Of a stretch of DNA of 54,960 nucleotides, positions 1-54,960 are shown piece by piece. The DNA comes from a virus. Its lineage: Duplodnaviria > Caudoviricetes. Within the stretch, counting starts at the first letter, position 1; each line of letters starts with the position of its first letter. Made by a program: the position numbers and the translations under genes. Location of the stretch: positions 1-54,960 of the IMG/VR virus record IMGVR_UViG_3300030090_005625; one strand, 5' to 3'. The notes beneath the pieces were generated by a model. That model did not search any database. It was not told the origin of the DNA and was given only the letters and a program-made list of their open reading frames with translations.

Positions 1-414
1 TATAAGGTTTTAATGGGAGATAAATCAGATAATATTGAGGGAGTTAAAGGATTAGGTCCTAAAAAACTACCAAAAATAGTTCCTGATATAATCACCGAAA
101 GGGTCTTGGATTTAGATTCCATCGTTCAAGAAGCTTTAGAAGGGGAAGAACCTATGCACGAAAGAATTGTGGCGTCGGAGCATCAATTAGAAATAAATGA
201 AAAGTTAATGGATTTAAAAAATCCACCAATTTCAGGAGAATTAAAAAAGCAAATTCGTATGTTAATGAATGAACCAATAAATTTGCTCTCCCGAAATAGT
301 TTTACTACAATGTATCATGATGATTGTATGGGAAATGCTTTACAAATTCCAGACACATGGTTAACTCAACATTTTGTAAAATTAAATAGTTACGCTGAAT
401 CAACACATGAATAA
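1..414 (+). CDS. 5'-3' exonuclease / T4 RNase H-like flap nuclease, C-terminal part (5' truncated by window)
   Basis: H3TH motif GDKSDNIEGVKGLGPK; frame open from position 1; directly upstream of the helicase. Confidence 0.85.
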   Translation, partial: YKVLMGDKSDNIEGVKGLGPKKLPKIVPDIITERVLDLDSIVQEALEGEEPMHERIVASEHQLEINEKLMDLKNPPISGELKKQIRMLMNEPINLLSRNSFTTMYHDDCMGNALQIPDTWLTQHFVKLNSYAESTHE

Positions 415-1765
415 ACTTACACAATATGGTCATCCGTTTCAAACAAAAGCATTAGCTGCGTTAGTAACAGATAGGGATTTTTTACAACAGTCAGCTGACA
501 TTGTATCTCCTGAATATTTTGATTCTGATGCAAGTAAATGGATTGTTCGTAAAACACTAACTTATTTTAATGAATATAGAACAACACCAACAATGGAAGT
601 TTTTAAAGTTGAGGTTGAAAAAATTCAAAATGAAGTACAAGCAGTTGCTGTAAAAGAACAACTAAAAGAAACATATAAATCATCACAAGTAAAAGATCTT
701 GAATATATTAAAGATACTTTTCTTGATTTTTGTAAAAATCAAACACTTAAAAATGCAATCGTACAATCTGTCGATTTACTTCAAAATGGTCAATATGACG
801 ACATAAAAGCAATCATAGATGAAGCTATGAAAGCTGGTGCGGCTAAAGATATTGGGCATGACTATATAGTAGGAATAGAGGAGAGATTAACTAAGTCAAG
901 CAGAAGCACGGTCAAAACTGGATGGAATGTTATTGATGAAATTATGGATGGTGGATTAGGTGGTGGTGAGTTAGGTGTTATGGTGGCGCCCGCTGGTATT
1001 GGTAAATCGTGGTGTTTACAGGCAATTGGAGCAGCTTCCGTCAAAAGAGGGTTATCTGTGGTTCACTATACATTAGAGTTGAACGAAAACTATGTTGGTC
1101 TAAGATATGATTCTATATTTAGTGGAGTTACAACTGCTAACATAAAATATTATAAAGAAGATGTACAAAAGAAAATTAGTGAATTAGATGGTAGGTTGAT
1201 AATCAAATACTATCCTACAAAATCAATCACAGTTCAAACTTTATCCGCTCATCTAAAACAATTAGAATTGCAGGATATGAAACCTGATTTGATGCTTGTT
1301 GATTATGCAGATTTATTAATCGGTACAGGTAGAGAAAAAAGACATATATTAGAATCAATATACGAAGATTTGAGGGGTTTAGCAGGTGAGTTTGATACGC
1401 CAGTATGGACTGCATCACAAGCTAATCGTTCTTCATTGGAGGAGGAAATTATAGACGCGAGTAAAGTTGCGGAGAGTTATGCAAAAGTTATGATAGCTGA
1501 TTTTGTAGTTTCTTTGAGTAGAAAAGTTGAGGACAAAATATCAAATACAGGCAGATTTCACGTGATAAAAAATAGATTCGGAATAGATGGGATTACATAT
1601 CCAGCTATGATGAATACAAACATAGGTAAAATTGAAGTGCATGAATCAACTTCAAAAAGTGGCAAGGAACAACAATCTAAAATGGATAATTCTGAAGAGT
1701 ATTTGCGTAAAACATTATCAAACAAATACAATGATATGAATAAATCTGTAGATGGTTTTGAATAA
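407..1765 (+). CDS. dnaB: DnaB-like replicative helicase (T4 gp41-like)
   Basis: Walker A APAGIGKS, YTLEL, Walker B LVDYADLL, WTASQANR, KNRFG arginine finger. Confidence 0.93.
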   Translation: MNKLTQYGHPFQTKALAALVTDRDFLQQSADIVSPEYFDSDASKWIVRKTLTYFNEYRTTPTMEVFKVEVEKIQNEVQAVAVKEQLKETYKSSQVKDLEYIKDTFLDFCKNQTLKNAIVQSVDLLQNGQYDDIKAIIDEAMKAGAAKDIGHDYIVGIEERLTKSSRSTVKTGWNVIDEIMDGGLGGGELGVMVAPAGIGKSWCLQAIGAASVKRGLSVVHYTLELNENYVGLRYDSIFSGVTTANIKYYKEDVQKKISELDGRLIIKYYPTKSITVQTLSAHLKQLELQDMKPDLMLVDYADLLIGTGREKRHILESIYEDLRGLAGEFDTPVWTASQANRSSLEEEIIDASKVAESYAKVMIADFVVSLSRKVEDKISNTGRFHVIKNRFGIDGITYPAMMNTNIGKIEVHESTSKSGKEQQSKMDNSEEYLRKTLSNKYNDMNKSVDGFE

Positions 1766-1770
1766 AGTAG

Positions 1771-1827
1771 AGTATATATTATATTTAGTTATGAGTTTTT
1801 TATATCGAAAACAAAACAATATATACT
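1771..1827. promoter_or_regulatory. Inverted repeat upstream of nrdJ (possible operator, partly NrdR-box-like)
   Basis: AGTATATATT (1771-1780) and AATATATACT (1818-1827) are a perfect 10-bp inverted repeat just before the AGGAG RBS. Confidence 0.35.
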
Positions 1828-1848
1828 TCGGTTAGGAGAAAGTTTTAA

Positions 1849-3858
1849 ATGGAAAAATTTAAGTTATCTGATAATTTTCTTAATAAATTTAAGAGAAAGA
1901 AGGCACCATTTGGTTTTAACGGATTAGGTGAATTGGTTTATATGAGAACATATTCTCGTATAAAAGAGAATGGTAAAAATGAAAGATGGTGGGAAACGGT
2001 TCAGAGGGTTGTAGAGGGAACATACTCAATGCAAAAAGAACATATTGAATCATTATCATTAGGTTGGAATGCATGGCAAGCACAAAGGTCGGCGCAAGAG
2101 ATGTATGAAAGAATTTTTAATATGAAGTTCTTACCACCAGGTCGTGGTTTATGGGCTATGGGTACACCAATCACAGAAGAAAAGAATTTATACGCGGCAC
2201 TTAATAATTGTGCATTCGTATCAACTAAAACACTCAAAGAAGATTATTCAAAACCATTTTGTTTCTTAATGGACGCATCTATGTTAGGTGTTGGAGTTGG
2301 ATTTGATACCAAAGGTGCTGGTGAGATTATAATAAAAGGTGTTAACAAAGATAGAAATGAAGAGGTATATGAAATACCCGATACTCGTGAGGGTTGGGTA
2401 GAATCACTTCGTTTACTTTTAGAAAGTTACTTTCACGGAACTGCTCACGTAGAGTTTGACTATACTAAGATACGAGATGAAGGAGAACCAATCAAAGGTT
2501 TTGGAGGAGTAAGTTCAGGTCCTGAACCACTAAAAGAAGTACACAATAGTATTAGAAAAGTATTAGAGGATAATAGCGGAGAACCAATCACAATCACAAC
2601 AATCGTAGATATTATGAATCTAATCGGTAAATGTGTTGTGGCTGGTAATGTAAGAAGAACAGCAGAGATTGTTTTTGGTGACCCACATAATGAAGAGTAT
2701 TTAGATTTAAAAAACTACAAAGTAAATCCTGATAGAGAAACTTATGGTTGGACATCCAATAATAGTATTTTCGCAGAGTTAGGAATGGATTACACAGAAG
2801 CTGCAAAAAGAATAATAGATAATGGTGAGCCAGGTTTTGCTTGGTTAGATAATATGAGACATTATTCTCGTATGAAAAATGGTGGTGATAACAAAGACCA
2901 TAGAGCTATGGGTGGTAATCCGTGTTTAGAGCAAACCTTAGAGTCATATGAATTATGTTGTTTGGTTGAGACATTTCCTAGCAATCACGATTCATTTGAG
3001 GACTATGCTAGAACATTAAAATACGCATATCTTTATGCAAAAACAGTCACATTGGGTGGAACTCATTGGGCTGACACAAATAGGGTTATGTTGAGAAACA
3101 GAAGAATTGGTTGTAGTGTGAGCGGAGTCGCACAATTTATTACAAAAAATGGTTTGGGTGAATTAAAAGATTGGTTGGAAGATGGTTATGATGTCATAAA
3201 AGAATGGGACACAAAATATTCAGATTGGTTCGCAGTCCCACGTTCAATCAAAACTACCTCAGTTAAACCAAGCGGTACGGTATCTTTATTAGCAGGTGCT
3301 ACACCAGGCTTACATTATCCTGAGAGTAGATTTTATATTAGAAGAATTAGGTTGTCAAAACATTCAGAGTTGATTGAACCTATGAAAAAAGCAGGTTATA
3401 AGATAGAACCAGCCTTTGGTTCAGAGGATACGACTTCGGTTGTTGAAGTTCCTGTTGATGTTGGTGAGGGGATAAGAACCGCATCAGAGTTATCAATATG
3501 GGAACAATTCTCTTTAGCAGCTTTTATGCAAAGACATTGGGCTGATAATCAGGTTAGTTGCACAGTTACATTTAATCCAGAAACAGAGGGGGATGAAATA
3601 TCGCATGTATTGAATTATTTTCAATACCATTTAAAAGGTATTTCACTATTACCACGACACGATTATGGTGCTTACAAACAAATGCCATATGAGTCTATAG
3701 ATGAAAATGAATATAAAAAGCAAGTTAGTAAACTTAGTAAACTATCATTTGGAGTTATCAAAAATGAAGAAGCTGAAATTGATAAGTTCTGTAATAACGA
3801 TAGTTGTGAAGTTCCCTCTTTAACTGGTGATAATGATGACCAAGAATACGCAAACTAA
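1849..3858 (+). CDS. nrdJ: Class II (adenosylcobalamin-dependent) ribonucleotide reductase, monomeric RTPR type
   Basis: FLPPGRGLW, NNCAF, NPCLEQ (thiyl Cys), CCLVE, VKPSGT, C-terminal CxxxxC (FCNNDSC); no beta subunit nearby. Confidence 0.93.
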   Translation: MEKFKLSDNFLNKFKRKKAPFGFNGLGELVYMRTYSRIKENGKNERWWETVQRVVEGTYSMQKEHIESLSLGWNAWQAQRSAQEMYERIFNMKFLPPGRGLWAMGTPITEEKNLYAALNNCAFVSTKTLKEDYSKPFCFLMDASMLGVGVGFDTKGAGEIIIKGVNKDRNEEVYEIPDTREGWVESLRLLLESYFHGTAHVEFDYTKIRDEGEPIKGFGGVSSGPEPLKEVHNSIRKVLEDNSGEPITITTIVDIMNLIGKCVVAGNVRRTAEIVFGDPHNEEYLDLKNYKVNPDRETYGWTSNNSIFAELGMDYTEAAKRIIDNGEPGFAWLDNMRHYSRMKNGGDNKDHRAMGGNPCLEQTLESYELCCLVETFPSNHDSFEDYARTLKYAYLYAKTVTLGGTHWADTNRVMLRNRRIGCSVSGVAQFITKNGLGELKDWLEDGYDVIKEWDTKYSDWFAVPRSIKTTSVKPSGTVSLLAGATPGLHYPESRFYIRRIRLSKHSELIEPMKKAGYKIEPAFGSEDTTSVVEVPVDVGEGIRTASELSIWEQFSLAAFMQRHWADNQVSCTVTFNPETEGDEISHVLNYFQYHLKGISLLPRHDYGAYKQMPYESIDENEYKKQVSKLSKLSFGVIKNEEAEIDKFCNNDSCEVPSLTGDNDDQEYAN

Positions 3859-3879
3859 AATTTCACATACAAAAAGCGG

Positions 3880-3918
3880 ACAGGCAGTAGACACACCTGT
3901 GAAAAAATGTGTCGTACT
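3880..3918 (+). promoter_or_regulatory. Predicted H-type RNA pseudoknot in the TonB-dependent receptor leader
   Basis: S1 ACAGG(3880-3884)/CCTGT(3896-3900); S2 GACACA(3890-3895)/TGTGTC(3908-3913), extendable by AGTA/TACT; A-rich loop GAAAAAA; ends about 10 nt before RBS AAGGAG. Confidence 0.55.
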
Positions 3919-3941
3919 AAACAATAACAAGGAGATTCGAT

Positions 3942-6716
3942 ATGAAAAGTCGTAATCTAATTGCTATGATGATGACTCTACTAACACCGATGATGTTGTT
4001 TGCACAATCGGTAACAGGAACAGTTACATCAGAAGCAGGAGACCCTTTAGCTAATGCTAATATTGTTGTAGTTGGTACTGATTTAGGTACAATTTCAGAT
4101 GAAACTGGAACATTTGTACTTGATTTAGGTGCTGGTGACTATACAATTACAGCTACAGTAATTGGGTTTAAACCACAATCACAACTTGTGAAGATTACAG
4201 AAGCTGATACAGACTTGATGATGGCTTTTGTTCTACCGCTAAACGTGATTGAATTGTCAGACGTTGAAGTTCTTGCTTCAAGAGCTGACGATAAAACACC
4301 TGTTGCTTACACAACCGTTAGTAAAGAAGAGTTAGAAGTTCGTCTTGGTTCACAAGATATTCCGATGGCTTTAAATACTACACCAAGTGTATATGCAACA
4401 CAACAAGGTGGTGGTGCGGGTGATGCTCGTATCAATGTTCGTGGATTCAACCAAAGAAACGTAGCAGTTATGATTAACGGAGTTCCCCAAAATGATATGG
4501 AGAACGGATGGGTTTATTGGAGTAACTGGGATGGAGTAGCCGATGCTGCTAACTCAATTCAGTTACAAAGAGGTCTATCAGCGGTTAATTTAGCTACACC
4601 ATCTATTGGTGGAACCATGAACATCATTACAGACCCAGCTGCAAACGAGAGAGGTGGTAAGTTTAAACAAGAGGGTGGTGCAGGTAATTTCTTGAAAACA
4701 ACTTTTAACTACAATACTGGTTTGATGATGGGTGATAAATTAGCGTTGAGTGGTACACTTGTTCGTAAGACAGGTGATGGTATCATTGATGCTACTTGGA
4801 CAGACGCATGGGCATACTACCTAGGTAGTAGTTTTCAAATGAATGAGAACAATCGATTCGAACTTTACGCGATTGGTGCTCCACAACGACATGGACAAAA
4901 TCTATATAAACAGAACATAGCTACATACTCACAAGATTTAGCTGGGGATATAGATGGATATGACGTTACTGCTTTCGCAGAGGGTAATAAGTTCGAGACA
5001 GAAGCCGGTAGAACATTCAACCAAAATTGGGGGCCTGTAAGTTCCGATTACACAGGTAAACAATACTGGTATATGTATGGTGTCGGTGGATTGTTCGGTG
5101 GTGGAAACCAACCAAGATACAACTCTAACTTTTTGAATGAAAGAGAAAACTTCTTTCACAAACCATTGGTTAACCTTAACCATTTTATGACCATTAACGA
5201 AAAGACAAGACTAAGTTCAGTATTGTATTGGAGTGGTGGTTCAGGTGGTGGAACTGGTACTTATGGTTCATCATTCAGAAAACCAGCAGTTGACGGACAG
5301 AAATGGTATAGAAGTTCACCTTGGGGTTGGGATTGGGATGCAGCTATCGCAACCAACTCTGATAGGGTAGACGCTAACTTTCACGCAACAGAGAATCGTT
5401 CAAAAGGTATTCTTCGTAACTCAATCAACAGACAAAACACTTATGGTTTGATTTCTAAACTTAACTACGATGTTAGTGATGAGTTAGAAATACAAGTCGG
5501 TCTTGATTGGAGAACAGCAGGTATTGAACACGCTCGTGAGGTACGTGACCTACTTGGTGGTGACTATTATGTAGACTACGCCGACGACAACGCACCTGAT
5601 GGTAAAGTTGTTCGTTTAGGTGATGAAATTGCTTATCACAACTCTACAACCGTAGATTGGATTGGTGGATTCTTACAAGGTAACTACACCAAGGATAAAC
5701 TAAACCTATATGGTATGGGTGGATTATCAAGTATTAAATATACTTACCAAGACCACTTTACAGTAGCTAACGAAGTAGTTGAAGCAGATGCTATTTCTAC
5801 TTTCCAAATCAAGGGTGGAGCTATGTATGACGTTGATGATAATGTTAGTGTGTTCGCTAACACAGGATACGTTCAGAAACCACCAATTATGGATAACGTA
5901 ATCTACTATGATGGTACAGTTGCGTCAGACCCATCTAACGAGAAGTTTGTCAGTTCAGAAGCTGGTGTAAATTTCAACACCGAAAATGTAGCAGTCAAAG
6001 TGAGTGCTTACAATACTGATTGGATGGATAGAAACCTAACTAAATCTGTCACAACAGGTCAAGGTGACTCAGGTGATACCGACGTTATTTTCTTGAGTGG
6101 TATCAATCAGAAACACCAAGGTCTTGAGATTGAAGCTTCTATGAAACTTAATGATATGATTCGTTTAGACGGAGCTGTTTCATTTGGTAATTGGAAGTTT
6201 GACGGAGATGCTAAAGGTAACTACCAAGAGAATGAGTATAATGCAGAGGGTCAAGTTATTGGTTTAAAGACCACACCTTACTCTTATGCACTTGATGGAT
6301 TATGGGTAGGTGACATGCCTCAGACAGCTTATGTTATGGGTGCTACACTTACACCAATCAAAGGTCTTAGACTACAAGGTATCTTGAAGATGTACGATAA
6401 GAACTACTCAGATTGGAGTCCAAATGCACGTGAGTATGATGGTAGTGATGCAGACGCTGACAGAAGTCAAGTTTGGATGGCACCAAAGTATAATCGTTTA
6501 GACCTACATGGTTCTTACAAACTACCAAAGATTGGTGGTTTAGATATGAGTGTTAACGCTCATATATTCAACGCGTTAGATGCAGTTTATGTACAAGATG
6601 CCGTTGATAATTCACAGTACAATGGTTTTGGTGATAAACTTCACCTACCACATAACGCAGAGGTATTCTTAGGAACACCACGTTATGCTAATATTGGATT
6701 AGTTGTCAATTTCTAG
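3942..6716 (+). CDS. TonB-dependent outer-membrane receptor with N-terminal carboxypeptidase-regulatory-like domain
   Basis: Signal peptide, VTGTVT..G.PL..ANIVV.GT..GT.SD..G.F domain, plug motif GGGAGDARINVRGF..NVAVMINGVPQND, alternating beta strands, C-terminal Phe. Confidence 0.93.
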   Translation: MKSRNLIAMMMTLLTPMMLFAQSVTGTVTSEAGDPLANANIVVVGTDLGTISDETGTFVLDLGAGDYTITATVIGFKPQSQLVKITEADTDLMMAFVLPLNVIELSDVEVLASRADDKTPVAYTTVSKEELEVRLGSQDIPMALNTTPSVYATQQGGGAGDARINVRGFNQRNVAVMINGVPQNDMENGWVYWSNWDGVADAANSIQLQRGLSAVNLATPSIGGTMNIITDPAANERGGKFKQEGGAGNFLKTTFNYNTGLMMGDKLALSGTLVRKTGDGIIDATWTDAWAYYLGSSFQMNENNRFELYAIGAPQRHGQNLYKQNIATYSQDLAGDIDGYDVTAFAEGNKFETEAGRTFNQNWGPVSSDYTGKQYWYMYGVGGLFGGGNQPRYNSNFLNERENFFHKPLVNLNHFMTINEKTRLSSVLYWSGGSGGGTGTYGSSFRKPAVDGQKWYRSSPWGWDWDAAIATNSDRVDANFHATENRSKGILRNSINRQNTYGLISKLNYDVSDELEIQVGLDWRTAGIEHAREVRDLLGGDYYVDYADDNAPDGKVVRLGDEIAYHNSTTVDWIGGFLQGNYTKDKLNLYGMGGLSSIKYTYQDHFTVANEVVEADAISTFQIKGGAMYDVDDNVSVFANTGYVQKPPIMDNVIYYDGTVASDPSNEKFVSSEAGVNFNTENVAVKVSAYNTDWMDRNLTKSVTTGQGDSGDTDVIFLSGINQKHQGLEIEASMKLNDMIRLDGAVSFGNWKFDGDAKGNYQENEYNAEGQVIGLKTTPYSYALDGLWVGDMPQTAYVMGATLTPIKGLRLQGILKMYDKNYSDWSPNAREYDGSDADADRSQVWMAPKYNRLDLHGSYKLPKIGGLDMSVNAHIFNALDAVYVQDAVDNSQYNGFGDKLHLPHNAEVFLGTPRYANIGLVVNF

Positions 6717-6727
6717 GAGTTTTAATT

Positions 6728-6757
6728 AGGGGGGATTTATTCCCCCCTTTCTCTTTT
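6728..6757 (+). terminator. Rho-independent terminator
   Basis: AGGGGGGA-TTTAT-TCCCCCCT hairpin followed by a T-rich tail immediately after the receptor stop codon. Confidence 0.85.
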
Positions 6758-6764
6758 CAATATC

Positions 6765-7292
6765 ATGGAAGAAAAAAAAATATTAACAGAAGTAAAGACT
6801 TGGATAACCGAGTATTTAGAAATACCAAATGAAAATTTTGGTGGTATGCCAGTATGTCCCTTTGTAAAAGCTGAAAGGGAAAAAAACAAATTAATGTTCG
6901 AAATCTGGTACCCGAATAAAACATCATTTATCGAAGTATTAGATAAATTTAAAAATAGTGAATTTTCATCAGCCTTAGTAATATGTATGAATACAGATGG
7001 ATTACTTTGGGAAGAGGTTGATAGAAAAAAATATCAAAAAACAATTCAAATCTTAATGAAAGAAAACGGATATACGGATATCAAAGCTTTATGTTTCTCA
7101 CCGTTTGAACATCACACAGCGGCCGGGGAAGAAACAAGAAAAGGTTCACCATACTTTTTAATTAATATAGCCGGTACAGATGAATTAAATGTAGCACATC
7201 GAAAATTATTAAAAACATCTTACTTTGATAAATTTACTGATGACGAGGTAAAGACCTTAAAAGTATATCCTAAAAAGAAGAAAAAATTATAA
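6765..7292 (+). CDS. Hypothetical protein, DUF1415-like
   Basis: W....L.....GGMPVCPF and SPYFLIN motifs resemble the DUF1415 family. Confidence 0.5.
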   Translation: MEEKKILTEVKTWITEYLEIPNENFGGMPVCPFVKAEREKNKLMFEIWYPNKTSFIEVLDKFKNSEFSSALVICMNTDGLLWEEVDRKKYQKTIQILMKENGYTDIKALCFSPFEHHTAAGEETRKGSPYFLINIAGTDELNVAHRKLLKTSYFDKFTDDEVKTLKVYPKKKKKL

Positions 7293-7330
7293 AAAAACAC
7301 TTGACAAGTATAGGTTTTTTTTCGTATATT
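7291..7330 (+). promoter_or_regulatory. Sigma70-type phage promoter upstream of DNA polymerase
   Basis: A-tract + TTGACA(7301-7306)-N18-TATATT(7325-7330); one of six similar copies in the window. Confidence 0.8.
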
Positions 7331-7361
7331 CTAACATAAATTAAATTGGGAAATTATATAG

Positions 7362-9875
7362 TTGTATCAAAACATTTATTATGACAGACGAGTAAATAAG
7401 ATGCACGTTTGGGATGACAAAGCTGGTCATCTAACGTTTCGTTATAAAAAATACGCTTACACAAAAAATCGTAACGGCACTTATCTATCTTTATATGGTG
7501 ATAAACTCACAAGAATAAACAAGTGGGATGAAGACCAACCAGATTTATTCGAATCGGATGTAAACCCAGAAATCAGGGTATTGGTTGATAACTACACGGA
7601 TTCAGATGACGTATCAGAGGGTCATCGCGTGATGATTTTTGATATAGAGGTTGAGGTAACGGATGGTTTTCCAGACGTAGCAAAAGCTGAGAATAAAATT
7701 ACATCTATCGCTTTTAATGACCCGGTTTTAAATAAATACTATTGTTATGTGTTAGACCCAACAGATAAATTAAATTTAGGTAAAGAAAGAACAAGAGAAG
7801 ATGGTGATACAATCGTTTCTTTCTATGATGAGTATGACTTACTAAACGCCTTTTATAAAAAATACATGGAGATACAACCAACCATTTTAACAGGTTGGAA
7901 CGTTGAATTTTTCGATGTACCGTATTTATATAACAGGTCTCAACAAGTTCTTGGTCAAGAGATTGCTAATTTATTATCACCGATACAAATAGTGAGATGG
8001 AATAGTTTCAAAAAAAGATTTATTATAGCTGGTGTTAGTACACTTGATTATTTAAGTTTGTACAAAAGATTTACATTTAGTCAAAAAACTTCTTATCGAT
8101 TAGATGCTATAGGTGAGGATGAGGTTGGAGAGAAAAAGGTTTCTTATGAGGGAACGTTAAATGATTTGTATGAAAACGACTTAGAAAAATTTGTTCAATA
8201 CAATATACAAGACGTGAAACTTGTAAAAAAGTTGGATGACAAGTTAGATTTTATTGAAATAGCTCGTGGTTTGGCTCATCTTGGTCATGTGCCTTATGAG
8301 TCTATTTATATGTCATCACATTATCTTGAGGGAGCTATATTAGTTTATTTAAAGAAAAACAATATAGTTGCACCAAACAAACCACCAAGACCAGAAACAT
8401 TTAATGCTGAGGATAAATTCACTGGTGCGTATGTTCAAGACCCACAACGAGGTAAACATGATTGGGTTTATGATTTAGATATTACCTCGATGTATCCATC
8501 TTGTATCATGTCTTTAAATATATCACCAGAGACCAAACTTGGTAAAATACAAGGTTGGAATCCTGAAGAATTTTTAAATAAAAAAAATAAAAAGACGTAT
8601 TCAATCACACAAGGTAAAAATACTTTAGGTGTGTTTACTGAAACTGAGTTGAAGAACTTTTTGTCCAATAGAGACGTATCGGTTGCTACAAATGGAGTTA
8701 TGTATCGTTCTGATAAAGATGGTTTATTACCAGCACTTCTTAGAAAATGGTTTGACGAAAGAGTTGAGTATCGTAAATTATCGAAGAAGTTTCATGAAGA
8801 GGGTGATAAGGAAAAATCAGATTATTTCGAACGACGACAATATCTACAAAAGGTTGTTTTAAATAGTTTGTATGGTGTGTTGGGTTTATCTGTTTTTAGA
8901 TTTTATGATGTTGATAACGCTGAAGCTGTAACAACAACTGGTCAATCATTAATAAAATTTACAAAAAAGATTACCAACAATTACTACAATAAAGAATTAC
9001 AAGATAATTTAGATTATTGTATTTACATTGATACTGATTCGGTATTTTATTCAGCAACACCATTAGTGACAAAACGTTTTCCAAATCTAGATATCAAAAA
9101 CGAAGATAAAATGTCAAAAGCTATCCTTGAGATTGCTAGTGAAGTCCAATCGTATCTGAACAAAGGTTATGATTATTTTGCTAAAAAGTTTTGTAATCTT
9201 GATAAACATCGATTTGATATCAAACAAGAGGTTATTGCTAAAAGTGGTTTATTCGTAACAAAGAAAAGATATGGTCTAAAGATTATTAATGATAATGGTA
9301 AAAAAGTTGATAAAATGATGGTCAAGGGTTTAGATACAGTCCGTAGTAGTTTTCCTATAGCCATGAAAGAAATGTTGTCTAAATTATTAGATGATATCAT
9401 GATGGACGTACCAAAAGATAAATTAGATAAATTTATTTTGAACTTTAAAAAGAGTATGAAGTTGATGGATTTTGAAAAGATAGCCATACCAACAGGTATG
9501 AAAGGTCTTGAAAAGTATAAAGATAATACCGATGTGTTATTCACTGGTTATAAACTGGGGACGCCAGTGCATGTGAAGTCTGCCATCTTTCATAATGATT
9601 TATTAAGATATTATAAAATGGATAAACGTTATGAAAAGATAATTAACAACGAAAAGATTAAATGGGTATATTTGAAACAAAATGAATTTAATTTAAGTGT
9701 TATAGCGTTTAAAGGTTATGATGACGCACCTCAGATTATTGATTTTATCAAACGACACATAAATACTGAGAAAATTTATGAACAAGTGTTACATAAAAAA
9801 ATTATGATGTTATATGAAGCTCTTGGTTGGGATGAACCAACAGATGCAACAAAAACCATAGAAAGATTTTTTTGA
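7362..9875 (+). CDS. polB: Family B DNA polymerase (T4 gp43-like)
   Basis: Exo I FDIE, Exo II GWNVEFFD, Exo III YNIQD, DITSMYPS, KVVLNSLYG, YIDTDS, KKRY; C-terminal clamp-binding-like TIERFF. Confidence 0.96.
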   Translation: MYQNIYYDRRVNKMHVWDDKAGHLTFRYKKYAYTKNRNGTYLSLYGDKLTRINKWDEDQPDLFESDVNPEIRVLVDNYTDSDDVSEGHRVMIFDIEVEVTDGFPDVAKAENKITSIAFNDPVLNKYYCYVLDPTDKLNLGKERTREDGDTIVSFYDEYDLLNAFYKKYMEIQPTILTGWNVEFFDVPYLYNRSQQVLGQEIANLLSPIQIVRWNSFKKRFIIAGVSTLDYLSLYKRFTFSQKTSYRLDAIGEDEVGEKKVSYEGTLNDLYENDLEKFVQYNIQDVKLVKKLDDKLDFIEIARGLAHLGHVPYESIYMSSHYLEGAILVYLKKNNIVAPNKPPRPETFNAEDKFTGAYVQDPQRGKHDWVYDLDITSMYPSCIMSLNISPETKLGKIQGWNPEEFLNKKNKKTYSITQGKNTLGVFTETELKNFLSNRDVSVATNGVMYRSDKDGLLPALLRKWFDERVEYRKLSKKFHEEGDKEKSDYFERRQYLQKVVLNSLYGVLGLSVFRFYDVDNAEAVTTTGQSLIKFTKKITNNYYNKELQDNLDYCIYIDTDSVFYSATPLVTKRFPNLDIKNEDKMSKAILEIASEVQSYLNKGYDYFAKKFCNLDKHRFDIKQEVIAKSGLFVTKKRYGLKIINDNGKKVDKMMVKGLDTVRSSFPIAMKEMLSKLLDDIMMDVPKDKLDKFILNFKKSMKLMDFEKIAIPTGMKGLEKYKDNTDVLFTGYKLGTPVHVKSAIFHNDLLRYYKMDKRYEKIINNEKIKWVYLKQNEFNLSVIAFKGYDDAPQIIDFIKRHINTEKIYEQVLHKKIMMLYEALGWDEPTDATKTIERFF

Positions 9876-9935
9876 TTTTGAGAAAACAAACTCATATATA
9901 TGTATATATGGTTATAAATAATAGGAGAATACCGC

Positions 9936-10658
9936 ATGAATAGAGAAAAGTTCGTTAGTTTTATTAAAAAATATCATCTAGATGGACTAGTTAATTCTGC
10001 CATTTTAACTTTCAAAGATAGTAAATTAAGCACTCGTTTTACAAACGGTGATAAATCAATCTTAGGAATGATAGAATTAGATAATTGGGATTTTGAACCA
10101 GGTGATTTTGGTGTTTATGACGCTGGTGTATTTGTTAAATTAATAGAGGTTCTTGATAATGATATTGAAATGAAAATAAGTAGAGCAGGTGACAAAGCTA
10201 TTTCGATACAAGTATCAGATAAAAACTCTAAAATACAGTATATGTTGTCAGATACAACCCTAATAAATCAACCTCCAGTGCCAGAGAAATTACCAACTGA
10301 CTTTGATTTAAAAATAGATGTCAATAAACAATTTATTGATAAATTTAAAGCAGGGACAAACGCCTTACCAGAAACAGAGACATATAGTGTTCTAACAAAT
10401 AATGGAGAAACACAAGTGGTGATAGGGTACTCAACGGTCGGAACAAACAGGGTGACACTACCAGTTACAACAACTGAATATAGTGATTTAGATTTGATTT
10501 CTTTTAATGCAAAACATTTTAAAAGTGTTTTAAACGCCAATAGTAAATGTGAAAGTGCGTTACTTGAAATTAGTCCATCAGGATTATCAAAGATAACATT
10601 TAAATTTGATGACTTTAGGTCGGAGTATTACTTAGTAGCAGTACAAGACGTTGATTAA
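9936..10658 (+). CDS. gp45: DNA polymerase sliding clamp (T4 gp45-like)
   Basis: 240 aa, FGVYD motif, C-terminal YYLVA, position between polymerase and clamp loader. Confidence 0.8.
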   Translation: MNREKFVSFIKKYHLDGLVNSAILTFKDSKLSTRFTNGDKSILGMIELDNWDFEPGDFGVYDAGVFVKLIEVLDNDIEMKISRAGDKAISIQVSDKNSKIQYMLSDTTLINQPPVPEKLPTDFDLKIDVNKQFIDKFKAGTNALPETETYSVLTNNGETQVVIGYSTVGTNRVTLPVTTTEYSDLDLISFNAKHFKSVLNANSKCESALLEISPSGLSKITFKFDDFRSEYYLVAVQDVD

Positions 10659-12049
10659 TGATTAACGGTTTAAGAATTTTACATTATGTCTCTCCTGTAA
10701 GGTTTGATAAAACAGGATTGTTTCAACATGAATTTGACTCTAATTACAAAGTGGTAGAAAAGACAATTTCTTTTTTACCACGATGTCATCATTATGTTGT
10801 TGTGCCAAAAAAACATAACATACCAGATACAAGAGATAATGTAACTTTTATTAATTACCCGTATTCAAGAGATTTATTAGCCAATAGGTCATATTTCGAT
10901 GGTGTGACTTTTAGAAATCTATTTGATTTTCGATATATGGATTTTGATTTTGTTTTTTGTCATCAACCAGAGATGCTTTATAATATTTTAGTCTCATTTA
11001 ATGATAAACGATATGGTCAAAACATGAATAGGTTTTTGTTCTTTCATTGGGTTGATTGTAGTCAAAGTAGAGCATCGAGTGCCATACCACCCGCATACAT
11101 GAGACAATTAGAAGCAATAAATTTGTGTGACAATGTATTTTTTCATACAGACATAGCATCTGAATGGTTAGGTAAAAATTTTAAAAATGAACAAAGCACG
11201 ACATTCAATCATGATTATATAAAAGATAAAACACAAACATTTCCAATATCAGCTGATGAATTACAAGATATTGAACCATTTGATATTGAACATGAAAATG
11301 TTTTAGTTTTTAATCATAGATGGGCTAAGTCAACTGGTGTTAATCGGATGATGGAATATATTGATGGATTAGATGATTTCAAAATATGGGCCACGGATTA
11401 TCAGGCACCAAAAGAATATGTCGGTTCAAATTTGAATCGTGGTCAATATAGATATTTGTTAGAAAATTCTTTGGGAAGTATGAGTTTTGTTGATAGTTAC
11501 GCTACCTGGAATCTTTCCATACAAGATGGTTTATCAGTAAAAAAACCCGTTTTGGTTTATGACCAACCAGCTATGAGAAAAGTTGTCGGTGATGATTATC
11601 CTTTGTTTTTTAAAACTAAGGACGAATTTCACACACAAGTTAAAAATTTAAAACAGATGGGTAATTTTACTTGGGACATACCAAATCACGATGAAAAGTT
11701 TGCCTATAATATTATAAAGTCAATTTCAAATATAATGAGTAAACCTAGAAAACACATTCCAAAAGATGCTAATAATTGGTTGTATTGTATTTTAAATGGT
11801 TTGAATTACAAACATGATATTGCAAAACAAGTACAACCAAATCTGCAATTAAATTCGGTATGGCAATATATTCGTAGATACTTATTAGAGATAGGGGTCA
11901 AGGACAACATCAATAGTCCGTTTGTTAATTATTCAATACCTGATGAGATAAAAGACCAAGTCCAAAACATGGTGAAGAATGTTAACTTAGATATCGAACC
12001 TCGAACAATCAAAAGAAAAATAGTAACAAAAAAACATAACTGGTTTTAA
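10658..12049 (+). CDS. GT-B fold glycosyltransferase with possible C-terminal winged-helix; candidate DNA-modifying enzyme
   Basis: RILHY N-terminal strand, FDFVFCHQPE, FHW, VFNHRW, ATWNLSIQDGL..KKPVLV donor-binding segment; helical basic C-terminal extension. Confidence 0.65.
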   Translation: MINGLRILHYVSPVRFDKTGLFQHEFDSNYKVVEKTISFLPRCHHYVVVPKKHNIPDTRDNVTFINYPYSRDLLANRSYFDGVTFRNLFDFRYMDFDFVFCHQPEMLYNILVSFNDKRYGQNMNRFLFFHWVDCSQSRASSAIPPAYMRQLEAINLCDNVFFHTDIASEWLGKNFKNEQSTTFNHDYIKDKTQTFPISADELQDIEPFDIEHENVLVFNHRWAKSTGVNRMMEYIDGLDDFKIWATDYQAPKEYVGSNLNRGQYRYLLENSLGSMSFVDSYATWNLSIQDGLSVKKPVLVYDQPAMRKVVGDDYPLFFKTKDEFHTQVKNLKQMGNFTWDIPNHDEKFAYNIIKSISNIMSKPRKHIPKDANNWLYCILNGLNYKHDIAKQVQPNLQLNSVWQYIRRYLLEIGVKDNINSPFVNYSIPDEIKDQVQNMVKNVNLDIEPRTIKRKIVTKKHNWF

Positions 12050-12051
12050 TT

Positions 12052-12978
12052 ATGAACATTAATAAATCAAATACGCTTTGGGTAGAAAAGTATCGGCCTT
12101 CCAACCTCGACAACTACATCGGTAATGAACATCTAAAAAGTAAAGTCGAGATTTACTTAGAGAGTGGAGATTTACCACACCTTTTATTATACGGAAAGGC
12201 TGGTACAGGTAAAACCACTCTCGCTAAATTACTTGTAAAAAACATTAGTTGTGATTATCTTTACATAAATGCAAGTGATGAAAATAACGTTGAGACCGTC
12301 AGAACAAAAGTAAAAAACTTTGCTTCCACGGTTGGTTTTGAAGATATAAAGGTAATTATTTTAGATGAGTGTGATTACATTACACCAAACGCACAAGCCG
12401 CACTTCGTAATCTTATGGAGACATTTAGTAAACATTGTAGATTTATCTTAACTTGTAATTATGTTGAAAGAATTATTGACCCAATACAAAGTCGTTGTCA
12501 ATCTTTTCAAATCATACCACCATCTAAAACTGATGTAGCTAAACATCTACACAATATATTGTTACAAGAAAATATTATTGATAAACCAGAGGATATAAAG
12601 ATTTTAGTTGAAAGTGGTTATCCAGATATTCGTCGTGTAATAAATTCTGCACAGAGAAATGTGGTGAAGGGAAAACTAAAACTTGATACCTCTAGTATTA
12701 TTCAAAATGATTATAAATTAAAATTATTAAAGATTTTAGAAACACAAAATAAAAAGAACGCGTTTAAAGAAATAAGACAATTACTTGCGGACAATCAAAT
12801 TACAGATTTTGCAGAATTGTTTAGATTATTATATGACGAGGTTGATGGTTATGGTAAAGGTCATGTAGCCGAGTGTATCTTAATTATCGCAAGATATGAA
12901 CTTTCAGATAGTCAAGTGGTTGATAAAGAAATCAACGCTATGGCTATGATAATAGAATTATTAGGAGTGATTAAATGA
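12052..12978 (+). CDS. gp44: Clamp loader large subunit (RFC/gp44-like AAA+ ATPase)
   Basis: WVEKYRP, Walker A GKAGTGKTT, INASD, ILDECD, SRC motif. Confidence 0.95.
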   Translation: MNINKSNTLWVEKYRPSNLDNYIGNEHLKSKVEIYLESGDLPHLLLYGKAGTGKTTLAKLLVKNISCDYLYINASDENNVETVRTKVKNFASTVGFEDIKVIILDECDYITPNAQAALRNLMETFSKHCRFILTCNYVERIIDPIQSRCQSFQIIPPSKTDVAKHLHNILLQENIIDKPEDIKILVESGYPDIRRVINSAQRNVVKGKLKLDTSSIIQNDYKLKLLKILETQNKKNAFKEIRQLLADNQITDFAELFRLLYDEVDGYGKGHVAECILIIARYELSDSQVVDKEINAMAMIIELLGVIK

Positions 12979-13250
12979 CAATGAGACCGATGAAAAAACC
13001 AAAACAACAGACACAAGTAAAAGTTGATTTAAAACAAGCCGACACAATCAAGTGTAAAGATTGTAATAATTACTTATGGATACAATCTTTTATTTTAAAA
13101 AAATTATCAGCCTTGGTATCCCCAACTGGTCAAGAAGCTTTGATACCAGTGCAAGTCTATTCTTGTGGTAATTGTGGTAAAGTTGCTGAGGGTATGTTAG
13201 AGGGAAGCGGTGTTGATGATACAAGTTCATTTCCAACTCTAGATATATGA
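12975..13250 (+). CDS. Small zinc-ribbon protein
   Basis: Two CxxC pairs (CKDC, CGNC); overlaps upstream stop. Confidence 0.7.
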   Translation: MTMRPMKKPKQQTQVKVDLKQADTIKCKDCNNYLWIQSFILKKLSALVSPTGQEALIPVQVYSCGNCGKVAEGMLEGSGVDDTSSFPTLDI

Positions 13251-13390
13251 GATTAACACTTTGGGAAAGGTTACATATGCTAATAATATGGTATATATTT
13301 TTACCACTATTTTGCATATGGATGGGTAGATACTTTCACAAGATAAGAACACAAGGTGAGTTTGGAAGAAAGAGTTGTTATGAGTGTTAA
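13247..13390 (+). CDS. Small (47 aa) predicted membrane protein, not in ORF track
   Basis: ATGA overlap with upstream stop; MRLTLWERLHMLIIWYIFLPLFCIWMG... hydrophobic stretch; fills the gap. Confidence 0.5.
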   Translation: MRLTLWERLHMLIIWYIFLPLFCIWMGRYFHKIRTQGEFGRKSCYEC

Positions 13391-13880
13391 AAAGAAAAGT
13401 CTGTTTGACCATATCAAACAAATAACCTCGGTTCAAAATCCAAATTATTGGGAGGAGATTTCGGACGAGGATAAAAAGTCTTGGTCAAACTATATGACTC
13501 ACAGATTTTTATCTATGAAAATGGATTGGGTTGAACTTGTAAATGAACTACAAAAGTACAATTTAAAACCAAAAGAATTATATAAACTTTACACCAATGT
13601 ACTACCAAAGGGTAGACAATGGTTAAAATACACGAAAGGAAAAAATCAAATGGAATATCCAAATTGGTTAATCAATATAGTTGCGAATGATATGCAAGTT
13701 AGTAAAAAAGAAGCCAAAGATGCTGTTGATATGTATTATCTTACCGAGGGTGGTATGGCCGAACTAGGTCAACTAGCTAGAAAATGGGGTATCGAACCTA
13801 AAAAGATTGCTAAGGCTGGTTTAGACGTGTTAGGTAGTGTCGGAGGATATACAGCTGGTAATGGTCAAAAAAGCACTTGA
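13380..13880 (+). CDS. gp62: Clamp loader small subunit (gp62-like)
   Basis: LFDHI...W..YM..RFLSM....VNE.Q...Y...LPK..WLKY.K pattern typical of gp62-like proteins; near gp44; ATG at 13380 preferred over TTG at 13356. Confidence 0.7.
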   Translation: MSVKKKSLFDHIKQITSVQNPNYWEEISDEDKKSWSNYMTHRFLSMKMDWVELVNELQKYNLKPKELYKLYTNVLPKGRQWLKYTKGKNQMEYPNWLINIVANDMQVSKKEAKDAVDMYYLTEGGMAELGQLARKWGIEPKKIAKAGLDVLGSVGGYTAGNGQKST

Positions 13881-13906
13881 CACGTATAGTAATTTATTCG
13901 TATATT
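13867..13906 (+). promoter_or_regulatory. Sigma70-type phage promoter
   Basis: AAAAAAGCAC-TTGACA(13877-13882)-N18-TATATT(13901-13906). Confidence 0.8.
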
Positions 13907-13931
13907 CAGTTACATAAATTAGGAGAAATAC

Positions 13932-14327
13932 ATGAGAGGTATTATAGAAGATATTATAAAAGATAGTCCTCGTTCAGAATCCAGGGATTATGACGTTATA
14001 GAGCAGATGGAAAAGGAGTGGCCTGAGATGACCAAAGAGTTCAAGGATATTCAACGACAACAGTATGAATTATTCTTACACAAACAGCATGATTATGGGC
14101 CAGGTAATATATCAGTTGGTACACAATTACAAACACCAGAAGAGATAAAATTGTCACTTACAGGTTTGTGGTTTAGGATGAATGATAAGTTACAAAGAAT
14201 GAAAACACTATTAATGAATAATAGAGAATCTGCTGTTAAAGATGAACCACTAGAAGATGCGTATCTTGATGTATCAAATTATGGTATCATGGCTACAATC
14301 GTAAATCGTGGAAAGTGGGGTAAGTAA
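13932..14327 (+). CDS. Nucleotide modification associated domain 1 (DUF1599/Nmad1, MazG-like fold)
   Basis: K.HDYG, RMNDKLQR, EPLEDAYLD..NY motifs. Confidence 0.8.
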   Translation: MRGIIEDIIKDSPRSESRDYDVIEQMEKEWPEMTKEFKDIQRQQYELFLHKQHDYGPGNISVGTQLQTPEEIKLSLTGLWFRMNDKLQRMKTLLMNNRESAVKDEPLEDAYLDVSNYGIMATIVNRGKWGK

Positions 14328-14413
14328 TGAACGTAGTAATAGCAGTTGTCTTATCGCTTGTGATATCAAGTGTGGTTGTTATGGTCTTAGAATATTATAA
14401 ATCATTAAGATGA
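14327..14413 (+). CDS. 28-aa single-TM peptide, not in ORF track
   Basis: MNVVIAVVLSLVISSVVVMVLEYYKSLR; coupled by TAATG and ATGA overlaps on both sides. Confidence 0.55.
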   Translation: MNVVIAVVLSLVISSVVVMVLEYYKSLR

Positions 14414-15273
14414 AAAAAATAAGTTATAGTCAGTATAGTCAATGGGTTACCTGTCCATGGAAATGGAAACTTAATTACATAGATAAGTTAAGTGAGTTTA
14501 CAGATAGTATTCACACCTTGTTTGGTACTTCAATGCATGAGGTTCTACAAACTTATCTAACCGTGATGTATAATGACACTATCAAGATGGCAGACGCATT
14601 ACCTCTAGACAAAATGTTACTTCATCGAATGAAAACAAATTACACCAACATCATGAAAAAAAATGGTGGGGAGGTTTTTTGTGAACAACGTGACATGGAG
14701 GAGTTTTATAATCATGGTCTAGCCATTTTAGATTGGTTCAAGAAAAAACGTAGTATGTATTTCAGTAAAAAAGGTTATGAGTTGGTTGGTATCGAGGTAC
14801 CAGTAAATTTTGAATTACCAAATGAGATAAAATTCATAGGTTACATCGATGTTATAATATATGATAGTATCAGAGACCGTTATAAAATAATTGATATTAA
14901 AACATCTACTATGGGTTGGAATAAGTATCAGAAAGCAGATAAGAATAAGACAGACCAATTATTACTTTATAAACATTTTTATGGTGCACAACATGACATT
15001 CCTGTAGATAAAATTGATGTTGAATATTTTATTGTTAAGCGTAAACTTTATGAAAAATTAGATTTTCCTCAAAGAAGGGTTCAAACGTTCTCACCAGCTA
15101 GTGGTAAACCAAGTATAAATAAATTAATGAATAAATTGAATCAATTCTTAGATGAGTCTTTTATTGATGGTGATTATAATTTAAAACATAATTATATAAA
15201 ACTACCATCGAAAAAAAATTGTCGGTACTGTGAATTCAATCAAACGGAGCATTGTGACTCAGGAGTAAAATAG
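14410..15273 (+). CDS. PD-(D/E)XK exonuclease, Cas4/AddB-like with Fe-S cysteines
   Basis: SYSQ...CP, GTSMHE, GYID..IIDIKT, QLLLY, C-terminal CRYC...C. Confidence 0.88.
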   Translation: MKKISYSQYSQWVTCPWKWKLNYIDKLSEFTDSIHTLFGTSMHEVLQTYLTVMYNDTIKMADALPLDKMLLHRMKTNYTNIMKKNGGEVFCEQRDMEEFYNHGLAILDWFKKKRSMYFSKKGYELVGIEVPVNFELPNEIKFIGYIDVIIYDSIRDRYKIIDIKTSTMGWNKYQKADKNKTDQLLLYKHFYGAQHDIPVDKIDVEYFIVKRKLYEKLDFPQRRVQTFSPASGKPSINKLMNKLNQFLDESFIDGDYNLKHNYIKLPSKKNCRYCEFNQTEHCDSGVK

Positions 15274-15687
15274 ATGTTATCAAAAATTACGGTAAGGTTA
15301 AAATTATCGGATTTTATCAATACCGAGTTAGAAAATACCATAATGGATATGATAAACCAAGCACACATAGAATTGAACGCTAGCGTTATATTATATTTAT
15401 GGTTTGATGAAGAGGTTGAGGGTTTGAGAGATTTTCTTTTAAGGTGGGAACCAAAACTAGCTTTTAAAACAATAGTGAAAAATAATAGTAAAGCTAACTT
15501 TGATGAATTTATTTTTTACGATATCGTACCACTAAACACACCTAGTAATTCAACTTATAGATTTAAATACTCATACCTAGAACCAAAACAAATAGTTGAC
15601 GGTTTAAAAGAATTTTACAAAATTACTAAATTTATTACATCAGACAAACCAATTAAAAAACAAAAAAGAAATGACTATGAAGACTAA
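15274..15687 (+). CDS. Hypothetical protein
   Basis: 137-aa ORF tightly packed in the operon; no motif recognised. Confidence 0.65.
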   Translation: MLSKITVRLKLSDFINTELENTIMDMINQAHIELNASVILYLWFDEEVEGLRDFLLRWEPKLAFKTIVKNNSKANFDEFIFYDIVPLNTPSNSTYRFKYSYLEPKQIVDGLKEFYKITKFITSDKPIKKQKRNDYED

Positions 15688-16084
15688 GATTGGAATTGTT
15701 GGTAGTAGAGCATATACTAATAAAACAAAAGTAAAAGATTTAATATTTGAAATTAAGCAGAAATATGGGAATTCAGTAGAGATTGTAAGTGGTGGCCAAT
15801 CACAAGGTGCTGACGGATTTGCTAAAAAGTTTGCGTTAATGTTTGGTTTACATTACGTTGAGTTTCCACCATCACATTATAGTTGGAACATGCACTGCGT
15901 TTTACCAGCATCAAAATATAGAAAACCATATTACGTGTCAAATTATTTTCAACGAAATAAACAAATAGCAGAGTATAGTGATATAATAGTTGCATTTATT
16001 CAACCAGGTGTAGAGTCTCGTGGAACTCAAGATACAATAAAACACGCCAAAAAGAAAAAAAAATTAGTAAAAATAATAAATTAA
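15671..16084 (+). CDS. SLOG superfamily protein (DUF2493/YspA-like)
   Basis: IGIVGSR, IVSGG..GAD, RNKQIAEYSD, SRGT motifs. Confidence 0.85.
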   Translation: MTMKTKIGIVGSRAYTNKTKVKDLIFEIKQKYGNSVEIVSGGQSQGADGFAKKFALMFGLHYVEFPPSHYSWNMHCVLPASKYRKPYYVSNYFQRNKQIAEYSDIIVAFIQPGVESRGTQDTIKHAKKKKKLVKIIN

Positions 16085-16120
16085 TATATATTTATATATG
16101 TATATATAAAAGAGGTTTTT

Positions 16121-16312
16121 ATGGACTATAAATTAACTTCGGTAAAACTACTGAAAGAGTTATATAAAAAATTCAAAAGTACAACATTAGACGATGAGTT
16201 TACGTTACAAAAACTAGTAAATCGTTCAATGGATTTATACGTTTTGGATGAACAATTCAAAGATAAAATACAATCATACAATAACTTAATAGCAAGTGGG
16301 AGTAGACTATGA
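16121..16312 (+). CDS. Small putative ribbon-helix-helix DNA-binding protein
   Basis: LTSVKL strand followed by two amphipathic helices; RBS GAGG. Confidence 0.5.
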   Translation: MDYKLTSVKLLKELYKKFKSTTLDDEFTLQKLVNRSMDLYVLDEQFKDKIQSYNNLIASGSRL

Positions 16313-16551
16313 GTAATTTGAGAGAAGACTTTATTAACGCTTCAAGATTACATTTTAAAGCTGGTATTGAAAAACATAGAGTCAACGCGGAGAACCTAAT
16401 GTGTAACGCTGTAGGTATCGGTGAACACGGTGATGTTATGGAAGAGATAGAAAAAGAGCTTGGAGAGATGGCTGATTATGCAGATAAATTAGAAATGTTA
16501 GATTATTTTGAAGCCGAGATTGGCCCTAATAAAACTGTTTTAAAAGGTTAA
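16309..16551 (+). CDS. Conserved hypothetical phage protein
   Basis: N.VGIGEH.D..E.IE.EL motif recalled from T4-like marine phages. Confidence 0.6.
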   Translation: MSNLREDFINASRLHFKAGIEKHRVNAENLMCNAVGIGEHGDVMEEIEKELGEMADYADKLEMLDYFEAEIGPNKTVLKG

Positions 16552-16553
16552 TC

Positions 16554-17942
16554 ATGTCTAAAAAGAAAATATTACTATTATCGGATGATTTAAGAATGTC
16601 ATCTGGTATAGGAACCATGTCGAAAGAGTTTGTGTTGGGTACTATCCATCATTACGATTGGGTTCAAATTGGTGGTGCCATTAAACACCCTGAAAATGGT
16701 AAAGTGGTAGATATGAATGAATCCGTTAGAAAAGAAACAGGTGTGGAGGATGCTAATCTTAAGATTTATCCTGTTAATGGTTATGGTAGTCCTGATTTAC
16801 TAAGGAATCTTATTTCTATCGAAAAACCTGACGCTGTCATGCACTATACAGACCCAAGATTTTGGGGTTGGTTATATGATATGGAGCATGAAATTAGACA
16901 AATTATGCCAATATTTTATTATAATATTTGGGATGATTGGCCAGCTCCAAATTACAATGAAAACTTTTACGAGTGTTCTGATTTGATAATGAACATATCA
17001 AAACAAACAGTTGCAATCGTCAATGACGTAGCAAAGAACAAACCTAGAACAGATTGGGATTGCACATATATCCCACACGGTATTAGTGAAAAATATTTCT
17101 ATCCAATTTCAGTTTTTGATAAAGAGTATCAAGAGGTGGAAAATATGAAAAAACAACTAACTGACGATGATATTGAATTTATTGTATTTTATAATAATAG
17201 AAATATACGTAGAAAAATGACTGGTGATGTTGTGTTAGCGTTTAAGACTTTTTGTGATATGTTAACAGAGGAACAAAAGAATAAATGTGCCTTATTGATG
17301 CATACTCAACCAATTGATGAAAATGGAACCCACTTACCAAACTTGATTAATGATTTATGTCCAGAAGTTAAAGTTTATTTTAGTGATAAAAAACTTGAAC
17401 CTAAACATTTGAATCATTTATATAATTTAGCAGATGTTACAATCAACATTGCTAGTAACGAGGGATTTGGATTAGGAACTTGTGAATCATTGATGTGTGG
17501 AACACCAATCATTGTTAATGTTACAGGTGGATTACAAGACCAATGTGGGTTTGAACTTAACGGTAAACACTTAACTGTAAAGGATTATGAAGAGATTAAG
17601 TCATTACATGATGATAGAAAATGGGCTAATAATCCTGATTTAACTTGGGGTGAGTGGGTAAAACCTGTATGGCCTGCTACACGTTCATTACAAGGTTCAG
17701 TACCAACACCGTACATATTTGATGATAGATGTAGGTTTGATGACGCGGCTCAACGTATAAAAGAGTGGTATGATATGACTGCTGATGAAAGAAGAGATTG
17801 TGGTATGAAAGGTCATGAATTTGTAAAAAGAGAGGATGTCATGATGACGAGTGATATGATGTGTCAGAATTTTATAAACCACATGGATATGGGATTTGAG
17901 AAGTTTGAACCAAGAAAACGTTATAGTATCTTTAAAGCTTAG
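16554..17942 (+). CDS. Glycosyltransferase family 4-like (GT-B)
   Basis: KILLLSDD..SG, IPHG, NRNIRRK, EGFGL...ESLMCGTPII. Confidence 0.9.
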   Translation: MSKKKILLLSDDLRMSSGIGTMSKEFVLGTIHHYDWVQIGGAIKHPENGKVVDMNESVRKETGVEDANLKIYPVNGYGSPDLLRNLISIEKPDAVMHYTDPRFWGWLYDMEHEIRQIMPIFYYNIWDDWPAPNYNENFYECSDLIMNISKQTVAIVNDVAKNKPRTDWDCTYIPHGISEKYFYPISVFDKEYQEVENMKKQLTDDDIEFIVFYNNRNIRRKMTGDVVLAFKTFCDMLTEEQKNKCALLMHTQPIDENGTHLPNLINDLCPEVKVYFSDKKLEPKHLNHLYNLADVTINIASNEGFGLGTCESLMCGTPIIVNVTGGLQDQCGFELNGKHLTVKDYEEIKSLHDDRKWANNPDLTWGEWVKPVWPATRSLQGSVPTPYIFDDRCRFDDAAQRIKEWYDMTADERRDCGMKGHEFVKREDVMMTSDMMCQNFINHMDMGFEKFEPRKRYSIFKA

Positions 17943-17947
17943 GAGTA

Positions 17948-19279
17948 ATGATGAGTAAACCTTTATGTTTAGTAACTGCACCTGTCGCCACTAGAAGTGG
18001 ATATGGTGCACACGCAAGAGATATTTGCAGAGCATTAATTAAATTAGATAAATATGATGTAAAAATTTGGAGTGTGCGTTGGGGTAACACACCGATGAAC
18101 GCATTGAATCAACAAGACCCAAATGATAAAATGATAATAGATAGACTTTTACAGAATCCCCAATTACCAAAGCAACCTGAAATACATTTTCATATCGTGA
18201 TACCAAATGAATTCAATCCATTAGCTAAATTCAACATCGGTATCACAGCTGGACTAGAGATGACAGCATGTCCGCCTGTTTGGTTAGAGGGTATGAACAG
18301 AATGGATATGAATATTGTTCCATCTAATTTTGTAAAAGACACAATGAATCGTATAGTTTTTGATATTAACGATGAACAAACAAAACAAAAAAAAGGTGAG
18401 TTAAAAAATACAAAACCAATCGAAGTTTTGTTTGAGGGGACAGACACAAATATTTTTAAAAAGACTAATGAGTTCAGTGCACCATTTCTTAAAGAAATGA
18501 AAAAAGTTAAAGAGTCTTTTAATTTTTTATATGTGGGACATTGGTTACAAGGTGATTTAGGTAAAGACAGAAAAGATACTGGTATGATGTTAAAAGTGTT
18601 TTTAGAGACCTTTAAAAACATGAAAAATAGTCCAGGTTTAATCATGAAAACGAGTGGTGCTGGGTTTTCAGTATTGGATAGAGAGCAAATGTTAGCAAAG
18701 ATAAAATCAATAAAATCCATGATAAAAGGTGACCTACCAAACGTATATTTATTACATGGTGATTTTACCGACAATGAAATGAATGAATTGTATAATCATC
18801 CAAAAGTAAAGGCACACGTCAATCTAACACACGGTGAGGGATTTGGTCGTCCACTTCTTGAGGCTAGTATTTCACAAAAACCTGTGATTGCACCTAATTG
18901 GAGTGGTCATGTTGATTTTTTGAATAAAGACCAGGCAATATTATTAAACGGAGACTTAACTAGTGTCGAGAAAGGTTCGGTACCTGATGAATTTTTAGTT
19001 GATGGTTCACAATGGTTTACCGTTAACTATCAAGAGGCTTCAGCGTATATGAGTGATGTATATAAAAACTACAGAAAATATTCTTTAAATGCAAAGAAAT
19101 TAGGTACGATAAACAAATCCAAATTTTCCTTAAATGCTATGACAAGACAACTTGATAAAATTCTGAATCAGTATGTACCTGAATTTCCAAAAGAGGTAAA
19201 ATTAAATCTACCAAAATTAAAAAAAGTAGGTGGTGATAATCTTCCAAAAATAAAACTACCAAAATTAAAGAAAGTATAA
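17948..19279 (+). CDS. Glycosyltransferase family 4-like (GT-B) with repeated basic C-terminal tail
   Basis: SGYG, FLYVG, GEGFGRPLLEAS..KPVIA..WSG; tail LPKLKKV x2. Confidence 0.9.
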   Translation: MMSKPLCLVTAPVATRSGYGAHARDICRALIKLDKYDVKIWSVRWGNTPMNALNQQDPNDKMIIDRLLQNPQLPKQPEIHFHIVIPNEFNPLAKFNIGITAGLEMTACPPVWLEGMNRMDMNIVPSNFVKDTMNRIVFDINDEQTKQKKGELKNTKPIEVLFEGTDTNIFKKTNEFSAPFLKEMKKVKESFNFLYVGHWLQGDLGKDRKDTGMMLKVFLETFKNMKNSPGLIMKTSGAGFSVLDREQMLAKIKSIKSMIKGDLPNVYLLHGDFTDNEMNELYNHPKVKAHVNLTHGEGFGRPLLEASISQKPVIAPNWSGHVDFLNKDQAILLNGDLTSVEKGSVPDEFLVDGSQWFTVNYQEASAYMSDVYKNYRKYSLNAKKLGTINKSKFSLNAMTRQLDKILNQYVPEFPKEVKLNLPKLKKVGGDNLPKIKLPKLKKV

Positions 19280-19280
19280 T

Positions 19281-19727
19281 ATGGAAAAAGTAATAGATTG
19301 TCCAGTTTGTTTTGATAATGATAAATGTTTTGAGGATGAACAAGATGGTTTTAGTTCTTACCTTTGCTTTAATTGTGGTTACATGAGTGATTCTAGATAT
19401 GAATTAGGTAGTCTTAAGTTAGATGATAATTTAAAAAAATCACCACGATTAATACAAGACAATAAATTTCACGATAAAAAAAGAAATATAATTTGGTTTC
19501 CGGCTGTATTGAATATGGGTGAGTTAGGTATGATTTTTCCTGAGGGAACAAAAGATGAAGACGATTATGTTTGGAAATACGCTAAAATCGTAGAGATACC
19601 TGAGGGTCAACGTGAGATTTATGATAATTATGATAGAAGACTTGATGTTGAAAATGCAAAGACATTTAAGAAAACTGAATTTTTAGCGGCCTGTAAAGAG
19701 ATGGGTATCACAAAGGATTTAAGTTAG
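19281..19727 (+). CDS. Zinc-ribbon hypothetical protein
   Basis: CPVC and CFNCG pairs. Confidence 0.65.
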   Translation: MEKVIDCPVCFDNDKCFEDEQDGFSSYLCFNCGYMSDSRYELGSLKLDDNLKKSPRLIQDNKFHDKKRNIIWFPAVLNMGELGMIFPEGTKDEDDYVWKYAKIVEIPEGQREIYDNYDRRLDVENAKTFKKTEFLAACKEMGITKDLS

Positions 19728-19728
19728 T

Positions 19729-20196
19729 ATGCCAAAAAAACCATATACTTGGGGAAAAGTCAAAGCTGGTGACATAATATCTTTTCGATATAAAAGTAAA
19801 AAAGATAATGTGGCAACACTAGATACATTACTTGTTTTGAACACCAATCTACCATTCAAAAAAAAAGATGGTACAACAAATTTTCACCTAGTTGGTTTAA
19901 AATTAGAAAGTCAAGGTACTATCCCATTGGTGAAAAACAAACCAGCGTTGGTACGTATAATAGAAAAAATTGGTGACGTTAAAATCGTTGAGGGTACGGA
20001 TGATATATTTAGAGTTGTACCTTTTAATGTAGGCCCGAGAGGTGTATCCAAAAAGTTGTATGCAAGAATAAAGGAAGTAATAGAAAAGTATTCAATGTAT
20101 CGAACTTATGATTTTATAGAGGCAAAAAAATCAGCTGTTTTTTTAGAGCCAGTTGAACTTCCAAACAATGTTATGGAGTTATTACGTGAAACTTAG
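19729..20196 (+). CDS. Hypothetical basic protein
   Basis: 155-aa ORF in the operon; weak resemblance to T4 gp2-like proteins (F.Y, G.L, YRTY) not sufficient to call. Confidence 0.55.
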   Translation: MPKKPYTWGKVKAGDIISFRYKSKKDNVATLDTLLVLNTNLPFKKKDGTTNFHLVGLKLESQGTIPLVKNKPALVRIIEKIGDVKIVEGTDDIFRVVPFNVGPRGVSKKLYARIKEVIEKYSMYRTYDFIEAKKSAVFLEPVELPNNVMELLRET

Positions 20197-20800
20197 TTAT
20201 GGAATAACAGTCCACGATGAGGCTGAAGAACTAAAAAGGTTATTAAATATTCTAACAGATAATATAGATAAAGAAGATGAGATAGTCATTTGTATCGATG
20301 GGGATGATGTAAAAGTAGAGTCAGTCGTAGGTGAATATTTATCTGAAAATGAAGCCATAGTTTATAAAAGAAAACTTGATGGTGATTTTGCTGCACAAAA
20401 AAATTCTGTCATAGAGAACTCTAGTGGTGATTATATTTTTCATATCGACGCTGATGAGTACCCAAGTGATGGTTTATTAGAATATGTCAAGCCTGTTTTA
20501 GAAATAAATAAAGTAGATTTGATTTGGGTTCCACGAGTAAATACTGTTGATGGATTGACCGATGAATATTGTAACAAGTGGGGTTGGAGAATTACGCAAA
20601 ATGGTTGGGTGAATTATCCTGATTATCAGAGTCGTATTTTTAGAAATGATAAATCTATAAGATGGCAAAATAAAGTACATGAAAGAATTTTTGGAGCTAA
20701 AGAATACTCCCATTTACCACCAAATGAAACGTTGAGTTTATATCATCCCAAAACAATTAACAAACAAATAAAACAAAATGAGTTTTACAGTCAAATATGA
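20186..20800 (+). CDS. Glycosyltransferase family 2
   Basis: SYGITVHDE, DFAAQKN, IDADE DxD motif, PDYQ.RIF, VHE; likely GTG start at 20186 with GGAG RBS. Confidence 0.9.
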   Translation: MKLSYGITVHDEAEELKRLLNILTDNIDKEDEIVICIDGDDVKVESVVGEYLSENEAIVYKRKLDGDFAAQKNSVIENSSGDYIFHIDADEYPSDGLLEYVKPVLEINKVDLIWVPRVNTVDGLTDEYCNKWGWRITQNGWVNYPDYQSRIFRNDKSIRWQNKVHERIFGAKEYSHLPPNETLSLYHPKTINKQIKQNEFYSQI

Positions 20801-22452
20801 TAAAAATTAAATTATTAGAACATGAAATTCACAGGAATGAAACAACGTTTCGTCCGTTTTTATTCGCACAAAATACACTACGTGAAGTTGGTATTGAATT
20901 TACAACTTCAGATGATTACGATTATGCTTGGGTTGGACAAGCTAGTATCATTGACAAAAAGAAATCACTAAGAGAATCAATAGATAAGGGACTTGAGTTT
21001 TTATCTGGTCTTAATGGTGATTACATGATAATAGATGGTCAAGACGCCACATCATTGATTGGGACTATTGATGTTTTTAGAGAATCAAACGCACTATTGT
21101 TTTTAAAAAACTCTTATCTAAAAGATTTTGACTTATATAAACAAGGTTGGATGAATGGTAGAATATATTGGGGTGAAGGAGATTATACAGTTCCTGATAT
21201 TGATGAATTAAAACCAAAAATGAAACTAACAGGTTGTAATTGGTTAGGAACAATCAACCCACAAATGATGAATTATAACGCTGATAAAAAATATGATGTA
21301 TCATGCATGTTTAGTTGGGGTGACATTGAGAATTTTGAGCATGATATTCAAACTAATATTCCCTATGATGACCATCGTAGAATACTATTAGAAAAATTAG
21401 AAAAAACTAATTATAACGTGGTTAGAAGAGAATCAGGAGTTCGTATTCCACAACAAGAATTCTATCAAAATATGTATGACTCTAAAATAGTTATGGCTCC
21501 AATAGGATATGGAGAGATGGCAGTTAGAGATATAGAAGCGGCCGGATTCGGTTCTGTTCTGATTAAGCCAGATATGGATTATATTTATTCTAAGCCGTTT
21601 GTTTATGAGGATGGTGAGACTTATATTGCTTGTAAATACGATTGGTCAGACGTTGAAGATAAAATAGATTATGTCTTGTCAAATTATAAAGAATTACAAC
21701 CTTATTTAGTTGAGAATATGAGAAAGAGATTTAAGGAACAATACTCACATGAAAATCTAGCCTTACATTTGTATGATATGTTTAGAAATCTACCGTCAAT
21801 GTCAGTAGAGAATGCAGAAAATACAACCACGGACATTACATTAAATGAAATTGAAAAAATTCAATCGGTGGTCGATATTTGTGATGGTATGTGTTTCGAC
21901 CAATACAAATCTATTTACAATTGTATAAAAGAAAAAAAAGGTTCTAATGTTTTGGTTTTTGGTGTAGGTAGTGATTCAGATTTGTGGCATGAGACGAATC
22001 AAAATGGTAAAACAGTTTTTTTAGAAAATCATGATGAATGGTTAAAAAAAGTCAATCAAGAATCACCTCATTTAAACGTATACGAAATTCAATACACCAA
22101 TAATGGATATGAAGCTGACAAGTTAATGAATGAGTATATTTCAGGAAATCACGATTGTCTTTCTGTGGATTTACCAGATGAAGTTAGGGAGACTAAATGG
22201 GATGTTATTATAGTTGACGCCCCAGCTGCGTGGGATTACAAATACCCTTGTAGAATGAAAAGTATTTATGAAGCTTATAATTTAGCAAAAAATTCAGACC
22301 ACATAGATATTTTTGTACACGATACACATAGAGAAATAGAAATCAAATACTGTGATTATTTTTTAAGACCTAATTTTGATTTTGTTCAAGAGGTTACAGA
22401 CCCACCTGGTTCGCGTTGGGAAGGTCGAAAGTTATTTCATTTTAGAAAGTAG
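20797..22452 (+). CDS. Fusion: GT-B glycosyltransferase + DUF579 (GXM/IRX15-like) polysaccharide O-methyltransferase
   Basis: N-half SKIVMAPIGYGE..RD.EA..G.VLIKP; C-half NVLVFGVGSDS..W...N..GKTVFLE, WDVIIVDAP, RMKSIY.A, IFVHD..R.IE. Confidence 0.8.
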   Translation: MIKIKLLEHEIHRNETTFRPFLFAQNTLREVGIEFTTSDDYDYAWVGQASIIDKKKSLRESIDKGLEFLSGLNGDYMIIDGQDATSLIGTIDVFRESNALLFLKNSYLKDFDLYKQGWMNGRIYWGEGDYTVPDIDELKPKMKLTGCNWLGTINPQMMNYNADKKYDVSCMFSWGDIENFEHDIQTNIPYDDHRRILLEKLEKTNYNVVRRESGVRIPQQEFYQNMYDSKIVMAPIGYGEMAVRDIEAAGFGSVLIKPDMDYIYSKPFVYEDGETYIACKYDWSDVEDKIDYVLSNYKELQPYLVENMRKRFKEQYSHENLALHLYDMFRNLPSMSVENAENTTTDITLNEIEKIQSVVDICDGMCFDQYKSIYNCIKEKKGSNVLVFGVGSDSDLWHETNQNGKTVFLENHDEWLKKVNQESPHLNVYEIQYTNNGYEADKLMNEYISGNHDCLSVDLPDEVRETKWDVIIVDAPAAWDYKYPCRMKSIYEAYNLAKNSDHIDIFVHDTHREIEIKYCDYFLRPNFDFVQEVTDPPGSRWEGRKLFHFRK

Positions 22453-23193
22453 GTGAAAATGTTTAGTTATAATGAATTTAAAAATCTAATAAATATGGTG
22501 CAACAAAACTTACCAATTGTTGACTATAAAGACGTTAAAGATAACACAAAGAAGTTTTGCGTGTTGAGACACGATATAGAGTTTTCAATTGATAGAGCAT
22601 ATAAATTAGCTAAAATAGAAAATGAATTAGGCGTTGAATCAACATATACTGTCCAAGTCCGAAACAACACTTACAACGCGTTATCTGAGAAAAATATCAA
22701 CTTGATTTCAAAGATTAGAGACTTGGGTCATCACATAGGTCTACACCAGAATCCACCATCCTCGATGAAATTAGAGACCTTAAAAGACTATATTATGAGA
22801 GATATAAACATATTAGAGGATTCTTATGGATTTGAGATAGATAGATTTGCGTTTCATAGACCAAAAAAAGAGTATTTAAATTGTTATGTTGAATTAGAAA
22901 ATAAAATTAATTGTTATGATAAAAAGTTTTTTCATTTTTTTGAGGACAAACCAGAGACTTTAGAAATATTATATTTAGCAGATTCCAATCATAAATGGAA
23001 GTATGGGTATCCCTTAGATTTTGATTTTTCTAAAATAGACAAGTTACAATTACTAACACATCCGTTTTCTTGGTCAGAAAAAGGAGCTGATAATTACGCT
23101 AATTTCGTATCCTTGATACGAGAGAGAAATGATGAATTAGTTAATTCAATGAACACCGAAACAAATACCTTTCCACAGGAGTTATTGTCTTGA
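22453..23193 (+). CDS. Polysaccharide deacetylase-like protein (WbmS-like)
   Basis: LRHDIE, GHHIGLH, LLTHP..W. Confidence 0.7.
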   Translation: MKMFSYNEFKNLINMVQQNLPIVDYKDVKDNTKKFCVLRHDIEFSIDRAYKLAKIENELGVESTYTVQVRNNTYNALSEKNINLISKIRDLGHHIGLHQNPPSSMKLETLKDYIMRDINILEDSYGFEIDRFAFHRPKKEYLNCYVELENKINCYDKKFFHFFEDKPETLEILYLADSNHKWKYGYPLDFDFSKIDKLQLLTHPFSWSEKGADNYANFVSLIRERNDELVNSMNTETNTFPQELLS

Positions 23194-24092
23194 AATATAA
23201 AGTTGTCGTCTTTGGAACAAAAGAATCAACCGCTCACATAATAAAAAAGTTTAAAAAAGATATTGATTTAGTCGTTACTATTAACAATAAAAATTCCTAC
23301 AATATTTCAGGTAAGGGGGATGTCGAGGGAACGGCTAAATCGAATAATATTGAGTGTTTTACAACGGATGATTACACGTTGAAATCTTGTACAGAATTTT
23401 TTCAAAACAATGAGTTCGAAATCGGTATTAGTTATGGATGGCAAAGATTGATACCCCAATCAATTTTAGATGAATTTAAGCAAGGTGTCTTTGGAACTCA
23501 CGCTAGTCCACTTGGTTTACCTTATGGTAAAGGTAGGTCACCACTTAATTGGTCAATAATTAGAGACTTTAAACAAGTTTACTTTAATGTTTTTAAGTAC
23601 GTAGCAAAAGCAGATAGTGGTGAAATTTTTTCAACAACAAAGTTTGAAATTAATGATTGGGATACAATTGAGTCGATAAAAATTAAGGACTTGATTGTTA
23701 CTGAACGAGAAATAAGTAGATTGATTCAAGATTTTAAAGAAAATAGAATAACTTTATTTTCACAAAAAAATAATATTGAAGAGACTTTTTTTCCAAAACG
23801 AGCACCGAAAGATGGTAAAATAGATTTATGGTCAACACCAAGAGAAATCTATAATTTAGTACGTGGTGTCACTAGACCATTTCCAGGTGCTTTTCTCATG
23901 TTCGGTGATTATAAAGTAACAATTTGGGATGCTGTTCCGTTTGATAATCAACTTAATTTTAATTATTATGGTTTAGGACAAGTCATAAGAAAAGTTAAAA
24001 ATAAATTGATAATCAAGTTAGATGGTGGTAGTTTATTAATTAACGACTATGAATGTGATGTTGAAATAAAAGAGGGTGATGAATTAGAATGA
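23190..24092 (+). CDS. Sugar N-formyltransferase (Fmt/ArnA-N-like)
   Basis: GWQRLIP, HAS..LP.G.GRSPLNW, ADSG, RAPKDGKID, VRGVTRPFPGAF. Confidence 0.88.
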   Translation: MKYKVVVFGTKESTAHIIKKFKKDIDLVVTINNKNSYNISGKGDVEGTAKSNNIECFTTDDYTLKSCTEFFQNNEFEIGISYGWQRLIPQSILDEFKQGVFGTHASPLGLPYGKGRSPLNWSIIRDFKQVYFNVFKYVAKADSGEIFSTTKFEINDWDTIESIKIKDLIVTEREISRLIQDFKENRITLFSQKNNIEETFFPKRAPKDGKIDLWSTPREIYNLVRGVTRPFPGAFLMFGDYKVTIWDAVPFDNQLNFNYYGLGQVIRKVKNKLIIKLDGGSLLINDYECDVEIKEGDELE

Positions 24093-25447
24093 AAAAAAAT
24101 GTAATCTGGTGGCCAGCTGTAAAGAATAAAGACCACAATGATAAATACGGTAACTTTGATTATTTTGAATATTCGAGGAAGACTTGGGAGTTTTGGTGTA
24201 AGAAAAATGATGTTTTATTCGTGCCTTTTGAAGAACCAGTGGAGCAAAACTTACATGACTATCGTATTAATTGGCAGAAAGCAATATTTGTATTTGATGA
24301 ATTAGAGCGTAGGGGTATTGATTATGACCAAATTGCTTTAGTGGATAGCACGGTCATGGTTAAATGGAGTTGTCCAAATTTTTTTGAATTGACAGATAGA
24401 AAATTTACCGTGACAAGAGACATTGATAATATGAGTTGGACTCATGATAGTATTCAAGGTTATAAAAATATCTTTAATGATTTTGATTTAGATTCAACAA
24501 AATATTTTAGGTCTGGCTTCATGGTATTCAATGAAACACATAAAAATTTATTTCAAGATTTAAAAAATTTTTACATAAAAAACAAAAGAGATTTTATAAA
24601 ATTACAAGATGAGGTCGTACGAAAAGGTAATGACCAAACACCGATTAATTATTGGGTACAAAAAAATAATATAGAGTTGAAATTTTTACCACAAGCCTTA
24701 TGGATGTGTTCTCACATGCACAGAAAAGAAATGTTATCACATAACTGGCAACTTGATGAGGATAAAACACCGTTTTTCATTAAATATGCTAATAATTGGA
24801 TGTTCAATGGTATACCAAAAGACCAAAGAACATCTTTGATGAGTCAAACTTGGGAATTAGTCAAGAACAATTATACATTTGATGAAACAGAGTTATTACT
24901 AAACTCAGTAAACCACAAGGACACTTTTAAAAACGCCACATCGAGAAAATTTAAACAAGACTTACTAGAATTTTTTTCTGAGGATAAATATAAAAATATG
25001 ACCATGGTCGAATTTGGAGCATGTCACGGAGATACGACAAAAGTTTTTAGTAAATTATTTAAAAAAGTATATGCTTATGATTGGTCTGAAGAAAATGTTG
25101 AAAGAATAAATATCAAATGTAAAGGTTGTGATAACGTGGAGACAAAAGTAATGGACGTTGTAAAAGACGAGTGGAAACTACCACAAGCGCAAATTGTGTT
25201 TGTTGATGCTAGTCATGATTATCCACAAGTTGCAATAGATATACAAAAGACGTTAGATTACTTTGATAATCCAATTATAATAATGGATGATTACGGTAAT
25301 CCGAACAACCGAAATATTAGAGTGTCGATAGATGAAAAAATAAAAGAGGGACAGATAAAGATTCGTAAATTTATTGGTGAGGACAAAGGTTTTAAAACTA
25401 AAGCTGGTTGGGAGATGATTGATAAAGAGGGAGTGATTTTATGGTAA
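24089..25447 (+). CDS. Fusion: GT-A (GT8-like) glycosyltransferase + class I SAM methyltransferase
   Basis: N-half WQK, LVDST, SGFMVF, DQTPIN; C-half VEFGACHG, FVDASHDY, IMDDY. Confidence 0.8.
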   Translation: MKKNVIWWPAVKNKDHNDKYGNFDYFEYSRKTWEFWCKKNDVLFVPFEEPVEQNLHDYRINWQKAIFVFDELERRGIDYDQIALVDSTVMVKWSCPNFFELTDRKFTVTRDIDNMSWTHDSIQGYKNIFNDFDLDSTKYFRSGFMVFNETHKNLFQDLKNFYIKNKRDFIKLQDEVVRKGNDQTPINYWVQKNNIELKFLPQALWMCSHMHRKEMLSHNWQLDEDKTPFFIKYANNWMFNGIPKDQRTSLMSQTWELVKNNYTFDETELLLNSVNHKDTFKNATSRKFKQDLLEFFSEDKYKNMTMVEFGACHGDTTKVFSKLFKKVYAYDWSEENVERINIKCKGCDNVETKVMDVVKDEWKLPQAQIVFVDASHDYPQVAIDIQKTLDYFDNPIIIMDDYGNPNNRNIRVSIDEKIKEGQIKIRKFIGEDKGFKTKAGWEMIDKEGVILW

Positions 25448-26160
25448 AAGCTATTTTTATATCAGTCAGAACAGGTTCATCTCGTTTACCAAATAAATCA
25501 ATGCTTAAAATAAAAAATAAACATACAATTGAATACGTGATTGATGCTGTAAAAAAATCACAACACGCTGATGAGATTGTTCTTTGTACGACTGAGAATG
25601 CAGAGGATGTGATACTCGGTGCAGTTGCCGAGGTTAATCGAATAAAGTTTTGTTATGGTAATGAAAATAATAAATTGAAGAGGTGGTACGAAGCAGCTCG
25701 AAAATTTAATATTGATTACTTCGTAACGGTTGATGGTGATGATTTATTTTATGATGCAAGATTAGCCGATTTATGTTTTCAACAAATTGGTGATTCGGAT
25801 ATGATAAATGGACAAGGATTATATAATGACACTTATGGTATAAAAACCAAAACACTTGAATCTATGTTACATATCCTTGAAGATAAAGTTATTGAACCAC
25901 ACGAGATGGTAAAACTATTTCAAAATAAATTTAATATCAAAACTCCGACCAACATACCTGAGATTTTACAAAAACAAAATATTCGAATGACATTAGATTA
26001 CGAAGAGGACTTTAATTTTTTTGAAAATGTAATAAATAATGTCAAAGATAATTTTGTATTAGATGATATACTTTTATATTTAAAAGAAAATAAATCTGTA
26101 GTTGACATTAATTATTTTAGAGAAGACGATTGGAAAAAAAATCAGGAGGTGCTTAATTGA
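25441..26160 (+). CDS. Acylneuraminate/nonulosonate cytidylyltransferase (SpsF/NeuA family)
   Basis: R.GSSRLPNK, VDGDD, RMTLDYEED. Confidence 0.88.
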   Translation: MVKAIFISVRTGSSRLPNKSMLKIKNKHTIEYVIDAVKKSQHADEIVLCTTENAEDVILGAVAEVNRIKFCYGNENNKLKRWYEAARKFNIDYFVTVDGDDLFYDARLADLCFQQIGDSDMINGQGLYNDTYGIKTKTLESMLHILEDKVIEPHEMVKLFQNKFNIKTPTNIPEILQKQNIRMTLDYEEDFNFFENVINNVKDNFVLDDILLYLKENKSVVDINYFREDDWKKNQEVLN

Positions 26161-27320
26161 GAGATATACTAACTAATCCAAAAGGTAAATATAACGGTAA
26201 CGAATTGGAATACGTTCTTGATGTTTTGGATTCTGAGAATCAAGAAAGAAAAGCAAATCCTTTTGTGAATAGATTTGAAAATCAATTCAGTAAAAAGTTT
26301 CGTAGTAAATATGCTATAGCTCATAACTCAGGCACATCAACATTACATAGTTGTTTAGTTGCAGCAGGTGTCAAATGTGGAGATGAGGTTATATCACCAG
26401 CTCACACCGTAATAATGAATTCTTTCGTGACACTACAAATTGGTGCAACTCCAGTATACGTTGACATAGACCCCGATACTTTTAATATGTGTCCGAAAGA
26501 TTTAGAAAACAAGATAACTGAAAAGACTAAAGCAATACAAGTTGTTCATATGCATGGTAATCCATCAGATATGATTGAGATAATGAGAATATCAGAAAAA
26601 TATGATATACCAGTAATCGAGGATTCTGCACAATGTGTTCTTGGTTTTATCGACGGAAAACTAGTTGGTACTTTTGGAGATATGGCTAGTTGGAGTTTTG
26701 AAAATAAAAAACATATTTCAACTGGTGAAGGCGGTATGGTAACAACAGATAATAAGGATTATGCCACCATTGTTAGAAAACATGGGGGACTCGGTTACAA
26801 GACTTTAGAAGCTGGACAAAGTTTACGACAATTACTACCAAAAGATTTTCAAAACCCTTATTACAAAAGACACGATACTTTAGGTTATAATTATCGCATG
26901 AATGAATTGACAGCGGCGGTTGGATTAGGGCAATTAGAAAGAGTAGATTTTTTAGTAGAGAGAAGACAAGAGATTGCAAAGATGTACGACGATATCTTTA
27001 AAGATATTTGGTATATAAAACCCCAGAAAGTTTTAGATGGTCATACAAATACTTATTGGACTTATACCGTTACTTATGAGGGTAAAGATTGGTTTAAAGT
27101 ATATGATAATGTTAAGAACGCTGGGGGAGATGGTTTTTATGGTGGGTTGTCAATCCCCTATGAAGAGCCAGTGATGAAAAAATATCACTACATCAAGGGA
27201 GAATGTCCAAACGCTGAGAAGATACAGCCAAAAATGATGCAGTTTAAATGTAATTACAGAGATTTATCTGAAGCCGAGAGAAAAATACAAATACTGAAAA
27301 AAAGTTTAACTTCTCGATAA
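26157..27320 (+). CDS. DegT/DnrJ/EryC1/StrS PLP sugar aminotransferase
   Basis: NSGTSTLH, IEDSAQ, SFENKKHISTGEGGM (Lys present), GYNYRM. Confidence 0.93.
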   Translation: MRDILTNPKGKYNGNELEYVLDVLDSENQERKANPFVNRFENQFSKKFRSKYAIAHNSGTSTLHSCLVAAGVKCGDEVISPAHTVIMNSFVTLQIGATPVYVDIDPDTFNMCPKDLENKITEKTKAIQVVHMHGNPSDMIEIMRISEKYDIPVIEDSAQCVLGFIDGKLVGTFGDMASWSFENKKHISTGEGGMVTTDNKDYATIVRKHGGLGYKTLEAGQSLRQLLPKDFQNPYYKRHDTLGYNYRMNELTAAVGLGQLERVDFLVERRQEIAKMYDDIFKDIWYIKPQKVLDGHTNTYWTYTVTYEGKDWFKVYDNVKNAGGDGFYGGLSIPYEEPVMKKYHYIKGECPNAEKIQPKMMQFKCNYRDLSEAERKIQILKKSLTSR

Positions 27321-27362
27321 CTTAATTAATATATATAAATATAAAAACTAAAGGAGTTATAT

Positions 27363-28193
27363 ATGAGCACATATGTGATAGCTGAGATTGGTATCAATCA
27401 TAATGGTGATATGGATTTAGCTAAGGAATTGATACTAAAAGCAAAAGTTAGTGGATGTGACGCAGTCAAATTTCAAAAAAGAGATATAGATTCGGTATAT
27501 ACACAAGAGGAATTGGATACACCGAGGGAATCACCTTTTGGTACAACAACAAGAGAGCAAAAAGAGGGGATTGAATTTAGTATAGCACAATATAAAGAAT
27601 TACAAGAATATGCAAAACAACACTCATTAGATTTTATTATCTCTTGTTGGGATGAATTGAGTTTAGATTTAGTAGAGAGACATTTGGATGTGAAGTATCA
27701 CAAAGTAGCATCTGCAATGGCCACTGACAGAGAATTTCTTGAAAAATTAAATAAGACAAATAAACCTGTTATTTTATCTATTGGAATGTGCACCGATGAT
27801 GAAGTTACCGCCGCTATGAATATATTAAATAATGTCGAATATGTATTAGCTTGTACCAGCACATATCCGACTGCGGCTGAAGAGATTAATTTAAGATACA
27901 TTGAGACACTAAAGAAAAGTTATCCAACTATGAGGGTTGGTTTTTCAAATCATTATAATGGTCTTGACGCGTGTGTTGGTGCTATTGCTTTTGGTGCTGA
28001 GTGTATTGAATTTCACATCACCAAAGACAGAACAATGTATGGTTCAGACCAACCAGCTTCGATTCAACATTCGGATGATTTAGTGGACTCAATTAGGAAA
28101 ATGGAAGTGATGATGGGTGATGGTATCAAAAAAGTTTATGATTCCGAGGTTCCTATTGCTAAAAAATTAAGGAAAAAGTCGACGACATTATAG
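27363..28193 (+). CDS. neuB: N-acetylneuraminate/nonulosonic acid synthase (NeuB family, short form without SAF domain)
   Basis: IAEIGINHNGD, DAVKFQKR, KVASA, CTSTYP, GFSNH, IEFHIT, GSDQ. Confidence 0.93.
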   Translation: MSTYVIAEIGINHNGDMDLAKELILKAKVSGCDAVKFQKRDIDSVYTQEELDTPRESPFGTTTREQKEGIEFSIAQYKELQEYAKQHSLDFIISCWDELSLDLVERHLDVKYHKVASAMATDREFLEKLNKTNKPVILSIGMCTDDEVTAAMNILNNVEYVLACTSTYPTAAEEINLRYIETLKKSYPTMRVGFSNHYNGLDACVGAIAFGAECIEFHITKDRTMYGSDQPASIQHSDDLVDSIRKMEVMMGDGIKKVYDSEVPIAKKLRKKSTTL

Positions 28194-28997
28194 ATGTTTA
28201 ATTTAAATAACAAAACTGTTTTAATAACGGGTGGTTGTGGTTTACTTGGTATTCAACACGCAGAAGCTATCCTAGAGTTTGGTGGAGAGGTAATTTTAGC
28301 TGATATTGTTTCTGATGAAAAAAGACAACGAGTCGTTGATGGGTTAGTAATGAAATATGATGGTGCACAAATATCATCATTTTACATGGATGTCACTAAT
28401 AAAGACTCGATACAAAGTGTTGTTGATAAAATAAATAAAATAGATGTTTTGATAAATAACGCCGCGTTAGACCCTAAAGTAGAAAGTGGTTTGGAGTGGA
28501 AAAATAAATTTGAGGTTTTAGAATTAGAATCATGGAACAAAACTTTAGATGTTACTTTAACAGGAACCTTTTTATGCTCTCAAGTAGTCGTAAATAAAAT
28601 GTTATCTACGGGACTAGAGAGTGAATATTGTAGAGATGGTGGTGTTATCTTGAACATAGCATCAGATTTATCAATTATTTCACCAGACCAACGTATTTAT
28701 GGTGAATCTGTAAAACCAGCTAGTTACGGTGTTGCAAAAGCAGGTGTAGTGAACATGACGAAATATCTCTCAACATATTTAGCTAAAAAGAATATTCGTG
28801 TCAACTCATTGAGTCCAGCTGGTGTGTACAACAATCAATCTGATGATTTTGTGGATAAGTTGAAAAATTTAATTCCAATGGACAGAATGGCTGAACCTAA
28901 TGAACTCAAAGGTGCCATAGTATTCATGTGTTCTGATGCCAGTTCTTTCATGACAGGTCATAACTTAGTCATTGATGGTGGTAGAACAATATGGTAA
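28194..28997 (+). CDS. SDR oxidoreductase (PtmA/ElaC-like)
   Basis: TGGCGLLG, NNAA, YGVAK, IRVNSLSP, GHNLVIDGG. Confidence 0.9.
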   Translation: MFNLNNKTVLITGGCGLLGIQHAEAILEFGGEVILADIVSDEKRQRVVDGLVMKYDGAQISSFYMDVTNKDSIQSVVDKINKIDVLINNAALDPKVESGLEWKNKFEVLELESWNKTLDVTLTGTFLCSQVVVNKMLSTGLESEYCRDGGVILNIASDLSIISPDQRIYGESVKPASYGVAKAGVVNMTKYLSTYLAKKNIRVNSLSPAGVYNNQSDDFVDKLKNLIPMDRMAEPNELKGAIVFMCSDASSFMTGHNLVIDGGRTIW

Positions 28998-29914
28998 ACG
29001 TTTGTCTAGTCGGATGTGGTGGGGTTGGAAGAAGACATTTAGAAGCCATGATTAAGGTAAAACAAGAATTAAATATCGAGGTTGTTGAACCATATCTGAA
29101 AAATAAAATTGAAAATAATAACATAAGTTACTTTAATGATATAAAGGATGTTTCAGATAACATTGATATCTGTTTGATTGCCACTAAAGCTGATATTAGA
29201 AAAAAAGTTATATTAGATTTAGTTCATAGTAAAAATGTAAAATTTATGATATTAGAAAAAGTCGTTTTTCAAAACGAACGTGATTTTGATGAGATAATTA
29301 AACTACTCAAATCTAAAAATATTAAATGTTGGGTGAATTGTCATTTGAGAGCACAACCAATTTACAAAGAGTTGAAAAAACAATCAATGGTTGAGCACGA
29401 TACTTATTTTACCTATGATTATTCAGATGATTTTACTTTGTCAACCAGTGCTATTCACATTTTAGATTTATTTGCTTATTTGTGTAACGACTATAATTTA
29501 AGGATAATAAGATTAAAAACTGACGAGACCTTGACAAAAAGTAAACATGAAGGTTGTTTTGATTTTAATGGAAATATGGAAGTGGTTTCAACTAATAACC
29601 ATAAATTATCTGTTCAAAAAGTGAATAGGGTTTTTGGAGAACATTTAACCATTCAATCACCGAGTGTTCAAGTGAAAGCCGGAGAGGGAACAGACCCCGA
29701 CAATAGGGTTGGATTTGTTAATGACAAAAAAATACCCTATCTTTATCAAAGCTCATTAACTAATTTATACATTGAGGATATAATAAATAAATCAGATTGT
29801 GATTTGTCAACTTTAGAGAACTCAGCCATATTACATAAAATGATGTTATCAACTTTTAGGGATTTGTTTAGTAAAAAATATAATCGAGAGGTAATGGATT
29901 GTCCAATAACTTAA
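28991..29914 (+). CDS. Gfo/Idh/MocA oxidoreductase
   Basis: VGCGGVGRRH, ILEK, WVN. Confidence 0.82.
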   Translation: MVNVCLVGCGGVGRRHLEAMIKVKQELNIEVVEPYLKNKIENNNISYFNDIKDVSDNIDICLIATKADIRKKVILDLVHSKNVKFMILEKVVFQNERDFDEIIKLLKSKNIKCWVNCHLRAQPIYKELKKQSMVEHDTYFTYDYSDDFTLSTSAIHILDLFAYLCNDYNLRIIRLKTDETLTKSKHEGCFDFNGNMEVVSTNNHKLSVQKVNRVFGEHLTIQSPSVQVKAGEGTDPDNRVGFVNDKKIPYLYQSSLTNLYIEDIINKSDCDLSTLENSAILHKMMLSTFRDLFSKKYNREVMDCPIT

Positions 29915-30864
29915 ATAAAGTATTGTTAATAGGGCCAGGAAACATCGGTCTAGACTATTTTAAGGTTTTGGAAAATTTTAATTTCGAAGTCGATGTTATT
30001 GGTAGGTCAAAAAAATCAAGTGATAATTTTAGTAGAGAGGCCGAGTGTTTTGTCCATAGTGGTGGTTTAGATTCATACATAAATGATAATGAACAACCAC
30101 CAAGATATGCTATTGTAGCTGTAAACGAAAACCAATTGTGTGAAGTTGCTTTATCATTAATGGATTATGGGGTAAGAAATATTTTACTTGAAAAACCTGG
30201 TGCTATAAGTTATAATGAATTACTAGCAATTAGAAATAAAAGTATAATAAACGCATCCCATGTTTACATCGCTTATAATAGACGATTTTATCAATCGGTT
30301 GAAAAGTGTAGACAACTAATAAAAAATCAAAAACCAATAAACGTACACTTTGAATTTACAGAGTGGTCACACGACATCGATTTTGAGCACTACACTAATG
30401 AAGAGTTAAAAAGATTTTTTTTATGTAATTCATCTCATGTTGTAGATTTAGTGTTTCATTTATTTGGTAAACCCACGATATTAAACACACAAACGTTGGG
30501 TAGTTTAGATTGGCATCCATCAGCATCAGTATTCAATGGTAGTGGTAAAACCGAGAACGATACATTATTCACATATCACGCTAATTGGTCTTCAGCTGGT
30601 AGATGGGGTGTAGAGATAATGTTAGATGATTTTAAATTAATTTTAAGACCTTTGGAAAAATTATTCATACAACACAAGGGTTCGTTAGATACAACAGAGG
30701 TTCAGTTAAGTAATACTTTAGATACAATTTATAAACCTGGACTTTTTAATGAGGTCAATTCATTTCTACAACATTCCGTAAAAAATTTATGTACAATTGA
30801 TGAACAACTAAGAAACTTCGATTATTACTATGAAATAGCTAACTATACAAGGGAAAAGATATGA
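29899..30864 (+). CDS. Gfo/Idh/MocA oxidoreductase
   Basis: IGPGNIG, LLEKPG, AYNRRF, NSSHVVD. Confidence 0.85.
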   Translation: MSNNLNKVLLIGPGNIGLDYFKVLENFNFEVDVIGRSKKSSDNFSREAECFVHSGGLDSYINDNEQPPRYAIVAVNENQLCEVALSLMDYGVRNILLEKPGAISYNELLAIRNKSIINASHVYIAYNRRFYQSVEKCRQLIKNQKPINVHFEFTEWSHDIDFEHYTNEELKRFFLCNSSHVVDLVFHLFGKPTILNTQTLGSLDWHPSASVFNGSGKTENDTLFTYHANWSSAGRWGVEIMLDDFKLILRPLEKLFIQHKGSLDTTEVQLSNTLDTIYKPGLFNEVNSFLQHSVKNLCTIDEQLRNFDYYYEIANYTREKI

Positions 30865-31148
30865 TAATTTACGTCGACATTGATGGAACAATCTGTGATA
30901 GCACAGCTCACTATGATGATGCTAAACCAATTCAAAAAAATATTGATAAAATAAATAAATTGTATGATGATGGTCACACTATTATCTATTGGACAGCACG
31001 AGGGACGGTCACAAACATTGATTGGTTAGAAACCACGCAACAACAATTATTCGATTGGGGTTGTAAAAGCCATGATGTTAGAGTTGGTAAACCAGAATAT
31101 GATATGTGGATTGATGATAAATCTTTTAAAATAGAGGACGTGAAATGA
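30861..31148 (+). CDS. Small capless HAD-family phosphatase (capsule-biosynthesis type)
   Basis: DIDGT, WTARG, GKP..D..IDDK. Confidence 0.85.
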   Translation: MIIYVDIDGTICDSTAHYDDAKPIQKNIDKINKLYDDGHTIIYWTARGTVTNIDWLETTQQQLFDWGCKSHDVRVGKPEYDMWIDDKSFKIEDVK

Positions 31149-31807
31149 AAGTTGTAAATTTATTAGGAAGAGGGCCAAGTTTACGTAATTTAAGTAAATT
31201 ACCTCAGTCAGATTTAGTTGTTTTAGCAAATGATTTTGATACAGAAATATCACAAATTCAAGAATTAAGTGATTACTTAAAACAACAAACAATACATTTA
31301 GTTTTGAACATGGTAGTTCATAACGCTAATGGTTATAATGCAATAAACTTTTTTACAGAATATAATGTGACGAAATTAGTACGACCTTATCTTAATGGTA
31401 TACGGATACCAGGGAGTTCTGGACAAGACATACCTTTGGTCGAAAATTTCTTAGGTGACCATCATAAAGAGTTTATGTTCCACGGTGGATTAAAATATCC
31501 ATATGATTATGCCGGTACAGGTATTGCGGCTTTTGCCTACACGATGTTAGATACACAAGCTGATGAGGTGAACGTGATGGGTATCGATTTTTATGATAAT
31601 TTAAATTATGGACAACCCAACTATCTTGTCAATGATAAAGATGGTAGAGATTTTATCAGGGATTTTTGGAAACCAGAAGATATGCAAGAAAATGTTTGTA
31701 AACTAGTGAAAGGTAGACCAAATATTAAAGTTAATCTTCACACGATATGTAAAAATTTTATTGACGGTATGGATAAAATTGAAAATTTAAATATTATACA
31801 TTATTGA
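31145..31807 (+). CDS. Putative nonulosonate (sialyl)transferase, GT42/Maf-like
   Basis: LGRGPSL..., ANDF and MGIDFY echo CstII GNGPSL / NQFY / GIDFY. Confidence 0.55.
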   Translation: MKVVNLLGRGPSLRNLSKLPQSDLVVLANDFDTEISQIQELSDYLKQQTIHLVLNMVVHNANGYNAINFFTEYNVTKLVRPYLNGIRIPGSSGQDIPLVENFLGDHHKEFMFHGGLKYPYDYAGTGIAAFAYTMLDTQADEVNVMGIDFYDNLNYGQPNYLVNDKDGRDFIRDFWKPEDMQENVCKLVKGRPNIKVNLHTICKNFIDGMDKIENLNIIHY

Positions 31808-31852
31808 GCAGTTTGTTGATATTTATAAATGATTACTAATTAGAGGTTATTC

Positions 31853-32722
31853 ATGTCCAAGAAAAAATTAGCAGTTATACTAGGTGGATGGCACTACCCT
31901 TACGCATATTATCGACAAGTAGTAGACCAACAAATACCAGATGGATGGGACTGTGATTATTTTGTGGTTTCACATCGAGACCCAGAATTACCAATTGTCT
32001 ACGAGGAAAAACAAGCTTTGATAAAAACTCGAGGTGAGGGTTTATTACAAAGATTTGATAGAGAAATGTATGACCATATAATCACCAAAAAGGAATTGGT
32101 TGATTTGGGTTACACCTATGATGTCGAGGACAATCCAATCGGTGATTTATATCAACTCAATCAATGGGTACAAAGACATTATAATGGTCAATATGATAAA
32201 ATTTTATTTAGTCACGACGATAATTATATGCTTAACGATACTTTATTTGTTGACATTCTCGAGGGTAATGTTGATTTATTTTTAAATTTAGAACGTAATA
32301 AAATAACAAAAGTAGAACCTAGTTTTGATTGGAAACATTTATCCTCAGGTGTTTTAGAAAATACAATAACTCCCAGGACATCATTCACTTTTCTTGATAA
32401 AGAATTATTAGATGATTTAGCACCAGTAATTGATGAGATAACGACAAGGAACGTTGATTTGAATAGAAGTGGGGAAACCAACACGATTTATTACACCAAT
32501 GATAAACAAGTTGATAGACAACCACTCGGTTCTTGGAACTGGCCATCTCGAAACTTTACCAATTGGATGGTTGACAAAGGTTATACAGCTAAATCAGTAA
32601 GACTCTCTCCAGTTTATAGAGCTAATAAATACTTGATAGAGGGTGAACGAGGATTTATTTGGACACAAGAAGATGAAGCTAGAATTATACATAATCTATC
32701 ACAATATTACACTTTGAATTAA
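31853..32722 (+). CDS. Putative GT-A glycosyltransferase
   Basis: YDKILFSHDDNY DxD-like motif; cluster context. Confidence 0.5.
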   Translation: MSKKKLAVILGGWHYPYAYYRQVVDQQIPDGWDCDYFVVSHRDPELPIVYEEKQALIKTRGEGLLQRFDREMYDHIITKKELVDLGYTYDVEDNPIGDLYQLNQWVQRHYNGQYDKILFSHDDNYMLNDTLFVDILEGNVDLFLNLERNKITKVEPSFDWKHLSSGVLENTITPRTSFTFLDKELLDDLAPVIDEITTRNVDLNRSGETNTIYYTNDKQVDRQPLGSWNWPSRNFTNWMVDKGYTAKSVRLSPVYRANKYLIEGERGFIWTQEDEARIIHNLSQYYTLN

Positions 32723-33769
32723 ATGGAAAAGATTAATAAAAAATTTGCGTGGATTGTTGATGGTAGTGGTGCCAACTCTTGGGGAGTTCAAGATAATCAG
32801 GCCATACATTTAAAAGACGGAAAACCATTTATTAATCCAACTTTTAGTTTCGATAGTAAAAATGGTGGTTCTTTTTTGTTCAATTGGCAATATCCATTCA
32901 TGTTTGAAGAGGGTTATTTTTTAAATTGGAATGATTATCTAAAAGATGGAACAGAATTACCTGATGTTGATTTTGATATTATTTTCTTCACCGTTATGAA
33001 AAACTATGATGAATGTACAATAGAAAAATTAAGAAAAAAATATCCAAACGCTAAGATAGCTGGATATATTAAAGAATTATGGCAACCAGGACAAAATTCA
33101 TTCATGTTTGATTACCCAGGATATTTAAAACATATAGAATTTTTAAAGAAATGTGACGCTGTTGTATTGTATAACATGGAGATGGGTGTATTTAGGGATA
33201 TGGAGGAAAAAGTCGGACAACCTTTTAGTATCGTAACTATGCCAATGGACGTTGATTATTTTTATAAAAAGTTTTATAAAAACACTAGAGAACGTTCTTT
33301 GTTTTGTTATTTACCACCGATTCATAATCGGAGAAGTAATACTGAAGAATTTTCTAAATATATAGCACAAAAATATAATCTTAAATTTGTTGATAGAGAT
33401 GTGGAAGCTTACAGAACAAAGTCATTAGATAATCCACGTGATTTTCAATTAGGTGACTTTATAGACAAATGGTCGAGTTGTATATTTCATATCAACTTAG
33501 ACCCGGATTGTAATATGCCAGGTAGTCAAGCAATGCAATGTGCGGCGTTAGGTGTGATTAATATAGGTGGATTGAATTGTTCTCATAGATTATTATGGCC
33601 GGAGACAGCTACTTTAGACCCAAATATATTGGAGAGTAGGATTAGAGATTATTTGGATAATCCTGAGAAAATAATGAACGCTGTTGATTATGCATACAGA
33701 ACAGTAAAAAAGTTTCATGATACTAAATCTGTTATGGAACAAATAAAAAATATAAGATGGAGAAATTGA
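32723..33769 (+). CDS. Putative GT-B glycosyltransferase
   Basis: FDIIFF, PMDVD, PGSQAMQCAALGVINIG donor-binding-like segment. Confidence 0.55.
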   Translation: MEKINKKFAWIVDGSGANSWGVQDNQAIHLKDGKPFINPTFSFDSKNGGSFLFNWQYPFMFEEGYFLNWNDYLKDGTELPDVDFDIIFFTVMKNYDECTIEKLRKKYPNAKIAGYIKELWQPGQNSFMFDYPGYLKHIEFLKKCDAVVLYNMEMGVFRDMEEKVGQPFSIVTMPMDVDYFYKKFYKNTRERSLFCYLPPIHNRRSNTEEFSKYIAQKYNLKFVDRDVEAYRTKSLDNPRDFQLGDFIDKWSSCIFHINLDPDCNMPGSQAMQCAALGVINIGGLNCSHRLLWPETATLDPNILESRIRDYLDNPEKIMNAVDYAYRTVKKFHDTKSVMEQIKNIRWRN

Positions 33770-34662
33770 TGAAAATTTTAGTAACTGGTGGGAGTGGTTT
33801 AGTCGGTAAACATTTACAAGAAATATTACCAGATGCAACTTACATATCGTCAAAGGATTATGATTTGACCGACTCACTCCACGTGCACAAAATGTTTTAC
33901 CAAAATAAACCCGATATGGTTATTCATTTAGCTTCAAGAGTGGGTGGGATATTAGACAACATTAAATATCCAGTTGATTACCTTGAGCAAAATATTTTAA
34001 TCAACACGAATGTTTTAAAACATTGTCATATGTTTAATGTTCCAAAAGTGATATCTGTGCTTAGCACTTGTATTTATCCTGATGTGGTGGATGTTTACCC
34101 TATGAAAGAAGAAATGTTATTTCAAGGGCCACCACCTAGTGATAATTTTGCGTATGCTATGTCTAAACGATGCATGGCCACACAAATAGATTCTTATGTG
34201 AAACAATATAATAAGGAGTGGTCTTATCTAATCCCTTGTAATTTATACGGAGAACATGATAAATTTGAAGAACATAATAGTCATTTTGTATCTGCTCTGA
34301 TTAAAAAAATAAATGAGTCCAAAGACAATATTGAGGTGTGGGGAACAGGTAAACCACTAAGGCAGTTCATGTACGCCGGAGATTTAGCTAGAGTCATTAA
34401 ATACATGATTGATAATAATGTGGTTGATAACTTTAATGTTGCACCTGATTATGTGCATTCGATTGAAGAAATAACTAAGATTGGAATTAAAGCTTGTGAT
34501 AAAGAGTTGACAATAAATTATGATAAAACAAAACCCGATGGTCAATATAGAAAAGATGTTGACTCATCAAAACTTATCTCGGTGATGAAAGATTTTAAAT
34601 TTACTTCACTCGAGGATGGTATAAGGAGAGTTTATGATAACTTTAGTAAAAGACACAATTGA
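33769..34662 (+). CDS. fcl: GDP-L-fucose synthase / ColC-like epimerase-reductase
   Basis: TGGSGLVG, HLASRVGGI, STCIYP, YAMSK, PCNLYG, GTGKPLRQF, KPDGQ. Confidence 0.92.
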   Translation: MKILVTGGSGLVGKHLQEILPDATYISSKDYDLTDSLHVHKMFYQNKPDMVIHLASRVGGILDNIKYPVDYLEQNILINTNVLKHCHMFNVPKVISVLSTCIYPDVVDVYPMKEEMLFQGPPPSDNFAYAMSKRCMATQIDSYVKQYNKEWSYLIPCNLYGEHDKFEEHNSHFVSALIKKINESKDNIEVWGTGKPLRQFMYAGDLARVIKYMIDNNVVDNFNVAPDYVHSIEEITKIGIKACDKELTINYDKTKPDGQYRKDVDSSKLISVMKDFKFTSLEDGIRRVYDNFSKRHN

Positions 34663-35788
34663 TAATAATGATATAGATAGATTAATTGATTGGTTAAAAA
34701 CATATCCACGGTTAACCAAGGGAAAAGTAACCTTGGATTTTGAACAAAAATTTACGAAATGGTTAGGTAGAAAATACTCAGTATATTGTAATTCAGGTTC
34801 ATCAGCTAATTTATTGATGTTATCTGCATTACAACAAGGTGAGTATTTGAAAAACAATAAAATAGTAGTCCCATCTGTAGCATGGGCTACTGATTTAGCA
34901 CCAGTTATACAACTAGGATTAGAACCGATATTGTGTGATTCTAATTTTGATGATTTATCAGCCGATTTAGATTATTTGGAGAAACTTTTCATTGAAGAAA
35001 AACCATCGGTATTAATGTTTGTCTCGGTGCTAGGTTTAGTACCAAACATGGAAAAGGTTGTCAACTTATGTAAAAAACATGACGTAATTTTACTCGAGGA
35101 CACCTGTGAGTCAATGGGTTGTGAATATTTAGGAAAAAAACTAGGGACTTTCGGAACGATGTCTAGTTTTTCAACTTTTTTTGGTCATCACATTTCAACT
35201 ATCGAGGGTGGAATAATTTCAACAGACGACAAAAAACTTTATGAAATTTTATTATCCATAAGAAGTCATGGTTGGGATAGAGATTTAAGCAAAGAAACAC
35301 AAGATGAATTACAAAAAAAATGGAAGGTAAGTGAGTTCAATTCATTGTATACATTTTACTATTCAGGATTTAATCTTAGGTCTACAGATTTACAGGCCTA
35401 CATAGGTTTATCCCAAATTGATAAATTAGAAGATTGGGGTAGGAGTAGAGAGTATAATTATAATATGTATCAAGATTTGATTGAAAATGATTATTGGAAA
35501 CCTAAATCACAAGAGGATTCGTTTACATCTAATTTCGCGTATCCTGTAATTCATCCAAACAGAGATACAATAGTTCAAAAGTTGAGAGATAATAAAGTTG
35601 AAGTTAGACCGATGATTTGCGGTTCAATGGGTACGCAACCTTTTTACGTTAAAAAATATGGTGTTTTAAAATTACCAAATGTCACAACGATTGATGAGTT
35701 TGGTTTTTATGTTCCTAATCATCCTAAACTTACTGTTGAGCAAATAAAGTTTATTTGTGGTTTAATCAATGAGGGTATAAGAGAATGA
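34634..35788 (+). CDS. PLP-dependent GDP-4-keto-6-deoxymannose 3-dehydratase (ColD-like; DegT family with His in place of Lys)
   Basis: NSGSSANLL, LEDTCE, FSTFFGHHISTIEGG, RSHGW, GFNLR. Confidence 0.78.
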   Translation: MITLVKDTIDNNDIDRLIDWLKTYPRLTKGKVTLDFEQKFTKWLGRKYSVYCNSGSSANLLMLSALQQGEYLKNNKIVVPSVAWATDLAPVIQLGLEPILCDSNFDDLSADLDYLEKLFIEEKPSVLMFVSVLGLVPNMEKVVNLCKKHDVILLEDTCESMGCEYLGKKLGTFGTMSSFSTFFGHHISTIEGGIISTDDKKLYEILLSIRSHGWDRDLSKETQDELQKKWKVSEFNSLYTFYYSGFNLRSTDLQAYIGLSQIDKLEDWGRSREYNYNMYQDLIENDYWKPKSQEDSFTSNFAYPVIHPNRDTIVQKLRDNKVEVRPMICGSMGTQPFYVKKYGVLKLPNVTTIDEFGFYVPNHPKLTVEQIKFICGLINEGIRE

Positions 35789-36786
35789 AATATTTAATCA
35801 CAGGCGTTGCTGGATTACTTGGTTCTAGATTAGCGGAGTGGATTGTAAATAATACTGAGCATGAAGTAGTGGGTATTGACGACCTAAGTGGGGGTTACAT
35901 TGAGAATGTTGATAAAAATGTAAAATTTTATAAATTCGATTTAGTAGATTTGGATAAAGTAAACGGTGTATTTAAAAAAGAAAAACCAGATGTGGTTTAT
36001 CATTTTGCAGCTTACGCCGCAGAGGGTTTGAGTCCATTTATTAGAAAGTACAATTATGAAAACAATTTAATATCTTCAACAAATTTAATCACAAATAGTA
36101 TACAATACGATGTAAAAAGATTTGTTTTTGCTAGTTCAATGTCAGTATACGGTGATGCATATGAGCCACCATTTGATGAGAGTCTACAACAACGTCCAAT
36201 TGACCCTTATGGTATAGCTAAATTCGCAGTAGAACAAGATTTAAAAATAGCATATGACCAACACGGTTTAGATTATACAATTATTAGACCACATAATTTT
36301 TATGGAAAAAATCAAAACATATGGGATAAATATCGAAATGTCTTAGGTATTTGGATGTATCAATTAATAAATGATATGAGACCAACAATATTCGGTGATG
36401 GGGAGCAAAAAAGAGCTTTTAGTTACGTTGATGATTCTATTCAACCTTTATGGGAAGCTTCTCAGAACCCAGATTGTATTAATCACATTATCAATCTAGG
36501 AGGAATAAAAGAGTACACGATAAATGAGGCTTGTAACACGTTATTGGAAGTTACAGAGTCAAAAATAAAACCACAGTATCTTGAAGCTAGACATGAAGTT
36601 AAATACGCCTGGTCTACTTGGGAAAAATCAGTTGATATGTTAGGGTTCGAACATAAAATAGATTTACACGACGGTTTGAAAAAAATGTGGGATTGGGCTT
36701 TAAAACAACCAAGAAGAAAAAGATTTTTTTGGTCTAATTATGAGTTAAAAAAGGGTATTTATGATTTTTGGAAAAGAGAAGAATAA
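35785..36786 (+). CDS. NAD-dependent epimerase/dehydratase
   Basis: TGVAGLLG, HFAAYAAE, SSMSVYG, YGIAK, GDGEQKRAF. Confidence 0.9.
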   Translation: MKYLITGVAGLLGSRLAEWIVNNTEHEVVGIDDLSGGYIENVDKNVKFYKFDLVDLDKVNGVFKKEKPDVVYHFAAYAAEGLSPFIRKYNYENNLISSTNLITNSIQYDVKRFVFASSMSVYGDAYEPPFDESLQQRPIDPYGIAKFAVEQDLKIAYDQHGLDYTIIRPHNFYGKNQNIWDKYRNVLGIWMYQLINDMRPTIFGDGEQKRAFSYVDDSIQPLWEASQNPDCINHIINLGGIKEYTINEACNTLLEVTESKIKPQYLEARHEVKYAWSTWEKSVDMLGFEHKIDLHDGLKKMWDWALKQPRRKRFFWSNYELKKGIYDFWKREE

Positions 36787-37560
36787 ATGAAAAACTTAGT
36801 GTTTATGCTAGATGTAGATATTAAAGGGGACGGGAGATACGCTAGTAACAGAAGAGAGTCTTACAAATACTCAATAGATAGTTGGAAAAAATGGTGTGAC
36901 AAAAACAATTGTGAATTATTTGTTTTAAATGATTTAGTCTTAGAAAATGACAAAATGGGTATTTGTTGGCAGAGATATTATATGTTTGATATATTAGATG
37001 CAAATAACGTTGAATATAATCAAGTTTTAATGGTTGACGCTGACACGATTGTTCACCCTGATTGTCCAAACTTTTTTGAAATGACAGATAATAAAATGTG
37101 TGCTGTGGAATTTGATGGTAGTTGGGATTGGGTTTTACGTGGTATCGAAAATTATTCAAAATATATATTTGATGGTTTTATGATGCCTTGGGAGAAGTAT
37201 TTTGACGCTGGTTTTATTATTGTGAATAAAAAACACAAACAATTTTATCAAGATATTGTTAGTTTTTATTTTACAAATCAAGATAATTTAATAAAATTAC
37301 AAGAAACTTTTTTCAATGGTACTGACCAAACACCTGTTAATATGTTAGCACATTTACATAATATTGAATTAAAATTATTACCGTATGAATACAACATGAA
37401 TGACATGGCTAGGAAAGAGGTTTTAACAGATGATTTATTATTTACCAAAGTGGGTTGGATATATCAGTACAACGCTATTCCAAACAACAAGGAAAACAAA
37501 ATTACTAATCATTTGATGAAGAAAACTTATGAACATTTTTATGGAGAATTAAATGATTAA
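36787..37560 (+). CDS. GT-A (GT8-like) glycosyltransferase
   Basis: WQR, VDADT DxD motif, FDAGFII, DQTPVN; paralog of the N-half of 24089..25447. Confidence 0.78.
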   Translation: MKNLVFMLDVDIKGDGRYASNRRESYKYSIDSWKKWCDKNNCELFVLNDLVLENDKMGICWQRYYMFDILDANNVEYNQVLMVDADTIVHPDCPNFFEMTDNKMCAVEFDGSWDWVLRGIENYSKYIFDGFMMPWEKYFDAGFIIVNKKHKQFYQDIVSFYFTNQDNLIKLQETFFNGTDQTPVNMLAHLHNIELKLLPYEYNMNDMARKEVLTDDLLFTKVGWIYQYNAIPNNKENKITNHLMKKTYEHFYGELND

Positions 37561-38554
37561 ATTAAATAACAAATATGTCATAGGGACACACGTCATGTTC
37601 TTTGAAATTGAAATGTATAAGGATTTCATTGATGGTTTGGTAAATTTATTACAAGATGTGAGTAATAAAAATAATGTAACAATTGATTTATGCTTTAATC
37701 TAACAGAGAACGTGGAAAAAATAGACTTTGAAAAAACATCAAGAGATGAATTACTGAATAAATTTCATAATGGTGTGGACGTGATTAGAAACATGGGTTA
37801 TACCGTTAAAGCAAAAATAGTAGAGGACGAGTTTTATTTCCATACAGATTACAGAAGAGATTTGAATTATAACTATTGTAAAAAAGTTGATTATGTTATG
37901 TGGGGTGAGACCGATAGTTTTTTTCCAAAAGAAGCGTTCCAAGTCATAGAAACATTATCCGAGTACACTAATGAGCAAAATATACATAGATATTTATTAA
38001 GTTTCGCTGATAGAAAAATGTGGGATTCTTCCTGGGACCCGTTAGTTCATGTTGACTATAAAGATGTAGTCTTTGAAGATGAGGAAGATTCTTATTTGAA
38101 TCCAAATCAAGCAAAATCACCCATGTCGATTAAAAAGATGAACGAGATAAATGCAAAATCAAAAGAATTTAATTTTACTTATATTACTAAACCAAAAATA
38201 AGTGGTGCTTGTTTAGTTTTATCGTCTGATTTGATAAAATGTGGTGTGAATGTACCACCGTGTCTACTTTACAATGATGACGAGGGTTTATCAATTATGG
38301 CTGAAAAAGTGATGTCCCAAGGGTTTATTCAGTTCATTTGTGATAATATATTACACGTTCACGCTAGGAGACATCCAAATAAAAGATTATATGTTAAGAG
38401 TGAGGATAATCCTCATTCATTTATAAGTGAAAAGAATGAAAAATTTCAAAAGTTATTAGAACTATCAAGACAAAATATTCAAAGTTTAATAACAGGTAAA
38501 AATAAATTTTTTGAATATAAAGACTTGAAAAACATATTGGAGACAATGAAATGA
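37553..38554 (+). CDS. Putative GT-A glycosyltransferase
   Basis: DYVMWGETD motif, GACLV, NDD, late H; cluster context. Confidence 0.5.
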   Translation: MIKLNNKYVIGTHVMFFEIEMYKDFIDGLVNLLQDVSNKNNVTIDLCFNLTENVEKIDFEKTSRDELLNKFHNGVDVIRNMGYTVKAKIVEDEFYFHTDYRRDLNYNYCKKVDYVMWGETDSFFPKEAFQVIETLSEYTNEQNIHRYLLSFADRKMWDSSWDPLVHVDYKDVVFEDEEDSYLNPNQAKSPMSIKKMNEINAKSKEFNFTYITKPKISGACLVLSSDLIKCGVNVPPCLLYNDDEGLSIMAEKVMSQGFIQFICDNILHVHARRHPNKRLYVKSEDNPHSFISEKNEKFQKLLELSRQNIQSLITGKNKFFEYKDLKNILETMK

Positions 38555-39516
38555 AAAAAAGAGCATTAATTACTGGTATTACCGGTATGGATGGTAGTTA
38601 TCTTGCCGATTTACTTCTCGAAAAAAATTATGAAGTATTTGGTTTAGAAAGAAGATGTTCTACTAAAAATAGAGTTAACACAACTCATCTTGAGGGTAAG
38701 ATTACTTTTATAATGGGTGATTTAACAGACCAAAACTCATTATTAAGGGCATTAGAAATATCAAATCCAGATGAGGTGTATAATCTAGCTGCACAATCAT
38801 TCGTAAAGGAGAGTTGGAACACACCTGAACAATCATCTAAAGTTACAGCCTCTGGTGTTTTAAGAATGTTAGAAGCTATAAGACAATATAATAAAAATAT
38901 AAAATTTTATCAAGCATCAACATCTGAAATGTTCGGAAAAATGGAAAATTTCGCTAATGAGGACACTCCTTTTTACCCAAGGTCACCTTATGGTGTAGCT
39001 AAATTGTATGGTCATTGGATAACAATAAACTATCGTGAGTCTTATGATATGTTTAATGTTTGTGGTATACTTTTTAATCACGAAAGTGAGAGAAGAGGTA
39101 AGGAATTTGTAACTAGAAAAATTACTGACGGGGTTGCTAGGATTCATTTAGGGTTACAAGATTATATTACTCTTGGTAATTTAGATGTTAAACGTGATTG
39201 GGGTTACGCACCTGATTATGTCGAAGCTATGTGGATGATGCTACAACAAGAAGAACCAAATAATTATATTATTGCTACTGGTCAATATCACACACTTGAA
39301 GATTTTTTGAATGTGTCATTTAAAGAGATTGGAATTGATAATTGGTCTAATTATGTTAAGCAAGATGAACGATATATGAGACCAGCTGATGTATTTTATT
39401 TAAGAGGTGACTCATCAAGGGCTCAACAAGAGTTAGGTTGGAAACCAAGAACATCATTTGAACAAATGGTTAGTAGAATGGTTCAAAATGATATTAGGTT
39501 GTCAAATGATAAGTAA
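38551..39516 (+). CDS. gmd: GDP-mannose 4,6-dehydratase
   Basis: ITGITGMDGSYLA, YNLAAQSFV, QASTSE, PRSPYGVAK, FNHES.RRG..FVTRKI, RDWG. Confidence 0.96.
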   Translation: MKKRALITGITGMDGSYLADLLLEKNYEVFGLERRCSTKNRVNTTHLEGKITFIMGDLTDQNSLLRALEISNPDEVYNLAAQSFVKESWNTPEQSSKVTASGVLRMLEAIRQYNKNIKFYQASTSEMFGKMENFANEDTPFYPRSPYGVAKLYGHWITINYRESYDMFNVCGILFNHESERRGKEFVTRKITDGVARIHLGLQDYITLGNLDVKRDWGYAPDYVEAMWMMLQQEEPNNYIIATGQYHTLEDFLNVSFKEIGIDNWSNYVKQDERYMRPADVFYLRGDSSRAQQELGWKPRTSFEQMVSRMVQNDIRLSNDK

Positions 39517-40348
39517 AAATGCCATAATAGAATCAAAAGAAATTACTATTGGTAAGAATGTTACAATTGGTGATAATGTTGAAATAAAGTGTCCTGAATA
39601 CATTCGAATAGGGGATAATTCTGTAATAAGTGATAACGTTAAAATAAATTGTACATCTTTCGAGGTCGGTGACTATTTGTTTATGTGTGAACGTGTTGAG
39701 GTTGGTCGAGGTGGTTGTTACGGCCCTAATTCTAGAGTTAAGATTGGAAAACACGTTGGTATTTTTGAAGGGACTGTAATCAATCCATCAGAGATGGTTG
39801 AAATTGGTGACGACGTTGGTATCGGTGGTGATGTGATGATTTGGACACATGGTGCTTGGTTAGACGCTCTTCAAGGATTTCCAGCTGATTTCGGACCTGT
39901 AAAAATTGGTAATAGTGTTTGGTTACCCGCAAGAAGTATAGTTTTACCTAACGTAACTATTGGTGATAATGTAGTTATAGGAATTAATTCAATAATTAAT
40001 AGAAGTCTTCCAAATGGTTGTTTCGCAGCTGGTTCACCATGTAAAGTTATAAAAGAAGACGTATATCCGAAACCGTTGTCAACGGAGGCTATAGAAAAAT
40101 TAGTGGTCGATATTTTGGATAATTGGAAAAAATTAATTGAATTCAAAGGAGTTACGCGACCAGTGGATGTTAACTACGAAAACGGAAAAATATTTTTGAA
40201 TCAGAGTCATTACAAAACTATTTATGATATACAAGACAAAACTATAAATGGTTATATTAATGACGTTGCAGAAGATTTAAGAGATTATATGCGTAGAAGA
40301 GGAATCAAAATTTATAATGGAGAACCATTTAAATCAATAAAGTTATAA
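39506..40348 (+). CDS. Hexapeptide-repeat (left-handed beta-helix) acyltransferase
   Basis: Many IG.NV.I repeats, IWTH, AGSPCKVIK; likely ATG at 39506. Confidence 0.9.
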   Translation: MISKNAIIESKEITIGKNVTIGDNVEIKCPEYIRIGDNSVISDNVKINCTSFEVGDYLFMCERVEVGRGGCYGPNSRVKIGKHVGIFEGTVINPSEMVEIGDDVGIGGDVMIWTHGAWLDALQGFPADFGPVKIGNSVWLPARSIVLPNVTIGDNVVIGINSIINRSLPNGCFAAGSPCKVIKEDVYPKPLSTEAIEKLVVDILDNWKKLIEFKGVTRPVDVNYENGKIFLNQSHYKTIYDIQDKTINGYINDVAEDLRDYMRRRGIKIYNGEPFKSIKL

Positions 40349-40358
40349 GGAAAAAAAT

Positions 40359-41006
40359 ATGAGGTTTTTAAATTGTAATAAGGTTTTATGTTTAGCGGCT
40401 CATCCAGATGACGTTGAGTATGGTATGTTGGGAAGTATAATGAAATTCAGCGACACTAAGTTTGATATCGTGGTATTGTCCGAGGGTGGTAATTTTGATG
40501 AGTCAACATCAGTAGATAGACATGAAGAGTGTAAAAACATATGGGAGGGTGTAGACAATCTCAATGGTAGTTTTTTACCGATTAAGCACGTAGCTGATGT
40601 TAGTGAAGATGAACTAATAAATACAATTGAATCCAATTTTGATATAAACACTTATGATTCTATTTGTACACCACCGATACAAGATGCTCATTTTGAACAT
40701 AGAAAAGTAAATAGAGCTTCATATGGTTTAGTAAGAAGAATAAAATGTGGACTAATTACCTTTAGAACTCCAAGTGTCATGGAAACATGGACTCCAAACT
40801 TTTATGTCGATTTGAGTGACCACATTACAGATAGTGGAGCTGTCGTATCATTTGCGAAGAAAAAGGCGTTACAAAAATTTGAATCACAACAAGAGAAATC
40901 CTATTTTAAAGATAGTTCCATCAACAGTTTTCACTCCGATTATCAATGTTCACAAAGAGACATGAGTTTTGTTGAGAGTTTTAAGATAGAAAGATGTTAT
41001 AATTAA
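40359..41006 (+). CDS. PIG-L/LmbE family deacetylase
   Basis: AHPDD, DAHFEH, F.SQ motifs. Confidence 0.88.
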   Translation: MRFLNCNKVLCLAAHPDDVEYGMLGSIMKFSDTKFDIVVLSEGGNFDESTSVDRHEECKNIWEGVDNLNGSFLPIKHVADVSEDELINTIESNFDINTYDSICTPPIQDAHFEHRKVNRASYGLVRRIKCGLITFRTPSVMETWTPNFYVDLSDHITDSGAVVSFAKKKALQKFESQQEKSYFKDSSINSFHSDYQCSQRDMSFVESFKIERCYN

Positions 41007-41926
41007 TGAGGATTGGATTTTTTTCAGAGGGTGGTTACGTTGGAAAAATACCTAGAAATCATCCTAACATGCGAACCGATGTCGCCTGGGTTTGTGCATT
41101 GAACGCTACTCACCATCCAATACCACATTTAATTGATTTACCTGATAACTCATATGACGTAGGTGTTTTAATTGTTCCGAAAAAGAGACGACCATTATTG
41201 GAGTTTCCATTGTTAGAGCAGTACAAGAGGGTTTGTAAGAAAGTCACCGTCATGCAAGAAAGTTATTATAATTACTGGCAAGATAGTGAAATAGATGAAC
41301 AAATATGGTATTTTAATTTTTTAGTTGAGATGGATTTAATCTTCTGCCATAACGACATAGATTTAAAATATTATAACGGAATAACAAATGTGAGAACCGA
41401 GTTATTACCCACGGTTATGATTACAGATAACATCAAACCAAGGGATGAGTGGGGTGATGGTGTTATCATAGGTGGTAATTGGGTTCGAGATTATGGTGGA
41501 TTTGATTCCTATCAAGTAGCGTTAGAAATAACGGACGACATAACCTCAATAACCACTGGTAGAATGAAACCACAAGAGAAAGATTTATTTAAACATTTAG
41601 ATTGGATGTATTGGAGTGAGTGGATAAATGTTCTTAGTCAATATCACGTTGGTGTCCAATTAGGGACTGCAGCCGCTGGGACATTTAATTTGAATTGTAG
41701 TTTTCACGGAATACCTTGCATAGCATACTCCAATTCAAACACCCAAAAGATATTGCATCCAAAAACCACGGTGGAGTTAGGTGACGTAGTTGGAGCAAAA
41801 AAAATAGCTCGTAAACTTAAAGATAAAACATTTTATGATGAGTGCATGGTAGATACACAAAAAAATTACGAAAAATATTATTCAGAGAAAAGATTTTTAG
41901 AACATTGGAAGAGGATATGGTCTTAA
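41006..41926 (+). CDS. Putative GT-B glycosyltransferase
   Basis: MRIGFF, AAGTFNLNC..HGIPCI donor-binding-like segment. Confidence 0.6.
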   Translation: MRIGFFSEGGYVGKIPRNHPNMRTDVAWVCALNATHHPIPHLIDLPDNSYDVGVLIVPKKRRPLLEFPLLEQYKRVCKKVTVMQESYYNYWQDSEIDEQIWYFNFLVEMDLIFCHNDIDLKYYNGITNVRTELLPTVMITDNIKPRDEWGDGVIIGGNWVRDYGGFDSYQVALEITDDITSITTGRMKPQEKDLFKHLDWMYWSEWINVLSQYHVGVQLGTAAAGTFNLNCSFHGIPCIAYSNSNTQKILHPKTTVELGDVVGAKKIARKLKDKTFYDECMVDTQKNYEKYYSEKRFLEHWKRIWS

Positions 41927-41927
41927 T

Positions 41928-42839
41928 ATGAAATACTTAGTAACAGGTGGTGCCGGTTTTGTCGGTACAAATTTAATTAAAAGGTTAGTTAAAGACGGAC
42001 ACGACGTGACATCGGTGGATAACTACTCAACTGGTAAAGAAGAAAATCATGTTGATGGTTGTAAATATCACAAAAATGATTTATCTAGTGAACATATTCT
42101 TGGTATTTATGTTGATGCTCATACTTACCCACGTTGGAGAGATGATAATTTTGATTTAATATTTCATCTTGCAGCGTTACCGAGAATAGTACCATCATTC
42201 AAAGACCCCGTAGCAACATATAAATCTGGTCCAGTTGCAACAATTAATGTATTAGATTTAGCTAAGAGGAACAAAACTCCTGTCATATACTCAGGTTCAT
42301 CATCTTGTAGTGGTGACGTTTATGCTAATCCATATACATTTAGTAAATGGCAGAACGAAGAATTAATGGTTCTTTATAATAAATTATTTGATGTTCCTAT
42401 GTCGATATGTAGATTCTATAATGTGTATGGGGAACACCAAGCCACTGAAGGTAGTTATTGTAATGTGTTAGGTACATTCGAAAAACAACATAGGGAGGGT
42501 AAACCATTAACCATTACAGGTGATGGTGAACAGAGAAGAGATTTTACCTACGTTGGAGATATAGTCGATGGTTTAGTTAGATGCGCTGATGGTTTATTAG
42601 ATGTTGGTAATGGTTCGATTGATGGAGAGTCTTTTGAATTGGGTAATGGAAAAAATTATTCCATAAATGAATTGGTTGAAGCGTTTGGAGATTATCCAAG
42701 GGAGCACATTTTAGCTAGACCAGGTGAGATGAGAGAGACATTGAACACCGATACAAAAGCTCAAGAAATCTTAGGTTGGGAACCAAAAGGTGATATTATT
42801 GATTATATTAAAAAAACTTGGAGTCAAAATGAAGAGTAA
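41928..42839 (+). CDS. NAD-dependent epimerase/dehydratase
   Basis: TGGAGFVG, HLAA, YTFSK, RFYNVYG, GDGEQRRDF. Confidence 0.92.
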   Translation: MKYLVTGGAGFVGTNLIKRLVKDGHDVTSVDNYSTGKEENHVDGCKYHKNDLSSEHILGIYVDAHTYPRWRDDNFDLIFHLAALPRIVPSFKDPVATYKSGPVATINVLDLAKRNKTPVIYSGSSSCSGDVYANPYTFSKWQNEELMVLYNKLFDVPMSICRFYNVYGEHQATEGSYCNVLGTFEKQHREGKPLTITGDGEQRRDFTYVGDIVDGLVRCADGLLDVGNGSIDGESFELGNGKNYSINELVEAFGDYPREHILARPGEMRETLNTDTKAQEILGWEPKGDIIDYIKKTWSQNEE

Positions 42840-43818
42840 AAAAATAATAATAATAGGTGGTACAGGTGCTTTAGGTAAAACACTTATTAAAAAATATTAC
42901 GAACAAAATACAATTATGATATTTTCAAGGGATGAGCACAAACACGTTGATTTATTAAAACAATATCCAAAAATTAAATCTTATCTAGGTGACATCAGAG
43001 ATAAACAATCTATCAAAAATTCCTTTCAGAAATTTGAACCAGACGTGGTTATTAACACAGCGGCTTTAAAGCATGTGCCAATTTGTGAGGATAACGCAAT
43101 AGAGAGTGTAAAAACAAATATATTAGGTCACCAAAATTTAATAGAGGTGACTAACGACTACAAAAAATTAGAGACTTTAATTTTTGTCTCAACAGATAAG
43201 GCATGTAAACCAATAAATATTTACGGAATGTGTAAAGCGATAAGTGAAAAATTATACTATAATTATTCTGAGTCATCTGGCAATACAAAAGTCGTCATGG
43301 TGAGGTACGGAAATGTGTTAGAGTCAACTGGTTCCGTAATTCCGTATTTTAAAAAACTAATCGAGGACGGAGAAAAATATCTACCAATAACTCATCCTGA
43401 AATGACACGATTTTTATTAACACTAGACGACGCCACAGACTTAATAGACTGGGCATATAATTATAAAAAATCCCATGGTAAAATAGCAGTTCCAAAAATT
43501 AAAGCGATGAAAATAGTTGATATGGCGAATTGTCTCATTCAAAAACAAGATTTACTCAAACAGATGTCTTTTGATTTTATAGAGGATGGTGTTCCCGATA
43601 GTGGTATTAAGTTAAAAATAGTCGGTATTAGACCAGGTGAGAAACTACATGAGGAATTAATCTCTGAGGAGGAATGGCTGAGAACAGAGGAACATGATAA
43701 CTTTTTGATTGGAACAAAAACCACCAATGATGAATTATGGTCATATAATTCTAGGGATTCTTTGATGGACGATTCAGAGACTTATCAGTTTTTAAAAGAC
43801 TCTGGTGTAATAAAATGA
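42829..43818 (+). CDS. UDP-GlcNAc 4,6-dehydratase (PseB/FnlA/CapD-like)
   Basis: GGTGALG, FSRDE.K, AALKHVP, STDKA, YGMCK, RYGNV, GIRPGEKLHE; likely ATG at 42829. Confidence 0.9.
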   Translation: MKSKKIIIIGGTGALGKTLIKKYYEQNTIMIFSRDEHKHVDLLKQYPKIKSYLGDIRDKQSIKNSFQKFEPDVVINTAALKHVPICEDNAIESVKTNILGHQNLIEVTNDYKKLETLIFVSTDKACKPINIYGMCKAISEKLYYNYSESSGNTKVVMVRYGNVLESTGSVIPYFKKLIEDGEKYLPITHPEMTRFLLTLDDATDLIDWAYNYKKSHGKIAVPKIKAMKIVDMANCLIQKQDLLKQMSFDFIEDGVPDSGIKLKIVGIRPGEKLHEELISEEEWLRTEEHDNFLIGTKTTNDELWSYNSRDSLMDDSETYQFLKDSGVIK

Positions 43819-45062
43819 TTGGTTATAAATTAAGAGATTGTTGTGCTGGTTGTGACAATAATGATTTCTTGACAATCCTTGAATTAGGTGAGGTTCCATT
43901 AGCAGGTGTTTTTCCATTATATGAGGAACTTGAATCTACTGAGAACATATATCCTTTGAATTTATTGTTTTGTAAGAAATGTGGTCTTGTACAAACCGAT
44001 TCATTTATTGAACCTCAAATATTATTTGAAGATTATAGATATGTATCGTCTGTCGGTCTATCAAATCATTTTAAAGATTTAGCCAATATACTGAATGATA
44101 AATATGATGTCAAAGGTTTAAATATATTGGAAATAGGTTGTAACGATGGAGTTTTATTAGAGCCATTATCTAAATTAGGAGCAAAAGTAGAGGGTGTAGA
44201 CCCAGCTAAAAATATAGTTAAGTTAGCCATTGATAAGGGTTTGAAAGTTCATGACGGATATTTTAATGATGAAACCTTTGGAAATGATAAATTTAAAAAC
44301 AAATATGATTTAGTCTTATCTAATAATACGTTTGCACACATACCCGATATCCAATCTGTAGTTAGGGGTATAAAACACGTTTTAAAACCAGATGGTGATT
44401 TTATATTCGAGGTGCACTATCTTGATAGTTTAATTCATGGTAAACAATGGGATAATATTTATCATGAGCATATTTTCTATCATTCAATTACAGGATTAAA
44501 TAACTTGTTTAGTAAATATGACATGACTATAATTGACTTTGAGGAGATACCAATTCACTCTGGTTCAATCAGAGTCACGGTTACTAATAGTAAATTAATA
44601 AATACACCACAAAAAGTCTTAGATAAGATAGGTGATGAATCTAAAACAATCGCTAATCTAGAATACTTGAAAAGTTATGGTGAAAATGTGAAAAGTCATA
44701 TCAATGATTTTAATGACACAATACAAGAATTACAAAAAAATCATGTCATAGCTGGTTATGGAGCTTCAGGTAGAGCTAATATGTTTTGTAATTTAACAAG
44801 TCTGAATTCAGACGTTGTGAAATTTATAGTTGATGAATCACCTGAAAGATGTGGTAGATATATAGCTAATACGGATATACCTATCGTTGATGTCGAAACA
44901 CTAAAAAATAGTGATGTTGATTTATTAATTATATTTGCTTGGAATTACTCAAAAATGATAATAGAAAAAACACAATTTAAAAAGTTTAAGTACCTTGTAG
45001 CGTTTCCAACTATTCAAGTTGTGGACACAGTTGATGAATTGAAAGGTTTTGATTCAATATGA
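43815..45062 (+). CDS. NDP-hexose C3-methyltransferase (TcaB9/NovU/EryBIII-like)
   Basis: Zn-binding C..C / C..CGLVQ, EIGCNDG, IYHEH, PIHSGSIR, GYGA, FAWNY. Confidence 0.9.
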   Translation: MIGYKLRDCCAGCDNNDFLTILELGEVPLAGVFPLYEELESTENIYPLNLLFCKKCGLVQTDSFIEPQILFEDYRYVSSVGLSNHFKDLANILNDKYDVKGLNILEIGCNDGVLLEPLSKLGAKVEGVDPAKNIVKLAIDKGLKVHDGYFNDETFGNDKFKNKYDLVLSNNTFAHIPDIQSVVRGIKHVLKPDGDFIFEVHYLDSLIHGKQWDNIYHEHIFYHSITGLNNLFSKYDMTIIDFEEIPIHSGSIRVTVTNSKLINTPQKVLDKIGDESKTIANLEYLKSYGENVKSHINDFNDTIQELQKNHVIAGYGASGRANMFCNLTSLNSDVVKFIVDESPERCGRYIANTDIPIVDVETLKNSDVDLLIIFAWNYSKMIIEKTQFKKFKYLVAFPTIQVVDTVDELKGFDSI

Positions 45063-45901
45063 TAATAAAAGATGAAAAGTATTTAGTGACTGGTGGAACT
45101 GGTGTCGTAGGTCACGAGTTATGTAAACGGATAGTTGAGATGGGTGGGAAAGTATTAGTTCTATCTCGCACAGAGGAAAAATTAAAAAAATTACAAGAAA
45201 AGTATGGTGTAGAAATACTAATTAGCGATATACTTAACAAAGAAAATGTTAAAAGAGCTGTTAGAGATGTTAAAGGTGTGTTCCATCTTACAGCATTGGC
45301 ACAAGGTATGCAATCAGGCAAATGCATTGAGTCAATAAATACAAATATTCTTGGTTCTTTAAATGTTTTAGTCGAATCTTTAGATAAAGATTTTGTGTTG
45401 GGGATTAGTTCTGATAAGGTAACACAAGTTTCAGGTAACTATGGAGCCACAAAGTTTCTGATGGAAAGATTATTTAGTGAGTTTGAAGAAATCAATCCAA
45501 ATACAAAATATAGAGTTGTAAGATTGGGAAATGTAATTTATTCTGTTGACTCGGTTTTAGAAAAGTGGAAAAGTAGAATTAAAAATAATGAGGAGATTAT
45601 TATCACGGAACCAACCGCAACAAGATTTTTTATGACGAAAGAACAATCTGTCGATATGATTTTTAATTGTTTGGATAACTCAACTGATTCAACGCCATAT
45701 TTCGAAGATATAAAATCAACATCTATGGGAAACCTATTGAAGGCTATGTCTAACAAGTATTTACCAAAAGATGGTGAATTAACAGTAAAAGAGATAGGGT
45801 TACAACCGAATGAAAATTTACACGAGAGAATTGTTGAGGATGGCCCGTATACGAACGAGATAGAACAATACACTATTGAAGAATTAGAGGAGATAATATG
45901 A
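45059..45901 (+). CDS. Second PseB/CapD-like NDP-sugar dehydratase (shorter paralog)
   Basis: TGGTG..G, SSDK, YGATK, RLGNV, TRFF, GLQPNENLHE. Confidence 0.82.
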   Translation: MIIKDEKYLVTGGTGVVGHELCKRIVEMGGKVLVLSRTEEKLKKLQEKYGVEILISDILNKENVKRAVRDVKGVFHLTALAQGMQSGKCIESINTNILGSLNVLVESLDKDFVLGISSDKVTQVSGNYGATKFLMERLFSEFEEINPNTKYRVVRLGNVIYSVDSVLEKWKSRIKNNEEIIITEPTATRFFMTKEQSVDMIFNCLDNSTDSTPYFEDIKSTSMGNLLKAMSNKYLPKDGELTVKEIGLQPNENLHERIVEDGPYTNEIEQYTIEELEEII

Positions 45902-46866
45902 TTGTAGATTGTAATCCAGAATTTGGTTGTGAGTTAGCATTAGCTTTACCTTATGCTTATTGGTTGCATGAAAGAGGTGAGTTGGATAAGGTTATAACCA
46001 CGCAAGGAATGAAACCTTTTTATTATTTTTGTGATGATGTAGAGGAAAAATACGACCATCGGACTATTGATAACAACGCGGCTAATATGCAATCATTACC
46101 GAATCCATGGATTTATGGAACACAACTAGACGCTAAACTATATCAAAATGAATGGGAACATTGGGAATCATTTTATAACGCTCCGAACGGAGTTGGTATA
46201 TTAAATTATGAAAAATGGAAGATGCCTAATTTTTCAGAACGATATAAAAATGACAAGTTTTTATTTGATAAACCATTTATAGTTATCGCAAATAGATATA
46301 ATTGGGAGCATGGTCAACCACCAGTGGGTTATTTTAGTTTACCCTGCTTATACGAAATGTTTTCATATTTGACAAGTCAAGGTTACAAAGTAGTTTACAA
46401 AAGACCAAGAAATAATGAATTTCCATTAGACCAAAATGAAATGAATACCGTATTTAACAAAGAAAACCTTGTTAATAAAGTTGAAGGTGGTGGGTTTATA
46501 TCAGATTATGATTTGACAACTCATTTCAAAGATGTAATTTTATTAGATGAGATTGTAATTAATAACCCAGACTTTACTTACAACGAGGTACAGTTAAATT
46601 TATTTGCTAACGCTGATAAGTTCATTGGTATAAGTGGTGGTTCGACATTAATATTAAATTTATTTCAAAAACCAACCATTACGTATTTGTACAATAAATC
46701 AGACCTACGTGAAAAGTTTTGGGAGGACGAAAAAGGAAACAAAAATATTAAAAACTATTATTACATGATGAATCCAAATGTAATCCCGTATATTGATGTT
46801 GAGTGTGGGGACATGAGACAAAATAAATTCGATAACTTTTTAAATCTAATTAAGGAAACAATTTAA
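45898..46866 (+). CDS. Putative glycosyltransferase (GT9-like)
   Basis: EFG.EL...P, KPFIVI, ANADKFIGISGG; cluster context. Confidence 0.45.
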   Translation: MIVDCNPEFGCELALALPYAYWLHERGELDKVITTQGMKPFYYFCDDVEEKYDHRTIDNNAANMQSLPNPWIYGTQLDAKLYQNEWEHWESFYNAPNGVGILNYEKWKMPNFSERYKNDKFLFDKPFIVIANRYNWEHGQPPVGYFSLPCLYEMFSYLTSQGYKVVYKRPRNNEFPLDQNEMNTVFNKENLVNKVEGGGFISDYDLTTHFKDVILLDEIVINNPDFTYNEVQLNLFANADKFIGISGGSTLILNLFQKPTITYLYNKSDLREKFWEDEKGNKNIKNYYYMMNPNVIPYIDVECGDMRQNKFDNFLNLIKETI

Positions 46867-47757
46867 ATGAAACTAAAACAAAAAATAGGAATAATAGGTA
46901 GAGGTTTTGTTGGTTCAGCAGTTGAGTTTGGTTTTTCTCCTAACACAGGATGTGATGCTGAAATTAGAGTTTATGATAAAGACCCATCAAAATCATTACA
47001 CTCATTAAGAGAGGTGGTTGAAAAAAGTGACATAATATTTTTATCAGTGCCAACACCATCAAACCCTGATGGTTCCATGAATTTAGATATTGTTAGTGGT
47101 GTTTTGAGTGAAATAAATGATATGTATTCTAATTTTGGAGTCGACAACATAATATTATTAAGGTCAACCGTCACACCTGGAACAACAAGAAAATTACAAT
47201 CAAAGTATCCTAAATTAAAAATAGTATTTAATCCTGAGTTTTTGACTGAAAGGTCAGCGAAATTTGATTTCATCAATCAAAGCAGATTCATACTCGGTGA
47301 TGGGGGTAATGAGATTGATTCTCATTATACAGAACGTGTAGCACGTTTATTTAAAGATAGATTTGGTGAGAGCACATCCATAATTAAAACCAATTATGAA
47401 ACAGCGGAATTAATCAAATATATGAATAATTGTTTTTTCGCAACGAAGATATCATTTTTGAATGAGATGTATCAAATATCAGAAAAAAGTGGGGTTGATT
47501 GGGAAACTGCGTTGGACGGATTTGTTCGAGATGGTAGGATTGGACACTCTCATTTAAACATACCTGGTCCTGATGGTAAACTTGGTTTTGGTGGAAGTTG
47601 TTTTCCAAAAGATGTCCAGGCCATAGTCAATTACGGAAAATCATTAAACCTAAACATGAACACTTTAGAGGGAGTTTGGAACACGAATCTAGAGGTTAGA
47701 CCAGAAAGAGATTGGGAAAATTTGAAAGGAAGAGCTGTAGTAGATGAAACCGATTAG
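46867..47757 (+). CDS. ugd: UDP-glucose/GDP-mannose 6-dehydrogenase, short form lacking the C-terminal domain
   Basis: GRGFVG, VPTP, RSTVTPG, NPEFL, KYMNN, GFGGSCFPKD catalytic Cys; only 296 aa. Confidence 0.88.
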   Translation: MKLKQKIGIIGRGFVGSAVEFGFSPNTGCDAEIRVYDKDPSKSLHSLREVVEKSDIIFLSVPTPSNPDGSMNLDIVSGVLSEINDMYSNFGVDNIILLRSTVTPGTTRKLQSKYPKLKIVFNPEFLTERSAKFDFINQSRFILGDGGNEIDSHYTERVARLFKDRFGESTSIIKTNYETAELIKYMNNCFFATKISFLNEMYQISEKSGVDWETALDGFVRDGRIGHSHLNIPGPDGKLGFGGSCFPKDVQAIVNYGKSLNLNMNTLEGVWNTNLEVRPERDWENLKGRAVVDETD

Positions 47758-48955
47758 TTTTATACAACCAAGTAGAAATAATTTAAAATATTTAAAGTGG
47801 TCATATGAAAGTATAAGAAAGAATCTTGACCCGATGCATGAAATATGTTGGGCTGATGATTTTTCAGATGACGGAACATGGGAATGGATGCAAGAGATAG
47901 TAAAAAAAGACCCAAATGTAAAAATACATAGAAATGAAGGCCCTAACAGATTAGGTCACACCATACTTTATGATACTTTAGTTAATGATTACGCTACAAA
48001 TGATATTGTAATGATTTATCACGCTGATATGTATGCTTGTCCTGGATTAGATGAATATGTTTTGAATCATATGAAACCAGCCACAGTAGTTTCAGCTACA
48101 AGAATAGAACCACCACTACATCCAGACGGACCTGAAAAAATCCTCAAAGATTTCGGTATCGAGCCAGAAGAATTTGATGAACGTGGATTATTAGAATTTG
48201 TGATGGATTATAATTCTAAGAAACATGATAGACCGACAAAAGGAATATTCGCTCCATGGGCTATCCATAAAAAAGATTTTCAAGCGATTAACGGACATGA
48301 CCCATTATACGCACCACAATCAAAAGAAGATAGTGATATTTTCAATAGGTTCGTATTGGCCGGTTATGATTTGGTTCAAACTTGGAGAGGATTCGTCTAT
48401 CACATGACAAGTCGTGGTAGTAGATTCAAAAATGGTGCCATGAGGAATCCAGCCGGTCAAGTATTCATGAAAGGTAGAGAATCATCAGAGTGGTTAGAAC
48501 AAAATCTTAGAAGTACAAGAAACTTCATCCGCAAATGGGGTCATATGGTAAAACACGATGAAATGATGTATCCTATTATACCGCACAAATATGATATCGG
48601 ATTTATAGCTAGAAATTGTGATTTTAATTTACTCAAGGAATTAGAGCCTTGGTGTTCAACTATTTACATCGAGTATACAGGCGTGATTGACGCATACATA
48701 AAAGAGGAACAAAAAAATACAGAGTTTAACTTAAAAGATAGAATAAAACACTTTCAAAACAGAAATAAACTAAATAATGATATTATTATTGAGTTTGATT
48801 GTAAAAAACTGAACGCTAATAATTTTCAAGTGATAGTGGATTTATCTCAGATGTTAGAAGATTCTGCCATGATTGGTGAGATGGAATATGATATATATAA
48901 TTTTAAAATAAAATCACTTGAAACTTATGAGAAAGAGTTAATTTTGAGAAAATGA
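47744..48955 (+). CDS. Glycosyltransferase family 2
   Basis: SFIQP..N, DDFSDDGT, HADM, EDSD, VYH, F.RKWG. Confidence 0.9.
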   Translation: MKPISFIQPSRNNLKYLKWSYESIRKNLDPMHEICWADDFSDDGTWEWMQEIVKKDPNVKIHRNEGPNRLGHTILYDTLVNDYATNDIVMIYHADMYACPGLDEYVLNHMKPATVVSATRIEPPLHPDGPEKILKDFGIEPEEFDERGLLEFVMDYNSKKHDRPTKGIFAPWAIHKKDFQAINGHDPLYAPQSKEDSDIFNRFVLAGYDLVQTWRGFVYHMTSRGSRFKNGAMRNPAGQVFMKGRESSEWLEQNLRSTRNFIRKWGHMVKHDEMMYPIIPHKYDIGFIARNCDFNLLKELEPWCSTIYIEYTGVIDAYIKEEQKNTEFNLKDRIKHFQNRNKLNNDIIIEFDCKKLNANNFQVIVDLSQMLEDSAMIGEMEYDIYNFKIKSLETYEKELILRK

Positions 48956-49203
48956 CATACTATTTATTATTGAGTGGGGATTCTGAAAAAGATACCCTTT
49001 ACGAGACAAATGTTTTAGGAGAGGAAAGTTTTGATACGTTTTATCCGTCAGTTGGTTTTATGATGTTACATAGAATAATAAATCAACAACCAGAGCTACT
49101 TGAATCAATTCAGATTCTAGATGAACAAAAGAAATCATACAGCATAACAGATTTTTTAGATAAACTAGGAGAGTGGAAAATAAAAAAAGCACTTGACTCG
49201 TAA
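48952..49203 (+). CDS. Hypothetical protein
   Basis: 83-aa ORF with ATGA overlap. Confidence 0.6.
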   Translation: MTYYLLLSGDSEKDTLYETNVLGEESFDTFYPSVGFMMLHRIINQQPELLESIQILDEQKKSYSITDFLDKLGEWKIKKALDS

Positions 49204-49221
49204 TAGTTTTTTTTGTATATT
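49182..49221 (+). promoter_or_regulatory. Sigma70-type phage promoter
   Basis: AAAAAAAGCAC-TTGACT(49193-49198)-N17-TATATT(49216-49221). Confidence 0.78.
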
Positions 49222-49236
49222 TAACTTAGGAGAAAG

Positions 49237-49407
49237 ATGATGCCAACAGTTCAAAATTGGGAAGAGTGGGATGAAGTTGAGGAACAATTTCAAGATGAAC
49301 AAGTTCGTGAAAAGATAAATTTCAAAAATAAAACAAAAAAAAGGAGAGATAAAAAACAAAATGAAAAAATATCTCAAAAGTTACAAGAAAATATTAAATC
49401 GACTTAG
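49237..49407 (+). CDS. 56-aa charged peptide, not in ORF track
   Basis: AGGAG RBS after the promoter; MMPTVQNWEEWDEVEEQ... acidic N-half, basic C-half. Confidence 0.6.
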   Translation: MMPTVQNWEEWDEVEEQFQDEQVREKINFKNKTKKRRDKKQNEKISQKLQENIKST

Positions 49408-49888
49408 CTTAACTTTCATAAGCATATTATTAGTATCGTGTGAGGATACTAATAATTATAATTACAATATTGAGTTTGATTTAAGATTAAATCAAGATGA
49501 GAATGGTTACTATCACCTCACCTTGAATAGATATGATTGGCAAACACTTCATCGAGTAACGGCCACTGTAAAGGGTGAAAATCAAAAAGGATTAGAAAAT
49601 TTTTGGATAGAGTGGGACGCCAATCTTTATTGGTATATTGGTGATACTCTCGGATACGTGGTTAGTAGAGGTTTGAATAGTGAGTTACAATATGTAAATT
49701 ATGATACTAATTATGTTACTTGGTTTAATGGTTTTGAAGTGCCGACAACAAATCAAGTTAGTTATTCTGGTGAAGACGGTATCTTGAACAATATGATAGC
49801 ACCAGTTAGGAGCATGATAGGTGATACTTTAATGTTAACGGCGTTTTGGTTTGATGGTAGTGCAACCTTTGGAATAGTATTGGATTAA
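49361..49888 (+). CDS. Putative lipoprotein
   Basis: Basic N-terminus, hydrophobic core, lipobox LVSC. Confidence 0.7.
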   Translation: MKKYLKSYKKILNRLSLTFISILLVSCEDTNNYNYNIEFDLRLNQDENGYYHLTLNRYDWQTLHRVTATVKGENQKGLENFWIEWDANLYWYIGDTLGYVVSRGLNSELQYVNYDTNYVTWFNGFEVPTTNQVSYSGEDGILNNMIAPVRSMIGDTLMLTAFWFDGSATFGIVLD

Positions 49889-49890
49889 AT

Positions 49891-50145
49891 ATGATATATG
49901 AATTAAAAAATAAGAACACTAATGATGTTATAACCAAAATAGACACGGACAAATTTGACATCAATGATGCAAAGTTTTACTTCATGGGTACAAAGAGATT
50001 AGAGGAAGAAGATTTTGATAGTTTGTTCGTGGTTAGTGAAGCACCCGTGATTAAAAAAAATATTAGTTATGATTGGTGGGAAGAAGAGAGAACGAATCTT
50101 GATATTGAAAAAGACGAAGAATACAAAGGTGGTCATCTAGGGTAA
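49891..50145 (+). CDS. Hypothetical protein
   Basis: 84-aa ORF in the operon. Confidence 0.6.
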   Translation: MIYELKNKNTNDVITKIDTDKFDINDAKFYFMGTKRLEEEDFDSLFVVSEAPVIKKNISYDWWEEERTNLDIEKDEEYKGGHLG

Positions 50146-50723
50146 TGTCTGATTTAAGCGATTTACACGATTACGAAAGTAAACCCAAGAAAAAGAATCC
50201 TTTTCGTAGTAAACCAATACCGAAGAGCAGGATAGAATGGGCCATTAGGTCAACATTATCTATTAGAGCGGCTGCTAAGCATCTCGGTGTTAGTTATAAT
50301 ACATTTAAGAAATACGCCAAAATGTATGATTTATTCGAGAGTAATAAAAATCAAAGTGGTAAGGGAATAACGACAAAAGGTAATACTGGGTGGGGTGTTA
50401 AAATACAAGATTTGTTTGACGGAAAACATCCTAAATATCCACATTGGAAGTTGCAAGAAAGAGTGGTGCGAGACGGTTATTTGAAACAAGAGTGCAGTAA
50501 TTGTGGTTATGATGATTATAGAGAAACAGATATGAGAGGCCCGTTCTTGATATGTTTTCTTGATGGTGATTCAAGTAATTATGCGTTAGATAATCTTTAT
50601 TTATTATGTTACAATTGTTTCTTCATAGTTAAACCAACTGGTCGTATGTTATCAACGCCAAAAAATGTCACGTTATTACGTAAGAAATTAGAAGAAGTAT
50701 GGGTGGAAAAGGATGAGGAATAA
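50145..50723 (+). CDS. HTH + zinc-binding HNH-like protein (apparently degenerate active site)
   Basis: SIRAAAKHLGVSYNTFKKY HTH; CSNCG...DGD..N...NL.LLCYNC. Confidence 0.75.
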   Translation: MSDLSDLHDYESKPKKKNPFRSKPIPKSRIEWAIRSTLSIRAAAKHLGVSYNTFKKYAKMYDLFESNKNQSGKGITTKGNTGWGVKIQDLFDGKHPKYPHWKLQERVVRDGYLKQECSNCGYDDYRETDMRGPFLICFLDGDSSNYALDNLYLLCYNCFFIVKPTGRMLSTPKNVTLLRKKLEEVWVEKDEE

Positions 50724-50749
50724 TATTTATATACAAATGGAGACCAACC

Positions 50750-50980
50750 TTGAATCAAGCCGATAAAAAAGAATTTGAAATCATTCACAACAAGATAGAT
50801 ATCTTAACCAAGGATATCAAGTTCATCAAAGAAAATTTATTCAATCCACATGAAGGGTTATGGGCGGAGACAAAACTCAATACTCAGTTTCGTCAATCAA
50901 CATCCAAGTGGAGAGGCGTAATAGGTACAGGTTTCGTAGGGTTATTTATCAAACACGTCTGGGATATGTTCAATCCATAA
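50750..50980 (+). CDS. Small coiled-coil protein with C-terminal hydrophobic segment
   Basis: TTG start with GGAG RBS; WRGVIGTGFVGLFI. Confidence 0.6.
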   Translation: MNQADKKEFEIIHNKIDILTKDIKFIKENLFNPHEGLWAETKLNTQFRQSTSKWRGVIGTGFVGLFIKHVWDMFNP

Positions 50981-50981
50981 A

Positions 50982-51299
50982 ATGTACGACCATTATAAAT
51001 CAGTACCAGACCCAGCCACAAAAGTAAATCACAAGAAGAAAAAACCAAAGTTAGTAGCGGTAGTAGACGAGGATAACTGCACAGGATGTCAAGTGTGCGT
51101 TCCGTTCTGTCCCGTGGATTGTATAGAGCCAGTTCCAAAGGACAAATACGATATACCGATACCGCCTGTTCAGATTAGATTCGATGAGTGTATCGGGTGT
51201 CAGATATGTGCAAAGGTTTGTACAGCGTTAACGTGGGACGCCATCAGAATGATGAAGACCGAGGAGTTCGAGGAAGTTTACGACTATGAAATTTCGTGA
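50982..51299 (+). CDS. 2[4Fe-4S] dicluster ferredoxin
   Basis: CTGCQVCVPFCP and CIGCQICAKVC motifs. Confidence 0.92.
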   Translation: MYDHYKSVPDPATKVNHKKKKPKLVAVVDEDNCTGCQVCVPFCPVDCIEPVPKDKYDIPIPPVQIRFDECIGCQICAKVCTALTWDAIRMMKTEEFEEVYDYEIS

Positions 51300-51423
51300 C
51301 ATGAGAGGATGGTAAAAAAATTTTTTTAATAAAACAAAGTTACGTTATATATATGAGTATAGAGAGGGAACACCCGAAGTTAAGACCCTCATTACCCGAC
51401 ACCTTGTTAGTTAGGAAACCGAA

Positions 51424-51735
51424 ATGAAAGGAATACACAAATTAATAGTTACACTGCTCTTACTTATCACATTTGTTGATACATCACCAACAAAAACCAA
51501 ACCAACATTGATTACATTGAAACTCAATTCCTCCGAAATCGTAAACGATTCCGAAGGTAGAAAATCATTTGAAAGGCTCAAACCATCAAATCTATTTTTT
51601 ATATTTCCCAAGACCAAGTTCAAGCAAGACTACGTGGAGCACCTCAAGTTCGAGATACGTCAGCTCAACGATAACAGCTTTGAAATATTGGGTAGCCCAA
51701 TAGACTGGCCACAATATGAAGGGAGCGTGAAATGA
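51424..51735 (+). CDS. Hypothetical exported protein
   Basis: AGGA RBS; N-terminal signal-like hydrophobic stretch. Confidence 0.6.
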   Translation: MKGIHKLIVTLLLLITFVDTSPTKTKPTLITLKLNSSEIVNDSEGRKSFERLKPSNLFFIFPKTKFKQDYVEHLKFEIRQLNDNSFEILGSPIDWPQYEGSVK

Positions 51736-51845
51736 GCGAACGCGAGGAGGCAATCAATAGGGATTTGCTAATATTGATGATGCATAGACAACCCAATTTA
51801 ATCACGCGTCTTTGGTCAAGATGGATGAGGTGCGTGTCATGTTAA
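51732..51845 (+). CDS. 37-aa hypothetical peptide, not in ORF track
   Basis: GGAG RBS, ATGA overlap, MSEREEAINRDLLILMMHRQ... Confidence 0.4.
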   Translation: MSEREEAINRDLLILMMHRQPNLITRLWSRWMRCVSC

Positions 51846-52051
51846 CGCATAACATCGCTACAATCCTGAAGAACCTAATGGAGTACGCCGTCAACTCCAT
51901 GAAATCATTCTTGTTGTTCTTTAGTGTGGAGCACAACAAAATGGATTATAGCGATGACGATGACATTCATGAACCAGATGATGACTTCATGGAAGATGAT
52001 GGCGAGGATGACTTCGTGCAATACAAGGGGCCATACTGTGAGACTCCGTAA
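51839..52051 (+). CDS. Small protein with very acidic C-terminal tail
   Basis: In frame of ORF 51812..52051; start uncertain (51839 or 51941); tail MDYSDDDDIHEPDDDFMEDDGEDD. Confidence 0.5.
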   Translation: MLTHNIATILKNLMEYAVNSMKSFLLFFSVEHNKMDYSDDDDIHEPDDDFMEDDGEDDFVQYKGPYCETP

Positions 52052-52190
52052 TCAGATTAGAATCGTTAAGGTGATTTGGTTGGTGTGGATATGCTATATG
52101 GTATCGCTGATGGGTTGCGAGGATACATACGTGATGGGGTATAATAGCAATCTAGAGACGCTCGATACCGATAGTCTGTATGTGCAATGA
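52038..52190 (+). CDS. Small putative lipoprotein
   Basis: GTG start; MRLRNQIRIVKVIWLVWICYMVSLMGC lipobox; CED after Cys as in 49361..49888. Confidence 0.5.
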   Translation: MRLRNQIRIVKVIWLVWICYMVSLMGCEDTYVMGYNSNLETLDTDSLYVQ

Positions 52191-52258
52191 TTTGGTTATT
52201 CAAACGCGTGATGGATTGGATAGAGCAATTCAATACATGGGATGAGTAAAAAAGTTTT

Positions 52259-52486
52259 TTGCTCGAGCTCTGTTGGCCGATTCAAAACAAAGTTTTATTT
52301 CAATGCGTTCTATTTATAATTAATCCGAACGATTTCCAATCATGTGGTTTTGAACTGCATGGAATTAATAATCATCATTATCGTGACCTTGCTCTATTGG
52401 ACTTGGTTGATACGATACCTCAAGAAACACTAACCCACATTAAAAAGCAATACGTCGTTTTTGACACATTTATGGAGTTTTCATAG
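52259..52486 (+). CDS. Hypothetical protein (start uncertain)
   Basis: 75-aa ORF; nearest ATG (52242) is out of frame by one base across A6/T6 runs. Confidence 0.35.
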   Translation: MLELCWPIQNKVLFQCVLFIINPNDFQSCGFELHGINNHHYRDLALLDLVDTIPQETLTHIKKQYVVFDTFMEFS

Positions 52487-52491
52487 GTATG

Positions 52492-52581
52492 CCTACCACC
52501 TTTTCACAATCCCATTCCACAAACACTCCATAACACACCACTCCACTTCTACCCCCCATTCCCCATCTTTCCCCACCTTTT
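52492..52581. other. 90-nt G-free, C-rich tract (G-runs on minus strand)
   Basis: No G on the + strand from 52492 to 52581; C6, C4, C4 runs at 52552-52574. Confidence 0.85.
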
Positions 52582-52675
52582 GATATAGTTTATTACTGGA
52601 GGCCATCCAGAATATCCTGTTATAATATGGTGAAAACTAATACACGTCCGTGACGCCCGGAATTTTTTGCCCTAT

Positions 52676-52772
52676 ATGACGATTTGACATACTTGGATTA
52701 CCTACCCAGTTGATGACAAAATGACAAGCCTGTTATTTTTTTTGCTAATTTTCATGTATGTCATATTGTCAT
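52676..52772. repeat. Three bipartite ATGAC(A)-nn-nTGACA sites (two direct, one inverted)
   Basis: ATGACGATTTGACA 52676-52689, ATGACAAAATGACA 52713-52726, TGTCATATTGTCAT 52759-52772. Confidence 0.7.
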
Positions 52773-52786
52773 GTTGAGCAAAATAG

Positions 52787-52825
52787 AAAAAAGCTCTTGA
52801 CTTTTACTGGCTAATGTCGTATATT
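52787..52825 (+). promoter_or_regulatory. Early promoter P1
   Basis: AAAAAAGCTC-TTGACT(52797-52802)-N17-TATATT(52820-52825). Confidence 0.82.
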
Positions 52826-52891
52826 TGTATGTTGTGGGGTAGGCCTACTACCAGGCCAGTCCAAAAAAACGAAAAAAGCCGTGATTTTTTT

Positions 52892-52931
52892 AAAAAAGCT
52901 CTTGACTTGTATTGTGTGCATACCGTATATT
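52892..52931 (+). promoter_or_regulatory. Early promoter P2
   Basis: AAAAAAGCTC-TTGACT(52902-52907)-N18-TATATT(52926-52931)TAGGTAT. Confidence 0.82.
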
Positions 52932-52969
52932 TAGGTATGAAAAATGATAATAAAACAAAAGGAAACGAA

Positions 52970-53113
52970 ATGAACTACGAAGATTACATGGAATTACTTT
53001 CTGAAGAGATAGGCCAGTCACTTGAAATAGAAGCTATGGAAGAAGCGTTGTCTGATATGGAAGAGGAATATGGTAGTGAGACCGTCAACGATTATATGAA
53101 TTATGGTGTGTAA
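52970..53113 (+). CDS. 47-aa highly acidic early peptide
   Basis: AAAGGA RBS downstream of P2; 15 D/E and no K/R/H; the ORF-track extension to 52814 runs through promoters. Confidence 0.7.
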   Translation: MNYEDYMELLSEEIGQSLEIEAMEEALSDMEEEYGSETVNDYMNYGV

Positions 53114-53125
53114 TAAAAAAAAGTG

Positions 53126-53165
53126 AAAAAAGCTCTTGACACGTATACTGGTTATGTTGTATATT
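53126..53165 (+). promoter_or_regulatory. Early promoter P3
   Basis: AAAAAAGCTC-TTGACA(53136-53141)-N18-TATATT(53160-53165)TAGGTAT. Confidence 0.85.
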
Positions 53166-53185
53166 TAGGTATAAGATTTAGATGA

Positions 53186-53735
53186 GTGGAGAAGGTTTTG
53201 GGTTTCTCATTTCACCCGTTCTTTCCCTTCTCCACAAAAGATTCGAAAGACAAGAAGGGCGTTGATAGGAGATTAATCACCTCCTGAGTCTAATGGAGTT
53301 CTGAGAAACGAAGAGCTGATTACTTGAGTTTTGTTTGAGGGGCTGTAGGGTTCAAATCCCTACCTTGTCTACAAGATTTAAAATTAGAGAGCCGAAATAA
53401 TCCGTAAAGACATCGGCGGTGTGGTGAGACACTTGAAGTGGTATTCGTGATAGGGTTGAATTACGTACTAGAGACCCGAGACAGCCTCTCTTCTAAGTTT
53501 AAAGAGTAGTGGATAAACACCACAAACCCTAGAGCGATAATATCAAACGACGGAGCGTGAGGACTTCCCCACTACTCAAAGAATTAAACAACAAGTGGTG
53601 GGTAAATGGGATACCGACGCGTAGAGACATAGATACTGACGTGTTCCACCACGAAAATTTAGAGTAGTGGAGATATAACGGCTTGGTTCGAATCCAAGAG
53701 ACTTGCAATTTTAATAGGTGATTTCGGTCATCTAT
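53186..53735 (+). ncRNA. Array of structured non-coding RNA domains separated by A-rich linkers
   Basis: Closing stems GTGGAGAAGG/CCTTCTCCAC, AGACAAG/CTTGTCT, AGAGAG/CTCTCT, GAGTAGTGG/CCACTACTC, GTGGTGG/CCACCAC; two T-arm motifs; final TTCG hairpin; no + strand ORF of 60 aa or more. Confidence 0.65.
53248..53371 (+). ncRNA. Non-canonical tRNA-like RNA (124 nt)
   Basis: 7-bp acceptor-like stem + discriminator A; T-arm GTAGGG-TTCAAAT-CCCTAC; enlarged D-arm and no canonical 7-nt anticodon loop. Confidence 0.6.
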
Positions 53736-53782
53736 AAAATACTTATAATAAACAATCAAGCCTGTGAGGTAAAAAGCATTTT

Positions 53783-53953
53783 ATGACATCAGAACGAATA
53801 GACAACATGATAATGAAAGAAATAGTATACGATATAACGGCGGGTAACCTTTTGACCGACGCTGATGACGCAACACTCAGCATGATGTTGCAACACATGC
53901 AACACGTCAAGGAATACTTTCGAGAGAACGGGGTGATAATTGGAGAGGCATGA
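53783..53953 (+). CDS. 56-aa hypothetical protein, not in ORF track
   Basis: GAGGT RBS-like motif; MTSERIDNMIMKEIVYDITAGNLLTDADDATL... Confidence 0.55.
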   Translation: MTSERIDNMIMKEIVYDITAGNLLTDADDATLSMMLQHMQHVKEYFRENGVIIGEA

Positions 53954-54074
53954 CCCACCTGTACTAATTTGTCGTGAATCCAGAAGTATGTCATGCTGTC
54001 ATACGGCTCGGACTCGTCCGCATGTCGAGGTAAGCTTTTTCACCTATAGGAATTAATAAACATCGGTATCACAA

Positions 54075-54281
54075 GTGATAAACACTATTACTAAAACCAA
54101 GAAACTTAAACAATTAAATCTTGCTCAGTTCTATATCCAACTGGTGACAGCTGGTCTTTTTGCGTATTTATCCATACGTGACGCCGACATGGTCAAGATG
54201 TTGATTGCTTTCCTCTTGTTGCTTAGCTGGACATTGGGTTATTGGAGACATAGAATCGTTAGAAGAAGATTAATGAAATAG
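54075..54281 (+). CDS. Small two-TM membrane protein
   Basis: Two hydrophobic segments with basic ends. Confidence 0.6.
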   Translation: MINTITKTKKLKQLNLAQFYIQLVTAGLFAYLSIRDADMVKMLIAFLLLLSWTLGYWRHRIVRRRLMK

Positions 54282-54290
54282 GAGTTATGA

Positions 54291-54473
54291 ATGAGTAAAA
54301 AGAAATTAAAGGTTGGTGATTTCGTCTATCCAACATTACCAGGCGTCATGGAACCAGGTGACCCATGTTATGTTGTGGAAAAGATAGATGGTGATATGCA
54401 TACAATCGTTCAAACAATCAAGCACTACAAGAGCACGTTGGTCGTTCCCTCTAGTAAGCTCAGGAGGTTGTGA
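54291..54473 (+). CDS. Small SH3/KOW-like hypothetical protein
   Basis: AGGAG RBS; LKVGDFV start and beta-rich pattern. Confidence 0.6.
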   Translation: MSKKKLKVGDFVYPTLPGVMEPGDPCYVVEKIDGDMHTIVQTIKHYKSTLVVPSSKLRRL

Positions 54474-54718
54474 TGAGCATAATGGACGCGTTAAGGATTA
54501 TGTGCGAGTATTTCGATGATGATAGGGCACTAGGGGAGTACGTGCGTATGCTGACCGAGATACCGCAAGGGAGTTTGGATTTAAAGGAATTCAAAATGGA
54601 TTTATCGGACTTCAGAACTAAACATTTTGCGGATGATTTCCACGAGGGGAAGCAAACCCAGTCATTCACGCTGGATGAATTATTGAAAAACACAGGGATT
54701 ACCAAAAATGAACAATGA
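54470..54718 (+). CDS. Hypothetical protein
   Basis: AGGAGG RBS, overlap with upstream stop. Confidence 0.6.
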   Translation: MMSIMDALRIMCEYFDDDRALGEYVRMLTEIPQGSLDLKEFKMDLSDFRTKHFADDFHEGKQTQSFTLDELLKNTGITKNEQ

Positions 54719-54908
54719 TAATTATGACCCTCTTCTCTGGTATAAACAAACTATAGAGCGTATGTCTTGGGATGAGATACAGGATTTGATGACTGAACGA
54801 ATACAAAATGGTTCTTGGGATAATTTCGTCAAGACTCTGGGTAAACCACCACACGTTATAAAGCATGATTACTTCATAAAGCAGATGAACAAGGATAAAC
54901 ATGAATAA
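54708..54908 (+). CDS. Hypothetical protein
   Basis: 66-aa ORF overlapping neighbours. Confidence 0.55.
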   Translation: MNNDNYDPLLWYKQTIERMSWDEIQDLMTERIQNGSWDNFVKTLGKPPHVIKHDYFIKQMNKDKHE

Positions 54909-54960
54909 AAAAAAATTAACCTCACCGATTGACTCAATAGTTATAGACATGATACTTGAC

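Follow-up and report, generated by a model that had tools for sequence, protein, structure and literature searches.

A candidate operon of small structured RNA genes in an uncultured marine T4-like phage

Introduction

Small RNAs encoded beside the tRNA genes of phage T4 have been known for decades and are still unexplained. Large RNAs such as GOLLD and ROOL are also located near phage tRNA genes, and work on promoter-early stem-loops (PeSLs) reportedly showed that repeated early promoters mediate shuffling in T4-type phages. In Escherichia coli, the polycistronic precursors of tRNAs are separated by RNase E. The T4 RNAs in question are RNAC (species 1, 139 nt) and RNAD (species 2, 119 nt), non-tRNA small RNAs arranged head to tail with tRNA genes. 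T4 has rnaD 1 nt and rnaC 6 nt past its last tRNA, all on one strand; close to the 3' end of rnaC there is a tRNA-type T-arm (CCGGG-UUCGAAU-CCCGG). Both are classed as late RNAs and their functions are given as still unexplained in PMC9697503. Among marine phages, the OM43 phage Melnitz bears ssrA (tmRNA) behind an early promoter and phage tmRNA is also found in pelagimyophages (PMC9004378).

A survey of intergenic regions in IMG/VR published in 2023 lists 8,495 candidate RNA motifs named 'DNAVirus_X', tRNA-like ones included, and its main text describes no array, shuffling or tRNA-slot context (PMC10690425). A limited keyword search of the literature found no description of small-RNA arrays of the kind presented below.

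The array discussed here occupies 53166–53782 of a viral contig of 54,960 bases, the whole of which is called the window (completeness 11% by CheckV). It consists of six helix-closed modules, A to F, followed by a UUCG-capped hairpin, and the modules are set apart by A/U-rich, AAGAUUU-like linkers. The first-pass annotation of this DNA, made from the sequence without database searches, had likened the layout to a polycistronic tRNA operon whose units are not tRNAs, and comparison with 35 related loci bears this description out. Like tRNA operons, the array has helix-closed units, short A/U-rich spacers and, in modules B and F, T-arm and acceptor-like helices; unlike tRNA operons or phage tmRNA genes, no unit of the window is called as tRNA or tmRNA. 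Like RNAC and RNAD, the units appear to be non-tRNA small RNAs of a T4-type phage, and module B shares with RNAC, as compared by eye, a tRNA-type T-arm close to the 3' end. Further, module D occupies the RNAC/RNAD kind of place between tRNA genes in three related loci, although the window itself lacks tRNA genes in 55 kb. In contrast to RNAC and RNAD, the window has six units, which are reshuffled among close relatives, and no sequence likeness was seen (a model of D searched against T4; B compared with rnaC by eye only). The promoter ahead of the array is moreover of early type, unlike the late class to which PMC9697503 assigns the T4 RNAs. The reading preferred here, at a probability of roughly 70%, is that the array forms an operon in which the phage keeps accessory small RNA genes of the RNAC/RNAD kind.

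Gene setting and promoter

The window has a G+C content of ~32% and its long ORFs lie nearly all on the + strand. Its products include a DnaB-like helicase, a ribonucleotide reductase, a family B DNA polymerase and glycosyltransferase-like proteins. The DNA polymerase shares 45% identity with that of Microcystis phage Mel-JY01, which on this protein is the closest cultured relative, and about 33% with the polymerases of T4-like cyanophages. A relative of the polymerase is encoded in 177 of 181 candidate stretches of viral contigs, and 80 polymerase loci were kept, in which it is 61–88% identical to that of the window. Based on these polymerase identities, the phage is assigned to an uncultured marine lineage of T4-like phages.

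The promoter, P3 (53126–53165, + strand), is composed of an A-rich head (AAAAAAGCTC), a -35 element TTGACA (53136–53141), an 18-nt spacer and a -10 element TATATT (53160–53165). It is a near-consensus sigma-70-type promoter with 11 of 12 matches and ranks first among 17 promoter-like sites in 51500–54960. Its A-rich head AAAAAAGCTCTTGAC is present in three exact copies (52787, 52892 and 53126) and, when up to two mismatches are allowed, in six copies in the window against 0.21 expected; a repeat search found the promoters to be the only direct repeats around the array. Transcription would start near 53171–53174. The association of promoter and array is kept in relatives: in 28 of 36 loci (window included), D is preceded on its own strand by a P3-type promoter at a distance of 9–488 nt, and the eight loci without one comprise five cut-off contigs and three tRNA/tmRNA-type arrays.

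Behind P3, the first-pass annotation had noted about 550 nt without a sizeable + strand ORF. This holds, as the + strand ORFs within 53166–53782 measure 20–36 aa. The longest ORF of this region, 76 aa with a TTG start, lies on the - strand (53529–53759). Its existence, together with a 75-nt indel of module E that is a multiple of three, is what can be said for the view that the stretch encodes small proteins, to which we assign a negligible chance. The ORF runs against the promoter, and its length is not conserved, the longest ORF in the array on either strand being 17 aa in locus L098 and 52 aa in L127. Further, each of the six frames of D holds a stop in 14–21 of 21 sequences, and substitutions in D fall in paired columns without a three-base rhythm. 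A conserved ORF, which the first-pass annotation had itself raised as an objection to RNA genes, was looked for by comparing the array region with those of L098 and L127, and there was none.

The first gene downstream, found by ORF scan, encodes 56 aa (53783–53953, + strand) and is conserved, following the array also in L098/L137 (at a nucleotide identity of 70%), L111 and L127. It probably shares a transcript with the array. A scan of 51500–54960 found no terminator after the array on the + strand, and the array in the window therefore doubles as the 5' leader of the next gene. This invites the alternative that it is nothing else, that is, a structured leader acting only in cis on the stability or translation of downstream early genes, with the modules as its domains and not as free RNAs. 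Between F and the ORF at 53783 there is indeed no terminator, related arrays finish in the same ribosome-binding tail of the GTGAGGTAAAAA type ahead of a gene, and a riboswitch plus tmRNA behind an early promoter are reported for Melnitz-like marine phages (PMC9004378). However, module content varies before the same downstream gene, from six modules in the window to two in L098, D is also found between tRNAs, where there is no gene to regulate, and Rfam yields no riboswitch or leader match. A purely cis-acting leader is hence regarded as unlikely.

Modules and linkers

The helices that the first-pass annotation had placed in the array are all present in the sequence, and minimum free energy folds were computed for them. 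Module A (53186–53235, + strand) is closed by a 10-bp helix, GUGGAGAAGG/CCUUCUCCAC, around a U/C-rich loop of 30 nt that contains a small inner hairpin. Its single homologue, in L133, is 82% identical; there the outer helix is unchanged, and the inner hairpin differs and still pairs.

Module B (53248–53371, + strand) is predicted from its fold and two homologues to be a cloverleaf-like RNA of 124 nt. A 7-bp acceptor-like helix joins 53248–53254 to 53364–53370, a T-arm with a 6-bp stem (GUAGGG-UUCAAAU-CCCUAC) occupies 53345–53363, and two long arms of 35 nt and 48 nt complete the fold, the second being capped by a conserved 7-nt loop, CUGAUUA. The homologues (L139 and L144) are 79% identical, and across the three sequences three pairs have both sides changed; the third acceptor pair is G-U in the two relatives.

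Module C (53386–53491, + strand) is delimited at ~106 nt by its conservation in L132, L141 and L140, where it is 91–97% identical and is placed after D, not before. The annotation had described a multibranch structure here. Of this, the CCGA/UCGG hairpin is supported by one pair changed on both sides among four sequences, the CACT/AGTG helix is not kept in relatives, and a closing helix AGAGAG/CUCUCU is possible.

Module D (53504–53577, + strand), which is known from 21 distinct sequences at 35 loci besides the window, is 74 nt long and is present in one copy only within the window. A 9-bp closing helix, GAGUAGUGG/CCACUACUC, encloses a nearly invariant interior of 56 nt, and the matched core is 55 nt long in all but one sequence. 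Module E (53595–53652, + strand; five sequences) spans 58 nt and combines a 7-bp closing helix, GUGGUGG/CCACCAC, with an inner helix of 7–9 bp.

Module F (53662–53704, + strand; nine distinct sequences) is a mini tRNA-like unit, a 43-nt minihelix of acceptor and T-arm. It reads GAGU, an invariant AGUGGAGAUAUAAC-type connector, the T-arm CUUGG-UUCGAAU-CCAAG (53682–53698) and AG-ACUU pairing back to GAGU; the connector, of 14 nt, stands in place of the D arm and anticodon arm. The second T-arm reported by the first-pass annotation at 53682–53698 is thus present and is reassigned as part of this separate small unit. A pairing of the GAGUAGUGG segment of F with the 3' strand of D was considered and rejected, since the F segment does not track changes in the D helix.

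The array ends in a UUCG-capped hairpin, AUAGGUGAU-UUCG-GUCAUCUAU (53714–53735, + strand), which in the terminator scan was not terminator-like. On its 3' side follow TATAAAATACTTATAAT, which is promoter-like (-10-like), and the ribosome-binding region of the next gene, GTGAGGTAAAAAG; tails of the GTGAGGTAAAAA type end many related arrays.

The first A/U-rich linker read from the sequence, AAGAUUUAGAUGA, lies at 53173–53185 and further ones at 53236–53247, 53371–53385, 53492–53503, 53578–53594 and 53653–53661, all on the + strand. The six linker sequences are AAGAUUUAGA, AAAAGAUUCGAA, ACAAGAUUUAAAAUU, UCUAAGUUUAAA, AAAGAAUUAAAC and GAAAAUUUA, most of which contain a purine, any base and A/U-U-U, and AAGATTT-like linkers recur between the modules of related arrays. 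It should be noted that the density of the linker motif in the array is only about three times that in the rest of the A/T-rich window.

Folding energy was assessed for each unit against 200 dinucleotide shuffles, as the annotation had suggested, and the outcome is divided. Module A (z = -4.5, none of the 200 shuffles being as good) and the UUCG hairpin (-4.6) stand out, D (-2.1), E (-1.9) and B (-1.5) are moderate, and F (-0.1) and C (+0.8) are not unusual. Thermodynamics by itself therefore backs only some of the units. The whole stretch folds better than its shuffles (z = -3.0), as would be expected if it formed a single ornate RNA of ~600 nt of the GOLLD or ROOL kind instead of several small ones, and such RNAs are found near phage tRNA genes. 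This reading is nevertheless very improbable. The z-score is identical on the + and - strands, each module closes on itself and is found in other orders and combinations, and no large-RNA family of Rfam matches.

Structural conservation and coding strand

Compensatory change in homologues, a check that the annotation had called for, was found for D, E and F, with relatedness uncorrected, and for three pairs of B and one of C. In D, 17 pairs were tested over 21 sequences, and 97.8% of the cells are paired, a share that drops to 31–53% if the partners are slid. Both partners have changed in four of the nine closing pairs and in one inner pair (18 cells), and the covariation score was matched by none of 500 shuffles, which ignore sequence relatedness. 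As the shuffle counts do so, their significance is overstated, and more weight should go to the slid controls and to the number of distinct pair types. In E, four pairs of the inner helix have both sides changed and 98.9% of the cells are paired (five sequences). In F, three of the five T-stem pairs are changed on both sides (11 cells, nine sequences), 97.5% of the cells are paired against 18–49% with partners slid, and pairing between GAGU and ACU(C/U) holds in 97% of cells.

Collectively, the compensatory changes speak for three elements, namely the closing helix in D, the inner helix in E and the T-arm in F. For B, A and C the structural support is thin, as homologues are few. The comparisons also support the view that the units are separate, conserved, structured RNA genes.

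The predicted coding strand is the + strand; the promoter, the orientation of the UUCRAAU T-loops and the G-U pairs found in B, E and F agree on this. For B, the assignment follows from its many G-U pairs. D alone does not set the strand, as it has three C-A cells versus four G-U cells.

Relation to tRNA and tmRNA genes

Two of the checks that the annotation had proposed assign the array to no known family: ARAGORN called no tRNA or tmRNA gene across the window, and Rfam 15 gave no match at the gathering score and nothing relevant at E<=10. The tRNA model (RF00005) had no window match at either level, and the only match of the tmRNA model (RF00023) in the window scored 7.1 bits (53188–53237) versus a gathering score of 47. 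Both programs do detect tRNAs in the related loci L129, L134 and L142. Across 24 sources, Rfam returned tRNA and tmRNA matches only, in L129 only, and no GOLLD, ROOL, HEARO or glutamine riboswitch.

Within the window, a tRNA-type T-arm (defined as a 5-bp stem with a 7-nt UUCRANY loop, immediately followed by the 3' strand of the acceptor) is found in B and F, whose T-arms are the only two G+C-rich matches to this arm on the + strand. A standard D arm, a 5-bp anticodon stem and a U33/purine-37 loop are absent from B and F; in the CUGAUUA loop of B, U stands at the position matching purine 37. D, E, C and A show no tRNA features beyond the closing helix.

Module D was also considered as an 8/4 or 9/3 'allo-tRNA' and rejected, since inspection by eye showed no 3-bp T-stem with a 7-nt loop ahead of its 9-bp helix. 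A glutamine riboswitch, with Melnitz-like phages in mind, was likewise set aside for D, there being no Rfam match.

The link to tRNA genes is direct in L129, L134 and L142, which represent a sister lineage. There tRNA-Ala(UGC) ends 2–3 nt ahead of D (two distinct sequences) and tRNA-Thr(UGU) begins 3 nt behind it. Downstream of tRNA-Thr in these loci follow a tmRNA (107.8 bits in Rfam) and tRNA-Glu(UUC). Genes typical of marine T4-like phages accompany this D-in-tRNA-slot array on its contig; their products are a CobS-like ATPase, 2OG-Fe(II) oxygenases and a Mom-like protein. Given the tRNA-like parts of B and F and the place of D in a tRNA slot beside tmRNA, the array is best described as an offshoot, itself devoid of tRNAs, of the tRNA/tmRNA gene clusters that marine T4-like phages carry.

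Related loci and module shuffling

Relatives were collected by several routes. In blastn of the stretch against 25 larger related records, the matches were confined to the promoter and parts of the array. D is 90–91% identical in G001, whose polymerase is 88% identical to that of the window, and in G019, where D is at 91% and the polymerase at 61%. A pattern search for D returned 5 viral contigs, 37 metagenome stretches and 4 stretches in bacterial species representatives. Seven of the 37 metagenome stretches (L109, L114, L115, L116, L120, L122 and L125) had other spacing and unrelated flanks and were dropped before counting, and the four bacterial matches, with wrong spacing and unrelated sequence, were read as chance. 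The set used for D comprises 35 loci besides the window with 21 distinct sequences. D occurs on six IMG/VR contigs, window counted, and could therefore pass the threshold of three regions given for the catalogue of PMC10690425; the modules could be among its unnamed motifs.

Outside this set, blastn of 52700–54100 against 50,697 cultured-phage records gave no match at E<=1e-5. D alone, run against cultured phages at E<=10, gave three matches of 18–25 nt, which were rejected as chance. A covariance model of D found nothing in the genomes of Mel-JY01 or T4 (T4 at E<=1). Over the window and the 80 polymerase loci (1.09 Mb), the same model found the window copy only, these loci mostly stopping short of the array region. 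Pattern scans of viral contigs for B and for C gave 0 and 0 further copies. With the head pattern of F, 10 stretches were found in viral contigs, of which eight were dismissed as chance (coding-like or unrelated by eye) and two were true. As the single metagenome scan used D, modules A, B and C rest on one to three homologues each.

Module orders were established by blastn of the window modules on the oriented loci combined with reading of the arrays. The window has A-B-C-D-E-F, and L127 has (B)-C-D-F. Arrays in which D leads are D-F (L098), D-E-F (L096), D-C-F (L132 and L141), D-C (L140), D followed at a distance by B-F (L139 and L144) and D followed at a distance by E (L111 and L131). Elsewhere D comes second, as E-D (L117 and L118), F-D (L130) or A-D (L133). 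There are thus six or more distinct module orders. L127 lacks exactly E and one linker, a clean 75-nt indel whose flanks are 98.7–99.7% identical to the window. Judging from these alignments, a module together with its linker is the unit of gain, loss and reordering, and the modules move as separate cassettes.

Related arrays also hold families that are absent from the window, namely tandem H-type pseudoknots, a ~100-nt unit, a ~190-nt unit and a 73-nt tRNA-shaped unit; no tmRNA-type pseudoknot modules like those of the relatives were found in the window. The last pseudoknot of the L129-type tmRNA is the same motif as the free-standing pseudoknot modules of other arrays.

The exchange of units recalls PeSL cassettes, with which the array shares near-identical repeated early promoters, a variable region and units exchanged in close relatives. 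PeSLs, however, are said to flank small protein genes, whereas here RNA genes appear to be exchanged and the breaks lie at A/U-rich linkers instead of at promoter-terminator pairs. No PeSL-type terminator stem-loop was found on the + strand, although repeated promoters and unit exchange are present. This likeness bears on whether the cassettes serve the phage at all. They could be selfish or decaying elements, either remnants of tRNAs and tmRNA or mobile DNA units of the PeSL sort that spread through recombination at the conserved promoters and linkers, and in their favour can be cited the rapid gain, loss and reordering at linkers, the near-identical promoters and the tandem copies of the tmRNA pseudoknot in related arrays. 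Decay, however, would not hold the 56 interior positions of D across 61% polymerase identity, nor would it preserve helices through changes on both sides. Further, mobility and function are compatible. Useless cassettes are accordingly a distinctly unlikely explanation.

Proposed processing, possible roles and implications

If the stretch is an operon of accessory small RNA genes, P3 would drive one precursor of ~600 nt, probably extending into the small early genes and carrying six different self-contained RNAs, A to F. The host would cut it at the AAGAUUU-like linkers, as happens between the genes of bacterial tRNA operons. The linkers fit the preference of RNase E for single-stranded RNA with a uridine two nt downstream of the cut, RN|WUU, as given in PMC5222698. 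Trimming up to the terminal helices would then free the units, and these helices may shield the products from exonucleases. Where D lies between tRNAs, its release could be left to the tRNA-processing enzymes. By analogy, the RNAs may act in trans, their targets being conserved factors, of host or phage, that deal with tRNA-like RNA. The type of promoter suggests that such RNAs would be made early.

The linkers may also be where modules recombine. The breakpoints seen at linkers are the E indel and the joint of one RNA-library contig described below, and we infer that the linkers are sites of both cutting and recombination.

The first-pass annotation had raised several roles, among them decoys or antitoxin mimics directed against host defence and protein sponges. 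A type III antitoxin array fits poorly, because it would need identical tandem repeats and none are present (52700–53900 was searched for tandem repeats). A CRISPR-related role also fits poorly, as there is no repeated unit of the CRISPR kind. The present comparisons speak neither for nor against a decoy function.

A more ambitious version of the operon reading is doubtful and is offered tentatively. The array might be a stock of RNA tools in cassette form, assembled from pieces of tRNA and tmRNA and expressed first in infection, whose products occupy or mislead those host components that read tRNA shape, the linker serving as both cut and recombination site. Its host targets would be, for example, tRNA-cutting defence nucleases, trans-translation and processing enzymes. 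If so, single RNA weapons could be swapped as fast as small anti-defence genes, and the partner of D, the best-conserved cassette, would be a factor that many hosts share.

The new elements are the RNA families as such, with D foremost, the way in which they are exchanged as cassettes, and those members that appear to derive from tRNA and tmRNA. Small RNAs of the sort known from T4 would form a whole repertoire in abundant uncultured marine T4-like phages, with at least six families in the window and several more in relatives. They are concrete, alignable families on which function can be tested, and D, with 74 nt, 21 variants and a near-invariant core, is the best candidate. The findings suggest that the tRNA clusters of phages belong to a broader class of RNA genes, the rest of which goes unmarked in standard annotation with ARAGORN and Rfam.

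RNA-library contigs

The RNA-library data consist of assembled contigs from four runs, which were picked by words of the stretch. None of these contigs covers the flanking genes, C, D or F, which, given the choice of runs and the assembly, is uninformative on expression or its absence. Parts of 53115–53383 and 53583–53656 are present at 99–100% identity in contigs from three studies. Some of them also span the promoter (from 53115–53142), so that DNA carry-over and read-through are indistinguishable. One contig joins 53375 to 53583 and thereby places B directly next to E, and in a second, B continues into a module that is absent from the window.

RNA modules in related arrays

An H-type pseudoknot occurs as a free-standing module, in 1-3 tandem copies, in the arrays of the related loci L108, L111, L112, L113, L119, L121, L123, L128, L133, L139, L140 and L144. 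The 21 distinct copies follow the motif xGTGG-GTT(T/G)-stem2-(T)GA-CTACx-nATTTGGAA-stem2'; stem 1 covaries at its outer pair (G-C, A-U, U-A), and stem 2 is found in many versions, all the while remaining complementary. In L129 and L134, two loci of the sister lineage, the phage tmRNA has the same motif as its last pseudoknot. The window itself contains no copy of this module.

Two more conserved RNA modules of related arrays, of ~100 nt and ~190 nt, are likewise absent from the window, and neither has a match in Rfam. The ~100-nt module, GATG-stem-GAAGGCTGG...AATAGGTCTGAAA...CAAGTAGTA-stem-TTGA, is usually positioned after D, the 74-nt RNA module found at 53504-53577 of the window, while the ~190-nt module is closed by the helix GAGTGG/CCACTC. 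These two modules follow D in L095-L099, L111-L113, L117-L119, L128, L131, L133 and L136, and precede it in L095, L113, L117 and L130. Immediately 5' of D, the arrays of L111, L112, L119 and L131 carry a tRNA-shaped unit of 73 nt with an acceptor-like helix (ACCTCA/TGAGGT) and a T-arm (TTGGG-TTCGAAT-CCCAA), which drew no call from ARAGORN.

Sequences flanking the array

A 14-bp inverted repeat (52713-52772; ATGACAAAATGACA ... TGTCATATTGTCAT, 13/14 complementary) lies just 5' of P1, which leads the window's series of three promoters (P1, P2 and P3). L117 and L136 have a similar inverted repeat 5' of their arrays. In Rfam, the repeat of the window gave rise to weak microRNA hits, which are spurious. 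Within 52787-52938, P1 and P2 are separated by only ~60 nt. This stretch contains a GGTAGGCCTACTACC hairpin followed by a tail rich in A/T, and it may be a terminator or else one more RNA of very small size. The ORF driven by P2 (52970-53113; 47 aa, acidic) is kept 5' of the arrays in L108, L112 and L128. L117 and L136 carry three tandem copies of a ~75-nt unit (CGGACTAGTCGGATAGTGGGCGTTAGTA...AACAAAAGAACA) between two promoters, in the 5' part of their gene-free stretch and ahead of the RNA array.

Other regions of the window

One long run of ~25 consecutive + strand ORFs, 215-550 aa each, spans 16500-49000. The few ORFs scanned from it are glycosyltransferase- or methyltransferase-like, and on these few the run looks like a sugar-modification block, large for a phage. 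Among the small genes 3' of the array, the close relative L127 has ~490 nt extra compared with the window (L127 positions 924-1412, against window 54279). Like the array, this second cassette-like indel belongs to the early region.

What the first reader, a model, noticed from the sequence alone, without database searches (positions are those of the whole stretch)
53248..53371. tRNA mimic with perfect acceptor and T arms but rebuilt D and anticodon arms
Seen: AGACAAG/CTTGTCT 7-bp stem plus unpaired A, with a 6-bp T-stem GTAGGG/CCCTAC around a canonical TTCAAAT loop (13 bp stacked versus the usual 12). The D-like stem GGGC/GTCT encloses an extra AGGAG/CTCCT hairpin. The AGTTCT/AGAGCT arm has a 9-nt loop, and no CCA is encoded. 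Established: the acceptor-T helix is what RNase P, CCA-adding enzyme and EF-Tu read, and tmRNA and Y RNAs mimic it. Inference: a non-decoding tRNA mimic, or a processing signal that releases the flanking RNAs.
Basis: partly seen in the sequence, partly recalled or inferred. Interest (0 to 1): 0.72.

Follow-up and report, generated by a model that had tools for sequence, protein, structure and literature searches.

The report
Conserved tRNA-shaped RNA cassette in phage
A large marine phage carries a conserved 124-base RNA that copies the acceptor and T arms of a tRNA but cannot decode, and it sits as one movable cassette in a promoter-driven string of small structured RNAs where related phages keep ordinary tRNA and tmRNA genes.

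Summary
The described stems are all in the window at 53248-53371. A Watson-Crick T arm with an adjacent 7-bp acceptor arose in only 7 of 500 shuffles. ARAGORN and Rfam do not call it a tRNA, tRNA-Sec or tmRNA.

It is not a decaying pseudogene. Two metagenome contigs (L202, L197) hold a copy about 80% identical, and L185 holds a near-identical partial copy. All 36 modelled pairs are kept. Between window and L202, all 10 stem differences are transitions, against 4 of 18 in unpaired columns.

Homologs support the acceptor, T arm, D-like stem and its inner hairpin.

The element is one cassette in a roughly 570-nt non-coding array behind a sigma-70-like promoter. Cassette order and content differ between relatives, and some relatives have true tRNAs and a tmRNA around the shared cassette SL-A.

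Best reading (confidence 0.55): a non-decoding tRNA-like small RNA, cut out by tRNA-processing enzymes. Its own function is unknown; a decoy role is inference only. RNA-library contigs hold it, but transcription is not proven.

The parts
53136..53165 (+). Sigma-70-like promoter (TTGACA, 18 nt, TATATT) heading the non-coding array. The same box, within a conserved AAAAAAGCTCTTGAC context, also lies at 52797 and 52902.
   Evidence: 11 of 12 consensus positions; repeat families D1-D3. Similar boxes head the arrays of L005, L060, L166 and L202. Promoter activity is inferred, not shown.
53186..53235 (+). Cassette H: a 10-bp hairpin, GTGGAGAAGG/CCTTCTCCAC, with a 30-nt pyrimidine-rich loop.
   Evidence: I16, 100% complementary. 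L190 has an H-like copy (two 17-nt exact blast matches). L166, L197 and L202 have a variant stem GTGGTGAGG/CCTCACCAC with a U-rich loop in the same place before E1.
53236..53247 (+). Conserved 5' leader AAAAGATTCGAA directly before the acceptor stem (L197 and L202: AAGAATTCGAA).
   Evidence: Alignment A2.
53248..53371 (+). E1, the flagged tRNA-like RNA: acceptor 53248-54/53364-70, two unpaired A, D-like arm, linker AAUGGA, long anticodon-side arm, U53344, T arm, discriminator A53371.
   Evidence: Homologs: L202 869-992, L197 740-863, L185 (partial).
53257..53291 (+). Extended D-like arm: stem GGGC/GTCT, internal loop, inner hairpin AGGAG/CUCCU with loop AUUAAUCAC. It contains a 19-nt stretch, TAATCACCTCCTGAGTCTA, identical in all full copies.
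   Evidence: helices 2 and 3: 27 of 27 cells paired; changes G.U to A-U, C-G to U.G and A-U to G.U.
53274..53279 (+). UAAUCA in the D-side hairpin loop, complementary to UGAUUA at 53317-53322. Proposed loop-loop (kissing) helix.
   Evidence: helix 4: 6 pairs, invariant. A match of 6 nt or more between hairpin loops arose in 3074 of 200000 loop shuffles. Noticed after the fact; no covariation is possible because both sides are invariant.
53298..53343 (+). Anticodon-side arm in the conserved model: closing stem GUUCU/GGGGC, irregular interior, 3-bp cap GAG 53313-15 / CUU 53323-25 and 7-nt loop CUGAUUA 53316-22.
   Evidence: helix 5: 15 of 15 cells paired; helix 6: 9 of 9 cells, with 2 pairs changed on both sides. 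The rival first-reader arm 53297-302/53312-17 has 14 of 18 cells paired. In the window copy alone the rival is lower in energy, -29.1 against -25.1 kcal/mol without the kissing term.
53345..53363 (+). T arm: 6-bp stem GUAGGG/CCCUAC with loop UUCAAAU (UUCGAAU in L202 and L197).
   Evidence: helix 7, invariant.
53372..53383 (+). A/U-rich linker CAAGATTTAAAA, the point where cassette neighbours change between genomes.
   Evidence: L202 and L197 diverge from the window right after CTTGTCT. RNA-library contigs leave the window's order at 53375 (X4) and 53383 (X2).
53384..53496 (+). Cassette M3, a conserved structured module.
   Evidence: 4 sequences, 30 predicted pairs, 1 compensatory. In L189, L198 and L199 it follows SL-A instead of preceding it.
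53504..53577 (+). Cassette SL-A: 74 nt, a 9-bp closing stem GAGTAGTGG/CCACTACTC, and invariant GGATAAACACCAC and GTGAGGACTTCC.
   Evidence: 20 distinct true sequences; compensatory changes at 4 stem positions. It lies between true tRNA-Ala and tRNA-Thr in L187, L193 and L200.
53595..53652 (+). Cassette SL-B: GTGGTGG/CCACCAC closing two inner hairpins.
   Evidence: 4 sequences, 18 pairs, 4 with compensatory change. Absent from L005 and L185.
53662..53704 (+). Cassette M6, a second and minimal T-arm element: GAGU, AGUGGAGAUAUAACGG, T arm CUUGG-UUCGAAU-CCAAG (53682-53698), AG, ACUU.
   Evidence: The T stem covaries across contigs (CTAGG/CCTAG, CCGGG/CCTGG, TCAGG/CCTGA, ACTGG/CCAGT).

Best explanation
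E1 (53248-53371, + strand) is a gene for a non-decoding, tRNA-shaped small RNA.

Proposed mechanism:
1. It is transcribed from the sigma-70-like promoter at 53136-53165 as one cassette of a roughly 570-nt non-coding transcript, in the order H, E1, M3, SL-A, SL-B, M6.
2. Its acceptor/T helix (7+6 bp with a canonical T loop) is the handle by which tRNA-processing enzymes free it from its neighbours. RNase P would cut before A53248. A 3' endonuclease or exonucleases would trim after A53371 in the A/U-rich linker, followed by CCA addition.
3. The released RNA of about 124 nt folds as a four-way junction. Its remodelled D-side hairpin loop (UAAUCA) pairs with the 7-nt loop (UGAUUA) capping an over-long anticodon-side arm.
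4. With no anticodon arm of tRNA dimensions and a 13-bp acceptor domain, it cannot serve in decoding. It most likely acts as a stable tRNA look-alike that occupies a host or phage tRNA-binding factor.

What is shown: the stems exist, they are conserved with structure-preserving substitutions, the element behaves as a discrete cassette, and it is held in RNA libraries.

What is inferred: promoter use, the cleavage sites, CCA addition, the kissing helix, and the decoy role.
For: 1. Structure conserved under divergence. Alignment A3 holds the window, L202 and L197.
- 108 of 108 cells form standard pairs for 36 modelled pairs. Versions with the 3' partner slid by 1-3 columns give 38-53%.
- Window against L202: 10 differences in 60 stem columns, all transitions. 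In 55 unpaired columns there are 18 differences, 14 of them transversions or indels. In the 12 kissing columns there are none. Fisher p = 1.5e-4.
- Ten random transitions placed in the stems keep all 30 pairs in 1257 of 100000 trials.
- Six G.U pairs in the window copy would be A.C on the other strand, so the constraint is on + strand RNA.

2. tRNA-like but not a tRNA.

3. Discrete cassette in a modular array. Similarity to L202 and L197 runs from the 5' leader to the last acceptor base and then stops. Cassette content and order differ between contigs. L005 and L060 keep the downstream cassettes but lack E1.

4. tRNA-processing context. In L187, L193 and L200 the shared cassette SL-A lies between a true tRNA-Ala and tRNA-Thr, 1-4 nt from each, beside a true tmRNA scoring 98-108 bits.

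5. RNA-library contigs from 4 runs of 3 studies lie on E1 with 0-1 other letters: X1 53170-53360, X2 53186-53336 and 53333-53383, X3 53142-53303, X4 53122-53272. The tool warns that DNA can be present in such libraries.

6. Precedent, from passages read. A tRNA-like domain with a 7-bp acceptor stem in M. smegmatis YrlA is cut by RNase P and gains CCA (PMC4201824). Plant mitochondrial t-elements direct RNase P and RNase Z cuts (PMC1920247). The 13-bp acceptor domain of tRNA-Sec goes with 100-fold weaker EF-Tu binding, attributed there to its 8-bp acceptor stem (PMC7609411).
Against: - Only two independent lineages carry full copies. L202 and L197 differ from each other at 2 positions.
- Helices 5 and 6 were chosen on the same alignment that is used to score them.
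- Shuffle control (a) is only 38 of 500.
- Folding energies are not better than shuffles.
- The kissing helix is invariant, so it has no covariation support, and it was noticed after the fact (loop-shuffle frequency 1.5%).
- RNA-library contigs also start upstream of the predicted transcription start (53115, 53122, 53142). So neither the start nor transcription itself is shown.
- No RNA ends, no RNase P cut and no CCA were observed.
- No tRNA-related protein gene lies nearby. 0 of 10 neighbouring ORFs gave an RNA-processing hit in PHROGs, and none of the 10 larger proteins scanned in Pfam did either.
- E1 is missing from close relatives (L005, L060), so it is dispensable for this phage group.
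Confidence: 0.55

Rival explanations
1. Pure punctuation. E1 has no function of its own and exists only as a tRNA-like cleavage signal that lets RNase P and 3' enzymes separate the neighbouring small RNAs, like plant mitochondrial t-elements.
For: It has a perfect acceptor/T helix with a canonical T loop. It sits between other cassettes. SL-A is flanked by true tRNAs in L187 and L193. t-element precedent: PMC1920247.
Against: The parts that a processing signal does not need are the most conserved. These are the 19-nt invariant block in the D-side arm and the invariant UAAUCA and UGAUUA loops. Arrays in L005, L060 and L166 work without E1. The much smaller M6 element would do for punctuation.
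Confidence: 0.15
2. A decaying tRNA pseudogene, or a remnant of a tRNA or tmRNA gene, with no present function.
For: Relatives carry true tRNA and tmRNA clusters. E1 is absent from some close relatives. Folding z-scores are unremarkable.
Against: 0 of 36 modelled pairs are broken in any of 3 sequences at about 80% identity. Stem changes are transitions only, 10 of 10, against 4 of 18 in unpaired columns. The insertions are themselves conserved.
Confidence: 0.05
3. An unusual but working decoder. The 7-nt loop CUGAUUA would present anticodon GAU (Ile), or an intron is removed to give a normal tRNA.
For: A 7-nt loop with U at the second position, closed by a covarying 3-bp stem. At lowered thresholds ARAGORN makes calls that use E1's T arm: 'Val(tac)' 53293-53369 at 70%, and 'Ile(aat)' 53257-53372 with a 25-nt intron at 60%.
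Against: The relaxed calls come with 4-5 other mutually overlapping calls on both strands. The arm is far longer than 5 bp. Position 37 is U and position 8 is A. There is a 1-nt variable region. The D loop carries a 27-nt insert. The acceptor domain is 13 bp. No tRNA match was found in Rfam at E<=10. Short spliceosome-free tRNA introns are not known in bacteria (recalled, not from a call).
Confidence: 0.03
4. A cis-acting leader, such as an attenuator or riboswitch-like element, controlling the downstream 56-aa ORF (53783-53953) or neighbouring genes.
For: It lies downstream of a promoter and upstream of a conserved small ORF. It holds an SD-like AGGAG paired to CUCCU.
Against: E1 is separated from that ORF by four other cassettes. 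In L202 and L197 it precedes a different ORF. Its neighbours change between genomes. L005 and L060 keep the ORF without E1.
Confidence: 0.05

Closest known systems
Plant mitochondrial t-elements (tRNA-like processing signals); PMC1920247, passages read
   Same: Non-canonical cloverleaves with a conserved GGTTCRANYCC T arm and an acceptor stem, embedded in longer transcripts. They are cut by RNase P and RNase Z and gain non-encoded C/CA.
   Different: t-elements punctuate mRNAs in an organelle. E1 sits in a phage array of non-coding cassettes, has a 13-bp acceptor domain, and has strongly conserved extra arms. No ends were mapped for E1.
Bacterial and phage YrlA Y RNAs (tRNA mimics); PMC4201824, passages read
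   Same: A non-coding RNA with a tRNA-like T arm, D arm and acceptor. The 7-bp-acceptor form is cut by RNase P and CCA-tailed. Also reported in 22 bacteriophages.
   Different: YrlA is defined by a Ro60-binding stem, a GNCGAAN0-1G motif and a TROVE gene within about 4 kb. No TROVE match was found in the window, there was no Rfam match, and the leader TTCGAAAG does not fit the motif.
Murine gammaherpesvirus 68 vtRNAs/TMERs; PMC4337559, passages read
   Same: Viral tRNA-like RNAs that are not aminoacylated, clustered in the genome, and co-transcribed with other small structured RNAs.
   Different: A eukaryotic Pol III system with pre-miRNA hairpins. There is no sequence or host relation. The likeness is analogy only.
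tRNA-Sec; PMC7609411, passages read
   Same: A 13-bp acceptor plus T domain.
   Different: tRNA-Sec is 8/5 or 9/4, with a UCA anticodon, a long variable arm and a 6-bp D stem. E1 is 7/6 and has none of the rest.
tmRNA tRNA-like domain
   Same: Acceptor plus T arm, with the anticodon arm replaced by a long irregular helix. True tmRNAs occur at the equivalent locus of related contigs. L202 and L197 have G3.U70.
   Different: The window copy has A3-U70. There is no tag reading frame, no pseudoknot series, and no ARAGORN or Rfam call.
Phage T4 stable RNAs 'species 1 and 2' of the tRNA cluster (recalled from memory; search found no paper on them in the library)
   Same: Small stable non-tRNA RNAs encoded among phage tRNA genes and matured with them.
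   Different: No sequence was compared here. The likeness is a lead only.

Membership tests
tRNA (Rfam RF00005 / ARAGORN) | Scores as a tRNA with standard detectors | tested here: not met
   ARAGORN default: 0 genes in the window. Rfam gathering: 0 matches. At E<=10, no tRNA match on 52000-54960 or on 53235-53385.
tRNA (Rfam RF00005 / ARAGORN) | 7-bp acceptor stem and a T arm with a T-Psi-C-type loop | tested here: met
   conserved in L202 and L197.
tRNA (Rfam RF00005 / ARAGORN) | 12-bp acceptor domain (7/5), a D arm with a loop of about 7-11 nt, a 5-bp anticodon stem with a 7-nt loop, a variable region of 4 nt or more, and U8 | tested here: not met
   The domain is 7/6 = 13 bp. There are 27 nt between the D-stem strands. 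The anticodon-side arm spans 46 nt. There is 1 nt before the T arm. Position 8 is A.
Intron-containing tRNA | Removing one insert leaves a canonical cloverleaf | tested here: not met
   ARAGORN -i at default thresholds calls nothing at E1. Only thresholds at 70% or lower give mutually overlapping calls.
tRNA-Sec | 13-bp acceptor domain | tested here: met
   7+6 stacked pairs, though not in the 8/5 or 9/4 split described in PMC7609411.
tRNA-Sec | UCA anticodon, long variable arm, 6-bp D stem with a 4-nt loop | tested here: not met
   Sequence and consensus structure. No Rfam tRNA-Sec match.
tmRNA | Detector call, G3.U70, a tag reading frame and pseudoknots | tested here: not met
   No call. A3-U70 in the window, G3.U70 only in L202 and L197. 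At a 70% threshold ARAGORN gives a 'permuted tmRNA' spanning the whole gap, which was judged to be noise.
YrlA / bacterial Y RNA | Neighbouring Ro60 (TROVE) gene, a GNCGAAN0-1G motif, and a Ro-binding stem | tested here: not met
   No TROVE match in the 54,960-base record. The record is a fragment, so absence from the phage is not shown. No Rfam match.
tRNA pseudogene (neutral decay) | Stem-breaking substitutions at the rate of unpaired sites | tested here: not met
   0 broken cells of 108. Stems carry 10 transitions and 0 transversions; unpaired columns carry 4 and 14.
tRNA-like processing element (t-element type) | Acceptor stem plus a GGTTCRANYCC T arm inside a longer transcript | tested here: met
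   GGGTTCAAATCCC at 53348-53360, lying in a non-coding array behind a promoter-like site.
tRNA-like processing element (t-element type) | RNA termini coincide with the element's ends; cut by RNase P or RNase Z | not testable with these tools
   Only contigs of RNA libraries were available, and these cannot show ends.

The most novel reading that the evidence does not exclude
E1 is one member of an undescribed system. Large marine phages would carry promoter-driven, recombining arrays of small structured RNA cassettes that stand where relatives have a tRNA/tmRNA cluster.

The cassette types seen are:
- tRNA look-alikes that all have a 13-bp acceptor domain (E1 7/6, E2 8/5, the L022 element 7/6);
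- a minimal T-arm element (M6);
- modules like a tmRNA pseudoknot;
- SL-A.

In this reading E1 is a purpose-built tRNA decoy. It is kept out of the elongation cycle by its 13-bp domain, and it is locked by an internal codon-anticodon-like loop-loop helix (AUC in the D-side loop with GAU in the 7-nt loop). It would titrate a host tRNA-directed factor such as an anticodon nuclease or a modification enzyme.
Probability: 0.25. Interest if true: 0.85.

Novelty: new variant of a known kind. Interest (0 to 1): 0.62.

Why it matters
Phage tRNA genes are usually discussed as codon supplements or as replacements for tRNAs cut by host defences (PMC10264068, seen only as a search listing and abstract start). 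Here a phage lineage carries conserved tRNA-shaped RNAs that cannot decode, alongside other structured cassettes with no Rfam family. They sit at the locus where its relatives keep true tRNAs and a tmRNA.

If they are processed and stable, they form a new class of phage small RNAs that borrow the host's tRNA maturation path. They would also offer a tractable case for three questions:
- what a tRNA mimic does in a bacterial infection;
- how a 13-bp acceptor domain is used outside selenocysteine decoding;
- how RNA cassettes are shuffled between phage genomes.

A catalogue of candidate structured RNAs in IMG/VR exists (PMC10690425, passages read).

Tried and rejected
**Similarity and pattern searches that found nothing new**
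- A DNA search of 53100-53800 against deposited phages found no match.
- Exact-pattern scans of IMG/VR found no further E1. The patterns were E1's T arm plus acceptor (0), its 17-mer AATCACCTCCTGAGTCT (11 loci, of which 0 of 11 are E1 and all lie in coding sequence), and a three-motif E1 pattern (0).
- The same three-motif pattern and the SL-A pattern found nothing in genome contigs, so there is no clue to the host.
- The 15-mer and 17-mer scans gave mostly chance matches. Of the 165 loci then held, only L060 (new) and L160 (the L005 contig again) matched the query array well on BLAST; L062 gave one 29-nt match at E = 0.006.
- The anchor-protein scan returned only the two known contigs.
- Model R1 on the whole records behind L005-L009 gave nothing better than E = 0.2, and that hit lies inside coding sequence.
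- Of the 32 metagenome loci, four (L176, L177, L180, L183) are chance matches and were dropped from all counts.

**Readings considered and dropped**
- SL-A as a tmRNA tag frame (GCG ATA ATA TCA AAC GAC GGA GCG TGA): dropped because SL-A coexists with a true tmRNA in L187, L193 and L200.
- SL-B plus M6 as tRNA-Trp with a 21-nt intron (ARAGORN -i): dropped because the acceptor has 2 mismatches and does not covary, and M6 persists without SL-B in L005 and L185.
- TAAGTTT (53496-53502) pairing with AGACTTG after M6: no support in L005 or L060.
- The anti-Shine-Dalgarno look of AUCACCUCCU (53276-53285). The likeness to the 16S rRNA 3' end is recalled, not from a call. It occurs once in the window, and 10 of 100 shuffles have one, so it is not significant. 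Shine-Dalgarno cores do precede 27 of 58 ORF starts, against 11% of random sites.
- The linker motif A[AG]ATTT[AG][AG] is too common in this A/T-rich DNA to mean anything by count.

**Read-laying**
- The runs gave no cover over 52700-52915 or over 53726-54300. X1-X3 gave none beyond 53401. This is not evidence of anything.
- Contigs cannot show RNA ends or strand.
- X1 record 6 looks like a further E1 variant with a different 5' acceptor strand and a different anticodon-side interior. Only 21 and 30 of its unmatched letters were shown, so it could not be used.

**Other**
- A mistyped structure (3' strand one column off) was corrected.
- My hand-typed L202 structure string had the wrong length, so its energy line is void.
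Full report
**What the window is.** The window is a complete IMG/VR virus record of 54,960 bases, rated about 11% complete. It encodes a DnaB-like helicase, a class II ribonucleotide reductase, a family B DNA polymerase, a TonB-receptor-like protein and many glycosyltransferases. The last 6 kb is a run of small ORFs behind repeated sigma-70-like promoter boxes. Between the ORFs ending at 53113 and starting at 53783 lies the only long non-coding gap I found. The finding sits in it, downstream of TTGACA-18-TATATT at 53136-53165.

**Checking the observation.**
- Under strict criteria (Watson-Crick T stem, TTCRANN loop, adjacent 7/7 Watson-Crick acceptor), such a pair of helices arose in 7 of 500 dinucleotide shuffles of the window. 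Under loose criteria with G.U allowed it arose in 56 of 200.
- Folding energy alone is unremarkable: z = -1.54 for the window copy and -0.04 for the L202 copy.
- Standard detectors reject it. ARAGORN gave 0 genes. Rfam gave 0 matches at gathering scores. At E<=10 there was no tRNA, tRNA-Sec, tmRNA or Y-RNA match, on 3 kb or on 151 nt. The only matches on the T arm were to the hairpin alone (mascRNA 13.5 bits against a gathering score of 42.5, and Plastid-psbl-rps4 14.2 against 68 on the opposite strand).
- ARAGORN with introns allowed makes no call at E1. Only at thresholds of 70% and below does it produce several mutually overlapping calls on both strands.

**Relatives.** A scan with the neighbouring 192-aa HNH-like protein brought 28 related viral loci.
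- Only L005 matched the non-coding gap, and it lacks E1. There the promoter is followed at once by the sequence that corresponds to window 53494 onward. L060 is similar.
- I anchored on the most conserved downstream cassette (SL-A) and scanned the viral and metagenome collections. Of the 32 metagenome loci, 28 are true and 4 are chance matches.
- Among these, L202 and L197 carry E1 at about 80% identity. L185 carries a near-identical copy cut by the contig end.
- A covariance model of E1 searched over 60 sources (588,120 bases) found these four at 80-156 bits. After them come only weak matches of 19 bits or less, to true tRNAs and to other tRNA-like modules.
- Further pattern scans found no more copies.

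**Is the structure under selection?** RNAalifold on the three full copies gives a four-way junction:
- a 7-bp acceptor;
- a D-like stem GGRY/GUCU enclosing the RGGAG/CUCCU hairpin;
- a closing stem GUUCU/RGRGC that abuts the T arm with 1 nt between them;
- a 6-bp T arm.

For this model, with a 3-bp cap stem and a loop-loop helix added, 108 of 108 cells are standard pairs, against 38-53% when the 3' partners are slid. Two pairs changed on both sides, both in the cap stem under the 7-nt loop. Seven changed on one side through G.U.

Between window and L202, the 60 stem columns carry 10 differences, all transitions. The 55 unpaired columns carry 18 differences, 14 of them transversions or indels. 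The 12 loop-loop columns carry none. The Fisher test on transitions against transversions gives p = 1.5e-4. Ten random transitions in the stems keep all pairs in only 1.3% of trials. Six G.U pairs place the constraint on the + strand RNA.

Caveats:
- There are only two independent lineages.
- The anticodon-side helices were chosen on the same alignment.
- Shuffle control (a) reached the observed values in 38 of 500 shuffles.

The AGUUCU/AGAGCU arm keeps only its inner four pairs in L202 and L197 (14 of 18 cells). The distal pairing is kept throughout. In the window copy alone the proximal arm is 4 kcal/mol more favourable, so the two may compete.

In the distal model the arm ends in a 7-nt loop, CUGAUUA. 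Its UGAUUA (53317-53322) is the exact complement of UAAUCA (53274-53279) in the D-side hairpin loop. Both are invariant, while the 3-bp stem below the loop covaries. A match of this length between shuffled loops arose in 1.5% of trials. I found it after the fact, so it is a hypothesis.

**Context: a modular array.** The gap holds six stem-closed cassettes separated by A/U-rich linkers.

| Cassette | Window coordinates |
|---|---|
| H | 53186-53235 |
| E1 | 53248-53371 |
| M3 | 53384-53496 |
| SL-A | 53504-53577 |
| SL-B | 53595-53652 |
| M6 | 53662-53704 |

- SL-A has 20 distinct sequences with compensatory changes at four stem positions.
- SL-B has four compensatory pairs.
- The T stem of M6 covaries.
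- M3 is conserved.

Content and order differ between contigs:
- L005: SL-A, M6.
- L060: SL-A, SL-B, M6.
- L189 and L199: SL-A, M3, M6.
- L202 and L197: other modules, SL-A, H-like hairpin, E1, M6. In L202 a second promoter box lies before E1.
- L185: as the window, but without SL-B.

RNA-library contigs join E1 to yet other neighbours. X2 joins it to a module like the one after SL-A in L166, with the change at 53383. X4, a relative with 6-7 other letters per side, joins it to SL-B by a joint from 53375 to 53583. E1 therefore behaves as a discrete cassette whose 3' boundary lies within 12 nt of its acceptor end.

In L187, L193 and L200, SL-A lies between a true tRNA-Ala(TGC) and a true tRNA-Thr(TGT), followed by a true tmRNA (98-108 bits) and a tRNA-Glu. 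A small module of the arrays (GGTGGGTT..GACTACC.ATTTGGAAC) also occurs inside that tmRNA. The array thus stands at what is, in relatives, a tRNA/tmRNA cluster, and there its shared cassette SL-A sits 1-4 nt from tRNAs on either side, where their processing would release it.

**Other tRNA look-alikes.** Two more elements are missed by ARAGORN but have an acceptor and a T arm.
- E2 in L173 and L174 has an 8-bp acceptor and a 5-bp T stem. Both the acceptor and a stem capped by a 10-nt loop show compensatory changes.
- An 81-nt element in L022 (14549-14629) has 7/6 helices.

Like E1, both stack 13 pairs. By contrast, 19 of the 20 ARAGORN-confirmed tRNAs that the same scan picked up were listed with a 12-pair (7/5) stack; the exception is a 'tRNA-Pyl(CTA)' in L021 listed at 13. 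In tRNA-Sec a 13-bp domain accompanies weak EF-Tu binding, which the review attributes to the 8-bp acceptor stem (PMC7609411). Whether that transfers to a 7/6 split is unknown.

**Expression.** Contigs from four RNA libraries of three studies, labelled seawater or marine plankton metagenome where a label is given, lie on E1 and its leader with 0-1 other letters. The tool warns that DNA can be present in such libraries and that contigs show no ends. Some contigs start upstream of the predicted start site. I count this as weak support for expression.

**How it most likely works.** See Best explanation. In short, the acceptor/T helix lets the host's tRNA maturation enzymes cut E1 out of the array transcript. 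The rebuilt arms, locked by a loop-loop helix, carry whatever the RNA does. It cannot decode. The nearest precedents are YrlA (RNase P cut and CCA addition on a 7-bp-acceptor mimic, PMC4201824), plant mitochondrial t-elements (PMC1920247) and the non-aminoacylated vtRNAs of gammaherpesvirus 68 (PMC4337559). A decoy role against tRNA-directed host factors is inference only.

**Novelty.** The family is in none of the 4227 Rfam 15 models. Six library searches showed no paper describing such arrays or this element. The supplements of the IMG/VR structured-RNA catalogue (PMC10690425) could not be opened, so prior listing there cannot be excluded. I rate it a new variant of a known kind: tRNA-like non-coding RNA. 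The cassette-array setting is the less expected part.

Noticed in passing
window 53504-53577 (SL-A); also L005, L060, L166 and 28 metagenome loci: A 74-nt RNA closed by a 9-bp stem that covaries at 4 positions. It has invariant GGATAAACACCAC and GTGAGGACTTCC and no Rfam family. There are 20 distinct sequences. In L187, L193 and L200 it lies between true tRNA-Ala and tRNA-Thr, next to a true tmRNA. It looks like a widespread phage small RNA matured with tRNAs.
   Followed up: partly
window 53662-53704 (M6); L005, L060, L172, L182, L189, L197, L202: A minimal T-arm element: the conserved single strand AGUGGAGAUAUAAC (D-loop-like, with GG), a covarying 5-bp T stem, a UUCGAAU loop, and a 3-4-bp pseudo-acceptor GAGU/ACUY. 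A variant with 6/6 helices lies on the minus strand of the L005 record (L214, about 575-640).
   Followed up: partly
L173 331-400 and L174 1122-1194 (E2); L022 14549-14629: Further tRNA-like modules missed by ARAGORN. They have 13 stacked acceptor plus T pairs (8/5 and 7/6). E2 has a covarying stem capped by a 10-nt loop.
   Followed up: partly
window 53595-53652 (SL-B): A Y-shaped cassette with a conserved 16-nt loop, AGAGACAUAGAUACUG, on a covarying 6-7-bp stem. It is present in L060, L173 and L188 and absent from L005 and L185. Together with M6 it is called tRNA-Trp with an intron by ARAGORN -i, which I judge spurious.
   Followed up: yes
arrays of L166, L175, L192 and L174; tmRNA of L193 and L187: A small module, GGTGGGTT-stem-GACTACC-N-ATTTGGAAC-stem, recurs one to three times per array. 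It also occurs inside the true phage tmRNA just before that RNA's tRNA-like 3' end. This suggests that array cassettes and tmRNA pseudoknots share ancestry.
   Followed up: no
window 52787-52826, 52892-52938, 53126-53172: Three copies of a promoter cassette of about 47 nt, AAAAAAGCTCTTGAC...GTATATTTAGGTAT. The same box heads the arrays and small early-type ORFs of related contigs.
   Followed up: partly
L021 and L031, 3126-3200: A related viral contig encodes a tRNA with anticodon CUA, which ARAGORN labels 'tRNA-Pyl'. It is a possible amber suppressor tRNA.
   Followed up: no
window 3942-6716 and 20797-22452: A phage-borne TonB-dependent-receptor-like protein (CarboxypepD_reg plus Plug domains) and a protein with an IRX15/GXM-type domain, within a long run of glycosyltransferase-like genes.
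   Followed up: no
window 53276-53285: AUCACCUCCU inside the D-side hairpin of E1 equals the usual 3' tail of bacterial 16S rRNA (recalled, not from a call). It is paired to an SD-like AGGAG. One occurrence in the window is not significant, since 10 of 100 shuffles have one.
   Followed up: yes
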